From Vulcanimicrobiales bacterium (lineage in GTDB: Bacteria > Vulcanimicrobiota > Vulcanimicrobiia > Vulcanimicrobiales > Vulcanimicrobiaceae): a stretch of 64,000 bases of DNA. The notes beneath the pieces are model-generated. The model saw nothing but the letters and a program-made list of their open reading frames with translations, did no database searches and had not been told where the DNA came from. Location of the stretch: positions 27,147-91,146 of the forward strand of contig JBBRLI010000013.1 of NCBI GenBank assembly GCA_038231455.1, in the 5' to 3' direction. The translations under genes and the position numbers were made by a program. Numbering within the stretch: the first letter of the stretch is position 1; the number at the start of each line of letters is the position of its first letter. Below, in pieces: positions 1 to 64,000 of the stretch.

Positions 1-1
1 G

Positions 2-454
2 AACAACCAGATCGTCGCGCGGACGAATCGGGCGGGATACGCGGTCGTCCCGGGGCTTGGGTCGTACCTTCCCAGTATCGTCGGCATTTCCGATGTGAAT
101 CTGCCTTTTGATGAGTTGGTCGGCGGCGATCAACGTATCGCGCCCGGTTTCAAGGGCGCGGGCATCGTTCGCTACGCCTCGCATCGCGAACACGGAATCG
201 TTGGATCGGCGCAGGTCCGTCGAACGGGCCGCGGCGAGCCGGCCGCGTACGGACAGATCGAATTGCGTTTGGGTAAGGTCATCCAGACCTCACCGACCGA
301 TGCCGACGGACGATTTTATTTCGAACATCTGGCAACCGGTGTGTACGAAGCAACGATCTCGGACACATACGGCGTGCGCTGCACCGCACAGGTGCGCATC
401 CCAGAGTTTTCGGGCGCGCAATTCTCACTGGGGACAGTCACATGCGTCGAGTAG
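2..454 (+). CDS. Chaperone-usher (Csu/archaic type) outer-membrane usher, C-terminal part; 5' end outside window
   Basis: Frame is open from the window edge (NNQIVARTNRAGYAVVPGLGSYLPSIVGISDVNLP...), with a second 'SPTDADGRFYFEHL' repeat and a terminal Cys pair typical of usher C-terminal domains; overlaps the pilin gene. Confidence 0.7.
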   Translation, partial: NNQIVARTNRAGYAVVPGLGSYLPSIVGISDVNLPFDELVGGDQRIAPGFKGAGIVRYASHREHGIVGSAQVRRTGRGEPAAYGQIELRLGKVIQTSPTDADGRFYFEHLATGVYEATISDTYGVRCTAQVRIPEFSGAQFSLGTVTCVE

Positions 455-909
455 CGCTCGCTCTCGCACTCATCTGCGTCTTGTGCCGGCCCGCGATCGC
501 CGGGCCGCTTAGCTGTTCTGAGACCGCTACAAGCGGCCTGATCTTTACGAACGCATATAACGTGTACGCTCTCACCACGTACAGTGTCACGGCGACGGTC
601 GGCGTGACTTGCAACAAAAATAACGTCCCTTATACGATATCGGCCAACGCCGGGATGCATAGTGTGGCGCTTCCGAATCGAGACTTGAAGTACGTCAGCG
701 GGGCGGACGTACTTCCCTACTTCCTCTACACCACTGCCGCGCACACGACGGTTTTTGGTGACGGAACCAACGGCACGGCAATCATCAACGCAAATAACCC
801 AAGTTCTGGTACGCAGTATACAACCAGCATCTACGGAACGCTGGCGGCGGGTGCCGACGTGACGGCCGGTAGTTATACGGATACGGTCACGCTGACCGTC
901 ACGTATTAA
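442..909 (+). CDS. Spore coat U (SCPU)/Csu-type fimbrial pilin subunit
   Basis: Signal peptide, two Cys, 'LPYFLYTTAAHTTVFGDGT' and C-terminal 'AGSYTDTVTLTVTY' typical of Csu pilins. Confidence 0.85.
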   Translation: MRRVALALALICVLCRPAIAGPLSCSETATSGLIFTNAYNVYALTTYSVTATVGVTCNKNNVPYTISANAGMHSVALPNRDLKYVSGADVLPYFLYTTAAHTTVFGDGTNGTAIINANNPSSGTQYTTSIYGTLAAGADVTAGSYTDTVTLTVTY

Positions 910-915
910 TATCGA

Positions 916-1182
916 CTAACGCTTTTTCGTGACTTCGACGGTTGCGTGGAGTTCGCTCTCGTGACCGTCGGCATCGATCACGACGTTCCAATGACCGTCG
1001 CCGGGTGCTGCAAGAACGACCGGACTCGTGCGCGCATGACCGCCGATGAACTGATATTGGGCTTTTGATTTGAACAGCTTGAAGTTTGCGTCATCCATCA
1101 AACGCACGTTGGCTTGATGATCGAGCGTCACCCGGATTGCATCGCCTTCGCGCAATTTAAAGTGATAGTGAAGAATCTGCAT
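916..1182 (-). CDS. DUF1883-family small protein
   Basis: 'VTLDHQANVRLMDDANF...GGHARTSPV...GHWNVVID' resembles DUF1883. Confidence 0.7.
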   Translation of the reverse strand: MQILHYHFKLREGDAIRVTLDHQANVRLMDDANFKLFKSKAQYQFIGGHARTSPVVLAAPGDGHWNVVIDADGHESELHATVEVTKKR

Positions 1183-1287
1183 TCGAACCTCAAGCCGATA
1201 TTAAATTTAGATTACCCCGAAACACGCTCGCTCACGCATCGGTATCTTGGGCGACAACCTCTCACCGGTTCAAGAAAGTAGCGCAAG

Positions 1288-1602
1288 ATGATCAATCTCA
1301 CGCGTGCGACGCTCGTCGCCTGCGGTGTCTTTACCATTGCCGTCTCGTCGGCGCTCCCGGCGGTCGCCTCGGATTCGGGAATCGTTTCGTTTCGCTGCGC
1401 CTCCGCTGATGCCGGGTGCAACGTCGAAATACGATTGGGCACCCTGGATAGCCCCGATCAGGCGGCCCCGTACGGCTCAAAACACATCGACAAAGACTCC
1501 ACCTGGGACGTCGATTCCGGCGGCCTCTACGTGTTTTACAAAGGCAAAGACGGCTCGTGGCAGCGCGTTGCCGGAAATCGCGATTCGAAAATCGACCTCT
1601 GA
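1288..1602 (+). CDS. Hypothetical secreted protein
   Basis: N-terminal signal-peptide-like hydrophobic stretch ending AVA; 104 aa. Confidence 0.55.
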   Translation: MINLTRATLVACGVFTIAVSSALPAVASDSGIVSFRCASADAGCNVEIRLGTLDSPDQAAPYGSKHIDKDSTWDVDSGGLYVFYKGKDGSWQRVAGNRDSKIDL

Positions 1603-1628
1603 TTTGTCGTGAAATGTGCGGGTCGCTC

Positions 1629-1658
1629 TTGACAGCGGCCTGCACATCCCGGTAGGCT
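1629..1658 (+). promoter_or_regulatory. Sigma70-type promoter for the aro leader (TTGACA-N18-TAGGCT)
   Basis: TTGACA 1629-1634 and TAGGCT 1653-1658, 7 nt before the leader ATG. Confidence 0.6.
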
Positions 1659-1665
1659 CAGCGTA

Positions 1666-1728
1666 ATGAACGCGAAGTGGTTTAGCTACTGGTATTTTAC
1701 GTCGCTCCAACGGATCGGCGCCGGTTAG
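1666..1728 (+). CDS. Aromatic amino acid leader peptide MNAKWFSYWYFTSLQRIGAG (20 aa)
   Basis: Six aromatic codons within seven consecutive positions (W F S Y W Y F), upstream of a terminator and DAHP synthase. Confidence 0.85.
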   Translation: MNAKWFSYWYFTSLQRIGAG

Positions 1729-1763
1729 CGTTTTCTCACTTCTTCGATAGCGATTTTGAGAAC

Positions 1764-1795
1764 AAAGCTGCCCGCCGATGCGGGCGGCTTTTTTT
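1764..1795 (+). terminator. Intrinsic attenuator terminator upstream of aroF
   Basis: aaagctgcccgc-cgat-gcgggcggc followed by T7. Confidence 0.85.
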
Positions 1796-1820
1796 ATTCC
1801 CCACAGAGGAGCCTCGACCG

Positions 1821-2660
1821 ATGATCGCCCCGTGCACGCCCTGGACCCCATCGCTCTTGCCGGCAAGCGCCGAGCAGTGGCCGCTCGTCGCGCGGCGCGG
1901 TAACGAATCGACGCTCGTGCACGTCGGTGATGCCGTCTTTGGGGCGGAGGATTTCGTCGTGATCGGCGGGCCGTGTTCGGTCGAATCGCCTGCGCAGATC
2001 GACGCTGCCGCGGCGGCCGTCGCGCGCTCCGGCGGCAAGCTGCTCCGTGGCGGCGCGTTCAAGCCGCGCACCAATCCGTACGCGTTCCAGGGGCTGGGTT
2101 GGGATGGGGTCGATCTGCTCGCGGCCGCCGGACGCCGTTACGGGCTACCGGTGGTGAGTGAAGTGATGTCGATCGACCAAGTCGATCGCATGGCAGAATC
2201 CATCGACGTGCTGCAAGTTGGGGCGCGCAATATGCAAAACTTCGATCTCTTACGTGCCGTCGGCCGTTCGCATCGACCGGTCTTACTCAAACGCGGCATG
2301 AGTGCGACGCTCGACGAACTGCTCTGCGCTGCAGAATACATCGTCAACGAAGGCAACAAGAATGTGATCTTGTGCGAGCGTGGGATTCGCACGTTCGAAA
2401 CCTCGACGCGCAATACGCTCGATCTCGGCGCAATCGTCGTGCTCCGCGAACGCACGCACTTGCCGATCATCGTCGATCCCTCGCACGCGGTAGGTGTACG
2501 GCGTTGGATTCCACCGCTCTGTCGCGCGGCGCAAGCCGTCGGCGCGCATGGCTTGATGATTGAAGTGCATCCCGAACCGTGCGAGGCGCTCTGCGACCGC
2601 GACCAAGCCCTCGACCTTGAGGACTTCGCCGCGGTCATGGCATCGCTTAAGCGGGGCTGA
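1821..2660 (+). CDS. aroF: 3-deoxy-7-phosphoheptulonate (DAHP) synthase, type I-beta, catalytic domain only
   Basis: [41 protein letters not shown] and EVHP motifs. Confidence 0.92.
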
Positions 2661-3963
2661 GCTCGCGGCGAAAGGATTCCGTCGCTGCGAAGGCTTGCGC
2701 GAGATCGGCGATGAGATCGTCCGCATCTTCGATGCCAACCGAGAGTCGTACGAGATCGGGCGTGACGCCGGCCTCGATTTGTTCGACGACCGTAAGCTGT
2801 TGGTGCGTCGTCGTCGATGGGTGGATCGCAAGCGACTTTGCATCGCCGACGTTCGCGAGCAGAGAGAACAGCTTGAGTGCATCGATGAACGCCTTGGCCG
2901 CGGCAGCGCCGCCTTTCACGCCGAACGTAAGGATCGCGCCCTGCCCTTTGGGCAAGTACTTCTTGGCAAGCGGATGAGCGCGATCACCTTCGAGTCCCGG
3001 ATACTGCACCCACACGACCTCGCCGCGGCCTTGTAAGAACGTTGCGACGCGCAGCGCGTTTGTCGAGTGGCGCTCGACGCGTAAGCCGAGCGTCTCGAGG
3101 CCCTGAAGAAGAAGCCAGCCGTTGAACGGTGAGAGCGAGGATCCCAAGTCTCGCAGCAACTGGACCCGTGCTTTGACGATGAATGCCATGTTCCCGAACG
3201 AGGCTACGTAGCGAACGCCATGATACGACGGATCGGGGTCGGTGAGTTCGGGGAATTTTCCCGATGCGGCCCAATCGAAGTTGCCGCCGTCGACGATGAC
3301 GCCGCCGATTGTCGTTCCGTGTCCGCCGATAAATTTCGTCGCCGAGTGGGTGACGACGTTTGCGCCGTGTTTGATCGGATTGCTCAGATACGGCGTCGCA
3401 AGCGTGTTATCGACGATGAGCGGGATCTTCGCTTCGTGGGCGATAGCGGCCACCGCTTCGATGTCGAGTACGTCGACTTTCGGATTGCCGATGGTCTCTG
3501 CAAAAATCGCCTTCGTATTGGGTTTGATCGCGTTTTTGAAATTCGCGAGCTTACCCGGGTCGACGAGCGTCACCTCGATGCCGAATTTTGGCAGCGTGTG
3601 GACGAAGGCGGAGTGCGTCCCGCCGTACAGCGATGCGGAGCTTACGATGTGATCGCCTGCGCGGGCGATGTTGAGAATCGCGAAGATGTTCGCCGCTTGT
3701 CCTGAGGCGACGGCAAGTGCACCAACGCCGCCTTCGAGGACGGCGAGCCGCTGTTCGAGCACGTCGTTTGTGGGGTTCATGATACGCGTGTAGATGTTGC
3801 CGAACTCTTGGAGTCCGAAGAGACGCTCCGCGTGCGCGGTATCATCGAAGGTGTAGGACGTCGTTTGATAGATTGGAACGGCCCGGGCCTTCGTCGTTGG
3901 GTCGCCGCTATGACCCGCGTGAATTGCTGCGGTATCGAACTTGTACGCGTGCTCGTCGGACAT
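2647..3963 (-). CDS. metY: O-acetylhomoserine aminocarboxypropyltransferase (sulfhydrylase)
   Basis: [32 protein letters not shown] (PLP lysine), [14 protein letters not shown]. Confidence 0.93.
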
Positions 3964-4001
3964 CGGTGTTCCTCGCTTGTGAGTGGCGAAAGATGGAGTG
4001 G

Positions 4002-4041
4002 AAAGAAGAAGCCCCGCAGCCGGTGTCCGGTGCGGGGCTTC
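4002..4041 (-). terminator. Intrinsic attenuator terminator upstream of metY
   Basis: Minus strand gaagccccgca...tgcggggcttc stem followed by ttcttt. Confidence 0.75.
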
Positions 4042-4066
4042 GTTTATTCGGTTGCTGCGGTTGCTG

Positions 4067-4144
4067 CTAGCCGACGAAAACCCGACACCGGTCCATAATG
4101 GTGGTGCTCGTGCAGGTCATCGTCGTCATCCAGGCGGCGTTCAT
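4067..4144 (-). CDS. Met/Thr/Cys-rich leader peptide [25 protein letters not shown] (25 aa)
   Basis: 4 Met, 6 Thr, 2 Cys, 1 Ile; its 3' part (4074-4091) is complementary to the terminator arm (4027-4043). Confidence 0.8.
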
Positions 4145-4150
4145 GTGAGC

Positions 4151-5242
4151 CTAGGAGTAACACGGGACGAGTCGCCCTGTCAAGGCATCGGTGAACGCGC
4201 GTGAGGAAAGCGAGGGTTCACCGGGGCCGACTAAATCCGCCGTACGGGCGCCGGCCGCGTAGGTGGCTCGAACGGCTTCCTCGATCGCGCGCGCGTTTGC
4301 CTCATCGCCGAGGCTGAAGCGCAAGAGCAGGGCGGCGGAGAGGATCGCTGCGGTGGGATTGGCGATCCCGAGGCCCGCGATATCGGGTGCCGTGCCGGCG
4401 ATCGGCTCGTAGAGGCCGAATTTGCCACCGGACGCGGCACGCGTGCCGACGCTCGCGCTCGGCGCCGTTCCGATCGATCCGCCAAGTGCTGCGGCCTCAT
4501 CGGAGAGAATGTCGCCGAACATATTTTCCATCACGAGCACATCGAAGCGGCCGGGGTCGCGCACCAACTGCATCGCGGCGTTATCGACGAGCAGATGATC
4601 GAAGGCCACATCCGGATAGTCGGCCGCAACGCGAATGGCCGTCTTACGCCACAGTTGCGAGTTGACCAAGACGTTCACTTTGTCGACGGAGGTCAACCGT
4701 TTGGAACGCGTTCGTGCAAGCTCGAATGCGAAGCGCACAACACGCTCGATATCGGGCGCACGGTAACTCATCGTCTCGCACGCACACTCGACTCCATCGA
4801 TCGTCTCGATCGTTTTCTCACCGAAGTACAGTCCGCCGGTCAGTTCGCGGACGATGATGAGGTCGAGCTGACTTGCCAGATCCGCGCGCAGCGGCGAGCG
4901 CGATTCGAGCCCGGCGAACATCGTCGCCGGGCGCACGTTTGCGTAGAGGTCGAAGTGTTTGCGTAAAGTGAGCAGCGCGTACTCGGGTCGCTGCTGCGGC
5001 GATGCGCCGTCGAACTGTGTGCCACCGACAGCACCGAAGAGAATTGCATCTGCCCGCTCGCAGCCCGCAAGCGTCGCATCCGGCAGTGAGGTTCCGTGCG
5101 CGGCAACCGCCGCGGCACCGACAGCAAATTCTTCAAAGGCGAGATCCGGCCGCACCAGCGCGAGCACGCGCTGCGCGCAGGCCGTGACTTCGGGACCGAT
5201 CCCATCTCCTGGGAGAACGGCGATCATCGCGCGTGCTGCCAC
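4151..5242 (-). CDS. leuB: 3-isopropylmalate dehydrogenase
   Basis: [43 protein letters not shown]; alternative ATG at 5227 overlaps the leuD stop. Confidence 0.93.
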
Positions 5243-5748
5243 GCGCGCACGGTATCGATTTTACTGGCAAGATACGGTAAGAATCCGCCGCCCAAGATGA
5301 ACTGCTTGCGCAGTTCGTCGAGTTCAAATGCGACCGGTGCTTCGTCATCCGCTTGTACGGTTTGCTTCGCGACGTCGATCGTGATCGAGCGCGCGCGGGC
5401 GAAACCCTCGATCATCGCATCCGGTACGACCACCGGCACGATTGCGTTCGTATACGCATTCTCAAGAAAAATGCGCGCAAAGCTCGACGCGATGACCGCG
5501 CGGAAGCCGCGAGCCGTGAGCGCCCACGCCGCATGCTCGCGCGAACTGCCGCAGCCGAAGTTTTCGCCGGCCACAACGATGTTCGCCCCGGGCGACTCCG
5601 CCAGGAGCTCGGCGCCGCCGGCCATGCCGGTGAAGAGATGTTCGCCCAAGCCCTCGGTATCGATGCCGGTGAGGTATCGTGCGGGGATGATTTGGTCGGT
5701 ATCGACGTTTGCCCGACGGAGCGGAAGCGGTTTGCCGGTCACGATCAT
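5224..5748 (-). CDS. leuD: 3-isopropylmalate dehydratase small subunit
   Basis: NVDTDQIIPARYL, NFGCGSSREHA; ATG at 5748 overlaps the leuC stop. Confidence 0.92.
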   Translation of the reverse strand: MIVTGKPLPLRRANVDTDQIIPARYLTGIDTEGLGEHLFTGMAGGAELLAESPGANIVVAGENFGCGSSREHAAWALTARGFRAVIASSFARIFLENAYTNAIVPVVVPDAMIEGFARARSITIDVAKQTVQADDEAPVAFELDELRKQFILGGGFLPYLASKIDTVRAWQHAR

Positions 5749-7082
5749 ACGAGTGCCTCTTCGCGAATGGGCGCGCCGATGTCGGCTGGCGATGCGATAC
5801 GACCGAGTAGCGCGCTTGCTGCTACGATCGCGGGTGATGCGAGATGGACGCGTCCGCCATCGCCCATCCGGCCTTGGAAATTGCGGTTCGATGAAGAGAT
5901 GCAACGCATCCCCGGAGCGAGTACGCCCATCGACATCCCCAAACACGGACCGCACGACGAGTGCGTCCAAAGCGCCCCCGCATCTTGAAAAATTTCGTGC
6001 AGACCTTCGCGTTCCGCAGCACGTTTGACGGCCTGCGATCCCGGCGTGATGATCGTCGGAATAACGACGTTCTTTCCACGCAGAACGCGCGCCGCTTCGC
6101 GCAAATCGCCGATGCGCGAATTGGTACAAGAGCCGATGAACGCTTGGTCGAGCACGATCTCGCTCATCTTATCGCCAACCCGCAAGTCCATATAGTCGAG
6201 TGAAGCTGCGGCGGCACCGACCGGGACGACGCCATCGATCGGTGCGTTCTCGCCGGGATTCGTCCCCCAGGTTACCAGCGGACGAACCGCGTTTCCATCG
6301 ATCGTGACGCTCGCCGCGTAGCGTGCGTCGCGATCGGCGCGTAAGAAAAGCCAGTCACTAGGAGCTTCTTGCGTTTTCTCAAGATAGGCCGCGGTCACGC
6401 CGTCGGCCGCAATAATTCCAGTCGTCGCCCCCGCCTCGATTGCCATATTGCAAAGCGTCATACGCTGCTCCATGTCGAGCGAGTCGATCGCCGAGCCCGT
6501 GTACTCCAAAACGTACCCCGTGCCGCCACGAAAACCGATCTCGGCGATCACGGCGAGCGCCAAGTCTTTCGCGCTAGCGGACGGGTGCAGTTCTCCCTTT
6601 ACCTCGACGCGCATAACTTTGGGTCGCTGTAAGATCAGACATCCCGCAAGCATCGCGCCCGCTTGCGCGGTGGTCCCGATGCCCAGCGCAAAGGCACCAA
6701 AAGCGCCGAGCGTACACGTGTGGCTATCTCCACAGCAAACCGTCGATCCGGGCGTGACGTAGCCGCGCTCGGGGACGATAACATGGCAGATTCCGCCCTC
6801 GCCGATATCGTAGAGCCGGATGCCCTGACGTTTTGCCCACGTGCGCAAGACCTGCGCTTGAATCGCCGTGGCCGTGTCTTTCGCGGGCGACACGTGATCG
6901 TTAACCGCAACGATACGGTCGCGGTCGTAGAGGCAGTCGCCATACTCTTTCTCGATCGCGATCGCGCCCTGGGGTGTGGTAATCTCGTGCGCGACGACGC
7001 GGTCCATGAAGACCAGCGCGTTGCCGCCGGGAAGTTCTTCGACGACATGCGCGTCCCAAATTTTATCGAAGAGCGAACGCAT
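5745..7082 (-). CDS. leuC: 3-isopropylmalate dehydratase large subunit
   Basis: LFDKIWDAHVV, HEITTPQ, CGDSHTCT, GSCTNSRI, CGPCLGM, SNRNFQGRMG; GGAGG upstream of ATG 7082. Confidence 0.93.
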   Translation of the reverse strand: MRSLFDKIWDAHVVEELPGGNALVFMDRVVAHEITTPQGAIAIEKEYGDCLYDRDRIVAVNDHVSPAKDTATAIQAQVLRTWAKRQGIRLYDIGEGGICHVIVPERGYVTPGSTVCCGDSHTCTLGAFGAFALGIGTTAQAGAMLAGCLILQRPKVMRVEVKGELHPSASAKDLALAVIAEIGFRGGTGYVLEYTGSAIDSLDMEQRMTLCNMAIEAGATTGIIAADGVTAAYLEKTQEAPSDWLFLRADRDARYAASVTIDGNAVRPLVTWGTNPGENAPIDGVVPVGAAAASLDYMDLRVGDKMSEIVLDQAFIGSCTNSRIGDLREAARVLRGKNVVIPTIITPGSQAVKRAAEREGLHEIFQDAGALWTHSSCGPCLGMSMGVLAPGMRCISSSNRNFQGRMGDGGRVHLASPAIVAASALLGRIASPADIGAPIREEALV

Positions 7083-8238
7083 CGGAGGCCTCCGTGGTAA
7101 TCGCATGCGCGATCGCAAGCAAATCGTCGTCGGTGGCATTGCGCCGCGTCTCGACGAATTTACGGAATGCTTCTTCGAAGCGCGCCGACCCTTCGGCGCC
7201 GAAGATGATACCCAAATCCGAGATGCGCGTGAGCAAGGCGTTGCGGCCCGAGTTGCGTGAGAGCGGCAAACGCGTCGCCGCACCGACGCTACTTGGGTCG
7301 ACGATTTCGTAGGTTCGGCGATCTTTGATCATCCCGTCCTGATGGATGCCGGATTCGTGCGCGAAGGCATTCGCTCCGACGATCGCCTTGTTTTTCTGCA
7401 CTGGCATGTCGGTTGCACGTGAGACCTCAGCCGAGAGTTCGGCGATGCGGTCGCTGCGAAATCCGGTCGTACATTTGAAACGGTCGTGCCGGATCGTCAT
7501 TGCGACGGCAACTTCTTCGAGCGCGCAGTTGCCCGCCCGCTCGCCGATCCCGTTAATCGTGCACTCGACTTGGCGCGCACCCGCGCCGACCGCCGAAAGG
7601 GCGTTTGCCGTTGCAAGACCCAGATCGTCGTGCGTGTGGACGCTCACGATCACGTTCTCGATCCCCGGGACTTCGCGGACGATGCGTTCCACCAAGTCCG
7701 CCATCTCTGCGGGTGTCGTGTAACCGACGGTATCCGGGACGTTGATCGTGGTGGCACCGGCGCGAATCGCTGTTGCGTACACCGCAAACAATAACGCCGA
7801 ATCGCTGCGGGTAGCGTCTTCGGCAGAGAACTCGATGTTATCGCATTTGGACTTCGCATACGCAACGTTGGTCGCGACTCGCGCAATGACGTCTTCGCGC
7901 GTCGTGCGCAGTTTGCGCTCGATGTGAATATCGCTCGTCGCAATGAAGACGTGCAGGCGCGGTGATTGCGCTTCTTTGATCGACTCCCACGCGATGTCGA
8001 TATCGCCCGTGGTACAGCGCGCGAGGGCCGCGATCTGACTGCCGCGCACGTTTCGGGCAATCTCGGCCACGCTCTTCGCGACGATCGGCGAGGCTGCGGG
8101 AAAGCCGGCCTCGATGATGTCGACGCCGGCGTCGGCGAGCATATGCGCGATGCGCAGCCGGTCATCCGGGGACATCGTCGCGCCGGGCGACTGTTCGCCA
8201 TCACGCAGGGTCGTATCAAAGAGATAAACGCGGTCCAT
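7063..8238 (-). CDS. leuA: 2-isopropylmalate synthase, short form (391 aa)
   Basis: FDTTLRDGEQSPG, HTHDDLGLA, NGIGERAGN, AFAHESGIHQDG; ends before the usual C-terminal regulatory domain. Confidence 0.9.
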   Translation of the reverse strand: MDRVYLFDTTLRDGEQSPGATMSPDDRLRIAHMLADAGVDIIEAGFPAASPIVAKSVAEIARNVRGSQIAALARCTTGDIDIAWESIKEAQSPRLHVFIATSDIHIERKLRTTREDVIARVATNVAYAKSKCDNIEFSAEDATRSDSALLFAVYATAIRAGATTINVPDTVGYTTPAEMADLVERIVREVPGIENVIVSVHTHDDLGLATANALSAVGAGARQVECTINGIGERAGNCALEEVAVAMTIRHDRFKCTTGFRSDRIAELSAEVSRATDMPVQKNKAIVGANAFAHESGIHQDGMIKDRRTYEIVDPSSVGAATRLPLSRNSGRNALLTRISDLGIIFGAEGSARFEEAFRKFVETRRNATDDDLLAIAHAITTEASDAFALR

Positions 8239-8250
8239 GCTAGTTCTCCA

Positions 8251-8291
8251 AGAAAAAAAGAAGCGAGGTCTCCGACTCGGGAGCCTCGCTT
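8251..8291 (-). terminator. Intrinsic attenuator terminator upstream of leuA
   Basis: Minus strand aagcgagg...cctcgctt stem followed by ctttttttct. Confidence 0.8.
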
Positions 8292-8318
8292 GGTGTAATG
8301 CGGGCGTAACGAATCGGG

Positions 8319-8372
8319 CTATCGAGGCCGGTAGCGAAGTCGGAGTAGAAGCGGAAGTCGGCGCAGGATCAT
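8319..8372 (-). CDS. leuL: Leu-rich leader peptide MILRRLPLLLRLRYRPR (17 aa)
   Basis: Six Leu codons (CTG, CTT, CTT, CTA, CTC, CTT); ATG overlaps the TGA of the upstream ACT gene (ATGA). Confidence 0.82.
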   Translation of the reverse strand: MILRRLPLLLRLRYRPR

Positions 8373-8587
8373 GTTGGGGCGAAGGCCGCGTCTTGCGCCG
8401 CGATCTGCGAGATTTTTGCATCGAGGCGGCGCAGTGCATCGGCGTCGCCTTCGAGCTTGAACGTTGCAAGCGTCAAATCGTCGTTGGTGCGCGCGTCGAT
8501 ACGCGCAAGCGAACAGCCAAAGCGCGGAGCGAGGTTGATGATCCGTGCGAGCAGACGCTGGTCGCGGAGGACGACAGAGATGGTCAC
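8369..8587 (-). CDS. ilvN: Acetolactate synthase small subunit-like single ACT-domain protein (72 aa)
   Basis: Position directly after ilvB with ATGA overlap; 'LLARIINLAPRFGCSL' ACT-like pattern; divergent. Confidence 0.6.
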   Translation of the reverse strand: MTISVVLRDQRLLARIINLAPRFGCSLARIDARTNDDLTLATFKLEGDADALRRLDAKISQIAAQDAAFAPT

Positions 8588-10263
8588 GGTTTCGACTCGA
8601 TCCCCTCATCGATCGCGCCGCCGGCCGGGATCATCGGCCACACGTTTTCGCTCGGATAGCAGATGCAGTGCAAAAGCATCGGGCCATCGTGGGCGAGCAA
8701 CGCTTTGAGCGCTGCATCGACGTCCTCTTCGCGATCGACGCTATCGGCATGGATGTCGTAGGCCTTGGCGATTGCGACGAAGTCCGGATTGTCGGAGAGA
8801 TTGGTTGCCGAGTAGCGCTCGTTGTAGAAGAGTTCTTGCCACTGGCGCACCATGCCGAGATTGCGGTTGTCGATCAAGAGGATCTTGACCCGAACCTTGT
8901 ACCGGCGCAGCGTCGCAAGTTCCGTGAGCGACATTTGAAAACCGCCGTCGCCGACAACCGTCACGACCTCTTTGTCGGGCTGGCCAAACGCAGCGCCGAT
9001 TGCGGCGGGCAAGCCGAACCCCATCGCGCCGAGTCCGGCCGAGGTTGCAAAGTTCCGCGGATGATCGGGGCGCACGCGCTGCGCGGCCCACATCTGGTGC
9101 TGGCCGACGTCGGTCGTCACCACCGTGCTGCCCGGCGCAATTGCGAAAAGCCGATCCATGATCGTCGTCGCCGAGAGTCCATCAACTTTGTCGCTCGGCG
9201 GCGGCGCCCACATGTTGGCGACTTCATCGCCCCAGTCATCGAAGCGCGGAATGCGCGATCGTTCGAGTTCGTCGCAGAGCGCACGCAGCGTCGTTGCAAG
9301 GTCTCCCGCAAGGGACACGCTCGCCGGGATGATTTTCGAGAATTCGCTCGGGTCGATGTCGGCGTGAATGATCGCCGCTTCTTTCGCGAAGCGATCGGTG
9401 CGGCCGGTGACGCGATCGTCGAAGCGCATGCCGAGCGCCAGAATCACATCGGCGCGGTGCACCGAAAGATTGGCGGCTTTCGAGCCGTGCATGCCGAGCA
9501 TGCCGAGGTAATGCCGGTCGCCGGGTTCGCCTGCGCCGAGGCCGTTAATCGTCGCGGTGTGCGGCAAGCCGAGCATCGAGACGAGGCGGCGATACTGTTC
9601 GAGCGCGTCTTCGCCGCGCCGGACGCCGCCGCCGATGATCGCAAGCGGACGTTTCGCTCGCCGCAGCAAGTCGGCTGCGCGAGCGATGGCGTTTCGATCG
9701 AGGGTTGGAAGCGCGGGCATCGCAATCGTGAACGTCGGCGCGGACGCCTCGTCGATTGCGGCTTTGAGCACGTCACTTGGAATATCGACGAGCACCGGCC
9801 CGGGGCGTCCGCCGGATGCAATTGCGAATGCGCGGCGCATTTCTCGCGCGATCAACTGCGGATCGCGGATGAGAATGTTGGCTTTGGTGACCGGCTGGGT
9901 GATGGCACAGACGTCGGCTTCTTGGAAGCCATCGGTGCCCATCAGATTGCTGCGAACTTGCCCCGTGATCGCGACGAGCGGAATCGAGTCCATCGATGCA
10001 TCCAGGAGGCCGGTCACGAGGTTCGTTGCGCCCGGACCCGACGTCGCACAGCACACGCCGACGCGCCCCGTGGTGCGCGCGAAGCCGCTTGCGGCAAAGA
10101 CCGCAGCCTGCTCGTGACGCACGAGGATGTGTCGGATGCTGTGCCCGTAGAGCGCATCGTAGAGCGGCATGATCGCTCCGCCCGGATAGCCGAAGATCGT
10201 CTGCACGCCTTCGGCTTCAAGCGCTTCGAGCACCGCGTGCGCCCCGCCGCGAATCGCGATCAT
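8584..10263 (-). CDS. ilvB: Acetolactate synthase large subunit
   Basis: IFGYPGGAIMP, RHEQ, ATSGPGATN, GMRFDDRVTG, DVGQHQMW, GDGGFQM, GMVRQWQ. Confidence 0.95.
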   Translation of the reverse strand: MIAIRGGAHAVLEALEAEGVQTIFGYPGGAIMPLYDALYGHSIRHILVRHEQAAVFAASGFARTTGRVGVCCATSGPGATNLVTGLLDASMDSIPLVAITGQVRSNLMGTDGFQEADVCAITQPVTKANILIRDPQLIAREMRRAFAIASGGRPGPVLVDIPSDVLKAAIDEASAPTFTIAMPALPTLDRNAIARAADLLRRAKRPLAIIGGGVRRGEDALEQYRRLVSMLGLPHTATINGLGAGEPGDRHYLGMLGMHGSKAANLSVHRADVILALGMRFDDRVTGRTDRFAKEAAIIHADIDPSEFSKIIPASVSLAGDLATTLRALCDELERSRIPRFDDWGDEVANMWAPPPSDKVDGLSATTIMDRLFAIAPGSTVVTTDVGQHQMWAAQRVRPDHPRNFATSAGLGAMGFGLPAAIGAAFGQPDKEVVTVVGDGGFQMSLTELATLRRYKVRVKILLIDNRNLGMVRQWQELFYNERYSATNLSDNPDFVAIAKAYDIHADSVDREEDVDAALKALLAHDGPMLLHCICYPSENVWPMIPAGGAIDEGIESKP

Positions 10264-11319
10264 CTACATCACCCGGAACGGGATGGTGTCGCTCGAACCG
10301 CCGCCGCCGGCCGAGGCCATAGACTTTTTGTCGGCATCGAACCACGGCATCAGTTTGCGTAACTGCGCGCCGATCGCTTCAATCGGATGCGCCGCGGCCT
10401 TTTTCCGGTATTCGTTAAACGATGGTTTGCCCGCCGCGTGTTCGGCGACCCAGGTGCGCGCGAACGTGCCATCTTGAATGTCACTCAGAATTTTCTTCAT
10501 CGCGGCGCGCGTTTCGTCCGTGACGATTTTCGGACCGGCGGTATAGTCGCCGAACTTCGCCGTGTTGCTGATCGAGCCGCGCATACCCTCGATGCCTTTT
10601 TCATACATCAAGTCGATGATGAGTTTCATCTCGTGCAGGCACTCGAAGTACGCCATTTCCGGCGCATAGCCGGCCTCGGTGAGCGTTTCGAATCCGGCGG
10701 TGATGAGCGCGGAGACGCCGCCGCAGAGAACCGCCTGTTCGCCAAAGAGATCCGTTTCGGTCTCTTCTTTAAACGTTGTCTCGAGGATACCGGCGCGACC
10801 GCCGCCGATCGCCGAGGCATACGCCATCGCCGTTTTGCGCGCGGTGCCGCTCGGGTCTTGATGGATCGCGATCAAACACGGCACGCCGCGCCCGGCTTCA
10901 TATTCGGAGCGTACGAGACGCCCCGGACCTTTGGGTGCGATCATGAAGACATCGTTTGATTTCGGCGGCACGATGGTGCCAAAGTGAATCCCGAAACCGT
11001 GCGCGAACACCAGCGCCGCGCCGGGTTTGAGATGATCGAGGATGCTGCGCAGGTACGTTGCGGGCTGTTCCTCATCGGGGATCAGCATCATCACGATGTC
11101 GGCGCTTGCGGCGGCTTCCTCGACGGTCTTGACGGCGAGGTAGTCGCGGCGCGCTTCATCGCGTGATGCCGAACCTTCGCGCAGTCCGACAACCACGCTA
11201 TAACCGGAGTCGGTCAGGTTGAGCGCATGCGCTCGGCCTTGGCTGCCGTATCCGATGATCGCAATGGTCTTGCCGTCGAGTGCTCGCCGATCGATATCGG
11301 CGTCGTAATAGGCCTTCAT
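10264..11319 (-). CDS. ilvC: Ketol-acid reductoisomerase
   Basis: [53 protein letters not shown] before ATG 11319. Confidence 0.95.
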
Positions 11320-11348
11320 GCCATCCCCTACTGCTGTCATTGAGTGAT

Positions 11349-11384
11349 AAAAAAAGCCCCCGCCGATAACCGGCGGGGGCTTTT
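11349..11384 (-). terminator. Intrinsic attenuator terminator upstream of ilvC
   Basis: Minus strand aaaagcccccgccg-gttat-cggcgggggc followed by T7. Confidence 0.88.
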
Positions 11385-11407
11385 ACATTCGTGCTAGCTT
11401 CTAGCGC

Positions 11408-11488
11408 CTATGTGAAAGCAAACCGCCGGTCCGTAATAAGGACCGCAAGAAGGAGGCTAACGACAAGGAGGAGCGAGCGGCTGAACAT
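11408..11488 (-). CDS. Branched-chain amino acid leader peptide MFSRSLLLVVSLLLAVLITDRRFAFT (26 aa)
   Basis: 7 Leu, 3 Val, 1 Ile clustered; its accggcgg is complementary to ccgccggt in the terminator 5' arm. Confidence 0.85.
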   Translation of the reverse strand: MFSRSLLLVVSLLLAVLITDRRFAFT

Positions 11489-11496
11489 CTTTGCGG

Positions 11497-11526
11497 TTTG
11501 TAGCACGCAACGCTGCAGAGTGTCAA
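11497..11526 (-). promoter_or_regulatory. Candidate promoter for the ilv leader (TTGACA-N18-TACAAA, extended TG)
   Basis: tgtcaa on + at 11521-11526; the -10-like element lies 8 nt before the leader ATG. Confidence 0.5.
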
Positions 11527-11541
11527 CGGTTTCTGCGCGTC

Positions 11542-12462
11542 GTGTCGGAAAAAAAATCGGCGGGACGCGGCATTGCGGCGCTCCTGGCGCTGAGTTTGCT
11601 CTGGGGTTCGAATTGGGCCGTGATGAAAATTGCGCTGCGTGACGTCGGTCCGATCGCATTTGCCGCGATGCGTAACGGACTTGGTGCCGTGGCCTTATTC
11701 GCCGTTCTACTGGCGTTGCATCGAGCCACCCGTCCAGTCGGTTGGCGCGGATTGATCGTGCTCGGTCTGCTGCAGACGACCGGACAAGTGGGACTTGCGA
11801 CGTGGGCGCTTACGGCGGGCGGTGCGGGCAAAGTTGCGGTGCTTGTCTACACGATGCCGTTTTGGGTGGTACTGCTGGCGTGGCCGCTACTCGGCGAGCG
11901 CATCGTGCGGCTGCAGTGGGTTGCACTTACGTTCGGCCTCGTGGGCATCGTCGCAATTGTCGATCCGCGTACGCTCGGCGGCGCGTCGCTCGGATCCGAT
12001 CTGCTCGCGATCGGCAGCGGCGTGTGCTGGGCGCTCGGCTCGATCGTTGCCAAACGCCTGCGACTCCAAGGCGACGTCCTCAACATCACCGCCTGGCAAA
12101 TGCTCTTCGGGTCGATTCCGCTCGTCGTGCTCGCCGTGTTGATCCCGGAGCGTGCGATCTTCTGGTCGGCAAACTTCACTTGGGCGCTGGCGTACAACGT
12201 CGTCCCGGCGACCGCCCTTGCCTGGGTTCTCTGGATGTTCGCGCTGCGCAATCTCAAAGCGAGCGTCGCCGCGATGGGTTCGCTCTTGAACCCCATCGTC
12301 GGTGTCGGGGTCGCCTGGCTCGTCCTCGGCGACCGCCCCGGGGGGCTTGAATTTGCCGGGATCGCGACGATCGCTATCGCCCTGCTCGTCGTTTCGTTCG
12401 GTCCGGGCCGCGGTGCCACGGATGCGCGCGCGAAACCCGACGTGCAATCTGCTCGTGTATGA
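11542..12462 (+). CDS. EamA/DMT family transporter
   Basis: Duplicated EamA pattern (LLWGSNW; YTMPFWVVLLAWPLLGERI; LLNPIVGVGVAWLVLGD); GTG 11542 preferred over TTG 11491. Confidence 0.85.
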   Translation: MSEKKSAGRGIAALLALSLLWGSNWAVMKIALRDVGPIAFAAMRNGLGAVALFAVLLALHRATRPVGWRGLIVLGLLQTTGQVGLATWALTAGGAGKVAVLVYTMPFWVVLLAWPLLGERIVRLQWVALTFGLVGIVAIVDPRTLGGASLGSDLLAIGSGVCWALGSIVAKRLRLQGDVLNITAWQMLFGSIPLVVLAVLIPERAIFWSANFTWALAYNVVPATALAWVLWMFALRNLKASVAAMGSLLNPIVGVGVAWLVLGDRPGGLEFAGIATIAIALLVVSFGPGRGATDARAKPDVQSARV

Positions 12463-12779
12463 TAGACGGACCTCGTTTTAAGGAGAATCTTCTGTTTGCG
12501 CTCGCACTCGTAACGCTGGCCCTTGCCACATCGACTCAAACGGCCGCGACGACGTCCGGCCAGGTGATCATCTCGACGAAAATGAGTTCCGTCTCCGGCA
12601 TCGTTCGTGTCGTCGGTGAGAAGATCTATCTTGTCGGGACGAAGCGCGTGTTACTCACCGTCATCGATCAAGCGATGCGCGACTCGCTGGTCGCATCGAA
12701 CGGGAAAAAACGGACGGTGCTCGGGACGCCCGATCGAGTCAGCGGCACCGGCGCGTTTCTCGTAACGGGATTGCCTTAG
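12459..12779 (+). CDS. Hypothetical exported protein
   Basis: ATGA overlap with EamA gene; hydrophobic N-terminus. Confidence 0.5.
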   Translation: MIDGPRFKENLLFALALVTLALATSTQTAATTSGQVIISTKMSSVSGIVRVVGEKIYLVGTKRVLLTVIDQAMRDSLVASNGKKRTVLGTPDRVSGTGAFLVTGLP

Positions 12780-13852
12780 CGCTCGCTCCGCGCGAGAAGG
12801 TCGGCAAGATAGCGGCCCCAGACCGCGGGCAACGTATGCGTGCCATGGCCGCGTGTTTCGTTTGAAATCGGCAACACGACCGCTCTTCCGTTTTTTACCT
12901 TCGCGATGTCACGCTCGAGGATGTGAAGTTCCGGCGGATTGATTTGATCGTCGGCGCTGTTGACCGCCTGAAGCGGAGCTACGATCGTGCCGAGCGCCGT
13001 TTCGGGATCGTAGTCTCGCGAGGATTCGAACTGGTAGATCGTATCGTTTGCATCGGACTGCCCGAAGCGCGGTTTGATCGTCGACCCGTAATACGTATCC
13101 GCGGCATCGCGCGTCGGGTACTGGCTTTGATTGAAGAGCGGCGCGGAACCGAACACGTAGAGCAGGTCGACGGCGGTGCGCATGCCGTAGGGCTGCGATG
13201 TATATTCCCCGCCGTGATATCCCGGATCGTTTTTGATGTCATCGACGATCATGTCGCGCCACACGCGATTGCGTCCGCCGATTTGCACCGGCAAACTCGC
13301 AAGCGGCATCAGCGCGTCCATCATCATCGGATACATCTCGCCCCACAACCACGTTTGCATCCCGCCCATCGACGTTCCCATCACCAGGCGCAGGTGATCG
13401 ACGTGCAGTCCCTCGACGAGCAGCGTATGCACGGCATCGACCATATCGCGATAGCCATACTTGGGAAAGCGCGCGTGCATCCCGTCGCTGGGTTTGCTCG
13501 AACCGCCGTGACCGATGCCATCGGGGATGATGATGAAATACTTGCTTGCATCGAGCAGTTGATCCGAATTGAAAAGCACCCCCGCGAACCGCTCGCTCAA
13601 AAACTGATGCGTGTCGCCGCCGGTGCCGTGCAAGATGATGACCGCGTTACGCACATGCCCGCCGGCATCGCGCCGCGGGGTGCCGAGCGTTGCGTAGTGC
13701 ATGCGTAAGTTTGCAAGCGTCTCACCGTCGTGAAAGTGGAACGTATCGATCGTAAACGTTCCTTCTGTGACCGTCGGTATCGCGGCGCTCGCGGCGTGCG
13801 GCAGTGCGATAAGAGCGGCGACCAGAAGCGGCACCATGCGTTTGAACATCAT
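12776..13852 (-). CDS. Alpha/beta hydrolase, homoserine O-acetyltransferase (MetX)-like family, with signal peptide
   Basis: HYATLG, ILHGTGG, PDGIGHGGSSKPSDG, GTSMGG nucleophile elbow, GHGTH; N-terminal signal ending ASA. Confidence 0.8.
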   Translation of the reverse strand: MMFKRMVPLLVAALIALPHAASAAIPTVTEGTFTIDTFHFHDGETLANLRMHYATLGTPRRDAGGHVRNAVIILHGTGGDTHQFLSERFAGVLFNSDQLLDASKYFIIIPDGIGHGGSSKPSDGMHARFPKYGYRDMVDAVHTLLVEGLHVDHLRLVMGTSMGGMQTWLWGEMYPMMMDALMPLASLPVQIGGRNRVWRDMIVDDIKNDPGYHGGEYTSQPYGMRTAVDLLYVFGSAPLFNQSQYPTRDAADTYYGSTIKPRFGQSDANDTIYQFESSRDYDPETALGTIVAPLQAVNSADDQINPPELHILERDIAKVKNGRAVVLPISNETRGHGTHTLPAVWGRYLADLLARSER

Positions 13853-13862
13853 GCCGCCTTCG

Positions 13863-14366
13863 CTACGCGGTTTTTGGGCTCCGGTTTGGTTCGAAGCGGA
13901 GCGCGACGCCATTCATGCAGTAGCGCAGCCCCGTCGGCGGCGGACCGTCGTCGAAGACGTGTCCGAGGTGACCAAGACAGCGCGCGCAATGGACTTCCGT
14001 GCGCGGCACGCCCAAAGCAAGGTCGGATTTCGTTTTGATGCGGCCCGGCAGCGGCGCGTAAAAACTCGGCCAACCGGTCCCCGAATCGTACTTCGTTTTC
14101 GAGGCGTAGACGGCAAGATCGCAGCCCGCGCAGGCATAGGTGCCGGTTTTGGTCAGGTGATCGAGCGGACTGGAAAACGGCGGCTCGGTGCCCTCGTGGC
14201 GGAGGACGTCGTAAGCCTCGGACGAGAGCTTTTTGCGCCACTGTTCGTCGGTCAGGGTGTAGCCGGGCGCATCGGCGGCCCGACTTGCTCCCCGGCGAAG
14301 CGAAAAGAAGAGGGCGCCCGCTCCGGCGATGAGGGCAAGCGAACCACGCCGTGTCAACGTTTTCAT
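13863..14366 (-). CDS. msrB: Peptide-methionine (R)-S-oxide reductase with Tat signal
   Basis: TRRGSL twin-arginine; GTEPPF, CAGC, SGTGWPSF, HLGHVFDDGP, RYCMNG. Confidence 0.92.
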   Translation of the reverse strand: MKTLTRRGSLALIAGAGALFFSLRRGASRAADAPGYTLTDEQWRKKLSSEAYDVLRHEGTEPPFSSPLDHLTKTGTYACAGCDLAVYASKTKYDSGTGWPSFYAPLPGRIKTKSDLALGVPRTEVHCARCLGHLGHVFDDGPPPTGLRYCMNGVALRFEPNRSPKTA

Positions 14367-14415
14367 GTCGTTACTATAACGGAGTCGGGCGAGAAAAAGA
14401 CGTAAGGCCGCCGAC

Positions 14416-15294
14416 ATGCGTTTCGAGCTACCACTGGTCGGCGGCGGCGGAGAACCGGTCTCTTTCGCGCGGACGATTCACTCCCACGGCTTGGTGCTCT
14501 TGCCCCCCAACCGGCTCGAGGGCAACGTGCTGACGATGCCGCTGCGCTTGGCGGATGGCACGTTGACCCTTGCGATCCTGCGCGCGGGTCCGCCCGGCGT
14601 AGCCGCTATCGACGTTGTCGATCGGCGGCGATCGACGTCGTTCCGGAATGCGGTCGAGGCAAAGCTGCGTTCGATGTTGCGGCTCGATGAAGATCTCTCG
14701 GCGTTTTACGCGCGCGCCGCGCGCTCGACCGATCTTGCATGGGTGAGGATTGGAGCGGGACGGTTTCTCCGTGGTGGCTCCGTGTTCGAAGATCTGGTGA
14801 AGACGATCGCGACGACGAATTGCACGTGGTCGGCGACCGTGCGGATGGTGGGCGCGCTCGTCGGCGAACTCGGCGAGCCGGTCGGCGGGATGCGCGCGTT
14901 TCCGACCCCCCAGGCGATGGCTGCGGCGCCCGAGTCCCTCTACCGCGAGAAGATGAAGGCCGGCTATCGCGGCCCGTATCTGCGTACGATCGCTGCGGAT
15001 GTGGTTGCGGGGAGGCTGCAGCTCGAAGCGTTTCCCGGCCTTGCCGATCGGGAACTCGAGGCCGCTCTGCTTGCCCTTCCGGGCGTCGGACCGTACGCCG
15101 CTGCGCACATGCGGTTGCTGCTCGGACATACCGAGCAACTCATTTTAGACTCGTCGACGCGTCCAAAGTATGCTCGCTTGGTGGGCCGAAAATCGGCGAC
15201 TGACGCGACGATCGCGCGGCGATTTAAGCCGTATGGACGCTTTGCCGGACTCGCGTTTTGGCTCTTCATCACGCGTGACTGGATCGTCGACTAG
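14416..15294 (+). CDS. HhH-GPD DNA glycosylase (AlkA/Ogg1-like)
   Basis: VFEDLVKTIATTNCTW, AFPTPQ, GYRG, LLALPGVGPYAA helix-hairpin-helix. Confidence 0.8.
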   Translation: MRFELPLVGGGGEPVSFARTIHSHGLVLLPPNRLEGNVLTMPLRLADGTLTLAILRAGPPGVAAIDVVDRRRSTSFRNAVEAKLRSMLRLDEDLSAFYARAARSTDLAWVRIGAGRFLRGGSVFEDLVKTIATTNCTWSATVRMVGALVGELGEPVGGMRAFPTPQAMAAAPESLYREKMKAGYRGPYLRTIAADVVAGRLQLEAFPGLADRELEAALLALPGVGPYAAAHMRLLLGHTEQLILDSSTRPKYARLVGRKSATDATIARRFKPYGRFAGLAFWLFITRDWIVD

Positions 15295-15341
15295 CGTGCG
15301 TCGGCGAAGGTCGAACGTATTGACCGGATAAACGGCGCGGC

Positions 15342-15752
15342 ATGACCATGAAACTTCCCGCGTTCTGGACGTCGATGCCCTACGTTCTCGGTGTCGTATT
15401 TTGTGCGACCGGCATCTTACACTTCGTGCAGACGAGCGCGTTCACGCAAATCGTCCCGCCAGCCCTGCCGAATCCGGTTTTGCTCGTGCAGATCAGCGGC
15501 GTCGCTGAATTTTGCGGTGGCGTCGGTATGCTCGTCCCAGCCCTGCGGCGGGCGGCGGGAATCGGCCTAATCGCGCTCTTATTGGCGGTGTTTCCGGCGA
15601 ATATCTACATGGCCGTCGACGCCGCACACTTTGCGAGCGTCGGGCCGGCGTGGGTGTTCTGGTTGCGTCTGCCGATTCAGTTCTTGCTGATTTGGTTCGT
15701 CGTGCGTGCCGCGCTCATGCCGCATCGGCTCGAGGCGCGTCTCCCGAACTGA
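15342..15752 (+). CDS. DoxX-like membrane protein
   Basis: GILHF, SGVAEFCGG, AVFPANIYMA, RLPIQ. Confidence 0.8.
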   Translation: MTMKLPAFWTSMPYVLGVVFCATGILHFVQTSAFTQIVPPALPNPVLLVQISGVAEFCGGVGMLVPALRRAAGIGLIALLLAVFPANIYMAVDAAHFASVGPAWVFWLRLPIQFLLIWFVVRAALMPHRLEARLPN

Positions 15753-16101
15753 TTGCCGCGATGCCCGCCCGCGCGATGGCGGCGAGTCGATCGTCGCGCT
15801 CCTCATCGCTTGCAACACGCAAGATCGGTGCGCACCAAGGTTCGCCGATTGCGACGAGCGCTTCCAACAGCGCGCGCCGCCCGTCCGCATCGAGATCGGC
15901 GGCGTTGCTGTCGACAAGCTGCGGCCAAGCTAGTTGTAATGGACTGGGTGATGGATGCGTCGCGGCGCTGTTTTCGGCGATCGCCGCGACCGCAATGGCC
16001 GGTACGATCGGTAAGCTGCGCGTACGAGGTGTAAAGAGGGCAAGGGCGAGCAGCGCTGCGCCCAGCATCACGAGCAGTTGCGGAATCGTCAAGCTCATCA
16101 C
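15715..16101 (-). CDS. Hypothetical protein with N-terminal TM and helical C-terminal domain
   Basis: Overlaps the stop of the upstream large ORF (GTGA); hydrophobic N-terminus. Confidence 0.55.
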   Translation of the reverse strand: MMSLTIPQLLVMLGAALLALALFTPRTRSLPIVPAIAVAAIAENSAATHPSPSPLQLAWPQLVDSNAADLDADGRRALLEALVAIGEPWCAPILRVASDEERDDRLAAIARAGIAAISSGDAPRADAA

Positions 16102-19025
16102 GCGGCCTCCTCGCGCGTCGATTCGAGTGAAAAGACAATTGCGTCGAGCGCGCGATCGAGTTCCGGGTCAGCCGGTAAAGTCGTGACGTCTGCATCGACG
16201 CTGAGCGCGGCGATGAGTGCGTCGCGATAGGTCCGAAGTGCGCGCGTAAGTGGCGCGTCGCCTTGGACGTCGGTTCCGATGAGGTGAGCGAGCACCGTGA
16301 ACGACGCAGTCGATCCGAGCGGCGCTCCGACGAATGCGTCAAGTAGCGCGCGCAAGGCGTTCCGATCGACCGACGTATCCGCCACGATACCATCGGCATC
16401 GGTCGACGCCCCAGTCGCCTCGATGGTTTGGAGGACAAGCGCCCGCAGCGCTGTACGCGACGCGCGATCTTCGAGATCCGTCGACTCGACCGCGAATCCA
16501 GGGAGTCGCAGTTTGATCAACAGCCGATCGAGGACGGCCCGGCGCGCGGCGCGTTCGTGTGCAAGCGCATCCAAAAGTGCAAGCGACGCGCCGGGGATGG
16601 CGCCTGCGGTCAGGACGCGCAGTGCAAGGATGTGCCGGATAAAGCCGGGGACGGCGGCGGCGCGCAAATAGCGGACGATCGTTGCGCGTTCCGTTTGCTC
16701 GTACGATGTTGCGACACGAACCATATCAACCAGCGGAGGCTCGATCTCTGCGAAGATCGACTTCTCGGCAAGCGGGACGCCGGTCGCCTCCGCGAGACGG
16801 GAGAACACGACGATCGGATCCGCATAAGAGGTGAATGATTGGTCCGGCTGTGGGATTTCGCGCGTGCGGCCAACCGCGATTCCGTCCAGGGCGAAGCCGA
16901 GATCGTCCGGTGCGACCGGTATCGCGGCTTGTGCATGAACGGTCGTTGGTTGCGCCTGAAGCGCCGATACGACATCACCGAGCACGAGTTCGAGAATCGG
17001 GCTAAATTGGATTCCGTCGGCGAGCGTCGAGTCGAGTTGAATCAGAAATGCGATGTCGATTCGTGCAACGGCGATGTTGCGCAAAACGATCGCGCGATCG
17101 AGCGCTCCGGTTTCGCCGGGGCCATCGATCACGCGAAGGCCGTTGATCCTCGTCGAACCCGGCATATAGCGCGCACCGGTGAGTGCGTCGAGACGGAACG
17201 CAATGCGTTCGGCGGGCAACGCGCCCGCAAGGACGATCGAGGCCGTATACGCGATCGTTTCTCCGGCGATGGCATCGGTCGATTCGGCCGTGAGGCTCGC
17301 ACGCTCGATGCAAACGTTCGCCGAGCGGTCGAGTGCGTAGGGATCGAGTCGACGCACGATGCCGCCCTGCATGCGTACGATGCCGCTAATCGAAGCGCCG
17401 TCGCGCGTTCCCGGCGCGCGTCGATCGTCGATTGTGACGCTCGCCGTATAGTCTGCACCGGCGGCGAGATCGCCGATGTGCATGATGGACGGGCTTGCGA
17501 CGAGATGTTCACCGGCGACGATCGTGAGTTCGACGTCGCGAGCGGTGTCGGTGCCGATGTTGGAGAGTGTAACTAGATAGTGTCCATCGCCGCGTGGAGC
17601 GATCCACGCGACGGCATCAATTGCGGCGAACCCGTGCGCTGCAAAGGTAATTGGTTCGAGTGCGAGCGGCGCGACGTTATCGGCGTGGATCGTCGCGCCG
17701 AGCGGAATGCAGGCGCCATCGCCGAGCAGTGGTTCGTTGATCGCGATTGCAAGTGCGCGCGCCTCGCCCGCCCCGATATCGCCAAGGACGCGTTCGCACG
17801 GCCCGTTTGTGCCGTCGAACGCCGCGTGCCCCGCGAACACTAACCGGACGTTTCGCGCGCTCGTCGTCCCGTCGTTGAGAAGGTTTGCAACGACCGTGAG
17901 TTCGCCGCGCGCGGGGTCGCGTTCGAGCGTCAGGCGCGAACGCTCGCGTGTGAAGCGTGGATGGGACGCGATCGTCGACAAGTAGTCCGCACCAGTTGCG
18001 ATGCAGTCAGATGCGAGCAATTCGACGGAGATGCTGGCCGGCGTTCGATCCTCGCAACCGGCAAGACAATCGATCGGCACTCGCACGTCCAGCACGGCAC
18101 CCGGTGCAAGGGTCCCGATCGGAATACCGAGTTCGCGTTCGTCGCGACGTGGAGCTGCGGCGCGCGCGCGGCGCGTCGGGGAGGGGAGCGGTGCGCCGAA
18201 AACCAGGACGCCGCGCCGGTCGAGCGCGAGTGTTGGGGTGACGCGGACGCGCAGCGTGACGTCGCGCGCTTCGCGCGGTCCGGCGTTTGCCGCGTTGATC
18301 GTCGCGTGCGAGCGACGGCCCGAAATGAGCGGCTCGCACGTAATGCGGCAATCGGCAAGGACGATCGGCGTGTCGTTCGGACAGGACGCGGGTGCTAGCT
18401 CGAGCGGATCGAGCGCGCTACAAGCAACGCGCACACCGGATAAGACGATCGACTCGCCGTCGATGCGTTCGTCCGGCGCGATCTCGCATGTTCGTTCCGC
18501 GCATTCGCCGACTTCGAGCGTTTCGATGAAGATTCGATCGGGATTCGCCGTCGTCCCAAGCGGTGCCGGAATGGCAAGGGTGAGGTCGCGCGCGCACGCA
18601 TTACCATCGTTGATCAGGGAGATCGTCGCGCGGTAGCCGCCGTCGGCCGGTGCGATCGCGACGCGCGAGGCCGTCAACCGCGGGAGACTCACCACGCGAA
18701 CAACAACGACGTTCGAGCCGACGATCCGTCCAAGGGGTGTCGTTATCTCGGCGCAGATTGGCACGACCGTCCCCGATTCGATCGACGCAAGAAGCCGAGT
18801 CCGGATCCGGACGACCCGCTCTTCGCCGGGCGCGAGCGCATCGAGTTCGACGGACTCGCCGCCATCCTCGGCGCGTAGCTGCTCGGGCAAGAGAAAGCGA
18901 ACGGACATTCCCACGGCGGTGCTTCCTCCCAGATTCGGAACGGTCAGGGAGAGGTCGATGCGATCGCCCGGCGCGCGGTCGCCAGCGGGCTCGGCGATGA
19001 GGGAGAACAACTCTTCACGTCTCAT
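16098..19025 (-). CDS. Large protein with repeated DUF11/CARDB-like Ig-fold modules
   Basis: Repeats of 'NxGxxxAxxVxL...G(D/T)LxxG' (NLGGSTAVGM, NDGNACARDL, NAGPREARDV, NDGTTSARNV, NIGTDTARDV) and 'YMPGSTRING'; start may be 19043. Confidence 0.65.
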   Translation of the reverse strand: MRREELFSLIAEPAGDRAPGDRIDLSLTVPNLGGSTAVGMSVRFLLPEQLRAEDGGESVELDALAPGEERVVRIRTRLLASIESGTVVPICAEITTPLGRIVGSNVVVVRVVSLPRLTASRVAIAPADGGYRATISLINDGNACARDLTLAIPAPLGTTANPDRIFIETLEVGECAERTCEIAPDERIDGESIVLSGVRVACSALDPLELAPASCPNDTPIVLADCRITCEPLISGRRSHATINAANAGPREARDVTLRVRVTPTLALDRRGVLVFGAPLPSPTRRARAAAPRRDERELGIPIGTLAPGAVLDVRVPIDCLAGCEDRTPASISVELLASDCIATGADYLSTIASHPRFTRERSRLTLERDPARGELTVVANLLNDGTTSARNVRLVFAGHAAFDGTNGPCERVLGDIGAGEARALAIAINEPLLGDGACIPLGATIHADNVAPLALEPITFAAHGFAAIDAVAWIAPRGDGHYLVTLSNIGTDTARDVELTIVAGEHLVASPSIMHIGDLAAGADYTASVTIDDRRAPGTRDGASISGIVRMQGGIVRRLDPYALDRSANVCIERASLTAESTDAIAGETIAYTASIVLAGALPAERIAFRLDALTGARYMPGSTRINGLRVIDGPGETGALDRAIVLRNIAVARIDIAFLIQLDSTLADGIQFSPILELVLGDVVSALQAQPTTVHAQAAIPVAPDDLGFALDGIAVGRTREIPQPDQSFTSYADPIVVFSRLAEATGVPLAEKSIFAEIEPPLVDMVRVATSYEQTERATIVRYLRAAAVPGFIRHILALRVLTAGAIPGASLALLDALAHERAARRAVLDRLLIKLRLPGFAVESTDLEDRASRTALRALVLQTIEATGASTDADGIVADTSVDRNALRALLDAFVGAPLGSTASFTVLAHLIGTDVQGDAPLTRALRTYRDALIAALSVDADVTTLPADPELDRALDAIVFSLESTREEAA

Positions 19026-19107
19026 GGGTGAGCCAGTGGACATCTTTTGGCAATAGTAGTTACCGGAAAGGGCGCCCGCGCTTGTCTCTCCAATCGCTCG
19101 CCTGAAG

Positions 19108-19788
19108 ATGGTCGATGCAACCACACTCCGGCGAGTCCCGCTCTTCCGCGATTTCGAGGACACCGAACTCGATCAAATCGCGGGAACCGTTGCGAACCGT
19201 CGCTTCGGCAAGCACCAGTTTATCGTCCGCGAAGCAGAGCCCGGCGATACGTTTTACATTATCGTGTCGGGTTCGGTCTCGGTGAGCCGCATCGCGCCGG
19301 ACGGGCGCGAGACGATTCTCTCGATCCTCAAAGAAGGCGATTTCTTCGGCGAGATGTCGATGTTCGACTCATCGCTGCGCTCGGCGTCGATTAAAACGCT
19401 TACCGATGTCGAAGTCGGTCAAATCAATCAGGCCGACTTTCTGGGACTGCTCGACCGCAATCCCAAGATCGGCCGGTTGCTCGTGATCGAGCTCTCGGAA
19501 CGCTTGCGCGCGGCGAACGCCCTCATTGCAGCGACGACCTCGCAAGACATCCGCGCGCGTCTCGCATCGCTCTTGCTGAACCTTGCCGAGAATTTCGGTG
19601 AGACGGCGACCAACGGTGTGCGGATTAGTCTGCGCCTAACCAATCAAGAGATGGCCAACATGATCGGCACGACGCGCGAGACGGTCAACCGCACGCTCAA
19701 CCGGTTCTGGGACGATCAGCTCGTCGACATGCGAACCTCGCACGTCGTCGTTGTCAATCAAGAGAAACTCCGGGCCCTTATCCCCTAG
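19108..19788 (+). CDS. Crp/Fnr family transcriptional regulator
   Basis: GDFFGEMS, RSAS cNMP-binding pocket; LTNQEMANMIGTTRETVNR HTH. Confidence 0.92.
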   Translation: MVDATTLRRVPLFRDFEDTELDQIAGTVANRRFGKHQFIVREAEPGDTFYIIVSGSVSVSRIAPDGRETILSILKEGDFFGEMSMFDSSLRSASIKTLTDVEVGQINQADFLGLLDRNPKIGRLLVIELSERLRAANALIAATTSQDIRARLASLLLNLAENFGETATNGVRISLRLTNQEMANMIGTTRETVNRTLNRFWDDQLVDMRTSHVVVVNQEKLRALIP

Positions 19789-19807
19789 CGATGTACGTGG
19801 CACGAGC

Positions 19808-20989
19808 GTGCGGGTGAACGCGGCAGCCATCCTCGAACTCACGATCGTCCTCGGCGCGCTAGCCGCCGGTGTCGCCGGTGTTGTGTTTGGATTACGCGCT
19901 CGCGCACAAGCACTCGGCGACCGGCTTGCGCTGCGACTCGCACTCGGTCGCGAAGGCACGCTGCTCGAGTCGGCGCGTCGTCTTGCGGATGCCTCGCGAC
20001 TCTCGGTCGATGCGGTGCGCGGGGCGCTCGACGCCGCGATCGGCGAGAGTGCACCGGCGGTCGATTTCTTCTTGATCTTCGAAGAAGAAGACGGCGAAAT
20101 GCGGTGCGCGTATGCAAGTGGCGCACGCGCCGTTTATTTTCCGCGCGCGGCGCTTGCGCTCGATGATCCGCGACTGGCCTCCATCATCGCGCGCGACCAT
20201 CATTCCATCGTGAACGATCCGGCGCCCGGCGCGGCTCTGCATCCGGCCGATCGTTCTTTCGGTCTTTTCCCGCTCGCGATCGGTGCGGGGCGTCACGTCG
20301 TGGTTTACGCCGGCTCGGCTGCCGGACCGATCGACGGTTCCGCCGAGACGATCGCCGCGATCGTCGAACAGGCGCGGCCCGCGTACCGGCTTGCGCTCGA
20401 ACGCGAAGACGACAAGCGCCGCGCGGAATTCGACGGCTTGACGGGGCTCTTAACGCCGCGCGCGTTTCGCGTGCGGCTTGCCGCGCTCCTCGACCGTTCG
20501 CGTAGCGATCCGCGCGCTCGGATCGCACTCCTTTTCGTCGATACCGACCACTTCAAGTCGTGGAACGATACGTTCGGGCACGAGTCCGGCGATTTGATCC
20601 TGCGCCAAATTGCGGAATTGCTTGCGCGCAGCGTCCGCACCGGCGAAGATCTTGTCGCCCGGAATGGGGGCGACGAGTTTTGCGTCGTCCTCACCGACAC
20701 CGACAAAGCCGAAGCCGTCGAGCGCGCGCTCACCCTTGCTTTGGCAATCGCTCGCGCCGATCGCTCCGTGCTGCACGCGGGAGGCGTTTCGGGACAGGTG
20801 GCAATTACCGCATCGATCGGCGTTGCCGCGCTTCCGACGGATGCGACGACGGCGGCCCAATTGCTCGAGCGCGCGGACGCGGCGATGTACCACGCAAAAA
20901 AGAACGGCCGCGATGGTGTCTCGTACTACGACGCCCAAAACGAACTGCGGCGAGCTACAACGGCAAACATTTTCCAAAAGGAGGGTTAA
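19808..20989 (+). CDS. Membrane-anchored GAF-like/GGDEF diguanylate cyclase
   Basis: FDGLTGL, DTDHFKSWNDTFGHESGD, RNGGDEF, ADAAMYHAKKNGR; start approximate. Confidence 0.85.
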   Translation: MRVNAAAILELTIVLGALAAGVAGVVFGLRARAQALGDRLALRLALGREGTLLESARRLADASRLSVDAVRGALDAAIGESAPAVDFFLIFEEEDGEMRCAYASGARAVYFPRAALALDDPRLASIIARDHHSIVNDPAPGAALHPADRSFGLFPLAIGAGRHVVVYAGSAAGPIDGSAETIAAIVEQARPAYRLALEREDDKRRAEFDGLTGLLTPRAFRVRLAALLDRSRSDPRARIALLFVDTDHFKSWNDTFGHESGDLILRQIAELLARSVRTGEDLVARNGGDEFCVVLTDTDKAEAVERALTLALAIARADRSVLHAGGVSGQVAITASIGVAALPTDATTAAQLLERADAAMYHAKKNGRDGVSYYDAQNELRRATTANIFQKEG

Positions 20990-21039
20990 AGGCAGAATTT
21001 CCGGGTACGGCACGCTGGTCTATCGTCGGAGGGTCTGCC

Positions 21040-23325
21040 ACGGAGAGTTCCCACTGGTTCGTTGACGAGCTTCCGCATGTCGTCTGGACGCAAGACGATC
21101 GCGGAGTGATCGATTCAGCGAACCGCCACTGGTTTGCTTACACGGGACGCTCGAGCGGCGATTCACTGACGATTTCGGACTTCGCACCGTTGATGCCGGC
21201 TGCCGAATTCGAGCGCTTTTTTGCGGAATTCACCGAGGCAATCGCAAGCGGTACTCCTTACGAAGTCGAGTTACGTCTCAAGAAGATTGGCGGCGAGGAC
21301 TCGACGTATCGTTGGCATACGATCCGTACGGCGCCGCACCGAGGTGAGGGCGAACGCATCATCCGCTGGGTCGGGAGTGCAACCGATATTCACGACCGCA
21401 AGCGTGCCGAGGCAGAACTGCGTGCAAAGAAAGAACTCATCGGCCGGGTCTTTGAGAGCACGGATGATTGCATTAAAATCCTCGATCGCGACGGGCGATT
21501 GATTTCGATGAATCTTTCCGGCCAGCGGCATTTGGAAATTGATGATATCGAGCCGTTGATCGGTTCGCTCTGGATTGAATTTTGGCACGGCGCTGACCGT
21601 GTTGCCGCTCAGCAAGCACTCGCCTCCGCGCTTGCCGGCGAGACCGGACGTTTTCAGGGGTATTTCGTCAGTGGTAAGGGCCGACCGATGTGGTGGAGCG
21701 TCGTCGTCACGCCAATTCTCGGCCCCGAGGGGACGGTCGAAAAAGTCCTCGCATTTTCGCACGACGTGAGCGACCTGCGCGCGATGAGTAATGCGCTCTC
21801 GCAAAGCGAACGATCCCAGCAGATTCTTGCGGACTCACTGCCCGCAATCGTCTGGTCCGCACAGTCCGATGGCGGCTTCGATTACTTTAACGAACGGTGG
21901 GCCGAATATACCGGCGCGCGGGTGGAAGAAAGTCTCGGGGCCGGCTGGACGCGCTTCGTGCATCCGGACGATGTCGATGCGAGCGTGATCGCGTGGTCGG
22001 TTGCGCGGGCGACCGGTGAGACGTACGAACAAGAACTGCGCCTGCGGCGTGGACGCGATGCATCCTATCGCTGGCACATCATTCGCGCGGTTCCCGTTCG
22101 GAACGATGCGGGTGAGATCATCCGCTGGTTCGGAACGACGACCGACATCGAAGAGCGTAAATTCGCTTACGAGCGCGAACGCGAATGGTCGAATTCCTTC
22201 CAGCGGGCGTCGCTGCCGCCGTCGCTACCGATGCTCCCCGGACTCACGTTTGATGCGGTGTACGAGCCCGGGCTCAGCGACGCCCAAGTCGGCGGCGATT
22301 GGTACGACGCACTGCGACTTGCCGACGGTCGCGTCCTCGTCTCCATCGGCGACGTTGCGGGCAGCGGCGTGCATGCAGCCGTCGTCATGGGCGTCGTGCG
22401 CCAGATTTTGCGCGGCATCGCGCAGGTCCACGCCGATCCTTCGCTCATGCTCGATGCAGCGGACCGTGCGCTGCGGGCCGAACATCCCGACGTGTTCGTC
22501 ACCGCGTGGGTTGGGGTGCTCGACCTCGTCACGCGCACGCTCACGTACGCGTCGGCCGGACATCCGTATCCGATTCTGATCGCGCCGAATATGGGCGTGC
22601 GCGAACTCGAACATTCGGCGCTGCCGCTTGGGTTACGCAAAGGACACGACGGCGTTGCGAACATGGTCGAGATCCCCGATCATGCGACGCTCGTGCTCTA
22701 CACGGACGGCTTGACCGAGTCAACGCACGACATTGCCGCGGGGAACGAGCGCCTACTCGAAGCGGCTCGCTCACGCACCGATGCGAGCGCGTCGTTTCCC
22801 GCGCACGCGATCGCTCGAGCCGTCATTCCCCACGGCTCGCATGACGATGTCGCGATTCTCGTCGCGCAAACCGATTACGCGCTGATCGAATCGCAGATCG
22901 AGCGCTGGACATTCGATGCCGGTGACATGTCGACGGCGACGCGGGCACGGCGCGCGTTTTGCGCCTCGCTCCAGTCGCGCGGCATTCCGTCGGATATGCT
23001 GCCGAATGCCGAGTTGATTTTCGGCGAACTCATCGGCAATGCGATCCGGCATGCGCCCGGCATGGTCGACGTGGTTGTAGATTACAGCACCGATCAGCCT
23101 GTGCTCCACGTCCTCGACCGCGGCGCGGGCTTTCGGCACATCAGCCGACTGCCGGCCGACCCGCTCAGCGAATCCGGGCGCGGTCTCTTTATCATCTCGT
23201 CGGTCGCCGAGGACTTCACCGTGACGCTACGGCCCGACGGCGGCAGCCACGCTCGCGTCATCATTGCGACCGCGTATGTGGGCGACGTCCGCGACCGCGC
23301 CGAGGCACAATCGTCCTTCGCGTAA
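21040..23325 (+). CDS. Three PAS domains + SpoIIE/PP2C phosphatase + RsbW-like HATPase fusion
   Basis: PAS/PAC motifs (W+GSATDIHDRK, WFGTTTDIEERK), VGGDWYD, GDVAGSG, LYTDGL, DDVAIL, ELIGNAIRHA, ESGRGLF; start uncertain (see findings). Confidence 0.85.
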   Translation, partial: TESSHWFVDELPHVVWTQDDRGVIDSANRHWFAYTGRSSGDSLTISDFAPLMPAAEFERFFAEFTEAIASGTPYEVELRLKKIGGEDSTYRWHTIRTAPHRGEGERIIRWVGSATDIHDRKRAEAELRAKKELIGRVFESTDDCIKILDRDGRLISMNLSGQRHLEIDDIEPLIGSLWIEFWHGADRVAAQQALASALAGETGRFQGYFVSGKGRPMWWSVVVTPILGPEGTVEKVLAFSHDVSDLRAMSNALSQSERSQQILADSLPAIVWSAQSDGGFDYFNERWAEYTGARVEESLGAGWTRFVHPDDVDASVIAWSVARATGETYEQELRLRRGRDASYRWHIIRAVPVRNDAGEIIRWFGTTTDIEERKFAYEREREWSNSFQRASLPPSLPMLPGLTFDAVYEPGLSDAQVGGDWYDALRLADGRVLVSIGDVAGSGVHAAVVMGVVRQILRGIAQVHADPSLMLDAADRALRAEHPDVFVTAWVGVLDLVTRTLTYASAGHPYPILIAPNMGVRELEHSALPLGLRKGHDGVANMVEIPDHATLVLYTDGLTESTHDIAAGNERLLEAARSRTDASASFPAHAIARAVIPHGSHDDVAILVAQTDYALIESQIERWTFDAGDMSTATRARRAFCASLQSRGIPSDMLPNAELIFGELIGNAIRHAPGMVDVVVDYSTDQPVLHVLDRGAGFRHISRLPADPLSESGRGLFIISSVAEDFTVTLRPDGGSHARVIIATAYVGDVRDRAEAQSSFA

Positions 23326-23370
23326 CCGCCCTTGGGGAATCTCGTGCCGGGTGCACGAATCAAAGGGGTG

Positions 23371-24528
23371 ATGTTTCGCTATTTGACGGCCGGTGAATCC
23401 CACGGGCCTGCCCTCGTTGGTATCCTCGATGGAATTCCGGCCCACCTGAAGCTCGACGTCGAGCGGATCGATGCGGCCCTGCGCGCGCGCCAAGGCGGCT
23501 ACGGCCGCGGCAATCGCATGAAGATCGAGACCGACCAGGTCGAATTTCTCGCGGGCTTGCGCGGTTCGGTGACGCTGGGTTCGCCGCTGGCGATCGTGGT
23601 GCGGAATAAGGATCACGCGAACGTGCGCGACTTGATGGACCCGCTCACGGGCACCGGCAAACCGCTGACGAACCCGCGACCGGGGCACGCCGACTACGCC
23701 GGCGCGATGAAATACCGCGAACGCGATCTGCGCAACATTCTCGAGCGCGCGAGTGCGCGCGAAACGGCGATGCGCGTAGCGATTGGGGCGATCTGCGCGC
23801 AGTTTCTCGAGCAACTCGGCATTCACACAACCTCGCATACCTCGCGCATCGGCTCGGTCGCGGCGCCGCCGCTCGATCGTATCGACCCGGCTATCGTCAA
23901 CGAGAGCGACGTGCGGTGTCCGGACCCGGCGACGGCGCAAGCGATGATCGATGCGATCGACGTCGCAAAGAAAGCGGGCGACACGCTTGGCGGCCAGTTC
24001 ACGATCACGATTACCGGCGTTCCGGCAGGCATCGGCAGCAACCGGCAACCCGATACGCGCCTCGATGGCGTCATCGCCGGTGCGCTCATGGCGATGCAAA
24101 CCGTGAAAGCCGTAGAAGTAGGCATCGGCTCGGAGGTCGGCGCGCTGCCGGGTTCCGAGGCGCACGACACGTTTGCCTACGCCGGAAGCGAACTCGTACG
24201 CGGCTCCAATCGCGCCGGCGGCATCGAAGGCGGAATGTCCAACGGTCAAACGATCAGCGTACGCGTGAGCGTCAAAGCGATTCCTACGTTGATGAAAGCG
24301 CTGCCGTCCGTCAATCTGCATGAAGGCGTGGACGCACCGGCATCGATTGTGCGCAGCGACGTCTGCGTGGTGCCGGCGGCGGGGCTCGTCGGCGAGGCCA
24401 TGGTGCTCATCGCGCTCATGGGTCCGATTCTGGAAAAGTTTGGCGGCGATTCGATGGAGGAGACGCGCGACAATTTCGAACGCTCCGTGTCGGCTGCAAA
24501 CGACCTCTTCAACGCGGCGCACCGGTGA
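23371..24528 (+). CDS. aroC: Chorismate synthase
   Basis: RYLTAGESHG, PRPGHAD, ERASARETA, NRAGGIEGGMSNG, RSDVC. Confidence 0.95.
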   Translation: MFRYLTAGESHGPALVGILDGIPAHLKLDVERIDAALRARQGGYGRGNRMKIETDQVEFLAGLRGSVTLGSPLAIVVRNKDHANVRDLMDPLTGTGKPLTNPRPGHADYAGAMKYRERDLRNILERASARETAMRVAIGAICAQFLEQLGIHTTSHTSRIGSVAAPPLDRIDPAIVNESDVRCPDPATAQAMIDAIDVAKKAGDTLGGQFTITITGVPAGIGSNRQPDTRLDGVIAGALMAMQTVKAVEVGIGSEVGALPGSEAHDTFAYAGSELVRGSNRAGGIEGGMSNGQTISVRVSVKAIPTLMKALPSVNLHEGVDAPASIVRSDVCVVPAAGLVGEAMVLIALMGPILEKFGGDSMEETRDNFERSVSAANDLFNAAHR

Positions 24529-25025
24529 GTCGGCCGATCGCACTCATCGGCTTCATGGCGGCAGGCAAAACGACGATCGGTCGACGCCTTGCAAAACTGC
24601 TCGCGCGCGAATTCGTCGATACGGATGCCGTCATCAGCGCCAAATACGGTCCGATCCCGGAGATTTTTGCAACGCAAGGCGAGGCGGCGTTCCGGCGCTA
24701 TGAATGTGACGTCGTGGCCGACGTCTTAGTCGGCGAGCGCGTGGTCGCACTTGGCGGAGGCGCGGTCACCTACGCGCCGACGCGGGCGCTCATCGCCGAG
24801 CGCGCGTACCGGATCTTCATCGAAACGACGCCGGCATTCACGCTCGAACGATTGAAGAACGCACGCGTTACGCGACCCCTCGCCGGCGCGGCGCCAACGG
24901 TGGAATCGCTCGCGGCGATCTTCGCCGAACGGTTGCCGTTCTACCGTGATGCGGACCTGACGATCAGTGGCGATGGCCGCACCAGTACCGACGTCGCTCG
25001 CGAGCTTGCGGAACGTTTAGCATGA
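24525..25025 (+). CDS. aroK: Shikimate kinase
   Basis: GFMAAGKTT P-loop, DTD, GEAAFRRYE, LGGG. Confidence 0.92.
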   Translation: MSRPIALIGFMAAGKTTIGRRLAKLLAREFVDTDAVISAKYGPIPEIFATQGEAAFRRYECDVVADVLVGERVVALGGGAVTYAPTRALIAERAYRIFIETTPAFTLERLKNARVTRPLAGAAPTVESLAAIFAERLPFYRDADLTISGDGRTSTDVARELAERLA

Positions 25026-26095
25026 CGCGCCTCGAAGAACTCGGATATCCCGTCATCGTCGGCGGCAACGTCGCAAAAGAAGTCGCGGCGATCGTCGCCG
25101 AGCGCGGATTCACGCGCGTTGCGATCGTGTGCGATAAGAACGTCGAGGCAATTGCGCGGCGCATCGGTCGCGCCATCAAAGGCCACTTAGGCGTCGTGCC
25201 GTTCGCCCTGGGCGAGCGCCGTAAGACGCTCGCGACCGTTAGCAAAGTGCTCGACGCACTCGCGGAGCTTGGCGCCGACCGACGTACGCTCGTCATCGGT
25301 GTCGGCGGCGGCGTCGGCGGCGATCTCTTTGGGTTTGCCGCCTCGATCTACATGCGCGGCGTGCCGTATCTCAACGTCGCAACGTCGCTCGTCGCGATGG
25401 TCGATGCGTCGGTCGGCGGAAAAACGGGCGTCGATTTGGCAGCCGGAAAGAATCTTGCCGGGACGTTCAAAGATCCGGTCGCCGTCGTTGCGGATATCGA
25501 TGCGCTTGCAACGCTCCCGGAGCGATTCTTGCGCGAAGGTCTTGCCGAACTCGTCAAGCACGGGATCATCGAAGGCAACGATGCCTTCGACTCGCTCGAG
25601 ACCCTCGCGCCGCATCCGCTGCGCAAGTGGCCGTGGGAGACCGTCGTATCGGAATCGATTCGCATCAAGGCGATGTACGTCAACGACGACCGCTTCGAGG
25701 CGGGCGCCCGCGAAGTGCTCAACCTCGGTCACACGGTCGGCCACGCGATCGAACGCGCGAGCGACTTCCGCATCACGCACGGCAACGCCGTCTCGATCGG
25801 ACTGCGGGCGGCGGGCCTGCTCGCGATGCGCACCAAGCGCTTCTCAACGCGCGATCACTTGCGCGTGCTCTCGCTACTCGCCCTCTTGCGATTGCCGCTC
25901 CACGTCGAGAACGTCAATGTTGGCGAGATCGTCGATGCGATGGGTGCCGATAAAAAGAAGCGCGACGGCATGTTGCGATTCGTGTTGCCGCGCAGTATCG
26001 GCGATGTCGAATTCGGCGTCAGCGTCCCCGCCGCGACGATCCGCTCGGTCATCACCCGCTGCACGCATCTTCCCGGAGATCGCGAATTCCGCTAG
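25022..26095 (+). CDS. aroB: 3-dehydroquinate synthase
   Basis: GGGVGGDLFGF, DASVGGKTG, GKNLAG, LNLGHTVGHAIE, HGNAV, DKK. Confidence 0.93.
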   Translation: MTRLEELGYPVIVGGNVAKEVAAIVAERGFTRVAIVCDKNVEAIARRIGRAIKGHLGVVPFALGERRKTLATVSKVLDALAELGADRRTLVIGVGGGVGGDLFGFAASIYMRGVPYLNVATSLVAMVDASVGGKTGVDLAAGKNLAGTFKDPVAVVADIDALATLPERFLREGLAELVKHGIIEGNDAFDSLETLAPHPLRKWPWETVVSESIRIKAMYVNDDRFEAGAREVLNLGHTVGHAIERASDFRITHGNAVSIGLRAAGLLAMRTKRFSTRDHLRVLSLLALLRLPLHVENVNVGEIVDAMGADKKKRDGMLRFVLPRSIGDVEFGVSVPAATIRSVITRCTHLPGDREFR

Positions 26096-28470
26096 TCGTC
26101 GACGTCCTCGTTCAACTCAAAACCGCGCGCTTCGATCGTCCGCTCACCTATCTTGTCCCACCGGAGATGGTGCTTGAGGTCGGCGATGTCGTGCGCGTTC
26201 CGTTCGGCCCGCGCGAAGCGTATGCATACGCGGTCACGGGCGTTCGCGAGCATGCCGATCCGCCCGCAAATCTGCGCCCGATTGCATCGAAGGCCACGAC
26301 TCCGCGCGCCTTCGATGCAATGGGGCTCTCCCTCGCGCAGTGGGTCGCGGGATACTATCTTTGTTCGCTTGGCGAGGCACTCTCGGCGGTCGTTCTCGGC
26401 GGAGCCATCCCGCGTGCCGTGGATCGATTCGTGCCGGTACGCGAGACACCACCGATCGCCTCGAGCGTTCCGGAGCGACTTCTGCGCCTCATCTGGAACG
26501 ATCTGCGCGAAGGGTTTAGCCTCGAGGGATTCTTGCGCCATGCGGAGGCACGGCGCGCGGGCGATCGGCGCACGCTACTCGGCTATCTCCAGACCCTGAC
26601 GCGTAGCGGCGATTTGGTGCGACGACGTGTTTTCGGCGGGGCGCGGACGAAAACGACGCTCGTCCGCACGCTCGTTCCCGGTAGGGGCGAAATCGGCGGG
26701 AAGAAAGCGGCCGCACTCGTCGCATTCGTGTGCGAGGCCGGGAGCGTTCGCCGACCCGATGCGCTGCTCGCCGGATTTTCGAATGCCGTCATCGCGCGCG
26801 CGATCAAGACCGGTGCCGTGCGCGAAGAGCAGCGGCCGGTGGGCATCGAGCGCGATGCGCTGATCCGGTTGCCAACGTTCGTCGCAACGGACGAACAACG
26901 AGAATCGATCGATGCGATTGCCGCGGCACTCGATGCCGGTGCCTACGCGCAGTTCTTGCTGCACGGCATTACGGGCAGCGGCAAGACCTTCGTGTACATC
27001 AGCGCGATTGCGAAGGTCCTGGCCGCCGGTGGGCGAGCGATCGTCCTTGTGCCGGAGATTTCGCTCACGCCGCAGACCGCACGGCGCTTCGAGGATGCCT
27101 TCGGTAATCGCGTCGCGGTGTTGCACTCCGCGCTCTCGGATCGCGAGCGCTTCGATGCGTGGCAAGCAGCGGCACGCGGCGAGATCGCCGTCGTCGTCGG
27201 GGCGCGCAGTGCCATCTTCGCGCCGCTTGCCGACGTCCGCCTCGTTGTGGTTGACGAAGCGCACGAGACGTCATACAAACAGGACACCTCACCGCGCTAT
27301 CATGCGGTGAGCGTTGCCCGCGAACGGATGCGCGTTGTTGGCGGTGTCGTCGTCCTTGGGAGCGCGACGCCGTCGGTCGACGACTACGCGCGCGCGCGCG
27401 CCGGACGATTCCCGCTCTTGCGGCTGCGTAAGCGTGCGACGGCAATGCCGCTGCCGCAGACCCAAATCGTCGATATGGCAGCAGAACTCGAAGCGGGGAA
27501 TCGCCGGATTTTTTCAAGTGCCCTCGTCGAGGCGATGACCGCGCGCATCGAACGCGGCGAGAAGACGGTGCTCTTCGTGAATCGGCGCGGGAGCGGTGGT
27601 TTCATCTTGTGTCGTTCGTGCGGATACGTGCCGAATTGCCTGCGTTGTTCGACTTCGCTTGCCGCGCACCGCAGTGAGGGGCTGCTGCGCTGTCACTACT
27701 GCGATGCGCAATCGATGATTCCCGAGCTCTGTCCGCAATGCGGCGGCGGTCCGATTCGCGAATTCGGCGTCGGCACCGAACGCGTCGTGACCGATGTCCA
27801 ACGCCTTTTTCCAAACGCGCGCGTCCTGCGCATGGATAGCGATACGACGACGCGCGTCGGGGATCACGCGCGCATCCTCGATGCCTTTGAGGCTGAAGGC
27901 GATGTCCTCGTCGGGACGCAGATGGTCGCGAAGGGATTGGATTTTGCGGGCGTCACGCTCGTGGGTGTTATCGCGGCCGACATCGGACTCCACATGGCCG
28001 ATTATCGCGCGTCGGAGCGGACGTTCGGGCTCATCACGCAAGTGAGCGGTCGCAGCGGTCGCGCGGTCCTCGGTGAGGCGATCGTGCAGACGTACTCACC
28101 GACGCATCCGGCGATCGTTTTCGCAGCGAATCACGACTACGACGGTTTCGCGGAAGTGGAACTACGCGATCGCAAGATCACGGGCTATCCGCCGTATTCG
28201 CACCTCGTCTACCTCGGCGTCATCGGTCGCGACCAAGCGCAAACGGAAACGGCAGTTGAGGCGTACGCATCGCGCTTGCGGACGGAATCCGGGTGGGCGA
28301 CGCTTGGTCCCGCGCCCTATCCGATTGCAAAGCTCAATAACGAGTGGCGGTATCGAATCGCGCTGCGTGGCAAAGACCTTGCGGCGGTGCGTGCCTTCAT
28401 CCGCGAAGTCATCGTACCATTGTCCCGGGCGGACTCGACGACCCGGCTCCTCATCAATGTAGACCCGTAA
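26086..28470 (+). CDS. priA: Primosomal protein N' (PriA helicase)
   Basis: GITGSGKT, DEAH, two zinc-binding Cys clusters, GTQMVAKGLDF; N-terminal 'FDRPLTY' motif lies upstream of the first ATG (26167), so the start is placed at ATT 26086. Confidence 0.9.
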   Translation: MPLVVDVLVQLKTARFDRPLTYLVPPEMVLEVGDVVRVPFGPREAYAYAVTGVREHADPPANLRPIASKATTPRAFDAMGLSLAQWVAGYYLCSLGEALSAVVLGGAIPRAVDRFVPVRETPPIASSVPERLLRLIWNDLREGFSLEGFLRHAEARRAGDRRTLLGYLQTLTRSGDLVRRRVFGGARTKTTLVRTLVPGRGEIGGKKAAALVAFVCEAGSVRRPDALLAGFSNAVIARAIKTGAVREEQRPVGIERDALIRLPTFVATDEQRESIDAIAAALDAGAYAQFLLHGITGSGKTFVYISAIAKVLAAGGRAIVLVPEISLTPQTARRFEDAFGNRVAVLHSALSDRERFDAWQAAARGEIAVVVGARSAIFAPLADVRLVVVDEAHETSYKQDTSPRYHAVSVARERMRVVGGVVVLGSATPSVDDYARARAGRFPLLRLRKRATAMPLPQTQIVDMAAELEAGNRRIFSSALVEAMTARIERGEKTVLFVNRRGSGGFILCRSCGYVPNCLRCSTSLAAHRSEGLLRCHYCDAQSMIPELCPQCGGGPIREFGVGTERVVTDVQRLFPNARVLRMDSDTTTRVGDHARILDAFEAEGDVLVGTQMVAKGLDFAGVTLVGVIAADIGLHMADYRASERTFGLITQVSGRSGRAVLGEAIVQTYSPTHPAIVFAANHDYDGFAEVELRDRKITGYPPYSHLVYLGVIGRDQAQTETAVEAYASRLRTESGWATLGPAPYPIAKLNNEWRYRIALRGKDLAAVRAFIREVIVPLSRADSTTRLLINVDP

Positions 28471-28521
28471 GCGGCGGTGTCGCCGCCAAGGGGCACGTGC
28501 CTTCAAATCGAACCGCATGCC

Positions 28522-28974
28522 ATGGTAAAACTCTCCATCAACGGCAAATCCCATCAACTGGACGTTCCCGCCGAGATGCCCCTGCTCTGGGCGATCCGCG
28601 ATGTCGTCGGTTTGACCGGAACGAAGTTCGGCTGCGGCATTGCCGCGTGCGGAGCCTGTACCGTCCACGTGGATGGTGTCGCCGTGCGCTCGTGCACGTT
28701 GCCCGTCGCCGCTGCTGTTGGGAAACGCGTGACGACGATCGAGGGACTCGCGCCGATCGATAAACCGCATCCGGTGCAAGTCGCCTGGGTGGCCGAAAAC
28801 GTGCCGCAATGCGGCTATTGTCAGTCGGGGCAAATCATGACGGCGGCCGCCCTGCTCGCGCAGAAGCCAAAGCCGACCGATGCCGACATCGATGTGACGA
28901 TGACGAATATCTGTCGCTGCGGGTGTTATCCGCGCATCAAATCGGCGATCAAGAAAGCCGCGGGGATCGCATGA
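28522..28974 (+). CDS. (2Fe-2S)-binding subunit of a xanthine/aldehyde oxidoreductase-family enzyme (IorA-like)
   Basis: [31 protein letters not shown]. Confidence 0.92.
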
Positions 28975-31088
28975 TGACGATCGGACGTTCGAACTTTCTG
29001 CGCGTCGTCGGTGCCGCCGGTGCGGCGCTCGCGCTCGGTATCGAGAGCGCACCGCCCGAAGCGCTCGCCGGTCAAACGTTTTCGCCGGTCGCGTGGGTGC
29101 GCATGAGCCCCGATGGTCTGACGACGGTGATGATGAGCCAAAGCGAGATGGGGCAAGCGATCACGACCGGTCTTGCGATGCTCGTCGCCGAGGAACTCGA
29201 CGTCCCGTTTTCGACCGTGCGGTTCGAGATGGCACCGGTCGATCCCAAGTTCTACAACCCGGTTTCGCACGAGATGTCGACTGGCGGCAGCAAGAGCACG
29301 CCCACGTTGACTCCCGTGATGCGACTTGCAGGCGCGACAGCGCGGGCGATGATCGTTGCCGCTGGGGCGCAAACGTGGAACGTCGATCCCAAAACGTGCA
29401 CGACCTCGGATGGTATCGTGACCGGTCCCGCCGGTCAAACAGCAAAATTTACCGCGCTTCTGGACCTCGCTGCAACGCTTCCCATCCCCGATGCAAAGAC
29501 GATCGTCCTCAAAACGCCGGATCGTTTCAAGCTCATCGGCACGCGTCAGCGGCGACTCGACCTCGTTCCGAAAACGAACGGGACCGCGGTGTACGGAATC
29601 GACGTCAAGGTCCCCGGTATGAAGTATGCCTCGATCGAAAAACCGCTGCAAATCGGCGGCACGATCGCGACGTTCGACGCCGCGGCCGCGCTGAAGATGC
29701 CAGGCGTCCGAAGCGTTTTTCGCGTTCCCTCCGGTATCGCTGTGGTAGCGGATAACACGTGGGCCGCGTTTCAAGGACGCAAGGCGCTCAAAGTGACCTA
29801 CACTGCGGGTCCAAACGCCGGCGTTTCCACCGCATCGATCTATGGCAAGGCACGCGAACTCGTCAAGACCGACGGCGCGGTGATCAAGTCGGTCGGCGAT
29901 GCGAAAGCGGCGATCGCCGCTGGCAAACCCATCGTCGCAAATTACGAGACGCCGTATCTCGCGCACGCGCCGATGGAGCCGATGAATACGACTGCCGACG
30001 TACGCGCGGATCGCGTAACGCTCTGGTCGCCCACGCAAGCGCCGACGCGCGCGCAAGCGGCCGCTGCAAAAATCACCGGTCTTCCGCTCGAAGCGGTGTT
30101 CGTCAATACGACGTTTCTGGGCGGCGGTTTCGGCCGCCGCAGCGAGACGGATTTCGTCGCCGATGCGGTCCACGTTTCCAAAGCGGCGGGCGTTCCGATC
30201 AAACTGGTTTGGACGCGCGAGGACGATATTCGCAACGATCCGTATCGCGCCGGAACCATTCACGCACTGAGCGCGACGCTCGCGGCCGACGGGCGCATCG
30301 ATGCGTATCGACACACGGTTGCCAATTCATCGATTGCCGCGCGCACGCGGCCGGCATCGATCAAGAACGGCGTCGACATGGCCGTCAATCGCGGTACGGG
30401 CGATTTCGCCTATGCGATCGGGAAGCAGCTCGTCGACTATCACCTGCTCGACGTCGCGATTCCGGTCGGCTATTGGCGCGCACCGCTCACCAACGCAAAC
30501 ACGTTCGCGACCGAGTCGTTCATCGATGAAGTCGCGCATGCAGCGGGCAAAGATCCGGTCGCCTATCGCCTCTCGATGATCGAACCCGGCTCGCGTGCGG
30601 CAGCCGTCCTGCAGCGCGCAGCAAAGCTCGCGGCGTGGGGCTCGCCCTTGCCCAAAGGCCACGCACACGGCGTCGCGATGGCACGCTGGGATGAAGGCTG
30701 GGTTGCAACGATCGCCGAGGTCTCGATGAAAGCCGGGAAGCTCAAAGTACACAAGCTCACCGCCTCGGTCGACGTCGGGATGCCGATCAACATCGAGGGC
30801 ATCGAGCAGCAGGTTCCCAGCGCCATGATCTATGGGCTGTCCGCAGCGCTAACCGGCAAAATCACGTTTGCCGACGGCGTCCCGCAGCAGAAAAACTTTA
30901 CCGACTACCCGGTCCTCCATATGGCGGACTCTCCGAAATTCGTCGTCGATATCGTGCGAAATCTCGAGAGCCCGATGGGCGCAGGTGAGATCGGGACGCC
31001 GTGCGTCGCACCGGCGCTCGCGAACGCGATCTTCGCGCTAAACGGGAAACGCATCCGGACGCTGCCGCTGAACGACGCACTCGCCTAG
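28971..31088 (+). CDS. Molybdopterin-binding subunit (isoquinoline 1-oxidoreductase beta-like)
   Basis: [43 protein letters not shown]; degenerate Tat-like N-terminus. Confidence 0.9.
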
Positions 31089-31089
31089 C

Positions 31090-31344
31090 ATGGCATGGAT
31101 TAAAATGCTCGGTCAGATGGCGATCGGTCTTGCGGCAACGGAGCTGAAGAAGCCCGAGAATCAAGAGCGATTGCGGAAGGCCGCAAACGAGATCGCCGGC
31201 GCCATGAAAGACCCCGCAACGCAAAAACAACTGGCGGAGTCGGCAAAGTCCGTCTCAAGTGAGGTCGCGCGGACGCTCGGCAAACGCGTCGGCTCGATCA
31301 AAGAGGCCATCAACATTCTACGGGAGCCGAAGAAGCCGGAGTAA
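31090..31344 (+). CDS. Hypothetical small Ala/Lys-rich helical protein upstream of phaC
   Basis: 84 aa ORF tightly packed between neighbours. Confidence 0.6.
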   Translation: MAWIKMLGQMAIGLAATELKKPENQERLRKAANEIAGAMKDPATQKQLAESAKSVSSEVARTLGKRVGSIKEAINILREPKKPE

Positions 31345-31349
31345 ACGCG

Positions 31350-33017
31350 ATGAACATGTTCGACCCCTTCAACGTCACCAAAGTCTCGCTCGATATCTGG
31401 AAAGCAATGCTGGCGCAGCCCGCCTCGCTGTTCGATGGGCAAGCCGGATTCATGCGACGCTGGATGGAGCTTGTCGATCAATCGTTTTCGCGCGCGTCGG
31501 GTCAAGATGTACCGGATCTCGTCGCTCCGCCCAAAGGCGATAAGCGCTTTGCCGATCCGGCCTGGACGGAGAATCCCGCGCTCGATACGATGAAACAAGC
31601 CTATTTGATCGCGACCGAGACCACGATGGGCATGCTCTCCGGCGTCTCCGGCGTTGATCCGGCGACCGTGCGCCGCGCACAATTTTTTGCAAAGCAGTTC
31701 ACCGATGCGATCAGTCCCTCGAATTTTGCCTGGGTGAATCCGGTCGTCGTCCAAGAAACGATCCGCACCGGCGGCCAAAATTTGGTCAAAGGCATGCAGA
31801 ATCTACTGCAAGACATCAACGAAAACGAAGGTCGCGTCGCGCTCGTCGATACGAGCGCTTTCGAAGTCGGCAAGAACATCGCGACGAGTGAGGGCACCGT
31901 CGTCTTCCGGAACGAGCTGATCGAACTCATTCAGTACGCGCCGCGCACCGAGAGCGTGCATGAGACGCCGCTCGTGATCGTCCCGCCGTGGATCAATAAG
32001 TTCTACATCCTGGACTTGCAGCCCGAGAACAGCCTGATCAAATACGCGACCGAACAGGGAATCACCACGTTCGTCGTGTCATGGCGCAATCCCGATGCCT
32101 CGCTTGCGGATTTTGGGATGGACGACTATCTCGAACTGGGCGCGCATACGGCGTGTCGCGTAGCCAAAGCCATCGCCGGCTCGGAACGAGTCAACGTGAT
32201 CGGTTATTGCATCGGCGGCACGCTCGTTTCGATGCTGCTCTCGTACCTTGCAAAAACGGACGAGCCGCTCGTGAATGCAGCGACGCTTTTTGCCTCGCTC
32301 ACGGATTTCTCGGATCCCGGCGAGATCATTAATTTTCTCGGTGACGGCGCAATCGAGTTGATCGAGCAGAAGATGCAAGAGAAAGGTTATCTCACCGGCC
32401 GCGAGATGGGCGATACGTTCAACATGCTGCGCGCAAACGACCTAATATGGTCGGTTGCCGTCAATCGCTATCTGCTCGGGAAAGACGCGCCCGCCTTCGA
32501 CCTGCTCTACTGGAATCAAGACGCGACGCGTATGCCGCTCAAGATGCACTCGTTCTATCTGCGCGAGATGTATATCGCAAACAAGCTCGTCGAACCGGGT
32601 GCAATCGTCATGAACGACGTGCCGATCGATCTTGGCGATATTCACAGCGACCTCTACATCGTTGCTGCCCAAGAAGATCATATCGCGCCGTGGCGTTCGG
32701 TCTACCGGCTCACGCAAAACGTGCGCGGACAGACGCGTTTTCGCTTGGGGCATTCCGGGCACATCGCCGGCATCGTGAACGCACCGTCAAAAAACAAAGG
32801 CTTCTGGTACGGTCGTGAGGGCGATGCGGCCACGAACAACCCGCCCGATCCGGATGTGTGGATCGAGTCGGCACCAAAGCACGAGGGTTCGTGGTGGACG
32901 GACTGGTCGGCCTGGATCAAAGACCGATCGGGATCGCTCGTCTCCGCGCGCAGGACGGGATCGCACGCGACGTATCCGGCTCTTGCGGCCGCCCCCGGTA
33001 CGTACGTTCGCGAATAA
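31350..33017 (+). CDS. phaC: Class I poly(R)-hydroxyalkanoate synthase
   Basis: DKRF, SPSNF, PPWINKFYILDL, GYCIGG lipase box, DHIAPW, GHIAGIVN, GSWW. Confidence 0.93.
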   Translation: MNMFDPFNVTKVSLDIWKAMLAQPASLFDGQAGFMRRWMELVDQSFSRASGQDVPDLVAPPKGDKRFADPAWTENPALDTMKQAYLIATETTMGMLSGVSGVDPATVRRAQFFAKQFTDAISPSNFAWVNPVVVQETIRTGGQNLVKGMQNLLQDINENEGRVALVDTSAFEVGKNIATSEGTVVFRNELIELIQYAPRTESVHETPLVIVPPWINKFYILDLQPENSLIKYATEQGITTFVVSWRNPDASLADFGMDDYLELGAHTACRVAKAIAGSERVNVIGYCIGGTLVSMLLSYLAKTDEPLVNAATLFASLTDFSDPGEIINFLGDGAIELIEQKMQEKGYLTGREMGDTFNMLRANDLIWSVAVNRYLLGKDAPAFDLLYWNQDATRMPLKMHSFYLREMYIANKLVEPGAIVMNDVPIDLGDIHSDLYIVAAQEDHIAPWRSVYRLTQNVRGQTRFRLGHSGHIAGIVNAPSKNKGFWYGREGDAATNNPPDPDVWIESAPKHEGSWWTDWSAWIKDRSGSLVSARRTGSHATYPALAAAPGTYVRE

Positions 33018-33063
33018 AATTCGCGACACGCGGTTGTATACGGTGGTCGCTCCGTAAATCGTC

Positions 33064-34083
33064 TTACGAGGGCAAACGCAAGAGTTCGCGTGCGTTGCGG
33101 TTGTACAGTTTTTCGCGCACATCGTCTGGGAGTTCGAGTGAGTCGAGCGCGCGGATCGTCTCGCGGATGAAGAGCGGTCCGCCCTCCGGATCGAACGGGC
33201 AATCGGTACCGAAGAGCGAGTGATCGTGGCCGAAGAAATCTAGACCGCAGCGAATCGCTGGAGCCGAACCGTTGACCGACGTATCGGCGTAAAATTTCCG
33301 GAAGTAATCGACGGGACGTTTCCCCTTCGCGTTCATCGCTTTTACGATGCCCGTGTAGTCGACGTCGGCCGTGCGCGTGCCCATCTGATCCATGCCAAGA
33401 CCAACGCGCGCCTCGAGATACGGGACCATCGCGCCCATGTGGTGCGTGATGATCTTGAGGTTGGGCCAACGATCGAAGAAGCCGGAGAAGACCATGCGGG
33501 CCATCGCAGCGCTGGTTTCGTACGGCCATCCAAAGAGCCACCAGATTTCGTACTTCGACGATTTTTCGCTCGCGTAGTCGGTCATCGATGGACCGCGTGT
33601 CGGATGCAACCAAATCGGCAGATCGTAGTCATGCATTTTTTGGAAGATCGGCGCGAACTCGTCTTCATCGAGCGGACGTCCGTTCACGTTCGTAAAAATT
33701 TGAATGCCCTTCGCGCCGAGGTGTTCGATCGCGCGCGTCATTTCCTCAAGCGCGGCGGGTACGTTGTTCATCGGGAGGGACGCAACCCAAGCGGGAAAAC
33801 GATCCGGATGCTTGCGAGCGATCTCGGACATCCCGTCGTTTGCAAGGCGCGCCAGTTCCGGCGAGCTGTCCGGCGGTGCGATCGCCTCGATCGTCGGCAG
33901 TGAGAGCGTGAGGACTTGCTGATACTCGCCGAACTCTTCCATCATCTTGAGTCGCGCGTCCAAATCCCAGAGCACGGGGATATGGAGCCAGCGTTTGATC
34001 GCGCCTTTGTCCGGCGCGACTTCGAGCATTCGATCGAAGAACGCCTTGGGGAAGATGTGCGGAAAGATATCGATCTTCATCAT
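33064..34083 (-). CDS. Amidohydrolase_2 family protein (ACMSD/LigY/decarboxylase-like)
   Basis: IDIFPH, IWLHP, GWPYET, THHMG, FGTDCPF; GGGAG RBS. Confidence 0.85.
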   Translation of the reverse strand: MMKIDIFPHIFPKAFFDRMLEVAPDKGAIKRWLHIPVLWDLDARLKMMEEFGEYQQVLTLSLPTIEAIAPPDSSPELARLANDGMSEIARKHPDRFPAWVASLPMNNVPAALEEMTRAIEHLGAKGIQIFTNVNGRPLDEDEFAPIFQKMHDYDLPIWLHPTRGPSMTDYASEKSSKYEIWWLFGWPYETSAAMARMVFSGFFDRWPNLKIITHHMGAMVPYLEARVGLGMDQMGTRTADVDYTGIVKAMNAKGKRPVDYFRKFYADTSVNGSAPAIRCGLDFFGHDHSLFGTDCPFDPEGGPLFIRETIRALDSLELPDDVREKLYNRNARELLRLPS

Positions 34084-34121
34084 GTGCTCCCGGCGATGTT
34101 TTTTGCGATGATGACGATTCA

Positions 34122-34200
34122 TCAGCGTACTGTCAATTCTCCCGCCGACGGAACGGGAAGTATGGAGGCAATTGACAGTATGCTGACGATAGGCTACGGT
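34122..34200. promoter_or_regulatory. Divergent promoter region with two inverted MarR-type operators overlapping TTGACA elements
   Basis: tcagcgtactgtcaat (34122-34137) matches the reverse complement of attgacagtatgctga (34171-34186) at 15/16; plus-strand TTGACA-N17-TACGGT. Confidence 0.65.
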
Positions 34201-34225
34201 ACCGAAAATTTGAGGAGGCCGACCA

Positions 34226-34777
34226 GTGGGCACGAATCGCTCCCGGCAACACGGCATCGATCGTTGGGTACGCGACGAACGACTGGGCGCGATCTATCGC
34301 CGTCCCGGCTTTATGATCCGGCGCGCCCACCAAGTCGCGATCGGCATTTTTGCTGAGGAATGCGCCGACCTCGATCTCACGCCGCAGCAACACGGCGTTC
34401 TGAGCGCCCTCGCTCGGTTTCCCGGTATCGATCAGATCTCGCTCGGTCGTTTGCTTGGCCTCGATCGTTCGACCGTTGCCGGTGTCGTCGGACGCCTAAG
34501 CGATCGCGGCCTAGTGCGGCGCTCGGTGAGTCGCGTCGACCGGCGTCGTCTCTTACTCGCACTTCGGGCTGCCGGGACGCGGGCACTCGAGGCTTCACAC
34601 GGCGCTGCCGAGCGAGCGCAGGAGCGTTTGCTCGCGCCGCTCTCGGCGAGCGAACGAACGCAGTTTCTCACCCTCCTCGAACGCGTTCTCGACGAACACA
34701 ATCCGAGCACGCGCGTCCCGGTCTCGCACGGTTCGTACGCGGACCCGCGAATGACCGCAAACGCGCTGCGTGAGTGA
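34226..34777 (+). CDS. MarR family regulator (PcaV-like)
   Basis: PGFMIRRAHQ, LTPQQ, GIDQISLG, GLDRST, DRRR; GGAGG RBS. Confidence 0.88.
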   Translation: MGTNRSRQHGIDRWVRDERLGAIYRRPGFMIRRAHQVAIGIFAEECADLDLTPQQHGVLSALARFPGIDQISLGRLLGLDRSTVAGVVGRLSDRGLVRRSVSRVDRRRLLLALRAAGTRALEASHGAAERAQERLLAPLSASERTQFLTLLERVLDEHNPSTRVPVSHGSYADPRMTANALRE

Positions 34778-34790
34778 AAGAGGCCAGTAC

Positions 34791-35720
34791 ATGAACCGTT
34801 CGCATGTCATCGTTTCCAGTGTCGCGTCCTTGCTCGCACTTTCCACGCGGGCACGTGCCGAGACGCCGCCGATCAAGATTAGCGTTGCGACGACACCGAT
34901 CGACATCGGCGCCCAGGTGCTCTTCGCGAAGGACGCGGGTTTCTTCAAGAAAGCCGGGCTCGATGTCGACGTCCGCTTGATCAACAATGGAGCGGCGATC
35001 GCCGCTGCCGTCGCGGGCGGCGCCGTCGATATCGGCCAAGCAAATCTTGTCTCACTTGCCACGGCCCACGAACGCGGTTTGCCGTTCGTGTTGATCGCGC
35101 CGGGCGGCTACTATTCGAGCGCCGAGCCAACGACGGCGATGCTCGTCGAGAAATCCTCGTCCATCAAATCGGCAAAAGATCTTAGCGGCAAAACGATCGC
35201 GGTGAGCGGGATCAAGAACATCACGCAAGTCGGTGCGTCGGCGTGGATCGATCAAAACGGCGGTGATGTGAACGCGATCAAGTGGATCGAACTGCCGTTT
35301 CCGCAAATGGCGCCGGCGCTCGCCGCGGGACGCGTCGACGCCGCCGTTATTGCCGAGCCCGAACTCTCGCAGGCGCTCAGCGCGTCGGCTCGCACGCTTG
35401 CAAACGTTTACACCTCGGTTGGAAACGGGTTCATGATCGGCGCGTGGTTTGCCAAAGGTGACTATGCAAAGGAGCATCCCGATGTGGTGAAGCGCTTTAA
35501 CGAGGCGATTGTCGAGACATCGAAATGGGCGAATAGCCACCACGCCGAGTCGGCAAAAATTCTCGAAGCATATACCAAACAAACGATCGAACCGCAGATC
35601 AAGCGCGTGCGATTCGTCGAAAAGCTCACCGCCGCCGACGCGCAACCGCTGATCGACGCAGCAGCGAAATACAAAGTTCTCAAAGCGAGTTTTCCGGCAG
35701 CGGAGTTCATCGCCCAGTGA
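34791..35720 (+). CDS. ABC substrate-binding protein, NitT/TauT (NMT1-like)
   Basis: Signal peptide, GFFKKAGLDV, AVAGGAVDIG, DLSGKTIAV, GRVDAAVIAEP. Confidence 0.85.
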   Translation: MNRSHVIVSSVASLLALSTRARAETPPIKISVATTPIDIGAQVLFAKDAGFFKKAGLDVDVRLINNGAAIAAAVAGGAVDIGQANLVSLATAHERGLPFVLIAPGGYYSSAEPTTAMLVEKSSSIKSAKDLSGKTIAVSGIKNITQVGASAWIDQNGGDVNAIKWIELPFPQMAPALAAGRVDAAVIAEPELSQALSASARTLANVYTSVGNGFMIGAWFAKGDYAKEHPDVVKRFNEAIVETSKWANSHHAESAKILEAYTKQTIEPQIKRVRFVEKLTAADAQPLIDAAAKYKVLKASFPAAEFIAQ

Positions 35721-36424
35721 TGCCGACACCGCTCGACCCGGCCGTGGTGCGCGGACTGCGCGAGACGATTGCGCTCGGCAGCCGGATCCTTGCCAAATTG
35801 GAACTGGTTGACTACCTCGGCCATATCAGTGCGCGCGTCCCCGGAAGTGAGTACGTCCTCATTCGCGCGCGCGGCGCCGAACAAGGCAGCCAGCTTCACC
35901 TTACTCCCGAACAAGTAACCCTCGTCGATCTGGAAGGCGAGCACGTCGAGGGCACCTTCCGACAGCCGGATGAAACCAAACTGCACACCGAACTCTACAA
36001 AGCGCGACCCGACGTTACCGCAATCGTGCACACACACCAGCCAATCGCAACGATCTTCGGCGATCTCGAAAAACCGATCTTGCCGATGCAAGGCGTCATG
36101 GCATCCGTCGTTCGTATGGAAATCCCGATCTATCACTCCGCTCGCAAAGTCACCACAACCAAACAAGGCGAGGACGTCGCACGGGCCCTTGGCGACAAGA
36201 TGATCGTCCATTTGCAAAACCACGGCATCACGATCGTCGGCCAGAGCGTCCAAGAAGTCGTGATTAATGCAATTTGGCTCGAACATCAGGCCAAGCTCAC
36301 CATGCTCGCCTCGACGATCGGAAACCCGCGCGGAATGAGTCGTGAGGATTTGGACATGCAAGCAAAGGACGCGTTTGGACTCGAAGGCCGCTGGCGCTAC
36401 TACGTGGGTCTACTCGATGACTGA
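35717..36424 (+). CDS. Class II aldolase/adducin family protein
   Basis: GHISAR, ETKLH, YKARPDV, VHTH, NHG. Confidence 0.85.
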   Translation: MMPTPLDPAVVRGLRETIALGSRILAKLELVDYLGHISARVPGSEYVLIRARGAEQGSQLHLTPEQVTLVDLEGEHVEGTFRQPDETKLHTELYKARPDVTAIVHTHQPIATIFGDLEKPILPMQGVMASVVRMEIPIYHSARKVTTTKQGEDVARALGDKMIVHLQNHGITIVGQSVQEVVINAIWLEHQAKLTMLASTIGNPRGMSREDLDMQAKDAFGLEGRWRYYVGLLDD

Positions 36425-38003
36425 GACGCAAGTGCTGATCGTCGGCGCCGGGCCGGTCGGACTGACACTCGCACTCGATCTTGGGAAGCGCGGCGTTCGC
36501 TGCCTGATCGTCGACCGGAATACGAAGGCGAGCAAACTCCCGAAGATGGAGCGCTGTAACGCGCGCACGATGGAGATCTACCGTCGACTCGGCGTCGCCG
36601 ACCGCGTGCGCGCGGCCGGATTGCCGAGCGACGTGCCGATGGACGTGTTCCTCGCACCGTCGATGGCGGATTCCGCGACCGTGCATCTGCCCTATCCCTC
36701 GGTCGACGATGCAAAAGCGCAAATCGCCGCGCGGAACGATGGTTTCCCGCTCGAACCGTATCAATTGATATCGCAATACACGATCGAGCCATTGCTGCGT
36801 TCGCTCATCGCTGAAGAGCCGACCGTTACGATTCGTTTCGGCTACGATTTCGAACGATTCGATCAGAACGCGACGGGCATCACGGCCACGATCGTCCATC
36901 CAGCCGGCGTCCGGGAGACCATCGCTGCCGACTACATCGTCGGCTGCGACGGCGGTTCGAGTACCGTGCGTAAAGCGCTTGGCATTCCGCTCTCGGGCGA
37001 TGGCAACATCCGCAAACTTCGCCAAGCGCTCTTCTACGCGCCCGAGCTCTTCGAGAACGTTCCGATGGGAGGCGGTCGTCACTACCATCTGATGCAACCG
37101 CTCTTTCCGTTTGTCATCATTCAGGACAGCACCAAGCACTGGACCCTGCATGCACAAGCGGAGAGCGATGCCGAGATGCTGGAGATCTTCAAGCGTGCGG
37201 TGGGATTCGCAACGCCGATCGAGATGCTCTCGGTCAACGAGTGGACGCAGCATTTACTCTGCGCCGACCGCTATCGCGACCGTCGCGCGTTCATCGCCGG
37301 CGATGCCGCGCATCTCGTCATTCCAACCGGCGGCCTTGGGATGAATACCGGAGTCGGAGATGCGATCGATCTGGGATGGAAACTCGCTGCCGTGCTCGCG
37401 GGCTTCGGCGGCGAGGCACTGCTCGATTCGTACCAGAGCGAACGGCGACAAATCGGGCTGCGCAACGTGCGCGCCTCGGGAGCCGCGATGAAAGGTCGCT
37501 TCGAAGGCTGGCGTACCGCTCCCGATACGGCCGAGATGGCGCGACGGTTCGATGTCGAGCAGCGCAAAGTCACCGAGATTCTCGGGATCGAGGCGGGCTA
37601 TCGCTACGTCGACTCACCGGTCATTTGGAGCGAACCGGGCGAGGGTCCCGATCCCGACAATCGCGATTACGTGCCAACGACTTGGCCCGGTGCGCGGTTG
37701 CCGCACGTCTGGCTCGAAGACGGCAGTGCCCTTGCCGATCGAATTGGCAAAGGCTACACGATCTTGCGGTTAGGAACAACGCCACCGCACGTCGATGCGC
37801 TTGCAGACGCGCTTCGTATGCACGGAGCACCGGTCGAGGTGTTGAGGCTTCCGGACGCTGCGGCGCGGCGCATTCTCGAGCGCGATCTGATTCTTGTTCG
37901 ACCGGACTTGCACGTTGTCTGGCGCGGCGATACCTTGCCTGCCGATGCGGAGCGCATTGCGGCCGTAGCAACGGGTTTTGTGTTCGCCGATGCTCTCGGC
38001 TGA
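36417..38003 (+). CDS. FAD-dependent monooxygenase (aromatic hydroxylase family)
   Basis: VGAGPVG, GCDGGSSTVR, GDAAH...GGLGMNTG, PGARLPH, LVRPD. Confidence 0.9.
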   Translation: MTETQVLIVGAGPVGLTLALDLGKRGVRCLIVDRNTKASKLPKMERCNARTMEIYRRLGVADRVRAAGLPSDVPMDVFLAPSMADSATVHLPYPSVDDAKAQIAARNDGFPLEPYQLISQYTIEPLLRSLIAEEPTVTIRFGYDFERFDQNATGITATIVHPAGVRETIAADYIVGCDGGSSTVRKALGIPLSGDGNIRKLRQALFYAPELFENVPMGGGRHYHLMQPLFPFVIIQDSTKHWTLHAQAESDAEMLEIFKRAVGFATPIEMLSVNEWTQHLLCADRYRDRRAFIAGDAAHLVIPTGGLGMNTGVGDAIDLGWKLAAVLAGFGGEALLDSYQSERRQIGLRNVRASGAAMKGRFEGWRTAPDTAEMARRFDVEQRKVTEILGIEAGYRYVDSPVIWSEPGEGPDPDNRDYVPTTWPGARLPHVWLEDGSALADRIGKGYTILRLGTTPPHVDALADALRMHGAPVEVLRLPDAAARRILERDLILVRPDLHVVWRGDTLPADAERIAAVATGFVFADALG

Positions 38004-39276
38004 AGACAATGCGCGGCTGACGCGCGTCGGTGCGGGAACCCCCTGCGGATCGCTCCTGCGCCGCTATTGGCTGCCGTTCGCGCTTTCGTCAGAATTGCCG
38101 CAGGCGGATGGACCGCCGATCCGCGTGCGGCTCCTCGGTGAAGACCTCGTCGCGTATCGTACGCGCGAGCATGGCGTGGGTTTGGTCGATGCGTTTTGTC
38201 CGCACCGGCGCGCGCCGATGTTCTTCGGGCGAAACGAAGACGGCGGTTTGCGCTGCGTGTATCACGGGTGGAAATTCGAGGCCAGCGGCGCGTGCGTGGA
38301 CATGCCCTCCGAACCACCCGATTCGCTCTTCCGCACCAAAGTGCAGATCGCTGCGTATCCGACCTGGGAAGGCGGCGGGATGCTGTGGGCATATCTCGGT
38401 CCTGCATCGGAGCAGCCGCCGCCGCCGGACTACGAATTCGTGCGCGCACCGGCGACGCATCGCTTTACATCGAAACACGTCCAAGATTGCAATTGGCTCC
38501 AAGCGCTCGAAGGCGGACTCGATTCCTCGCACGCGACGATCATGCACAACATGCAGATCGGCGACCTTGCGTGGCTTGCTAACTACGAGCGGACTGTCCC
38601 GAAGATCGATGTTGAAAAAACCGCGTACGGCTATGCTTACACCGGGATCCGGCGTGTCGCCGGAAACCAGTGGGTGCGGCTCTATCAGTACATCATGCCC
38701 TCGATCCAAATGCGCGGGCGCATCAAAGGCCTGCTCGGCGGACACAGCGAGTACGTGAACGACGGCGACGTGCCGACGATCAACGGACACGTGTGGGTGC
38801 CGATGGACGACGGAACGGTGGCGGTGTACAACTTTTTGTATTCCTCCGACCCGGCGTTGCCGGTGACGCCGGAGTTCGCGCAGGCATCGGAAATACGCGA
38901 TGGGCGCGATCCCGCCCGCATCCGAGCGGACTTCCGCGGTACGCTCAACTTCGACAACGACTATGGCATCGATCGTGCGCTGCAGAAGACGTCGTCGTTC
39001 ACCGGGATCGACGGAATCAATCTTCAAGATGTGGCGCTGCAAGAAGGCATGGGCCGCTGTGTCGATCGCACGCGCGAACATCTCGGCACGACCGACCGCG
39101 CGATTATCGTCATGCGCCAACTGCTGCTCGCTGCCGTGCGTGACGTCGAGGAAAACCGCGCGCCGCGCGGCCTCGATCCCGCGACGTATCGCGATGTGCG
39201 TGCACTCGATCATCTCGTTCCGGCCGACGCCGACTGGCGCGTCGCGCTTGCAGCGGAAATGCTTGCCAAATTTTAA
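37990..39276 (+). CDS. Rieske non-heme iron oxygenase (phthalate 4,5-dioxygenase/LigXa-like)
   Basis: CPHR...CVYHGWKF Rieske motif, NWLQALEGGLDSSHATIMH, QD, EHLGTTD. Confidence 0.9.
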   Translation: MLSAEDNARLTRVGAGTPCGSLLRRYWLPFALSSELPQADGPPIRVRLLGEDLVAYRTREHGVGLVDAFCPHRRAPMFFGRNEDGGLRCVYHGWKFEASGACVDMPSEPPDSLFRTKVQIAAYPTWEGGGMLWAYLGPASEQPPPPDYEFVRAPATHRFTSKHVQDCNWLQALEGGLDSSHATIMHNMQIGDLAWLANYERTVPKIDVEKTAYGYAYTGIRRVAGNQWVRLYQYIMPSIQMRGRIKGLLGGHSEYVNDGDVPTINGHVWVPMDDGTVAVYNFLYSSDPALPVTPEFAQASEIRDGRDPARIRADFRGTLNFDNDYGIDRALQKTSSFTGIDGINLQDVALQEGMGRCVDRTREHLGTTDRAIIVMRQLLLAAVRDVEENRAPRGLDPATYRDVRALDHLVPADADWRVALAAEMLAKF

Positions 39277-39295
39277 CGCCACTAGGAGATCGATC

Positions 39296-40237
39296 ATGCG
39301 CATTCTCGCCTTCGCCCTCGCCGCATCGCTAGCCGTCCTCGCATCGCCCGCGGTTGGTGCGGATGCGCCGCTCACCCACGTGCGGATCGGCACGCCCGGC
39401 GGCGATGCGAACGCCGAAGCGTGGTACGCACAGGATGAAGGCTTCTTCCGGAAAGCGGGGATCGACGCCGAGACGCAAGCGATGCGTGGCAGCGGCGCGG
39501 GAACGACGGCGGCGGTCGTCGGCGGTGCGATCGACATCGGCGAGGCGGATCTTGTCGCGATTGCGGCGGCACGACAACACGGTGTTGCGCTCGTGATCCT
39601 CGCGCCCTCGGGCATGTATAGCGCGAGCGCTCCGACGACGGCACTGATCGGCGCAAAAAACGGAGCGATCCGCTCGGCAAAAGATCTGGACGGCAAGACC
39701 ATCGCCGTTCTGTCGCTCGAAGGTCCCTCGCGTGTGGGCACGTCGGCGTGGATCGAGAAAAACGGCGGACATCTCGAGACGGTCAAGTTTATCGAACTAG
39801 GAGCACCGCAGATGGGCGAGGCCGTCGCGCGCGGCACGGTCGATGCCGCGACCGTTCCCGAACCGTATCTCACCCTTGCAAAAGAAAAAGACCAAGTACT
39901 CGGCGACATCTATACGGCGATCGCATCGCGATTCGAAATCTCTGCGTGGTTCGCTACCGCCGATTGGGTCAAGAACAATCCGGCGACGGCGCGTGCCTTC
40001 GTCTCCGCAATGCGTGCGACCGCCCAGTGGGCGAACGTTCCGTCGAACCGACCGCGTTCGGGCGAGATTCTTGCAAAATATCGCAAGATCGAACCCGCGC
40101 TGCTCGAGCGGATGACGCGAGCGACCTACGGTGAAATCTACGATGCGCAGTTCGCGCAGCCGCTCCTCGATGCGGCGTTCAAATACCACTCGATCCCGCG
40201 GCCCCAAAGCGCACGCGAACTTTTCGCTGCGCCCTAG
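39296..40237 (+). CDS. ABC substrate-binding protein, NitT/TauT (paralog of 34791-35720)
   Basis: Signal peptide, GFFRKAGID, GGAIDIG, DLDGKTIAV; AGGAG RBS. Confidence 0.85.
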   Translation: MRILAFALAASLAVLASPAVGADAPLTHVRIGTPGGDANAEAWYAQDEGFFRKAGIDAETQAMRGSGAGTTAAVVGGAIDIGEADLVAIAAARQHGVALVILAPSGMYSASAPTTALIGAKNGAIRSAKDLDGKTIAVLSLEGPSRVGTSAWIEKNGGHLETVKFIELGAPQMGEAVARGTVDAATVPEPYLTLAKEKDQVLGDIYTAIASRFEISAWFATADWVKNNPATARAFVSAMRATAQWANVPSNRPRSGEILAKYRKIEPALLERMTRATYGEIYDAQFAQPLLDAAFKYHSIPRPQSARELFAAP

Positions 40238-40405
40238 CAAATCCGCGTTCGAGCGCAATCCGAGCGAGTGGTACGCACTACCGCCGTGCTCCTAAAGAAC
40301 GTACAGCGCGATCGGACCGGAAGCAGTCCACTTGAGAGGATCGTTCGGCTGGCGTAGTGTCTGAAATACTAGTTAGATAGAATTTTGTGATGTAGGAGTG
40401 CCTGG

Positions 40406-40789
40406 ATGCCGCGTAAGCGTTCCGAAACGTTGACCGATCACGAATTGCGACTGATGAATGTCCTTTGGAAACGCGCCTCCGCGACGGTGGCCGACATCGT
40501 CGAGTCGCTCGAACCGCCGCCGCTGGCGTACACGACCGTCATGACGACGCTAGGGACGCTTGAGGCCAAAGGCTACGTTTCGCATTCGAAATCGGGACGG
40601 GCGTTCGTCTACCGGCCCATCGTCGAGCGTGCGCAGGCGGCGACGTCGCTGCTCGATACGTTGCTCGAACGATTCTTCGGAAGTTCGCCCGGCGTTCTTG
40701 CGTTGAGTTTGATCGAAGACGAGCGACTCTCCGATGACGACGTCGCGAAACTCAAGCGCGTTATCGCGCAGAAGAAGCGCAAGGCATGA
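40406..40789 (+). CDS. BlaI/MecI/CopY family repressor
   Basis: LTDHELRLMNVLW, LAYTTVMT, GRAFVYRP, FFGSS. Confidence 0.9.
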   Translation: MPRKRSETLTDHELRLMNVLWKRASATVADIVESLEPPPLAYTTVMTTLGTLEAKGYVSHSKSGRAFVYRPIVERAQAATSLLDTLLERFFGSSPGVLALSLIEDERLSDDDVAKLKRVIAQKKRKA

Positions 40790-41982
40790 ACACGATCGCG
40801 CGTGACGTTCTCGACATTCTTATCGCGGGCGTATGGCAAGATGCCGGAATCGCGCTCATCGGACTTACGATCCTCGCTGTTGGAGGGGTCCGGCTGAGCG
40901 CTCGAACGCGCACGCTTGCGATGCAGTTTTTGCTCGCGACGATGGTCCTTGTTCCGCTACTGACGACGGTTCCCAAACTGACTTCGTCGACGATCCGCGA
41001 AGTCGCAATCGCGCGGGCTGCGAGCCCGCCGAACATTGCTCCCCAGAAACCAGAGCTCCGCGTTGTCTCCCCCGACGGGGCCGTTCTTGTGTGCGCCGGG
41101 CTTTGGCTCCTCGGTGTCACACTCTACAGTTTACGATTGCTGAAAAGCACCGTCAGTCTTGCGCGGTTCGTCCGGCGCTGTGCGCCGATTAGGCTGCGCG
41201 GAAGCGTGCTGTTGCTAAGTTCACCCGACATTACGGTTCCGTTCGCATTCGGATTTTTGCATCCGCGTATCATGCTGCCACAGGACCTTGTCGAGCGAGG
41301 GGGCGAGGAGTTCGACTGCATCGTGCTTCACGAACTCGCACACGTGCGCCACGGCGATGCGTGGCTCAACGCGTTCGAGCGAATCGTCCAGACGTTGCTT
41401 TACTTTAATCCGGCGATCGCCATTGTTCTGCGATCGATCGCGATCGAACGCGAAGCTGCGTGCGATGACTGGGCAATCGATGAACGATGCGATCTCGATG
41501 CATACGTTCGAAGCTTAGCGTCCTTCGCGCTCCGCTGCACGCAACCACAAAAGCTTCCGGCCCTTGGTGTGTCGAGCTTTGTGCATGGAACGTTGAAACG
41601 ACTGCAGCGCCTCGAGGATACGCGTTACAATCGCGCTGTCACACACTTGACTTGGGCTTTGGGAGGTTTTTCCGTTATGCTTCTGTTCATCGCGCTTAGT
41701 TTTCAGTTGTTCGCCCCGTCGATCGCGCTTGCGAGCGAATCCGCGCAGATCATCGTTTCGATTGACGCGCACGATCGCGTGCAGATCGAGTCCAAGTTCA
41801 TCTCACCCGTGAACTTGCCCGAGACGTTTAAAACACTCAAAGCGAATGCGGGCGGCCGACGGAAATCGATCGTCATCAAAGCGGATCCGAAAGCGACGTA
41901 CGGCGCGATTCTCCGCGTCATGGATGCGGCAAAGTCGGTTGACCTGATCGACTACCAGCGCCGGTTGAGATCCTCGGCGTAA
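40786..41982 (+). CDS. M56 (BlaR1-like) metallopeptidase with C-terminal ExbD/TolR-like domain
   Basis: PFAFGFLHPRIMLP, HELAH, FNP, REAACDD; C-terminal IVIKADPKATYGAILRVMDAAK. Confidence 0.82.
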   Translation: MNTIARDVLDILIAGVWQDAGIALIGLTILAVGGVRLSARTRTLAMQFLLATMVLVPLLTTVPKLTSSTIREVAIARAASPPNIAPQKPELRVVSPDGAVLVCAGLWLLGVTLYSLRLLKSTVSLARFVRRCAPIRLRGSVLLLSSPDITVPFAFGFLHPRIMLPQDLVERGGEEFDCIVLHELAHVRHGDAWLNAFERIVQTLLYFNPAIAIVLRSIAIEREAACDDWAIDERCDLDAYVRSLASFALRCTQPQKLPALGVSSFVHGTLKRLQRLEDTRYNRAVTHLTWALGGFSVMLLFIALSFQLFAPSIALASESAQIIVSIDAHDRVQIESKFISPVNLPETFKTLKANAGGRRKSIVIKADPKATYGAILRVMDAAKSVDLIDYQRRLRSSA

Positions 41983-42437
41983 AGTTCGATCGCGCGATGG
42001 TACATCGTGATTGACGGGTCGGTGCTGCTGCGAGCAAGTTCGCGCAGCAGCGTTGCAATCGCCGCGTGATGCTCGCCGCGATTGTAGTCGTTCATCGCGC
42101 GGAAGACACGAAAAGCGGCGTTTGAGGGATAGAGAAGAACGCCACCGCCGAGCACGCGTTCCGCATCATCCAGACGTCCGAGCGCACGAAGTGAACTCCC
42201 GAGTCCCAGCATCGCGTTCTCGCGTTCGGGCTCGCCGAGTCCGGCGGCCAACGCGAATTCGTAGTGGCCCACGGCCTCGGCTTCGCGGCCGAGCACGTCG
42301 AGCGTCCAGGCAAGCTGATACTGCGCCATCGCATCGGATGGATCGCGGACGACGATGGTTTGCGCGAACAGAAGCGCCTTCTCGGTGTTCCCGGCCTCGC
42401 GCAAGGCCATGATCTCGATGAGTTTTTTTGGATTCAC
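41952..42437 (-). CDS. Tetratricopeptide repeat protein
   Basis: YQLAWTLDVLGREAEAVGHY, LGLGSSLRALG. Confidence 0.8.
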   Translation of the reverse strand: MNPKKLIEIMALREAGNTEKALLFAQTIVVRDPSDAMAQYQLAWTLDVLGREAEAVGHYEFALAAGLGEPERENAMLGLGSSLRALGRLDDAERVLGGGVLLYPSNAAFRVFRAMNDYNRGEHHAAIATLLRELARSSTDPSITMYHRAIELYAEDLNRRW

Positions 42438-42445
42438 GCAGCCTC

Positions 42446-42478
42446 AAAAGAAAAAGCCGCCGGCAATCGCCGACGGCT
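42446..42478 (-). terminator. Intrinsic terminator after rpsT
   Basis: Minus strand agccgtcggc-gatt-gccggcggct followed by T-rich tail. Confidence 0.7.
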
Positions 42479-42502
42479 CACTCGTTCATCGCGGAGCGGG
42501 AA

Positions 42503-42817
42503 TTACTTGGCTTTTGCCTTGCTCTTCGCGCCGACTTTTTTGGTGCGCTTTTCAGCGGCAACCGGCGCCGGAGTTGCCTTGAAGAGGGCAACGGCTTTGG
42601 CCAGGCGCGACTTCTTGCGGGCAGCTTTGTTGGGGTGGATAATCCCTTTTTGGGCCGCTTTGTCAAACTGACTCTCAACCGCGCGCACGACCATGTCGTC
42701 GCTCGAGGTCTTGGCCTTCTTGAAAACGGTCTTCAGACGCGTCTTCACATCGAGATTGCGCTTGGTGCGCTTCTCGGTCTGGCGAGTCCATTTAATGGCG
42801 GCTTTGATATTCGGCAA
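42503..42817 (-). CDS. rpsT: 30S ribosomal protein S20
   Basis: PNIKAAIK...RN...DKAAQKGIIHPNKAARKKSRL; TTG start with GGAG RBS. Confidence 0.93.
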   Translation of the reverse strand: MPNIKAAIKWTRQTEKRTKRNLDVKTRLKTVFKKAKTSSDDMVVRAVESQFDKAAQKGIIHPNKAARKKSRLAKAVALFKATPAPVAAEKRTKKVGAKSKAKAK

Positions 42818-42906
42818 GGTCGGCTCCGTGCGTGCAAAGATCGCCCCGGTCCTCCGACCGCGGGCACAAAGGCTAGGCTACCACAGAATGTGCCACGCGA
42901 CAAGCG

Positions 42907-43794
42907 CTATCGGCCTGGGCCGCTGACCATTTCCCGATAGCTGCCGTATCGGCTCTTGGCGATGGCCCCCGAATCCACGGCTTCAAGAACGGCGCAGTTG
43001 GGCTCGGCGATATGACGGCAATCGCCGAAACGGCACCGGGCAACGAACGGGGCGAATTCGACAAAGAGCTGCGCCAGCTCCCCGTGCGGCATCGGATCGA
43101 GCTCGAATTCGCCGATCCCGGGGCTATCGATGAGAAAGCCGCCGCCCAGTTCGTAGAGCCGGGCCGAGGTCGTGGTCTGCTTGCCGTGTCCGAACTTCGA
43201 GAGGTCGCCGACGACGCCAATGCCGCCGAGCGCTTTGAAGATCGAACTTTTGCCGACGCCCGAGTTGCCCACGAGCAAGGCTTTCAGGCCTTTGATCGCC
43301 TCGCGCAAGTCTTCGATGCCCTCGCCGGACTTCGGCTGGAGCATCAGTGTCTGCGTTCCAATCGAGTCGTAAAGCGCCCGGGTGGCATCAGCTGCTCCCG
43401 GCGGCGCAAGATCGGCCTTCGTAAGAAGAAGCATCGATCGAACCCCGTGTTGCGTCGCGAATGCAACCAGGCGGTCGATCATGGCGAGATGCAGCGCCGG
43501 TTCGACGATCGCTGCAACGATCGCCACGGTGTCGATATTCGCCGCCATCGTTTTCGTCCGGCCGCCCGGTGTATGGCGAACCAGTGCGAAACTGCGCGGC
43601 TCGGTCGAATCGATGACGGTGCGGTCGTCGTCCATCGCGGATGCTCGCACGCGGTCGCCCGGCACGATCATCTCCGCGTGCCGGTCGCCTTTCCGTAGGC
43701 TTGCGAGACGCGGCTCGGATTCGCCATCGAAGACGACCCAGGCCGCATTGCGGCCGACGGCAATCACGCGGCCGGTAAATGAACGCTCGGGCAC
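42907..43794 (-). CDS. rsgA: Ribosome small subunit-dependent GTPase A
   Basis: TKAD, GNSGVGKSS, GKQTTT, DSPG, CRFGDCRHIAEPNC. Confidence 0.92.
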   Translation of the reverse strand: MPERSFTGRVIAVGRNAAWVVFDGESEPRLASLRKGDRHAEMIVPGDRVRASAMDDDRTVIDSTEPRSFALVRHTPGGRTKTMAANIDTVAIVAAIVEPALHLAMIDRLVAFATQHGVRSMLLLTKADLAPPGAADATRALYDSIGTQTLMLQPKSGEGIEDLREAIKGLKALLVGNSGVGKSSIFKALGGIGVVGDLSKFGHGKQTTTSARLYELGGGFLIDSPGIGEFELDPMPHGELAQLFVEFAPFVARCRFGDCRHIAEPNCAVLEAVDSGAIAKSRYGSYREMVSGPGR

Positions 43795-43800
43795 GGCGCT

Positions 43801-43807
43801 TAATCTA
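43801..43807. promoter_or_regulatory. Symmetric bidirectional -10 element (TAATCT on +, TAGATT on -)
   Basis: Lies 6 and 7 nt from the two divergent GTG starts at 43813 and 43794. Confidence 0.55.
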
Positions 43808-43812
43808 CCACG

Positions 43813-44154
43813 GTGAACGTTTTGCTGCGCGTCGCCCTGCGCATCGATGATGCGGACGCGCGCGACGCCGTGCGCGACGCCGTCTTTGGCGCGGGTCGGC
43901 CCGCGGGCGTGGTCGCGTGCGAGATGCAAGAAAACGAACTGATCATCGACGTGAACGATGCTACCACACCGATCGAACTTGTCCTCACGATTGCCGACCT
44001 CGAACTGCAGCGGTTCCGGTTGCCGCGTCGCGTCCGGCTGATCGGCGATCTGCCGGATGCAACGGCGGTGCGCATTGCGGCTGCGGGCCTGGGCGAGCCG
44101 GACCTCACCGTCGCGCGGCTCTTGGAAACGTATCTTCCGGAGGACACCGCGTGA
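43813..44154 (+). CDS. Hypothetical protein, first gene of the cdaA operon
   Basis: GTGA overlap with cdaA, GGAGG at its 3' end. Confidence 0.6.
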   Translation: MNVLLRVALRIDDADARDAVRDAVFGAGRPAGVVACEMQENELIIDVNDATTPIELVLTIADLELQRFRLPRRVRLIGDLPDATAVRIAAAGLGEPDLTVARLLETYLPEDTA

Positions 44155-45008
44155 CGCTGCCGGGCTCGTTTTCCTTCACGCTGCCCGACGCGATCGACAT
44201 CATCGCGACGAGCATCCTTGCGTATTATTTGCTACTGCTCATCCGCGGGACGCGCGCGGTGCAGATCATGCTCGGGCTCTTCGTGCTCGTGATCGTGCTC
44301 GCGCTCTCGAATCTCTTACATCTGCTCGTGCTCGCAACGGTCATGCAGTATCTCTTGCTCGGTACGGCGGTTACATTGCCAATCGTCTTTCAGCCCGAAC
44401 TCCGGCGCGCACTCGAACAGATCGGCCGCGGCGGGTTTCTTGCGCGACCGCAAACGACCGAAGAGAATCTCGCGGTGACCGAAGCCGTCGCGATCATTTC
44501 TCAGGCGGCGTTCGGACTCTCCCGCGAGCGCATCGGCGCGCTTATCGTGATCGAACAAGCAACCGGCTTACGCGAATTCCTGGAGAGCGGAACGCAGCTC
44601 GACGCCCGGATCTCGATCCCGCTGCTGGCCTCACTCTTCAACCCGCGCTCTCCGCTCCACGACGGGGCAGCGATTGTGCGCGGCGCGACCATCGAGAGCG
44701 CCGGTTGCTATCTGCCGCTCTCCGATGCGATCGTGACGGACCGCCATTTTGGCACCCGCCATCGCGCGGCGCTCGGGCTCTCCGAACAAACGGATGCCGT
44801 GATCGTGGTCGTCTCCGAAGAGACGGGCTTCGTCTCGGTTGCACGCGACGGTCGGCTCTCGGTTGAGATCGACAATGAAGAGCGCCTGCGCAAGGTGCTC
44901 TATGCATGCGTACGCGAGACCCGCTCGCCTCGCCAGGCCGCCGGCGGCATTCTCGCTAAAATCCGACTCCCACGTGCTAACACTCGTACGGAAAAACTTC
45001 GGACTTAA
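44151..45008 (+). CDS. cdaA: Membrane diadenylate cyclase CdaA (DacA)
   Basis: Three N-terminal TM segments, FQPELRRALE, PLHDGA, GTRHRAA, VSEETG. Confidence 0.93.
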   Translation: MTLPGSFSFTLPDAIDIIATSILAYYLLLLIRGTRAVQIMLGLFVLVIVLALSNLLHLLVLATVMQYLLLGTAVTLPIVFQPELRRALEQIGRGGFLARPQTTEENLAVTEAVAIISQAAFGLSRERIGALIVIEQATGLREFLESGTQLDARISIPLLASLFNPRSPLHDGAAIVRGATIESAGCYLPLSDAIVTDRHFGTRHRAALGLSEQTDAVIVVVSEETGFVSVARDGRLSVEIDNEERLRKVLYACVRETRSPRQAAGGILAKIRLPRANTRTEKLRT

Positions 45009-45651
45009 GATTTTGGCTCTCGCTCTAGCCGTCTCGGCCTGGGCCTATTTCCATTACTCGGCGAGTCCTCAAATTACGGCGCACTTCGATCAACAACTGA
45101 GCGTGCCGATTACCCTGACCGGTCTACGAGCCGGCAGCGTCGCGCGATTCAACGAACGAGAAGCCCTCGTCACGATCGTCGCGCCGCGCAACGGTCCTGC
45201 GATCAAACCCGATCAGGTTAAAGCCGTTCTCAACCTCGATGAGAAGGCCGCCGGCGTCTACAATATTCCGATTCAGATTATCGCTCCGCCGCTGGACATC
45301 CGGTCGTTCTCGCCGGCCTCGGTGACGCTCGAAATCGCGCGCCTCGAGGAGCGTAGCGTCCCGATCGCCATCGACTATACCGGCGATCGAAAAGGCAGCA
45401 TCGTGGTCGACAGCGTGGCGGTGTCGCCGCGCACGACGACCTTGCACGGCACCGCAAACGATCTTGCGCGCGTGAACGCCGTACGGATTGCGATTCCGTT
45501 CTTGCACGATGCGACGACCTACGATGCGATGACGAAGCCCATCGCAACCGATCTGCGCGGCAATGAAGTTTCCGGCGTTCAAGTCTTTCCCAGTGCCGTT
45601 CGCGTTCGCGTCCGGTTCGTTAAACCCGATACGGAGAAAAAAGCCCCGTGA
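44974..45651 (+). CDS. cdaR: CdaR/YbbR-domain regulator of CdaA
   Basis: N-terminal 'NFGLKILALALAV' TM, YbbR-like beta repeats, position between cdaA and glmM. Confidence 0.8.
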   Translation: MLTLVRKNFGLKILALALAVSAWAYFHYSASPQITAHFDQQLSVPITLTGLRAGSVARFNEREALVTIVAPRNGPAIKPDQVKAVLNLDEKAAGVYNIPIQIIAPPLDIRSFSPASVTLEIARLEERSVPIAIDYTGDRKGSIVVDSVAVSPRTTTLHGTANDLARVNAVRIAIPFLHDATTYDAMTKPIATDLRGNEVSGVQVFPSAVRVRVRFVKPDTEKKAP

Positions 45652-47003
45652 GTCGTCTCTTTGGTACCGATGGCGTGCGCGGCGTAGCCAACGCCGATCT
45701 GCAGCCCGAACTCGCATTCGCCTTAGGGCGCGCGGCCGCAGCGGCGTTTAACCGCACCGTCGCACCCGAACATCCCGTCGTCGTCGGTCGCGATACGCGA
45801 CTCTCGGGCTCGATGCTCGAAGCGGCGATCGTCGCGGGCATCACCTCGACCGGACGCAACGTCGTGCAAGTGGGCGTCGTACCGACGCCGGCGGTTGCGG
45901 CAATTACGCGTTTGATCGAAGCCGCTGCCGGCGTCATGATTAGCGCTTCGCATAATCCGATCGAAGATAACGGGATCAAGTTCTTCGGCGGCGACGGCTT
46001 CAAACTCAGCGATGCGGCAGAAGATGCCATCGAAGCGCTCGTGCACGATCCGGCAATCGCACGCCCGACGCATCACGACGTTGGAGTGGCAACGCACGCG
46101 CGCGGTTTGATCGACCGCTATTTCGCACAGCTGCTCACGGCTGGTGCCGATCTGAGCGGAATGACGATCGTCGTCGATGCCGCATATGGCGCGGCCTGGG
46201 ACGTCGGTCCGCGCATCCTGCGGAAGCTCGGTGCAGACGTTATCGCGATCAATGCCGCTGATGACGGCGCGCGTATCAACGTGAATTGCGGCGCGACGAA
46301 TCTTGCTATGCTGCAGCAAACGGTAAAACAAACAACAGCAGAACGCGGCGGACCGGTCGTCGGGGTGGCCTTCGACGGCGACGCCGATCGCGCACTTTTT
46401 GTCGATGAAACGGGCGCGATTCTCAGCGGCGATCACATCATGCTCATCGTCGGTCGCGAATTGAAACGCCGGGGCGCGCTCGCAGGCAACGTTGTTGTCG
46501 GTACCGTCATGAGTAACGTCGGCCTCGAACGCGCTTTCGCGCACGAAGGCATCCGCCTTTTGCGCGCCGCCGTCGGTGACCGGTACGTCATTGAAATGAT
46601 GCGCGAAGGCGGCTATGTCTTCGGCGGCGAGCAGTCGGGACATATCATCGATCTTGCGCTCAATACCACGGGCGATGGGCCGATGAGTGCCGTCGCGCTC
46701 TTTTCGATTGTTGCGCGTTCGGGCAAGTCACTCCACGAACTCGGCGCCGCACTCACCGTCTATCCGCAAATTTTGCTTAACGTGCGCGTTACAAATCGGG
46801 CCGTACTCAGCACCGATCCGCAGATAAGCGCGGCGATCGCAGCTGCTGAAGCCGAACTCGGCAGCGAAGGCCGCATCCTCGTTCGTCCATCGGGGACCGA
46901 GCCATTGATCCGCGTGATGATCGAGGGAAGCGATTCCCAATCGATCCAACGCCTTGCCGAACAGGTCGCCGGAACGATTCGCGACGCCGACGGGTGGCCG
47001 TAA
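45648..47003 (+). CDS. glmM: Phosphoglucosamine mutase
   Basis: LFGTDGVRG, ISASHNP, DGDADR, GGEQSGH, RPSGTEP. Confidence 0.95.
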   Translation: MSRLFGTDGVRGVANADLQPELAFALGRAAAAAFNRTVAPEHPVVVGRDTRLSGSMLEAAIVAGITSTGRNVVQVGVVPTPAVAAITRLIEAAAGVMISASHNPIEDNGIKFFGGDGFKLSDAAEDAIEALVHDPAIARPTHHDVGVATHARGLIDRYFAQLLTAGADLSGMTIVVDAAYGAAWDVGPRILRKLGADVIAINAADDGARINVNCGATNLAMLQQTVKQTTAERGGPVVGVAFDGDADRALFVDETGAILSGDHIMLIVGRELKRRGALAGNVVVGTVMSNVGLERAFAHEGIRLLRAAVGDRYVIEMMREGGYVFGGEQSGHIIDLALNTTGDGPMSAVALFSIVARSGKSLHELGAALTVYPQILLNVRVTNRAVLSTDPQISAAIAAAEAELGSEGRILVRPSGTEPLIRVMIEGSDSQSIQRLAEQVAGTIRDADGWP

Positions 47004-47107
47004 CTGGGACCTAAGACCCAGTTTCAGATCGAGATAGAGGGTCCGGTTACTTTCTGGTCGCAAACCACTCGCAAGGGACGCGGTGACCACGCGTACCCAT
47101 AACTGCC

Positions 47108-47240
47108 GTGATCACTGAGTCCGAGGATCGCATCTCGGAACGGGGGACTCTCAGGTGGGGTGAATGTGCCGGTCGGCACTAGGGCGATTCTTTCCGTCCG
47201 AACCCGTCAACTAACCCCGTAAGTGTTGGAAAGAAGGAGC
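47108..47240 (+). ncRNA. c-di-AMP (ydaO/yuaA) riboswitch
   Basis: Conserved blocks ctgagtcc, ggaacggggga, ggggtgaat, tagggc, ccgaacccgtcaactaaccccgtaag; pseudoknot pair ttctttcc/ggaaagaa. Confidence 0.88.
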
Positions 47241-47245
47241 AGCTT

Positions 47246-48037
47246 TTGCCTCGTTTATCCCACACTGGGATTTTTGCGTTCGCTTTGACGATCGCCACCT
47301 TCGGCATATGCGAAGCGAAAACGCACGTTGTAACCCCCGGCGAGACGCTGAACTCGATCGCCCAGACCGGGCGCCTCTCACCCGAAACGATCTCAGCTCT
47401 CAACCAGCTCGAGAGCGCCGCGGACCTCCGTCCGGGCCAAGTAATCGCCCTCGATCGCGAATCGACCGAAAACCTACCCGTTCCGAAGGCCGCGATCGAA
47501 GCCGCAAAAGCGCGACTCGCCGCTGCCGATGTCGCGGCCCAGCCCCGCGCCGGTGCAGATCTCGCGATGTGGGACGGACAAGCGGAGCCCGCGAAACCCG
47601 CCGCCGTTAAGACGGCTGCCTCGAGCCCGCTCCACCGCTTCGCGGCGCACATCGCCGCCCGCACGACGGCGATTGCCTCGAGCCTCACGCGCAACGCTCT
47701 GCGCTTCATCGGCGTCCCGTACGTTTTCGGCGGTACGTCGGCGAACGGATTCGACTGCTCGGGATACGTCCAGCACGTTTTCGCGATGCTCGGGCACCAT
47801 CTCCCGCGAACGGCCGACGCGCAATATGCCGCAGGCCGACCGATCGATGGTACGATGATTGCCGGCGATCTGGTGTTCTTCCAAACGTACGAACGCGGAC
47901 CGTCGCACGTGGGAATCTATCTCGGCGATGGAAAGTTCGTACATGCAAGTTCCAGCCACGGCGTTACGGTCTCCGCGTTAAGTGAGGGATACTGGCGCTC
48001 TCGCTACCTCGGCGCGAAACGAGTCGCAGCCCAGTAA
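47246..48037 (+). CDS. LysM + NlpC/P60 peptidoglycan endopeptidase
   Basis: Signal peptide, HVVTPGETLNSIA LysM, GVPYVFGG, GFDCSG, SHVGIY, HASSS. Confidence 0.9.
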   Translation: MPRLSHTGIFAFALTIATFGICEAKTHVVTPGETLNSIAQTGRLSPETISALNQLESAADLRPGQVIALDRESTENLPVPKAAIEAAKARLAAADVAAQPRAGADLAMWDGQAEPAKPAAVKTAASSPLHRFAAHIAARTTAIASSLTRNALRFIGVPYVFGGTSANGFDCSGYVQHVFAMLGHHLPRTADAQYAAGRPIDGTMIAGDLVFFQTYERGPSHVGIYLGDGKFVHASSSHGVTVSALSEGYWRSRYLGAKRVAAQ

Positions 48038-48410
48038 CGACGATCACGGTCGCGCGGCGCTCGGCTACCTTGTGTGGCCGATCGCGCTCCTCGATCTGCT
48101 CCGCAGCGACGGCGAGTCGTTTTGGTCCCGCTTGCATGCCCGACAAGCCGCAATTCTCGGTGTTTTCGGAACGCTCGTGTTTCTCGCTGCACTCGCGCTG
48201 CCGCTGATTCTCATCGTCGCGTGGACCGGCATCGGTACCCGCGCGACGATCCTGCTCTACAGCATCGGGATCGCGGTGGACTTGGTCGTCGGGGTGAGTC
48301 TCGTGATCGTTTCCATCGTGTATGCGGCGCGCGCAAGCAAAGGGGAACTCTTCGCAATTCCCGTCGTCACACGACTGTGCGACCGGTTTTTTCCGATCGT
48401 GCGAACGTAA
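47982..48410 (+). CDS. DUF4870-like small membrane protein
   Basis: AALGYL, RLHARQA, three TM segments, GELFAIP; start uncertain. Confidence 0.6.
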   Translation: MRDTGALATSARNESQPSNDDHGRAALGYLVWPIALLDLLRSDGESFWSRLHARQAAILGVFGTLVFLAALALPLILIVAWTGIGTRATILLYSIGIAVDLVVGVSLVIVSIVYAARASKGELFAIPVVTRLCDRFFPIVRT

Positions 48411-48463
48411 CGGTGTAGGAACGCGGTTCTTCGGCGCGAAGCCGAAGTGTCGCGCCGTCGCGA

Positions 48464-48536
48464 TGGGGTATCGCCAAGTTGGTAAGGCACCAGGTTTTGA
48501 TCCTGGCATGCGTTGGTTCGAGTCCAGCTACCCCAG
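48464..48536 (+). tRNA. tRNA-Gln (TTG)
   Basis: tggggta/tacccca acceptor stem, ccagg-ttTTGat-cctgg anticodon arm, GGTTCGAGTCC T-arm; CCA not encoded. Confidence 0.95.
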
Positions 48537-48538
48537 AT

Positions 48539-48652
48539 GTATTCCCCGCAGCGATCGGGGTGAGGCGCGATAACCGGTGGCGGGGAATACGTTTTCCCAC
48601 CACCGTGGAGGTTGGGCACGGCGGTCCTGTGTGGGCAATACATGTATTCCCC
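48539..48652. repeat. Tandem ~52-53 nt hairpin units (two full, one truncated) in the tRNA trailer
   Basis: Units start at 48539, 48591 and 48644 with GT(A/T)TTCCC; the full units end in GGG(G/C)AATAC. Confidence 0.6.
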
Positions 48653-48658
48653 AAAGGT

Positions 48659-48692
48659 AAAGAGACCGGCCGTTAAGGCCGGTCTCTTTTTT
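48659..48692 (+). terminator. Intrinsic terminator, probably bidirectional
   Basis: aaagagaccggcc-gttaa-ggccggtctc followed by T6. Confidence 0.85.
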
Positions 48693-48709
48693 GTTTGAGT
48701 CGATTGCGG

Positions 48710-48868
48710 CTAGATTTTTGCGCCGCGGCCGGTTAACAAGTTGAAGACTAACAGGATGACGGCGACTACGAGTAAGAGGTGGATGAGTCCCCCGCCGATG
48801 TGGATTGCGAATCCCAGCAGCCACAGGACGAAGAGCACGACGATGATTCCCCAAATAAGTCCGGCCAT
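48710..48868 (-). CDS. Lmo0937-family (DUF5670) small membrane protein, 52 aa, absent from the ORF track
   Basis: MAGLIWGIIVVLFVLWLLGFAIHIGGGLIHLLLVVAVILLVFNLLTGRGAKI; GGAGG RBS. Confidence 0.85.
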   Translation of the reverse strand: MAGLIWGIIVVLFVLWLLGFAIHIGGGLIHLLLVVAVILLVFNLLTGRGAKI

Positions 48869-48920
48869 GATAGTCCTCCATAACTCCGTCCGCAGTGGCG
48901 GAAGCGGTAACGACGCTCCC

Positions 48921-48947
48921 TTGCCCAGCGAGCCAGGAACGCAAACC
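48921..48947 (-). promoter_or_regulatory. SigB/SigF-like promoter GGTTT-N16-GGGCAA
   Basis: Upstream of the lmo0937-family gene. Confidence 0.5.
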
Positions 48948-49017
48948 CGTGAGTTTTAGATTTCCATGAAGTATGATTCTCATAGCATGATTTTGGGTAA
49001 GCGGTTGGTTCCTTTGA

Positions 49018-51924
49018 ATCGGCGAGGCACGCGTTAAGAATCCACTCGTTCCAGCGCGCGATCTCGCGGCGCATGCCCCGAGCCTGCTTTTTACCGCTCG
49101 TCCCGACGGTCAAGTCGACTTCGTCAACGAACGCTGGGCAGCGCTTGTCGGTGTTCCGGCCGATGCGTTGCTGGAGCGCGGATGGGCCGACTTCGTGCAT
49201 CCGGACGACGCCGAGCTGGTCTCCGAAACGTGGGCGGATCGTCTGCGGACGGGCGAGCCGATGCTGCTGCAGTGGCGCCTGCGTCGACACGACGGTTCGT
49301 ACCGATGGATCGAAATGCGTACCGAGTGCGAGCGCGACGGCGATGGCGCGATCGTGCGCTGGTACGGTGCGGGGATCGACGTCGATGCACAGCGCCGAGC
49401 GATGGACGGCTTAGCGTTTCTGGCGCAGAGCGGTCCGGCATTAACCTCCGACGATGATGTCGATGTTATGCTGACGCGCCTCGCTCAAGCAGCGCTCCTC
49501 GGCCTTTCGGATATTACGTTTTTCGATCTACGCGAAGATGGCGTCTACCGTCGGCTTATCGTGGCATCGCCCGATATTCTGCCAGAAGCCTTTGCAGCGC
49601 TGAGCGCATTTAACACCTCGGGAATGGGCGACCGTCATCCCATTGCCGAGGCCATGGCGCGCACCACGTCGGCGCTCGTGCCGCTCGTCGACGAGCAGTA
49701 TATTCGAACGAATATTGAAGACGCGGACCGCGCGGCGGCCTGGCGAGTCGTCGGCGTTCGGTCGATCGTCGCCGCGCCGCTGAAAGCACCGATGGGTGTG
49801 GTCGGCGCGCTAACGATGTTACGCACGACCAACAACACGCCGTTCGATCGTGCCGACGTGCAAGTCATCGAGGAGATCGCACTACGCGCCGCGCTTGCGA
49901 TTGAAAATGCGCGACTCAACGCATCGGCGCTGATCGAAGCGGCCCGGCGCGAACAGCAGTTCCATCTGATTGCCGACTCGATCCCGCAGTTGATGTGGAC
50001 CGCCTCAGACACGGGCGCGTGCGATTGGTTTAACGGCAAATGGTTTACGTATACGGGTCAAGCACTCAGCGATCCACTCGGAGATGGCTGGCGCCAAGTC
50101 CATCACGACGATGATATCGGTCCGTATCTTGCGGCTTGGCACGCGAGCGTCCGTTCCGGTTCGGACTTTGAAATTGAATCGCGAATACGCGGTGCCGACA
50201 ACGCTTTTCGTTGGTTTCTCACGCGGGCCGTCCCACTGCGCGACGCCGACGGCACCGTGGTGAAATGGTACGGGACGAGCACCGACATCGACGATTCGCG
50301 CCGGGCCGCACGCGATACGCGCGTTTTTGCCGACATCGGCAATGCGATCTCGGGTTCACTTATTGTCGAGGACGTGCTCGACAAAGTTTTGGCATCGGTC
50401 TGTCCCGCGTATGCCGATTGGGCGATCGTCACGATTGCGGACGAACAGAAGGTGCTCCGCATCGCTGCTGTGTTCCACCGTGACCCCCTCGCTGCCGAAC
50501 GGCTGCGCTCGCTTATCGGTTCGATTTACGCCGATGGGTCGCAGAATGTCGGCTCGCCCGCCGCCGTGCGCATCGGCGAACCGTTGCTTTACGAACGTGC
50601 GACCTACGACGACGCCGCTCGAGTCGTTCACCCCGATGTTTTCCCGATCGTGTGGGACATCGGCTTCCAATCGGTGCTCGTGATTCCGTTTGGAGATGAT
50701 GCAACGGCTCGCGGAACGCTGGGTCTGTGCATGTCGCCGGGCGGCCGACATTTCGACCCCCTCGATCTCCCGTTCTTTCGCGAATTCGGCCGGCGCGTCG
50801 CGCCGTCGATCGCCAGTGCCTATCTCTACGAGCGCGAACGGCGGGTTGCCGAAAGCTTCCAGCGCGGTGCGCTCCCGGCACGCCTACCGGAGGTCCTTGG
50901 TTTCGAATTCAGTGCGATCTACGAAGCGGGCCGCGCAGAAGCGCTGGTCGGCGGCGATTGGTACGATGCGTTCCAACTCATCGACGGTCGCATCGTCGTT
51001 TCCATCGGCGACGTTGCCGGATCGGGACTCGCCGCAGCGATTACGATGGCGAACGTCCGTCAAACAATTCGCGGTGTCGCGCACGTGCACGCCGACCCCG
51101 CGCTTATGCTCGAGGCGGCGGATCGTGCGCTGCGTTCGGAGACGCCCGACCGCTTTGTGACGGCATTTGTCGGCGTCATCGAACCGCTGGGCGGCACGAT
51201 GACGTACCGTTCGGCCGGCCACCCGCCGCCGATTGTGCGACGGGCGGACGGTTCGATCGAGCTCTTAGAACAGCGCGGCATGCCGCTTGGATTGTACGAG
51301 CGAGAAGAACGCGATTCGCCGGTCGTCGACCTCGACGCTGGCTCGACGCTCGTGCTCTACACCGACGGTTTGATCGAATCGACGCACGAGATCATTGAGG
51401 GGCAACGCCGCCTCGATCTCGCGGTGCAAAACGGCGCGATCATGTCGGCTGCCGACCCCGCAACTGAACTCCACGACTCGGTGCTCGTTGAAGGCTCGCG
51501 TGACGATGTCGCGATTCTTGTCGTGCGCGTCGGCCGCCGGCCGAGCGCCCTAACGTGGTCGGTCGAGGGGATCGATGCACCACTTGCCGACAAGACGCGC
51601 CGGGCGCTGGTCAGCGCGCTGCTCTCGCGCGGTTATCCCATAACGCAACTCCACGCAGCCGAGTTGATCTTCGCCGAACTTGTGGGGAATCTCGTGCGTT
51701 ACGCTCCGGGACCGGCCGAGATCACCCTCGAGTGGGTTGGTGCCCGGCCGGTGCTTCACGTCCGCGATCGCGGACCGGGCTTTGCCTTTGCGCCACGTCT
51801 GCCGCCCGACATCTACAGCGAGTCCGGCCGCGGGCTTTTCCTGATCGGGGCGATGGCCGAAGATTTCAGCGTCAGCTTGCGCCCAGGTGGAGGCAGTCAT
51901 GCGCGCGTGGTCTTGCGAACATGA
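49018..51924 (+). CDS. PAS-GAF-PAS-GAF + SpoIIE phosphatase + HATPase fusion (paralog of 21040-23325)
   Basis: PAS/PAC and GAF motifs, VGGDWYD, LYTDGL, ESGRGLF; frame is open from 49018 but the first canonical start (TTG 49168) is mid-PAS. Confidence 0.85.
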   Translation: MGEARVKNPLVPARDLAAHAPSLLFTARPDGQVDFVNERWAALVGVPADALLERGWADFVHPDDAELVSETWADRLRTGEPMLLQWRLRRHDGSYRWIEMRTECERDGDGAIVRWYGAGIDVDAQRRAMDGLAFLAQSGPALTSDDDVDVMLTRLAQAALLGLSDITFFDLREDGVYRRLIVASPDILPEAFAALSAFNTSGMGDRHPIAEAMARTTSALVPLVDEQYIRTNIEDADRAAAWRVVGVRSIVAAPLKAPMGVVGALTMLRTTNNTPFDRADVQVIEEIALRAALAIENARLNASALIEAARREQQFHLIADSIPQLMWTASDTGACDWFNGKWFTYTGQALSDPLGDGWRQVHHDDDIGPYLAAWHASVRSGSDFEIESRIRGADNAFRWFLTRAVPLRDADGTVVKWYGTSTDIDDSRRAARDTRVFADIGNAISGSLIVEDVLDKVLASVCPAYADWAIVTIADEQKVLRIAAVFHRDPLAAERLRSLIGSIYADGSQNVGSPAAVRIGEPLLYERATYDDAARVVHPDVFPIVWDIGFQSVLVIPFGDDATARGTLGLCMSPGGRHFDPLDLPFFREFGRRVAPSIASAYLYERERRVAESFQRGALPARLPEVLGFEFSAIYEAGRAEALVGGDWYDAFQLIDGRIVVSIGDVAGSGLAAAITMANVRQTIRGVAHVHADPALMLEAADRALRSETPDRFVTAFVGVIEPLGGTMTYRSAGHPPPIVRRADGSIELLEQRGMPLGLYEREERDSPVVDLDAGSTLVLYTDGLIESTHEIIEGQRRLDLAVQNGAIMSAADPATELHDSVLVEGSRDDVAILVVRVGRRPSALTWSVEGIDAPLADKTRRALVSALLSRGYPITQLHAAELIFAELVGNLVRYAPGPAEITLEWVGARPVLHVRDRGPGFAFAPRLPPDIYSESGRGLFLIGAMAEDFSVSLRPGGGSHARVVLRT

Positions 51925-52277
51925 TCCAGGTGAACGGTTTGCAGGCGAATCTCGACGCGCTCGTCGAGGCCTGGCGGCGCGGCGATGCGCTCCACGCGGG
52001 AGCCCATTTTGCGAGCGATGCGACGTACCGCGAGGCCGGGCGGGAGCCGGTCGTCGGCCGCGAAGCCATCCTGGAACACTTCACCCGATTCTTCCGTGAT
52101 GGACCTCAGTGGGAATTTATGGTAGACGAGTGCTTGATTGTGGGTAGGAGGGGTGCGGTCGTCTACCGCTTCCGCCTCAAGGGGCGCACTGGTGACTGGC
52201 TCGAACGTGCGGGATGCGCCATCGTGACGTTCGATGAAGACGGCTCTATAACACAGTGGCGCGAATACGAAGGGTAA
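51921..52277 (+). CDS. SnoaL/NTF2-like protein
   Basis: FASDATY, VVGREAI, FDEDGSITQWREY; ATGA overlap. Confidence 0.8.
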   Translation: MIQVNGLQANLDALVEAWRRGDALHAGAHFASDATYREAGREPVVGREAILEHFTRFFRDGPQWEFMVDECLIVGRRGAVVYRFRLKGRTGDWLERAGCAIVTFDEDGSITQWREYEG

Positions 52278-52282
52278 CGCTT

Positions 52283-52651
52283 ATGATGTCGCATGAAGAT
52301 CTCTCGATCCACGTCCGTTCCGAAGAGGGAATGAACGTTTTCGAGCTTACGGGTAGCCTCGATATCGCGACGTCGCCGACGGTGCGTGCGGCGCTCGTCG
52401 AAGCAAGCGAACGTGGAAACCACAAACTCGTCGTGGACCTCGCCAAAGTCGAGTTCATCGATTCGACGGGCCTTGGTGCGCTCATCGGGGCACAGCGCCG
52501 CGCCAAAGAGTTCGATGGCGACGTGCGACTGGTCGTCAAAGAAGGCCAGATCTTGCGCCTGCTGCGCATCACGGGCTTGCTGAAAGTGTTCGGCGTTTAC
52601 GCCGACGTGGCATCAGCCATCGCCGATAAAGGCCGCGTCACCGACCTGTAG
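52283..52651 (+). CDS. STAS-domain anti-sigma factor antagonist (RsbV/BldG-like)
   Basis: GSLDIATSP, VEFIDSTGLG phosphoserine motif, RITGL. Confidence 0.9.
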   Translation: MMSHEDLSIHVRSEEGMNVFELTGSLDIATSPTVRAALVEASERGNHKLVVDLAKVEFIDSTGLGALIGAQRRAKEFDGDVRLVVKEGQILRLLRITGLLKVFGVYADVASAIADKGRVTDL

Positions 52652-53946
52652 TTCGCGTACGAGCGATCGAGGAGCGTCACGATGTGCGCGACCTCGATCG
52701 CTTGACCTGCATCGCGCAGACCGTTTGTGATCTGCAGTGCGCAACCGGGATTCGCCGTTGCGACAATCTGCGGTTTGACATCGGCGATGCATTCGATTTT
52801 GCGCTTTTGCAGTCGTAAGGACATCTCGGGTTCGGTGACGTTGTAGACGCCGGCGCTGCCACAGCAGAGCGAACTCTCGGGCATCTCGCGCAGCACGAGC
52901 CCCGGAATTTGCGCGAGCAGTCGGCGCGGTGCTGCGGTTATGCGTTGGGCGTGCGCGAGATGACATGGCTCTTGGTAGGTAACGACCGCGTCGATACGAC
53001 CGAGCTCCGGCGAAATCCCGATTTCGTCGAGAAACTCCGTTACATCTCGCACGCGTTCGCTAAAGGCGCCGGCGCGCTCGGCCCACGTCGGATCTCCGGC
53101 GAAGAGGTGGCCGTACTCTTTGAGTGAGGAGCCGCAACCAGCGGCATTGATGATGTAATACTCCGCGGCGCTCTCTTCGAAGGCAGCGATGTTCACTTTG
53201 GCGAGCTCGCGACCGCGGTCCATTTCGCCCGCATGGATCGTGATCGCCCCGCAGCAGCCCTGCGCGGCAGGCGCGACGACGTCGCAGCCGGCTTTTTGCA
53301 ACACGCGCACCGTTGCCTCATCGACTTCACCAAATGCGATCTGCATCACGCAACCGGCGTGCATGAACACCGTTGCTTTGCGCGGTCCTTCGGCTTTCCA
53401 GCGCTGGCCTTTGGGGACGAAAAAACGGTCGCTCATGGTCGGCGCCATCGCTTCGAGTTTATCGAGTTTGAGCGCCCGCAAAAGTCCGCTCGAACGCGCG
53501 AACGACTGCAGTCCCGATTTTTGATAGAAGCGGATGAAGAAGCCGACGATGCGCATCAGCCAGAGGTGCGAGAAGAGCCAGCCCACCACGACCGCACGCA
53601 CGAGCTTCTGACCGATCGGGCGCGATTCGGCCGTCGCGCGGACGATTTGGGTGCGCGCCGGTTCGAGCAATTGACCGTACGCAACGCCCGAGGGGCACAC
53701 GGCCTCGCACGCTCGACAATCCAAGCATTCCGACATTTGGTGAACGAAGCCCGGACTCAACAAATCGAGATGCCCTTCGGCGACCGATTTGATCAGCGCG
53801 ATCCGGCCTCGCGGGCTCGAGGTCTCGACCAGCGTTTCGACATAGGTCGGACAGGTCGGAAGACACAGCCCGCAGCGCACGCATTGATTGAAAACGTCAT
53901 CCGGAGGAACGTCGGAGCCCGTGAAGCCGCGCGGCGAATCGATCAT
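52597..53946 (-). CDS. glcF: Glycolate oxidase iron-sulfur subunit (GlcF-like, 4Fe-4S plus CCG domains)
   Basis: CVRCGLCLPTCP, SPRGRI, CLDCRACEAVCP, CCG, PCHLAH, ANPGC. Confidence 0.85.
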   Translation of the reverse strand: MIDSPRGFTGSDVPPDDVFNQCVRCGLCLPTCPTYVETLVETSSPRGRIALIKSVAEGHLDLLSPGFVHQMSECLDCRACEAVCPSGVAYGQLLEPARTQIVRATAESRPIGQKLVRAVVVGWLFSHLWLMRIVGFFIRFYQKSGLQSFARSSGLLRALKLDKLEAMAPTMSDRFFVPKGQRWKAEGPRKATVFMHAGCVMQIAFGEVDEATVRVLQKAGCDVVAPAAQGCCGAITIHAGEMDRGRELAKVNIAAFEESAAEYYIINAAGCGSSLKEYGHLFAGDPTWAERAGAFSERVRDVTEFLDEIGISPELGRIDAVVTYQEPCHLAHAQRITAAPRRLLAQIPGLVLREMPESSLCCGSAGVYNVTEPEMSLRLQKRKIECIADVKPQIVATANPGCALQITNGLRDAGQAIEVAHIVTLLDRSYANYRSVTRPLSAMADATSA

Positions 53947-53983
53947 ACCCGCTTAGACTTCGCTTGGCGCTGGTCTTTCCCGG

Positions 53984-55252
53984 TTAATCGTGATTGGAGG
54001 CGGCGACCATCGCGACCGGCGGGATATTGCCGTCGCGATCGAACGCGAACGCATCGATGCGATCTTCGACCGAGTAGCGCTCGATGTTTTCGAGATCGGC
54101 AATCGCGCGCTCCGATGCAACGAGCGTGTCCATATGCAAGGTGTTCGCAATCCGCACGATGCGCGCTTCACGCGGATCGTCGATGCCGGCGGCGACGAGG
54201 GCATATTCGATCGCTTCACGATCGCTTGCGCACACGACCGGGAGCCGCGCGCAGGCGGGCTGTGCTGCAGTCAGGACGTTCAAATATGTCGTCGGCCAAT
54301 CGATCGAATCGGCAAGCGTTTTGGTGCAGAAGTCCGCAAGGCCGATGCCGTTGGCATTGCCATCGGAGTGCAGGCTGAGTTTGCGAACGAAGAGCTGATC
54401 GATCAGCGGGCTTGGAGATTTTTGACTTCGCCCGTCGACGGCGCGGCCGGTCACGTTGGTGTCCATGCCGGTGCCCGAGTAATTTTTGCCCATCTCATCG
54501 ACGACGAGCAGATCGAGATTTGCAAACGGTAAACGCGAGAGCAGTTCGCGCGCGTGCGCGAGTAAGCGCTCTTCCTCGCGCACGAGGGCACCTGGCGGGA
54601 TACCTTCGAGGGTATTGGTATTTCCGCGATGATCTTCGACAATCGCAAGGCCGGCAACGATCGGGAGTTTGTCGAGCTTCAGGGCGGAGACTTCACGGAT
54701 GATCGACTCATAGTCGTATTTAGCAAACGCGGCGTGATAGCGTTTCGCACCCACGGCTTTCCCAAGACCGATCGCGAGCATTTTGAGCAGCCCGCTCTCG
54801 ATCGTGCCGCTAAAATCTGTGTGCGGCTTCACGCGTCCGACAACGACGATCGCATCGGCAGCGGCCGCAGCCCGATCGGTGCATACGGCGACGCCGTGCG
54901 CCGTCGTGCCGAGTTCGATCACGTCCATCTCGGTTGAGATCGGCGCACCGACGCTCGTTTCCGTGATCCCCAGATGACCGAGAATCTCGCGTTGGCCGTC
55001 TGCTGTGCCGCCGCCGTGCGAGCCCATCGCCGCAACGATGAATGGATCGCCGCCCGCCGCGCGTACGGCGATTACGGCTCCCGCGAGAATCTCGCTGATA
55101 TTGGAGATCCCGCGGCTGCCCGCAGTGATCGCGACACGTTTTCCACGGAGTCCGCGAAGGACCGGCGCGAGCGCGGCGGTTGCCGCATGGCGTGGGTTGC
55201 TGATCGCTTCGATCCAGCGCGTGTCTCGTACGATGCGAAAATCCGAAAACAT
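53984..55252 (-). CDS. LarA-like/DUF2088 lactate-racemase-domain protein
   Basis: [46 protein letters not shown]. Confidence 0.75.
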
Positions 55253-55333
55253 GCAAGGAGAACTTGCATTCCGCGCCCACAATCCCTCGGCGCATTGCCA
55301 AGGGCTGAGCCTTTCGCGCGCGAACAGGCGCGC

Positions 55334-57025
55334 ATGAGCTACGATCCCAAGGCCCGCAGTGCCGTTATCACGGAGGGCCGCGATCGCGCGGCGGCGCGTG
55401 CGATGTACAAAGCCATCGGTTTCACCGATGATGACTTGCGTAAGCCGATCATTGGGATTGCGAACACGTGGATTGGTACCATGCCGTGCGGATACAATCT
55501 GCGCGGCCTCGCCGAGTTCGTTAAGCAAGGGATTCGCGAAGCCGGCGGCACGCCGATGGAATTCAACACCATCGCCATTAGCGATGGCATCACGATGGGC
55601 ACGGAGGGCATGAAAGCCTCGCTCGTCAGTCGTGAAGTCATTGCGGATTCGATCGAACTTGCCGGTCGCGGGTACATGTTCGATGCGATCGTAGCCCTTG
55701 TTGCCTGCGATAAAACCGGTCCGGGAGCGGCGATGGCGCTCTTGCGCTTGGATGTCCCCTCGCTGATTCTGTACGGCGGCACGATTCTGCCCGGGAAAAA
55801 TCCCGAGGGGATCGACATCACCGTTGGCGATGTTTTCGAGGCGATCGGCGCACATGCGGCCGGGAAGATCGACGATGCGCGCTTGAAGTATATCGAAGAT
55901 CATGCGTGCCCCGGCGCCGGTGCCTGCGGCGGCCAATTCACCGCCAACACGATGGCGACGGTGCTGGAGTTCATCGGCCTCTCGCCGATCGGCAGCGCCT
56001 CACCCGCAGCCACCGATCCGCGCAAAGAAGAACAGGGCGTTCGCGCCGGGCATCTCGTGATGGATCTCTTGCGAGGCGGAATCACCCCGCGTCAACTCTG
56101 CACCCGCGACGCGTTCGAAAACGCGATTGCGGCGGCGGCGGGCACCGGCGGCTCGACCAACAGCGTCTTGCATTTGCTCGCGATGGCGCGCGAAGCGGAC
56201 GTGCCGCTCACGATCGATGACTTCGATACCATCTCATCGCGCACGCCGATTATCGCCGACCTGCGTCCGGGCGGGAAGTACACCGCCGTCGACGTCGATC
56301 GCGCGGGCGGCATTCAACTCATTGCGAAGCGCATGGCGGAAGCCGGACTCATTCATACCGGAGCCCTCTCCTCATCGGGACGCACGATCGGCGAAGAGGT
56401 TGCTAGCGCCGTTGAGACGCCCGGACAAGTCGTCGTCTCGACCGCCGACAAACCGTTCAAAGCGACCGGCGGGCTCGTTATTCTGCGCGGCGACGTCGCT
56501 CCCGATGGTGCGGTCGTGAAAGTCGCGGGCCACGAGCGCTCGCATCACCGAGGCCCGGCGCGCGTATTCGATCGCGAAGAAGATGCGATGACGGCAATCG
56601 ACGCGCGTAAGATCGTCGCGGGCGATGTGGTGGTGATTCGCTACGAAGGACCCCGCGGCGGTCCGGGGATGCGCGAGATGCTCGGCGTGACCGGCGCGAT
56701 TGTCGGTCAAGGCCTTGGTGAATCCGTTGCGCTCATTACCGACGGGCGCTTCAGCGGCGCGACGCGCGGACTCATGATCGGGCATATCGCACCGGAAGCG
56801 GCGCTCGGCGGCCCGATCGGTTCGCTACGCGACGGCGACATCATCACGATCGACATCGATAATCGACGCATCGATGTCGACGTGCCTGCCGCAGAACTCG
56901 CAAAGCGGCGCGCCGCGTGGACGGCGCCGCCGCCCAACTATCGCACCGGTGTTTTTGCAAAATACGCCGCGCTCGTCTCATCGGCATCCGAGGGCGCGAT
57001 CACTCGCGCGATCGGCATCGAGTAA
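55334..57025 (+). CDS. ilvD: Dihydroxy-acid dehydratase
   Basis: [47 protein letters not shown]. Confidence 0.94.
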
Positions 57026-57031
57026 CCGCCC

Positions 57032-58297
57032 GTGGAACTCCGCTGCAGTGACTGCGGGCGCGCTGCCGAACTTTCTCAGATTGCATGTGCGGTCTGCGGC
57101 GGTCTGCTCGCCTTCCAACTCGGTGCTATCGACGAGGATGCGACGACGATCCGCGCACGCTTGCGCGAGCGTCGCGCCTCAAACGCGCACATCGATCAAA
57201 GCGGCGTCTGGCGCTATCGCGAACTCCTACCGGAAATTCCGCAGAGCGCGATCGTCACGTTGCGCGAAAATATGGCCCCGCTCTACGACGGACCGGCGGG
57301 CGCAGCGTACGCGCAGATCCGAGCGATCACCTATCTGCACTTAGGGATGAATCCGACCGGCTCGTTCAAAGACGCGGGCATGACGCTCGCGGTGTCTCGC
57401 GCCAAAGCGACGGGAGCGCGCGCATGCATCTGTGCGAGTACCGGAAATACGGCAGCCGCGATGGCAGCGTACGGCAAGCGCGCCGGTATCGTGCCGGTCG
57501 TGCTGGTGCCGGCCAAAGGCATCAGCGAATCCAAAGTCGCGCAGACGCTCGATTACGGCGCGACGGTGATCGCGATCGATGGTGACTTCGATGCGGCGCT
57601 CGAAACGGTTCGTCGCCTCGATCCGACGCGTATCGCGATCGTCAATAGCATCAACCCCTACCGCATCGAGGGGCAGAAGACGGCGGCGTTCCAATTACTC
57701 GAAGCCCGCGATTGGCGCGTGCCGGATTGGGTGGTGTTGCCGGGCGGCAACATGGGCAATACGAGTGCCTTCGGCAAGGGCTTCCGTGAAGCGCTCGCGC
57801 TTGGTTTGATCGATCGTCTGCCGCGCCTTGCGGTCGTGCAGGCGAGAGGTGCAGCGCCATTTGCGCGCGTCGTGAACGAAGGCGGCGTGATGATCCCCGT
57901 TGTCGCGAAGACGACTGCAACGGCAATCAAGATCGGCGCTCCGGCCTCGTGGAAGAAGGCGCTCGCGGAGATTCACACCACGCGCGGCACGGCGCTTGCG
58001 GTGAGCGATGAGGAGATCGCGGATGCGAAGGCCATCGTCGGACGCGACGGCATCGGTTGCGAACCGGCATCGGCAGCATCGCTTGCGGGCCTGCGCGTGC
58101 TCCGCGAACACGGCACGATTAACGATGGCGATGACGTCGTGCTCGTGCTCACCGGCCACGTCCTCAAAGATCCGACGTACAGTGCGGAGTATCATGGGTC
58201 GGCCGCGACCTTCGCCAATCGCATCGTACGCGCGCGCGATGAAGCCGATCTGCTCGAACGCATCGATGCCGCAACCGTTGCCGCCGCACACGCGTAA
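57032..58297 (+). CDS. thrC: Threonine synthase
   Basis: N-terminal zinc ribbon, NPTGSFKD, CASTGNT, NSINPYRIEGQKT, PGGNMGN, EPAS. Confidence 0.9.
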   Translation: MELRCSDCGRAAELSQIACAVCGGLLAFQLGAIDEDATTIRARLRERRASNAHIDQSGVWRYRELLPEIPQSAIVTLRENMAPLYDGPAGAAYAQIRAITYLHLGMNPTGSFKDAGMTLAVSRAKATGARACICASTGNTAAAMAAYGKRAGIVPVVLVPAKGISESKVAQTLDYGATVIAIDGDFDAALETVRRLDPTRIAIVNSINPYRIEGQKTAAFQLLEARDWRVPDWVVLPGGNMGNTSAFGKGFREALALGLIDRLPRLAVVQARGAAPFARVVNEGGVMIPVVAKTTATAIKIGAPASWKKALAEIHTTRGTALAVSDEEIADAKAIVGRDGIGCEPASAASLAGLRVLREHGTINDGDDVVLVLTGHVLKDPTYSAEYHGSAATFANRIVRARDEADLLERIDAATVAAAHA

Positions 58298-59189
58298 GCC
58301 GTTTCGCATCTCGGTCCCTGCGTCGAGCGCAAATCTCGGGCCGGGATTCGATACCGCGGGACTCGCTCTCGAACTGCGAATCGTCGCCGATGTTACTCCG
58401 GCAACGGAGACGTCGTGGGAATTCAGTGGCACGTACGCGCCGACGCACGACGGACTGCGCGATGAAATCGCGCGTGGTATCGCGCGCGTTCTTGGAGCAT
58501 CGAACGTGCCGCCCTTGCAGTTGCGGATCGCAAACGAGATTCCGCTCGGCAAAGGGCTGGGTGGAAGTGCCGCGGGCGCGGTGCTCGGCGTTGCGATCGG
58601 CGCTCATCTCGCTGCGGAGCGACCGAGCGACGATCAACTCGCGCAAATCATCACCGAGATCGAAGGCCACCCCGATAACGGATTGCCGGCGTTCTTTGGC
58701 GGAATCGTCGTCGCGGCGCAAACGATCGGCGCGCCGCCATCCTACGTTCGGATCGCACCGCCGGCAAAGATGCGCGCGATCGTGGTAACGCCGCAGATCG
58801 AGATGCCGACCGTCAAAGCCCGAGCGATTTTGCCGACGTCCTATGCCAAGAGCGATACGGTGTTCAACATCCAGCGGGCTGGGCTGCTCGGCGCAGCGCT
58901 CGCAGCGGGTCGGACGGACCTCTTACGGGTCGCGATGGACGATCGTATCCACCAGCCGTACCGGGCCTCGTTCGTACCGGGTCTCGACGCGATGCTCGTG
59001 CACCAGGATCCGGCGCTGCTCGGCGTTGCGCTCTCCGGAGCCGGGCCATCGGTCATCGCGCTCGTCGAAGGCGATGGTCGCGCGATCGGCGAGGCATTCG
59101 TCGCGATTTTCAAAAAGCACGGGGTGGGAAGTCGCGCGTTCGACCTTGCAATTGCAACCGATGGCGTGCGCATTTCGGAGTTGACGTAA
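58266..59189 (+). CDS. thrB: Homoserine kinase
   Basis: VPASSANLGPGFD, IPLGKGLGGSAA, EGHPDN, HQPYR, SGAGPS. Confidence 0.93.
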   Translation: MPQPLPPHTRKPFRISVPASSANLGPGFDTAGLALELRIVADVTPATETSWEFSGTYAPTHDGLRDEIARGIARVLGASNVPPLQLRIANEIPLGKGLGGSAAGAVLGVAIGAHLAAERPSDDQLAQIITEIEGHPDNGLPAFFGGIVVAAQTIGAPPSYVRIAPPAKMRAIVVTPQIEMPTVKARAILPTSYAKSDTVFNIQRAGLLGAALAAGRTDLLRVAMDDRIHQPYRASFVPGLDAMLVHQDPALLGVALSGAGPSVIALVEGDGRAIGEAFVAIFKKHGVGSRAFDLAIATDGVRISELT

Positions 59190-59771
59190 ATGGACGACCG
59201 TCACGGCGCAAAACAGCCTCACCGCTTCGATCCGGCGCGAGCGGCCGCGCTCGATGATGACGCGCGCGAAGTGTGGCTACCGGCGACCGATCTCTTCGCG
59301 CTGCTCGACGCGCCCGAACACGCTCGCGTCCTCGACTTCGGTGCGGGCACGGGACACCTCACCTTCAAGCTCGCCGAACTGCGCAAAGACTTGCACATCT
59401 TCGCTTATGACGAACAAGAGCCGATGCTCGAACGTCTGCGCGAGCGCAAGTCGCTCGTCAATGCGGCCAACGTGGACGTGGTCGATCCGGCGGGATTTGC
59501 CGATTTGCAAGATGTCGACGCGATTCTCGCCGTCAACGTTTTGCACGAACTCGGTGATGAGGCGCTCGAGTCGCTGGTCGAATCACTCGATGCGCGCGGA
59601 ACCGTTCTCATCGCCGATTGGAACGCGATCGAACGTCCCGTGGGACCACCGCGCGATCACGTCTACTCGGTCGATGAGGCGAAGAAGCGCTTAGCGAAAG
59701 CGGGCTTGATCGTGCGTCTCGAGCGCCTTTTTCCGTACCACTACGTGCTGCTTACGAGCCTGTACCGCTAG
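59190..59771 (+). CDS. Class I SAM-dependent methyltransferase
   Basis: VLDFGAGTG, VLHE, GPP. Confidence 0.82.
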   Translation: MDDRHGAKQPHRFDPARAAALDDDAREVWLPATDLFALLDAPEHARVLDFGAGTGHLTFKLAELRKDLHIFAYDEQEPMLERLRERKSLVNAANVDVVDPAGFADLQDVDAILAVNVLHELGDEALESLVESLDARGTVLIADWNAIERPVGPPRDHVYSVDEAKKRLAKAGLIVRLERLFPYHYVLLTSLYR

Positions 59772-60613
59772 AACGGACGGTTCATCGAACGTCCGAGAAG
59801 CTTCATTACTCCGTCCATCGCTCGGTCGGGCAAGACGCGGCGCGCGAAGAGAATCGGCGCAGCAAACGCACCTGCGACGTAGCGCGTCTTGGGGCGACGT
59901 GCGCGGACGGCACGCACGATGGCATTTGCGATTACCGATGGGTCGGACCCGGTCAAGTCACCGCGCACAAGGACGCGTGACCATGCCGTTGCACGCTCGC
60001 CGTATGCCGTCGATCCCGATCGCTCAATGAGGCTGTCGATCGCGATCGTACCCCACTCCGTTTTGATACCACCCGGCTCGATGATTACCACATCAATCCC
60101 GAGCGGTGCAAGTTCAAGTCGAAGGCAGTCGCTGAGGCCTTCGAGTGCAAATTTTGTTGCGTGATACCAACTTCCGAAGGGCTCGTACATCTTGCCGCCC
60201 ATCGAGCTTATGTTGATGATCGTGCCTCGCTTCTGCGCGCGCATAAGTGGTAAGGCGAGCTGCGTGAGGCGCGCCGCACCGAAGAGATTGACTTCGAATT
60301 GTCGACGCGCTTCATCGAGCGGGACGTCTTCGAGCGCACCGTACGAACCGTAACCGGCGTTGTTGATGAGCACGCCAAGACGCCCGCACTCCGTACGGAC
60401 CCGCTCGATTGCAGCCACCATTGCCGCATCGTCCGTCACGTCGCAGGCAATCGTGCGCGCTCCGAGTTCTGCGAGCCCATCCATGCGTTCGACCCGGCGG
60501 GCGGCGGCATATACCGTCGCGCCCGTCGCAAGGAGCGCACGCGTCGTCGCGGCGCCGATACCGGCTGACGCGCCGGTGATGAAGACAACCTTGGGGGAAG
60601 CGTTTTGATGCAT
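59768..60613 (-). CDS. Short-chain dehydrogenase/reductase
   Basis: TGASAGIG, NNAG, SS, YHATK. Confidence 0.9.
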   Translation of the reverse strand: MHQNASPKVVFITGASAGIGAATTRALLATGATVYAAARRVERMDGLAELGARTIACDVTDDAAMVAAIERVRTECGRLGVLINNAGYGSYGALEDVPLDEARRQFEVNLFGAARLTQLALPLMRAQKRGTIINISSMGGKMYEPFGSWYHATKFALEGLSDCLRLELAPLGIDVVIIEPGGIKTEWGTIAIDSLIERSGSTAYGERATAWSRVLVRGDLTGSDPSVIANAIVRAVRARRPKTRYVAGAFAAPILFARRVLPDRAMDGVMKLLGRSMNRPF

Positions 60614-60622
60614 ATCCCGCCA

Positions 60623-60654
60623 ATCGTAGACCATGGACTATCGGCCACAGTCAA
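60623..60654 (-). promoter_or_regulatory. MerR-type long-spacer promoter (TTGACT-N20-TACGAT) with imperfect dyad
   Basis: 20-nt spacer; dyad GACCATGGAC-TATC-GGCCACAGTC; divergent from a MerR gene. Confidence 0.65.
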
Positions 60655-60665
60655 GCGGTCCGCGG

Positions 60666-61055
60666 ATGTTCATCGCTGCCTTCGCCGAGGCAACGGGACT
60701 TACACGCGATACGATCCGATTCTACGTCCGTAAGGGACTCCTGCGACCGACGGTTGGATCCGGCGCGGGCAATCGCTACCGAATCTTCGATGCCGCCGAC
60801 GTCGAGCGTGCGCTCATGATTCGCAGTGGCCAGGCGCTCGGATTTACCTTACGCGAGATCGTCGCGCTTGAAAGGGAAGCGACGACCGAGGGGATGACAT
60901 TTGTGCGTCAGGCCGAGCTGATGCGTGAACGTATTGTTGCAATCGACGAGCAAATCGATTCGCTTGCTAGCGTGCGAGCATATCTTGTAGAAAAAGTCGC
61001 TTGGCTCGATACCGGAGCAATTGGCCCACAGCCGACGCTGCGACGAACCAAGTGA
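60666..61055 (+). CDS. MerR family transcriptional regulator
   Basis: TIRFYVRKGLL, NRYRIF, GFTLREI; alternative start 60633. Confidence 0.88.
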   Translation: MFIAAFAEATGLTRDTIRFYVRKGLLRPTVGSGAGNRYRIFDAADVERALMIRSGQALGFTLREIVALEREATTEGMTFVRQAELMRERIVAIDEQIDSLASVRAYLVEKVAWLDTGAIGPQPTLRRTK

Positions 61056-61095
61056 GCAAGAGGGGCACTGGCTAGGCGCGCGAACGGTGCCGAAT

Positions 61096-61515
61096 ATGGT
61101 GAATGTGAGCGTCGGGTCAGCGGCCGGCATCTGCACCGTGGCGAATTCCGCGTTTTATCGCTACGTGTTGCGTCTAGGCGAAGCCGATCTGACACTCAGC
61201 GCGATCGACCGGGCGCAGCTCGATGTCCTCGCGGCGGTTCCGCACGCCTACACCGATGAAGATTCGACCTCGGGAGACGGCTGGCGGATTGTTCCCGCAG
61301 CATCGTTAGAAGATTGGCCCGTCCTTGAAGCGTCGCCGCAGCGGTTACGCGCGGCTTTTCAAACGGCGCGACGTGTCCTTTGGGCCAACGCCGCACCGGT
61401 CGGAATCACGGCGGTCGAGATTCAGACGGTCGATGCCGATATCGACAAAGTCCTGGGCGTTCTTGGCCGCGCCGAAGCGCTCGGCTATTCCGTCAACGTC
61501 AGCTACGTAAGTTAG
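61096..61515 (+). CDS. Hypothetical protein
   Basis: Only plausible long ORF in the interval; start uncertain. Confidence 0.55.
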   Translation: MVNVSVGSAAGICTVANSAFYRYVLRLGEADLTLSAIDRAQLDVLAAVPHAYTDEDSTSGDGWRIVPAASLEDWPVLEASPQRLRAAFQTARRVLWANAAPVGITAVEIQTVDADIDKVLGVLGRAEALGYSVNVSYVS

Positions 61516-61517
61516 CG

Positions 61518-61991
61518 CTACGCCGCGCGGCGGCGAAAATAACCCGCGAGCGCGAATCCGACGATCGGGATGATTCCGACGGCGGCCCATTCGACGTGCT
61601 GCGGGACCGAGCCGGCTGCCGCCACGACATTGAGCGAAATCGCTCCCGAATCGATCGAAGCGCCCCCGAGCTGCGTGCTCAAGGCAACGGTATATGCACC
61701 CGGTTCGCTGAGGGTCAGCGTGCCGGTGAAGCGGCCGTTGCCGAGCGCGGCGAGTGGAACGCGCACTTTCGCGCCCGATGGCGCCAAGAGAATGGCAGCG
61801 ACGGATTTGATGCGCAATGCGGCGTCCGATTTCACATCGACCGCTACAGGGGCGTTTGCTGAGTAGCGCTCTTGCGTCTGCGCCTGGACCCCGGCCGATG
61901 TCACGGTCAAATTCAAGCTCGCCGGCGTTGATGCCGAGGCGGCGAGCGGGGTGAAGCCAAGAAAGAGCAGGAGTCCGAGCAAGGTTTTCAC
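61518..61991 (-). CDS. Exported Ig-like (FixH/YtkA-like) protein with C-terminal membrane anchor
   Basis: Signal peptide, GRFTGTLTLSEPGAYTV, C-terminal TM followed by RRR. Confidence 0.65.
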   Translation of the reverse strand: MKTLLGLLLFLGFTPLAASASTPASLNLTVTSAGVQAQTQERYSANAPVAVDVKSDAALRIKSVAAILLAPSGAKVRVPLAALGNGRFTGTLTLSEPGAYTVALSTQLGGASIDSGAISLNVVAAAGSVPQHVEWAAVGIIPIVGFALAGYFRRRAA

Positions 61992-62000
61992 CTTCGAACC

Positions 62001-62027
62001 TTACCCGGTGCAATCGCGCAGTAAAAC
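62001..62027 (-). promoter_or_regulatory. SigB/SigF-like promoter GTTT-N17-GGGTAA
   Basis: -10 element ends 9 nt before GTG 61991. Confidence 0.55.
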
Positions 62028-62062
62028 GGATCTCACCCCGATTTCATCCGGGTGTGAGGCGG

Positions 62063-62953
62063 CTACTGACGATTTCCGAAGAGCGAACCGATCACGCCGC
62101 CGATGTTGCTTTGGCCGCCCGCCTGTTGGGCGCCCTCGGCTGCGGGTTCGTGATAGGTCATCGACTGGAGGCCCACCCGGCCCGGGCCGGTGAAGCGATT
62201 CATCATGATCGAGGCGCCGCCGACGAACGCGCCCAGCGCGCCCATCAGCCCGCCGCCGCCGCCGGATTGCAGAACGGAAACCGTGTCCATGCGGACGTTG
62301 GCATCTTTCCAAAGCCAGGCGCCCGGCTCGACGTCGAGCATTTCTCCCGGCGCGAGCGTCTTCTCGAAGACGTTGCCGTAGCCGTGAAGCAGTAAGACGC
62401 CTTCCTCGCGCGCGGTAAAGCGATCGATGAAAAGGCCGGCGCGAGAGAAGAGTACGTTCGCTAGGCCTTGCTGCCAATAAAAATCGTAATCCACGGCGCT
62501 CGACGCGAGTAAAAACTGATGCTCGCGCACGTCGATCGCCTCACCCGGTCGCAAGCGCATCGCAACGACTTGTCCGGGTGCCTCGCGCGAAAACGCGATA
62601 TTGCCCGGGCCCTGCGCCGTTGAAATGAAGATCTGTAGACCGGAGAAGAAGCGCTTCGCCGCGTTTTGCAAACCGAGAAAACCAAGTGTGACGTTCGGCT
62701 GTTTCCACAGCAAAATATGGTGTTCGAAATACACGGTTTGACGCGAACCAAGCTCGACATCGACGACCGGAACGAGCTCGCCTTTAACGACAATGGTCAT
62801 GTCGCCGATCGTGATCGGGGCTTTCGGATTGTCGGATTCCGGAACCGGTTCGGTATAGGAGCCAACGGAGGTTGCCTGGGGTGCGGGTGCTCCGCAACTC
62901 GCGCAAAATTTTGCGCCGGGCAAAAGCGGCGTCTGGCACGACGGACAGTTCAC
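62063..62953 (-). CDS. Zinc-ribbon + AIM24 (DUF124) protein
   Basis: CPSC...FCASCG, GPGNIAF, GYGNVFE, FTGPGRVGLQS. Confidence 0.8.
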   Translation of the reverse strand: MNCPSCQTPLLPGAKFCASCGAPAPQATSVGSYTEPVPESDNPKAPITIGDMTIVVKGELVPVVDVELGSRQTVYFEHHILLWKQPNVTLGFLGLQNAAKRFFSGLQIFISTAQGPGNIAFSREAPGQVVAMRLRPGEAIDVREHQFLLASSAVDYDFYWQQGLANVLFSRAGLFIDRFTAREEGVLLLHGYGNVFEKTLAPGEMLDVEPGAWLWKDANVRMDTVSVLQSGGGGGLMGALGAFVGGASIMMNRFTGPGRVGLQSMTYHEPAAEGAQQAGGQSNIGGVIGSLFGNRQ

Positions 62954-63013
62954 GGTAATCTCCTAATCGCGGCGTCGACGGGGCCGGGTTTTTCAGACGA
63001 CATTCGCAAGCCC

Positions 63014-63430
63014 CTATGCGGTGCCTTGCACGATGCCGGGGCGCCGCCGTTTACGCGCGTCGTACCGACGCTGCGAGCAAATAAAATCGTGGATATTTGC
63101 CTCGATCCACCCGATGAGCGCGTTCACACGCGCAGCGCATTCGATCCCAAGGGGTGTGAGCGCGTAGACCACATGCGGGGGCACGACCGGGTAACTCGTG
63201 CGCAAGAGAAATCCGTCGCGCTCGAGTTCGCGGAGCGTCTGCGCGAGCATCTTCTCGGAAATGCCGCCGATTGCGGCGCGAAGTTCGGAATAGCGCCGCT
63301 CGCCGCCGGTGAGTTGGCGCAGGATCAAACCGGACCAGCGACTCCCAAGATGGTCGATGACCGCTCGTGAAACGCAGGTCGGCAAATCGGCATTGCCGAC
63401 AGAGAGCGGGGGATCGGGGAGAGAAATCAT
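63014..63430 (-). CDS. HxlR-family winged helix regulator
   Basis: RWS, RYSEL, ISEKMLAQTLRELERDG, VPPHVVYALT. Confidence 0.9.
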   Translation of the reverse strand: MISLPDPPLSVGNADLPTCVSRAVIDHLGSRWSGLILRQLTGGERRYSELRAAIGGISEKMLAQTLRELERDGFLLRTSYPVVPPHVVYALTPLGIECAARVNALIGWIEANIHDFICSQRRYDARKRRRPGIVQGTA

Positions 63431-63488
63431 GCTAACTAACTCCTAGGTGCGTACTTCCCAACAGTTAGTATACACGGTAGAGTGCGGT

Positions 63489-63944
63489 ATGCGCTATAAC
63501 AAACTCGGTTCGACCGGCCTTTTTGTCTCAGAGCTCTGCTTTGGCACGATGACCTTTGGTGGCGAAGGTGCCTTTCAGGCGATTGGCCAGGTGCAGCAAA
63601 GCGAGGCGGACGCGCTGATCGCCCGAGCGGTTACCGCTGGCGTGAACTTTATCGATACCGCCGACACGTATTCGGCTGGTCTCTCCGAACGTATCACCGG
63701 CCAAAGTCTGAAGAATCTTGGAATCAAACGCGATGAAATCGTCATCGCGACCAAAGTGTTCGGTGACATGGTCACGGGGCCAAATGCGCGTGGCTCGTCA
63801 CGCAGTCATCTTCTCGATGCTGCAAAAGCGAGTCTTGGCCGACTGCAGCTCGATCATATCGACGGAGCTGAAGACAATCGGCAAAGTGTCTGTTGTGTCG
63901 CGTACGTACTCCATTCGCTGCGATGCCGAAGTCACGCCAATTGA
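63489..63944 (+). pseudogene. Aldo/keto reductase truncated after ~125 aa
   Basis: LCFGTMTFG, FIDTADTY, IATKV, SLGRLQLDHID, then an unrelated tail and stop instead of the expected LYQIH; full-length AKRs are much longer. Confidence 0.75.
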
Positions 63945-64000
63945 AGGCGCGGTGCATCTCTTTATCGAGCCACTCCGAGATCCAAAAAACAATCGGTTAC

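Follow-up and report, generated by a model that had tools for sequence, protein, structure and literature searches.

The region between the acetolactate synthase genes and leuA (positions 8372-8250, minus strand) holds a Leu-rich mini-ORF, a terminator hairpin and an antiterminator that competes with it. That the terminator before leuA is regulated is highly probable, and a leader-peptide mechanism that senses leucine at this mini-ORF (leader 2) is likely. The complete chain, namely a Leu-sensing, ribosome-mediated attenuator placed inside an operon and loaded by termination-reinitiation, is given about an even chance. The preliminary description had proposed this arrangement. Its Leu-rich ORF, terminator before leuA, competing antiterminator, Shine-Dalgarno-less ATGA start and lack of an upstream promoter-like site all withstood analysis, and other parts of it are revised below.

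All positions refer to the window, the whole 64-kb stretch of DNA analysed (61.9% G+C). On its minus strand, the operon runs leader 1 - ilvC - ilvB - 72-aa ACT protein - leader 2 - leuA - leuC - leuD - leuB - leader 3 - metY. The ilvC gene encodes ketol-acid reductoisomerase (10264..11319, with ATG 11319 picked as the start from the IlvC N terminus at the related locus L001 and a GGGGA Shine-Dalgarno sequence), and its TAG is adjoined by the ATG of an ilvB/ilvG-type acetolactate synthase large subunit gene (8584..10263). Beyond leader 2 lie leuA (7063..8238) and the leuC-leuD-leuB block (4151..7082; leuC, 7082-5745; leuD, 5748-5224; leuB, 5227-4151), and the final gene of the unit encodes a metY-type O-acetylhomoserine sulfhydrylase (homocysteine synthase; 2647..3963). 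LeuA is of a short form (391 aa) without the C-terminal LeuA_dimer regulatory domain, and this Leu-binding domain is likewise missing from LeuA of Eremiobacterota/Vulcanimicrobiota relatives. Its absence gives a transcriptional leucine signal a clear role. If true, the attenuator proposed here would suggest that these groups, whose LeuA has no feedback domain, depend on attenuation for leucine control.

Leader 2 and its overlap with the upstream stop codon

Leader 2 (MILRRLPLLLRLRYRPR; 8319..8372, minus strand) is an ORF of 17 codons with its stop at 8321-8319 (ATG ATC CTG CGC CGA CTT CCG CTT CTA CTC CGA CTT CGC TAC CGG CCT CGA TAG). Leu occupies codons 3, 6, 8, 9, 10 and 12 (8366-8337). Four earlier observations on this ORF proved correct: its ATG (8372-8370) overlaps the TGA (8371-8369) of the upstream ORF (8587-8369, 72 codons); Leu is specified six times, with CTT-CTA-CTC in a row; these codons are rich in A/T endings for a GC-rich genome; and neither a separate Shine-Dalgarno sequence nor a TTGACA is evident. 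GGAG, GAGG and AGGA are all absent from the 22 nt 5' of the ATG, and no promoter-like site is placed so as to make the AUG 5'-terminal; the ORF has the ATGA overlap instead. The same ATGA junction is seen at leuC/leuD and leuD/leuB. Since both leuD and leuB start in this way, leuB without a Shine-Dalgarno sequence, restart at ATGA is seemingly used for essential genes of the operon. Given a Leu-sensing leader-peptide mechanism, loading of leader 2 by termination-reinitiation is judged fairly likely.

A Leu-sensing leader-peptide attenuator could also have an internal transcription start of its own, instead of depending on ribosomes that leave the 72-aa ORF. The promoter would then be unlike sigma-70 promoters or lie further upstream in ilvB, and the ATGA overlap would be incidental, for example where a formerly leaderless leader had become joined downstream of the ilv genes. 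Leader 1, the aromatic leader and the L001 leader (see below) are leaderless-looking, each beginning 7-8 nt past a -10 box, which argues that leaders of this lineage normally have promoters of their own; it would moreover be physiologically awkward if leuACDB and metY depended on one attenuator after another upstream of them. We nevertheless regard an internal start as unlikely. There is no -35/-10 pair at leaderless spacing before leader 2, the hexamer 7 nt 5' of its ATG being CCTTCG. A relaxed scan (-35 with at least 4/6 matches, spacer 16-19, TAnnn[T/A]), which follows the sigma-70 consensus and could miss other internal promoters, gave no match on the same strand in the 728 nt upstream; it recovered both known leader promoters in the window, at a background of 0.73 per kb. 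A start further upstream would leave a Shine-Dalgarno-less AUG internal to the transcript, with no obvious route to translation. Reinitiation from the 72-aa ORF is the preferred loading route.

The ORF that would deliver these ribosomes (8369..8587, minus strand) begins with a GTG overlapping the ilvB TGA (GTGA). The label ilvN, which it had been given, agrees with this position and with an ACT fold, but has no counterpart in a sequence match to known IlvN. The 72-aa protein matched nothing by sequence in Pfam (E up to 10), NCBIfam (E up to 1) or PDB, and its profile gave spurious matches only against PDB. A profile search of 1.84 billion representatives returned 41 proteins, nearly all of 51-97 aa, and none of these provided a link to the 160-170-aa AHAS small subunits. 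The predicted structure (pLDDT 81.8) has the order E-H-E-E-H, i.e., the ACT-type beta-alpha-beta-beta-alpha. A Foldseek search of PDB ranked E. coli IlvH (2f1f_B; TMq 0.73) and the small subunit 2pc6 from Nitrosomonas highest, with other ACT domains next; E was > 0.001 in every case. At L001, a homologue of the protein is placed between ilvB and ilvC. Complex prediction weakly supported binding to the catalytic subunit, with a score of 0.58 (best of three controls, 0.00). Of the 157 solved complexes, 116 passed the mark, just 18 of them with scores up to 0.60; of the 215 mismatched pairs, 2 passed, both in that low range. Likeness to AHAS holoenzymes already solved may contribute to the score. 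The runs shared at least 92% of contacts, and partner pLDDT was at least 87. The ORF probably encodes a minimal AHAS regulatory subunit, and annotation would gain a predicted, lineage-specific ACT-fold partner of acetolactate synthase.

Leucine codons, terminator and predicted fold switch

Among the 522 ORFs of 10-40 codons that start with ATG on either strand of the window, only leader 2 reaches a Leu fraction of 6/17 or more, and an LLL run occurs in it and two others (3/522). CTT and CTA provide four of its six Leu codons, as compared to 18% in a set of 30 long ORFs (binomial P ~0.012, calculated by hand from codon frequencies). As a query, the 96-aa stretch left open in frame with leader 2 (8609-8319) retrieved no homologue. 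The peptide contains as many Arg as Leu residues (6/17, three of the Arg codons being the minor CGA), and a 13-nt direct repeat lies within the ORF; a C/T/G-rich repeat fits the Arg-plus-Leu content as well as does selection for Leu.

Behind leader 2, an 11-bp hairpin with one bulge and a 6-nt loop (terminator 2; 8262..8290, minus strand; -19.8 kcal/mol) is followed by the U tract UCUUUUUUUCUU (8250..8261) and the leuA Shine-Dalgarno sequence GGAG (8249-8246), which adjoins the U tract immediately or, by another placement of the terminator end, follows it after 3 nt. Of 22 runs of at least six T on both strands of the 64 kb, just 4 are abutted by a hairpin, terminator 2 among them. There is no space for a promoter between terminator 2 and leuA, and since the terminator ends directly before the leuA Shine-Dalgarno sequence, every leuA transcript must traverse it.

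The 5' part of the antiterminator (8300..8317, minus strand) begins 1 nt past the leader 2 stop codon. Within it, CCGAUUCG (8317-8310) pairs with CGAGUCGG (8279-8272), and GCCCGC (8305-8300) pairs with GCGAGGC (8289-8283). The predicted antiterminator 8317-8300:8289-8272 has -20.7 kcal/mol, as compared to -18.6 for the terminator pairs, and the two folds are mutually exclusive. No dinucleotide shuffle of the 28 nt after the stop paired equally well with the 5' half of the terminator (0/2000), and 104 of 2000 random genomic 28-mers reached the antiterminator energy, which places it only in the best 5%. Another pairing had been proposed earlier, between GGCCUCG (8329-8323) at the 3' end of the leader and CGAGGCU (8288-8282) in the terminator arm. 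These segments can indeed pair (7 bp including one G-U; -9.3 kcal/mol), but the interaction is minor, appearing in no MFE and with an ensemble probability of 0.00-0.21; as main antiterminator it is outdone by 8317-8300:8289-8272. A 1:2 hairpin (anti-antiterminator or pause) is absent at leader 2.

In an equilibrium model with a 30-nt ribosome footprint, an A site at codons 15 to stop gave a terminator probability of at least 0.99, and an A site at Leu codons 3, 6, 8 or 12 gave 0.07-0.21. Values were intermediate or high at Leu codons 9 and 10 (0.87 and 0.83) and at codon 13 (0.59). Ribosome-free RNA had a terminator probability of 0.57 with the antiterminator as MFE, both folds being nearly isoenergetic. 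The equilibrium thermodynamic switch at leader 2 is therefore not clean. Nascent RNA is predicted to adopt the antiterminator fold for every A-site position in codons 2-14, where all six Leu codons fall.

A leaky, unregulated intrinsic terminator, which might fix the ilv:leu ratio or end the ilv transcript, with the ORF as the chance product of a C/T-rich repeat, would account for the abundance of Arg and for the 13-nt repeat. It would also be consistent with a whole-region fold no stabler than shuffles (z = -0.85), and with the near-isoenergetic terminator and antiterminator, which alone would give partial termination. Set against these points are the Leu richness found in just 1/522 short ORFs, the minor Leu codons, and the exact placement of the ORF, its start on the upstream stop and its own stop 1 nt before the antiterminator arm. 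Three other leaders matched in amino acid to the genes behind them, with terminators, before aro, ilv and met genes within 64 kb further make chance unlikely, and a leaky terminator is considered quite improbable. The slightest chance is given to a terminator read by an RNA-binding protein, uncharged tRNA or small-molecule-binding RNA that stabilises the 8317-8272 antiterminator: the terminator and its mutually exclusive antiterminator are present whatever the ORF, and an actinobacterial leuA 'LEU element' with a Leu-rich upstream ORF has a mode of action reported as unclear (PMC1262725), but the ~130-nt spacer is too short for a T-box, the 28 non-coding nt between stop codon and terminator leave little room for an aptamer, and no Rfam family was matched up to E 10 other than one irrelevant sRNA model (E = 2.9) inside coding region (8150-8650 searched). 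At gathering score the window region had no Rfam match, and no covariance-model match was obtained for Leu_leader (RF00512), T-box or other curated cis-regulatory RNA families.

In the preferred Leu-sensing attenuator, a ribosome ending the 72-aa ORF at TGA 8371-8369 would restart, without a Shine-Dalgarno sequence, at the overlapping AUG (8372-8370) and translate leader 2. When Leu-tRNA is plentiful, it would reach codons 15 to stop and cover CCGAUUCG, so that terminator 2 (8290-8262) would form and RNA polymerase would halt in the U tract ahead of leuA. Under a shortage of Leu-tRNA, the ribosome would stall at one of the six Leu codons and leave 8317-8300 free; this segment would pair with 8289-8272 while the terminator's 3' arm had yet to be transcribed, and transcription would continue into leuACDB. 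Translation of leader 2, its loading by reinitiation and leucine-responsive termination are what we infer from these features. The earlier proposal that the leu genes are transcribed only when the ilv genes are translated finds no support in the predicted structure: the terminator is enforced only by a ribosome that has reached the stretch from codon 15 to the stop, and the ribosome-free folds are near-isoenergetic, so upstream translation would be needed for repression, not for expression.

Leaders elsewhere in the window and in relatives

The same architecture is found at three other places. The operon itself is preceded by a promoter-like site (11497..11526, minus strand) consisting of TTGACA (11526-11521), an 18-nt spacer and TACAAA (11502-11497). 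The -10 box lies 8 nt before the ATG of leader 1 (MFSRSLLLVVSLLLAVLITDRRFAFT; 11408..11488, minus strand), a distance suggesting that the leader mRNA has little or no 5' untranslated sequence and is leaderless or almost so. Leader 1 contains seven Leu, four Val and one Ile, lacks a Shine-Dalgarno sequence, and shares the CTT bias (4/7 Leu codons). A GC-rich hairpin with 7 T (terminator 1; 11349..11384, minus strand) follows it, directly before the ilvC Shine-Dalgarno sequence and ATG 11319. Leader 3 (4067..4144, minus strand) is Met/Thr-rich, and its ATG stands 6 nt past the leuB TAG, again without a Shine-Dalgarno sequence; the sigma-70-type promoter scan found none 5' of it. Its switch (4000..4091, minus strand) consists of an antiterminator 5' strand (4091-4071), a terminator hairpin (4041-4008; -30 kcal/mol) and a U-rich tail (4007-4000), with full 1:2, 2:3 and 3:4 pairings, and metY begins after it, at 3963. 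An aromatic leader (MNAKWFSYWYFTSLQRIGAG) with a terminator precedes the DAHP synthase gene.

Promoter-proximal leader attenuators thus number two in the window (leader 1 and the aromatic leader), with one more in a relative (L001). Together with leader 3, a second internal leader, they add weight to the attenuator reading of leader 2. In all four leader systems, the grip of the antiterminator on the terminator arm falls once the ribosome clears the regulatory codons. The Shine-Dalgarno sequence is missing from all four leaders of the window or L001 and is present on the enzyme genes behind them. Four unannotated mini-ORFs would be gained for annotation. A further candidate for an internal attenuator, a hairpin and U tract that separate rpsT from a TPR gene (~42452, minus strand), was classed as the normal transcription stop behind the ribosomal protein S20 gene.

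A genome scan with the small-protein alignment found a single related locus, L001, from a Vulcanimicrobiota MAG; there ilvC, not leuA, follows the small ORF, and a leader 1 homologue lies 5' of ilvB. Relatives with 89-96% identity are encoded on metagenome contigs; the small proteins P0002 and P0003 are 89% identical, and the LeuA proteins P0016-P0022 are 88-96% identical. One LeuA entry, P0049 (58% identical), has an N-terminal extension (...SPRRFGGGFFYLS...) resembling an in-frame G+C-rich hairpin and T run, as judged by comparison with terminator 1 translated in the ilvC frame. This is a hint that other genomes, too, may have a terminator before leuA. When 14 small proteins were compared with the other frames over the P0049 extension (same-strand overlap of at least 45 nt), there was no compatible placement.

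A more tentative extension, possible but somewhat doubtful, is a relay supraoperon, in which one transcript of ~9 kb would pass three serial leader-peptide checkpoints (ILV, Leu and Met/Thr) and each internal leader would be loaded by the ribosome that had just terminated, leader 2 via the ATGA overlap and leader 3 via stop-N6-ATG, both without promoter or Shine-Dalgarno sequence. Hand-over of the lead ribosome would substitute for the pause hairpin by which classical attenuators keep ribosome and polymerase in step. With three attenuators in series, metY would be reached only after read-through at each of them; this is odd physiologically and hints at internal promoters. If true, the relay would allow a lineage whose LeuA is without the allosteric domain to control its leucine branch solely through attenuation.

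Comparison with known attenuators

Leader-peptide attenuation is a textbook mechanism, described for transcript 5' ends, and the proteobacterial examples were reportedly surveyed by Vitreschak et al. in 2004. The region before leuA is reminiscent of the enterobacterial leuL attenuator (RF00512, Leu_leader) in its short ORF with a Leu run, its terminator and its competing antiterminator. Leader 2 differs from leuL in being operon-internal, in lacking a Shine-Dalgarno sequence, a promoter-like site and a 1:2 hairpin, and in starting on the preceding stop codon. Minor Leu codon use is common to both; in the Salmonella leu leader, rare CUA codons are said to play a role. Terminator/antiterminator switches between the cistrons of one unit occur in the B. 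subtilis pyr operon with PyrR and at the trp genes of the aro supraoperon with TRAP, where they are read by RNA-binding proteins, not by the ribosome. In the titles and abstracts of CC-licensed PMC papers and in bioRxiv, no description was found of a leader ORF that lies inside an operon and overlaps the stop codon of the gene before it.

Leader ORFs without a Shine-Dalgarno sequence are represented by the leaderless leader peptides of Deinococcus deserti (PMC4007540) and the mycobacterial polycysteine ORFs (bioRxiv 10.1101/834739), which resemble leader 1 and the aromatic and L001 leaders. Those ORFs begin at the 5' end of the transcript, whereas leaders 2 and 3 are promoterless and adjoin the stop of an upstream cistron. 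An operon-internal terminator gated by the distance of the ribosome behind the polymerase is known from E. coli rph-pyrE, where termination depends on an upstream-cistron ribosome trailing RNA polymerase (Bonekamp et al. 1984, as cited in PMC2784333). The part of the 'leader' is played there by the preceding protein gene, and what is sensed is the UTP-dependent speed of the polymerase, whereas here a separate, amino-acid-specific mini-ORF is inserted between the upstream stop and the terminator. If reinitiation at leader 2 is true, it would be a natural system for testing whether restart without a Shine-Dalgarno sequence can serve as a regulatory input.

Control of branched-chain genes by Leu-dependent termination is shared with the 5' ilv-leu attenuators of Firmicutes, such as the Leu-rich attenuator peptide of S. 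aureus (PMC5794164) and the Leu T-box of B. subtilis cited there. In those operons one 5' element controls the ilv and leu genes jointly, with the result in S. aureus that Leu represses Val synthesis. Here, as against one 5' element, an ILV-rich and then a Leu-only element stand in series at the pathway branch. Judged from sequence, leader 2 represents an unusual placement of a textbook mechanism that probably lets the leucine genes switch on separately. Leader 1 and leader 2 together would permit expression of the valine/isoleucine genes without the leucine genes from one mRNA. If true, a single mRNA would carry separate checkpoints at a pathway branch, and placing an ILV leader ahead of a Leu-only one would avoid the shutting off of valine synthesis by leucine that is described for S. 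aureus (PMC5794164).

Leader ORF and terminator upstream of leuA

The ilv-leu-metY unit lies on the minus strand of the window in the order ilvC (11319-10264), ilvB (acetolactate synthase large subunit, 10263-8584; Pfam TPP_enzyme N/M/C, NCBIfam TIGR00118), an ORF of 72 codons (8587-8369), the Leu-rich leader ORF termed leader 2 (8372-8319), leuA (8238-7063), leuC (7082-5745), leuD (5748-5224), leuB (5227-4151), and a metY-type homocysteine synthase gene (3963-2647). Overlapping stop and start codons are the rule across this operon. The ilvC TAG is followed immediately by the ilvB ATG, the ilvB TGA overlaps the GTG of the 72-codon ORF (GTGA), the TGA of the latter (8371-8369) overlaps the leader 2 ATG (8372-8370; ATGA), and ATGA also forms the leuC/leuD and leuD/leuB junctions, leuB having no Shine-Dalgarno sequence. 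Five ORFs start with ATGATC (leader 2, 8372 -; ilvB, 10263 -; leuD, 5748 -; leuB, 5227 -; DAHP synthase, 1821 +), among which leader 2, leuD, and leuB overlap the preceding TGA via ATGA.

Leader 2 comprises 17 codons, MILRRLPLLLRLRYRPR, and ends at TAG 8321-8319. A hairpin (terminator 2, 8290-8262; 11 bp, one bulge, 6-nt loop; -19.8 kcal/mol in context) begins 28 nt past this stop and is adjoined on its 3' side by UCUUUUUUUCUU (8261-8250), which GGAG (8249-8246) abuts ahead of the leuA ATG (8238). On rereading the minus strand, the preliminary description of this region as a Leu-rich leader overlapping the upstream stop codon and followed by a terminator was right in every sequence detail; absent from it were the Arg residues of the peptide, equal in number to Leu (six each), and a 13-nt direct repeat within the ORF. 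The repeat copies, CUGCGCCGACUUC and CUACUCCGACUUC, lie 18 nt apart at 8336-8366 (-). Eight nucleotides of the second copy (8345-8338) are perfectly complementary to 8277-8270 in the loop and 3' arm of the terminator, thus providing a further alternative antiterminator. In the minimum free energy (MFE) structure of the full region, the Shine-Dalgarno region of leuA is additionally paired with CUCCGA (8346-8341).

The window has a G+C content of 61.9%, and Leu codon usage in 30 long non-overlapping ORFs is CTC 44%, CTG 21%, CTT 15%, TTG 13.5%, CTA 3%, and TTA 3%. The six Leu codons of leader 2 are three CTT and a single CTA, CTC, and CTG, such that CTT/CTA account for four of six as compared to 18% in the long ORFs (binomial P ~0.012). 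The two strands together contain 522 ORFs that start with ATG and span 10-40 codons; in none but leader 2 does Leu reach a fraction of 6/17, and only two others have an LLL run. Runs of six or more T are rare, with 22 on the two strands of the window, and a strong hairpin abuts only four, at 1789 (+), 48687 (+), 11355 (-), and 8259 (-). Under looser settings (six or more T within 9 nt and a hairpin of -12 kcal/mol or below; 46 candidates), compact GC-rich hairpins directly precede the amino-acid biosynthesis genes for DAHP synthase, ilvC, leuA, and metY.

Companion leaders

The element before ilvC (leader 1; 11349-11526, -) consists of a promoter (TTGACA-N18-TACAAA), an ATG 8 nt later opening the ILV-rich ORF MFSRSLLLVVSLLLAVLITDRRFAFT (11488-11408), and a strong terminator with a run of seven T (11355-11349), followed by the ilvC Shine-Dalgarno sequence; with its -10 box 8 nt before the ATG, leader 1 is probably leaderless. 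A DMT/EamA-type transporter ORF (11491-12462, +), which weakly matches NCBIfam models of amino acid/metabolite exporters, is divergent from this promoter, and since its listed start overlaps the promoter, its true start is probably further downstream. In a related locus (L001) from a Vulcanimicrobiota MAG, an element before ilvB (L001 2131-2310, +) shows TTGACG-N17-TATGGT, then after 7 nt the ATG of MFAHTLVLVVVVLISRSAMDRYGLATA, and further on a terminator and GGAG ahead of an ATG. Alignment of the two regions shows conservation of the start and stop, of the terminator stem, and of a GGAxCGG segment, and by this alignment the L001 element is homologous to the ILV leader attenuator.

An aromatic leader element (1629-1795, +) precedes the DAHP synthase gene (1821-2660, +). 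Its promoter (TTGACA-N18-TAGGCT, 7 nt, ATG) has leaderless spacing, its ORF MNAKWFSYWYFTSLQRIGAG (1666-1728) holds two Trp, two Phe, and two Tyr in a row of seven, and a terminator follows at 1767-1795. Before metY, the ATG of leader 3 (4144-4067, -; four Met, six Thr, two Cys) lies 6 nt past the leuB TAG, and a terminator with a U-rich tail follows (4041-4008, -30 kcal/mol; whole element 4000-4144). Leader 3 exhibits the classical 1:2, 2:3, and 3:4 pairings, the 1:2 pairing joining Met/Thr codons to the antiterminator strand. From these elements, leader-peptide attenuation is evidently a habit of this organism, and the operon contains two internal leaders of one odd kind (2 and 3), not one.

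Two other RNA elements were observed in the window. A hairpin of ~105 nt (48537-48695, +; MFE -79.7 kcal/mol, z = -5.3 versus shuffles) directly follows tRNA-Gln(UUG), is closed by repeated ATGTATTCCCC, and is succeeded by a strong bidirectional terminator; it matched no Rfam family at gathering score and is possibly a novel small RNA. A c-di-AMP riboswitch (ydaO type, 85 bits; 47103-47240, +) precedes the gene for a LysM/NlpC-P60 cell-wall hydrolase (47246-48037).

Alternative folds and translation of leader 2

The MFE structure of the whole leader 2 region is not the terminator but an antiterminator, in which CCGAUUCG (8317-8310) pairs with CGAGUCGG (8279-8272) and GCCCGC (8305-8300) pairs with GCGAGGC (8289-8283); alone, it reaches -20.7 kcal/mol versus -18.6 for the terminator pairs. 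The GGCCUCG:CGAGGCU helix first proposed can form, but at -9.3 is weaker than this antiterminator. Pairing of the 28 nt past the leader 2 stop with the terminator 5' half beats 2000 of 2000 dinucleotide shuffles, while 104 of 2000 random genomic 28-mers match it, i.e., it is better than only 95%.

A ribosome was modeled as 30 unpaired nt, an assumed footprint that extends 15 nt upstream and 14 nt downstream from the first base of the A site. In transcripts that stop short of the 3' arm, the modeled antiterminator forms with the A site at any position through codon 14; with the A site at the stop codon, it loses its outer helix. In the full-length equilibrium ensemble, terminator probability is 0.06-0.21 with the A site at codons 2-8, 0.87 and 0.83 at codons 9 and 10, 0.32, 0.18, 0.59, and 0.10 at codons 11-14, at least 0.99 from codon 15 to the stop, and 0.57 with no ribosome. 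The firm result of this model is that the terminator would be forced by a ribosome occupying the last four codons; all six Leu codons lie upstream of this zone. Other A-site positions are too close in energy, so the argument for antitermination on stalling is kinetic (order of synthesis) rather than thermodynamic. As a positive control, the same procedure was applied to the aromatic, ILV, Met/Thr, and L001 leaders, and in all four the terminator arm is held less strongly by its upstream partner after the ribosome clears the regulatory codons.

Shine-Dalgarno sequences are absent from every leader in the window and L001 and present at ilvC, leuA, leuD, metY, DAHP synthase, and L001 ilvB. Bacteria employ both termination-reinitiation and 70S scanning. 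Because stop/start overlaps are the rule in the operon, restart of the terminating ribosome would be the simplest route for reading leader 2. Having come from the preceding cistron, such a ribosome would already travel with the polymerase, which could explain the missing pause hairpin, no classical 1:2 pairing being present in the leader 2 folds examined, in contrast to leader 3. The three promoter-proximal leaders start 7-8 nt past the -10 box, a spacing that suggests leaderless mRNAs. Such mRNAs are reported for predicted leader peptides of Deinococcus deserti (PMC4007540) and for mycobacterial polycysteine ORFs (bioRxiv 10.1101/834739).

Encoded proteins, alternative readings, and known systems

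The 72-aa ORF, labeled ilvN in the preliminary description, is by its sequence a real gene. Thirteen relatives of 68-72 aa share an invariant RLLARI.N.A.RFGC motif and ALRRL, and 41 representatives (E <= 0.001), nearly all 51-97 aa, were found among 1.84 billion proteins; the family is restricted to a small lineage. Sequence searches gave no Pfam, NCBIfam, or PDB match. The predicted structure is beta-alpha-beta-beta-alpha (pLDDT 81.8), and its best structural neighbors are the Escherichia coli and Nitrosomonas acetolactate synthase (AHAS) small subunits, then other ACT domains, all at E > 0.001. In L001 a homologue lies between ilvB and ilvC, and the family adjoins acetolactate synthase in both contexts seen. 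A predicted complex with the large subunit scored 0.58 (best of three controls, 0.00). The mark is reached overall by 116 of the 157 solved complexes and by 2 of the 215 mismatched pairs, but with scores of 0.60 or less only 18 solved complexes reach it, as do both of those mismatched pairs. At least 92% of contacts agreed between runs, and partner pLDDT was at least 87. This prediction lends weak support to pairing, and likeness to solved AHAS holoenzymes may contribute. The ilvN label agrees with the ACT-type fold and the ilvB junction and fails every sequence test for IlvN; we read the product as a putative minimal, lineage-specific AHAS regulatory subunit.

LeuA (391 aa) is a short form without the C-terminal LeuA_dimer regulatory (leucine feedback) domain, covering positions 5-394 of 516 in its best NCBIfam model. 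The two genes overlap, leuC opening upstream of the leuA stop, and the missing domain is therefore not encoded in a different frame. Short LeuA is common to relatives named Eremiobacteraeota, Baltobacteraceae, Vulcanimicrobiaceae, Velthaea, and Aquilonibacter, and is the rule among those named Eremiobacterota/Vulcanimicrobiota, a phylum to which these LeuA matches also assign the window. With no allosteric domain in LeuA, it would make sense for leucine to be signaled transcriptionally at the branch point. In a 58% identical LeuA (P0049), an N-terminal extension resembles an upstream terminator translated in frame, a hint, no more, of a terminator before leuA in other members.

An operon-internal, Leu-sensing leader-peptide attenuator loaded by reinitiation has, as a full chain, about an even chance of being correct. 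A version of this attenuator supplied by an internal promoter that escaped detection is unlikely. Via three serial attenuators, metY would depend on starvation for several amino acids, an oddity that is the best argument for internal promoters missed by a consensus scan. The relaxed scan, which recovers both real leader promoters at a background of 0.73 hits per kb, found no promoter-like site in the 728 nt upstream of leader 2 or the 756 nt upstream of leader 3, and the hexamer at leaderless spacing before leader 2 is CCTTCG. Somewhat less probable again is a constitutive leaky terminator beside a chance ORF, compatible with a terminator that forms partially with no ribosome but leaving the Leu content of leader 2 to coincidence. 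Control of the terminator by another factor is least probable.

In open-licence papers and preprints, no description was found of an operon-internal leader ORF overlapping an upstream stop codon. Among the closest known systems, the pyr and trp genes of Bacillus subtilis carry internal attenuators read by protein. The enterobacterial leu leader shares the logic proposed for leader 2 but sits at the 5' end, as do leaderless leader peptides, which likewise have no Shine-Dalgarno sequence. The rph-pyrE system, as cited in PMC2784333, has neither a separate leader nor an amino-acid signal but is internal, like leader 2, and depends on upstream translation.
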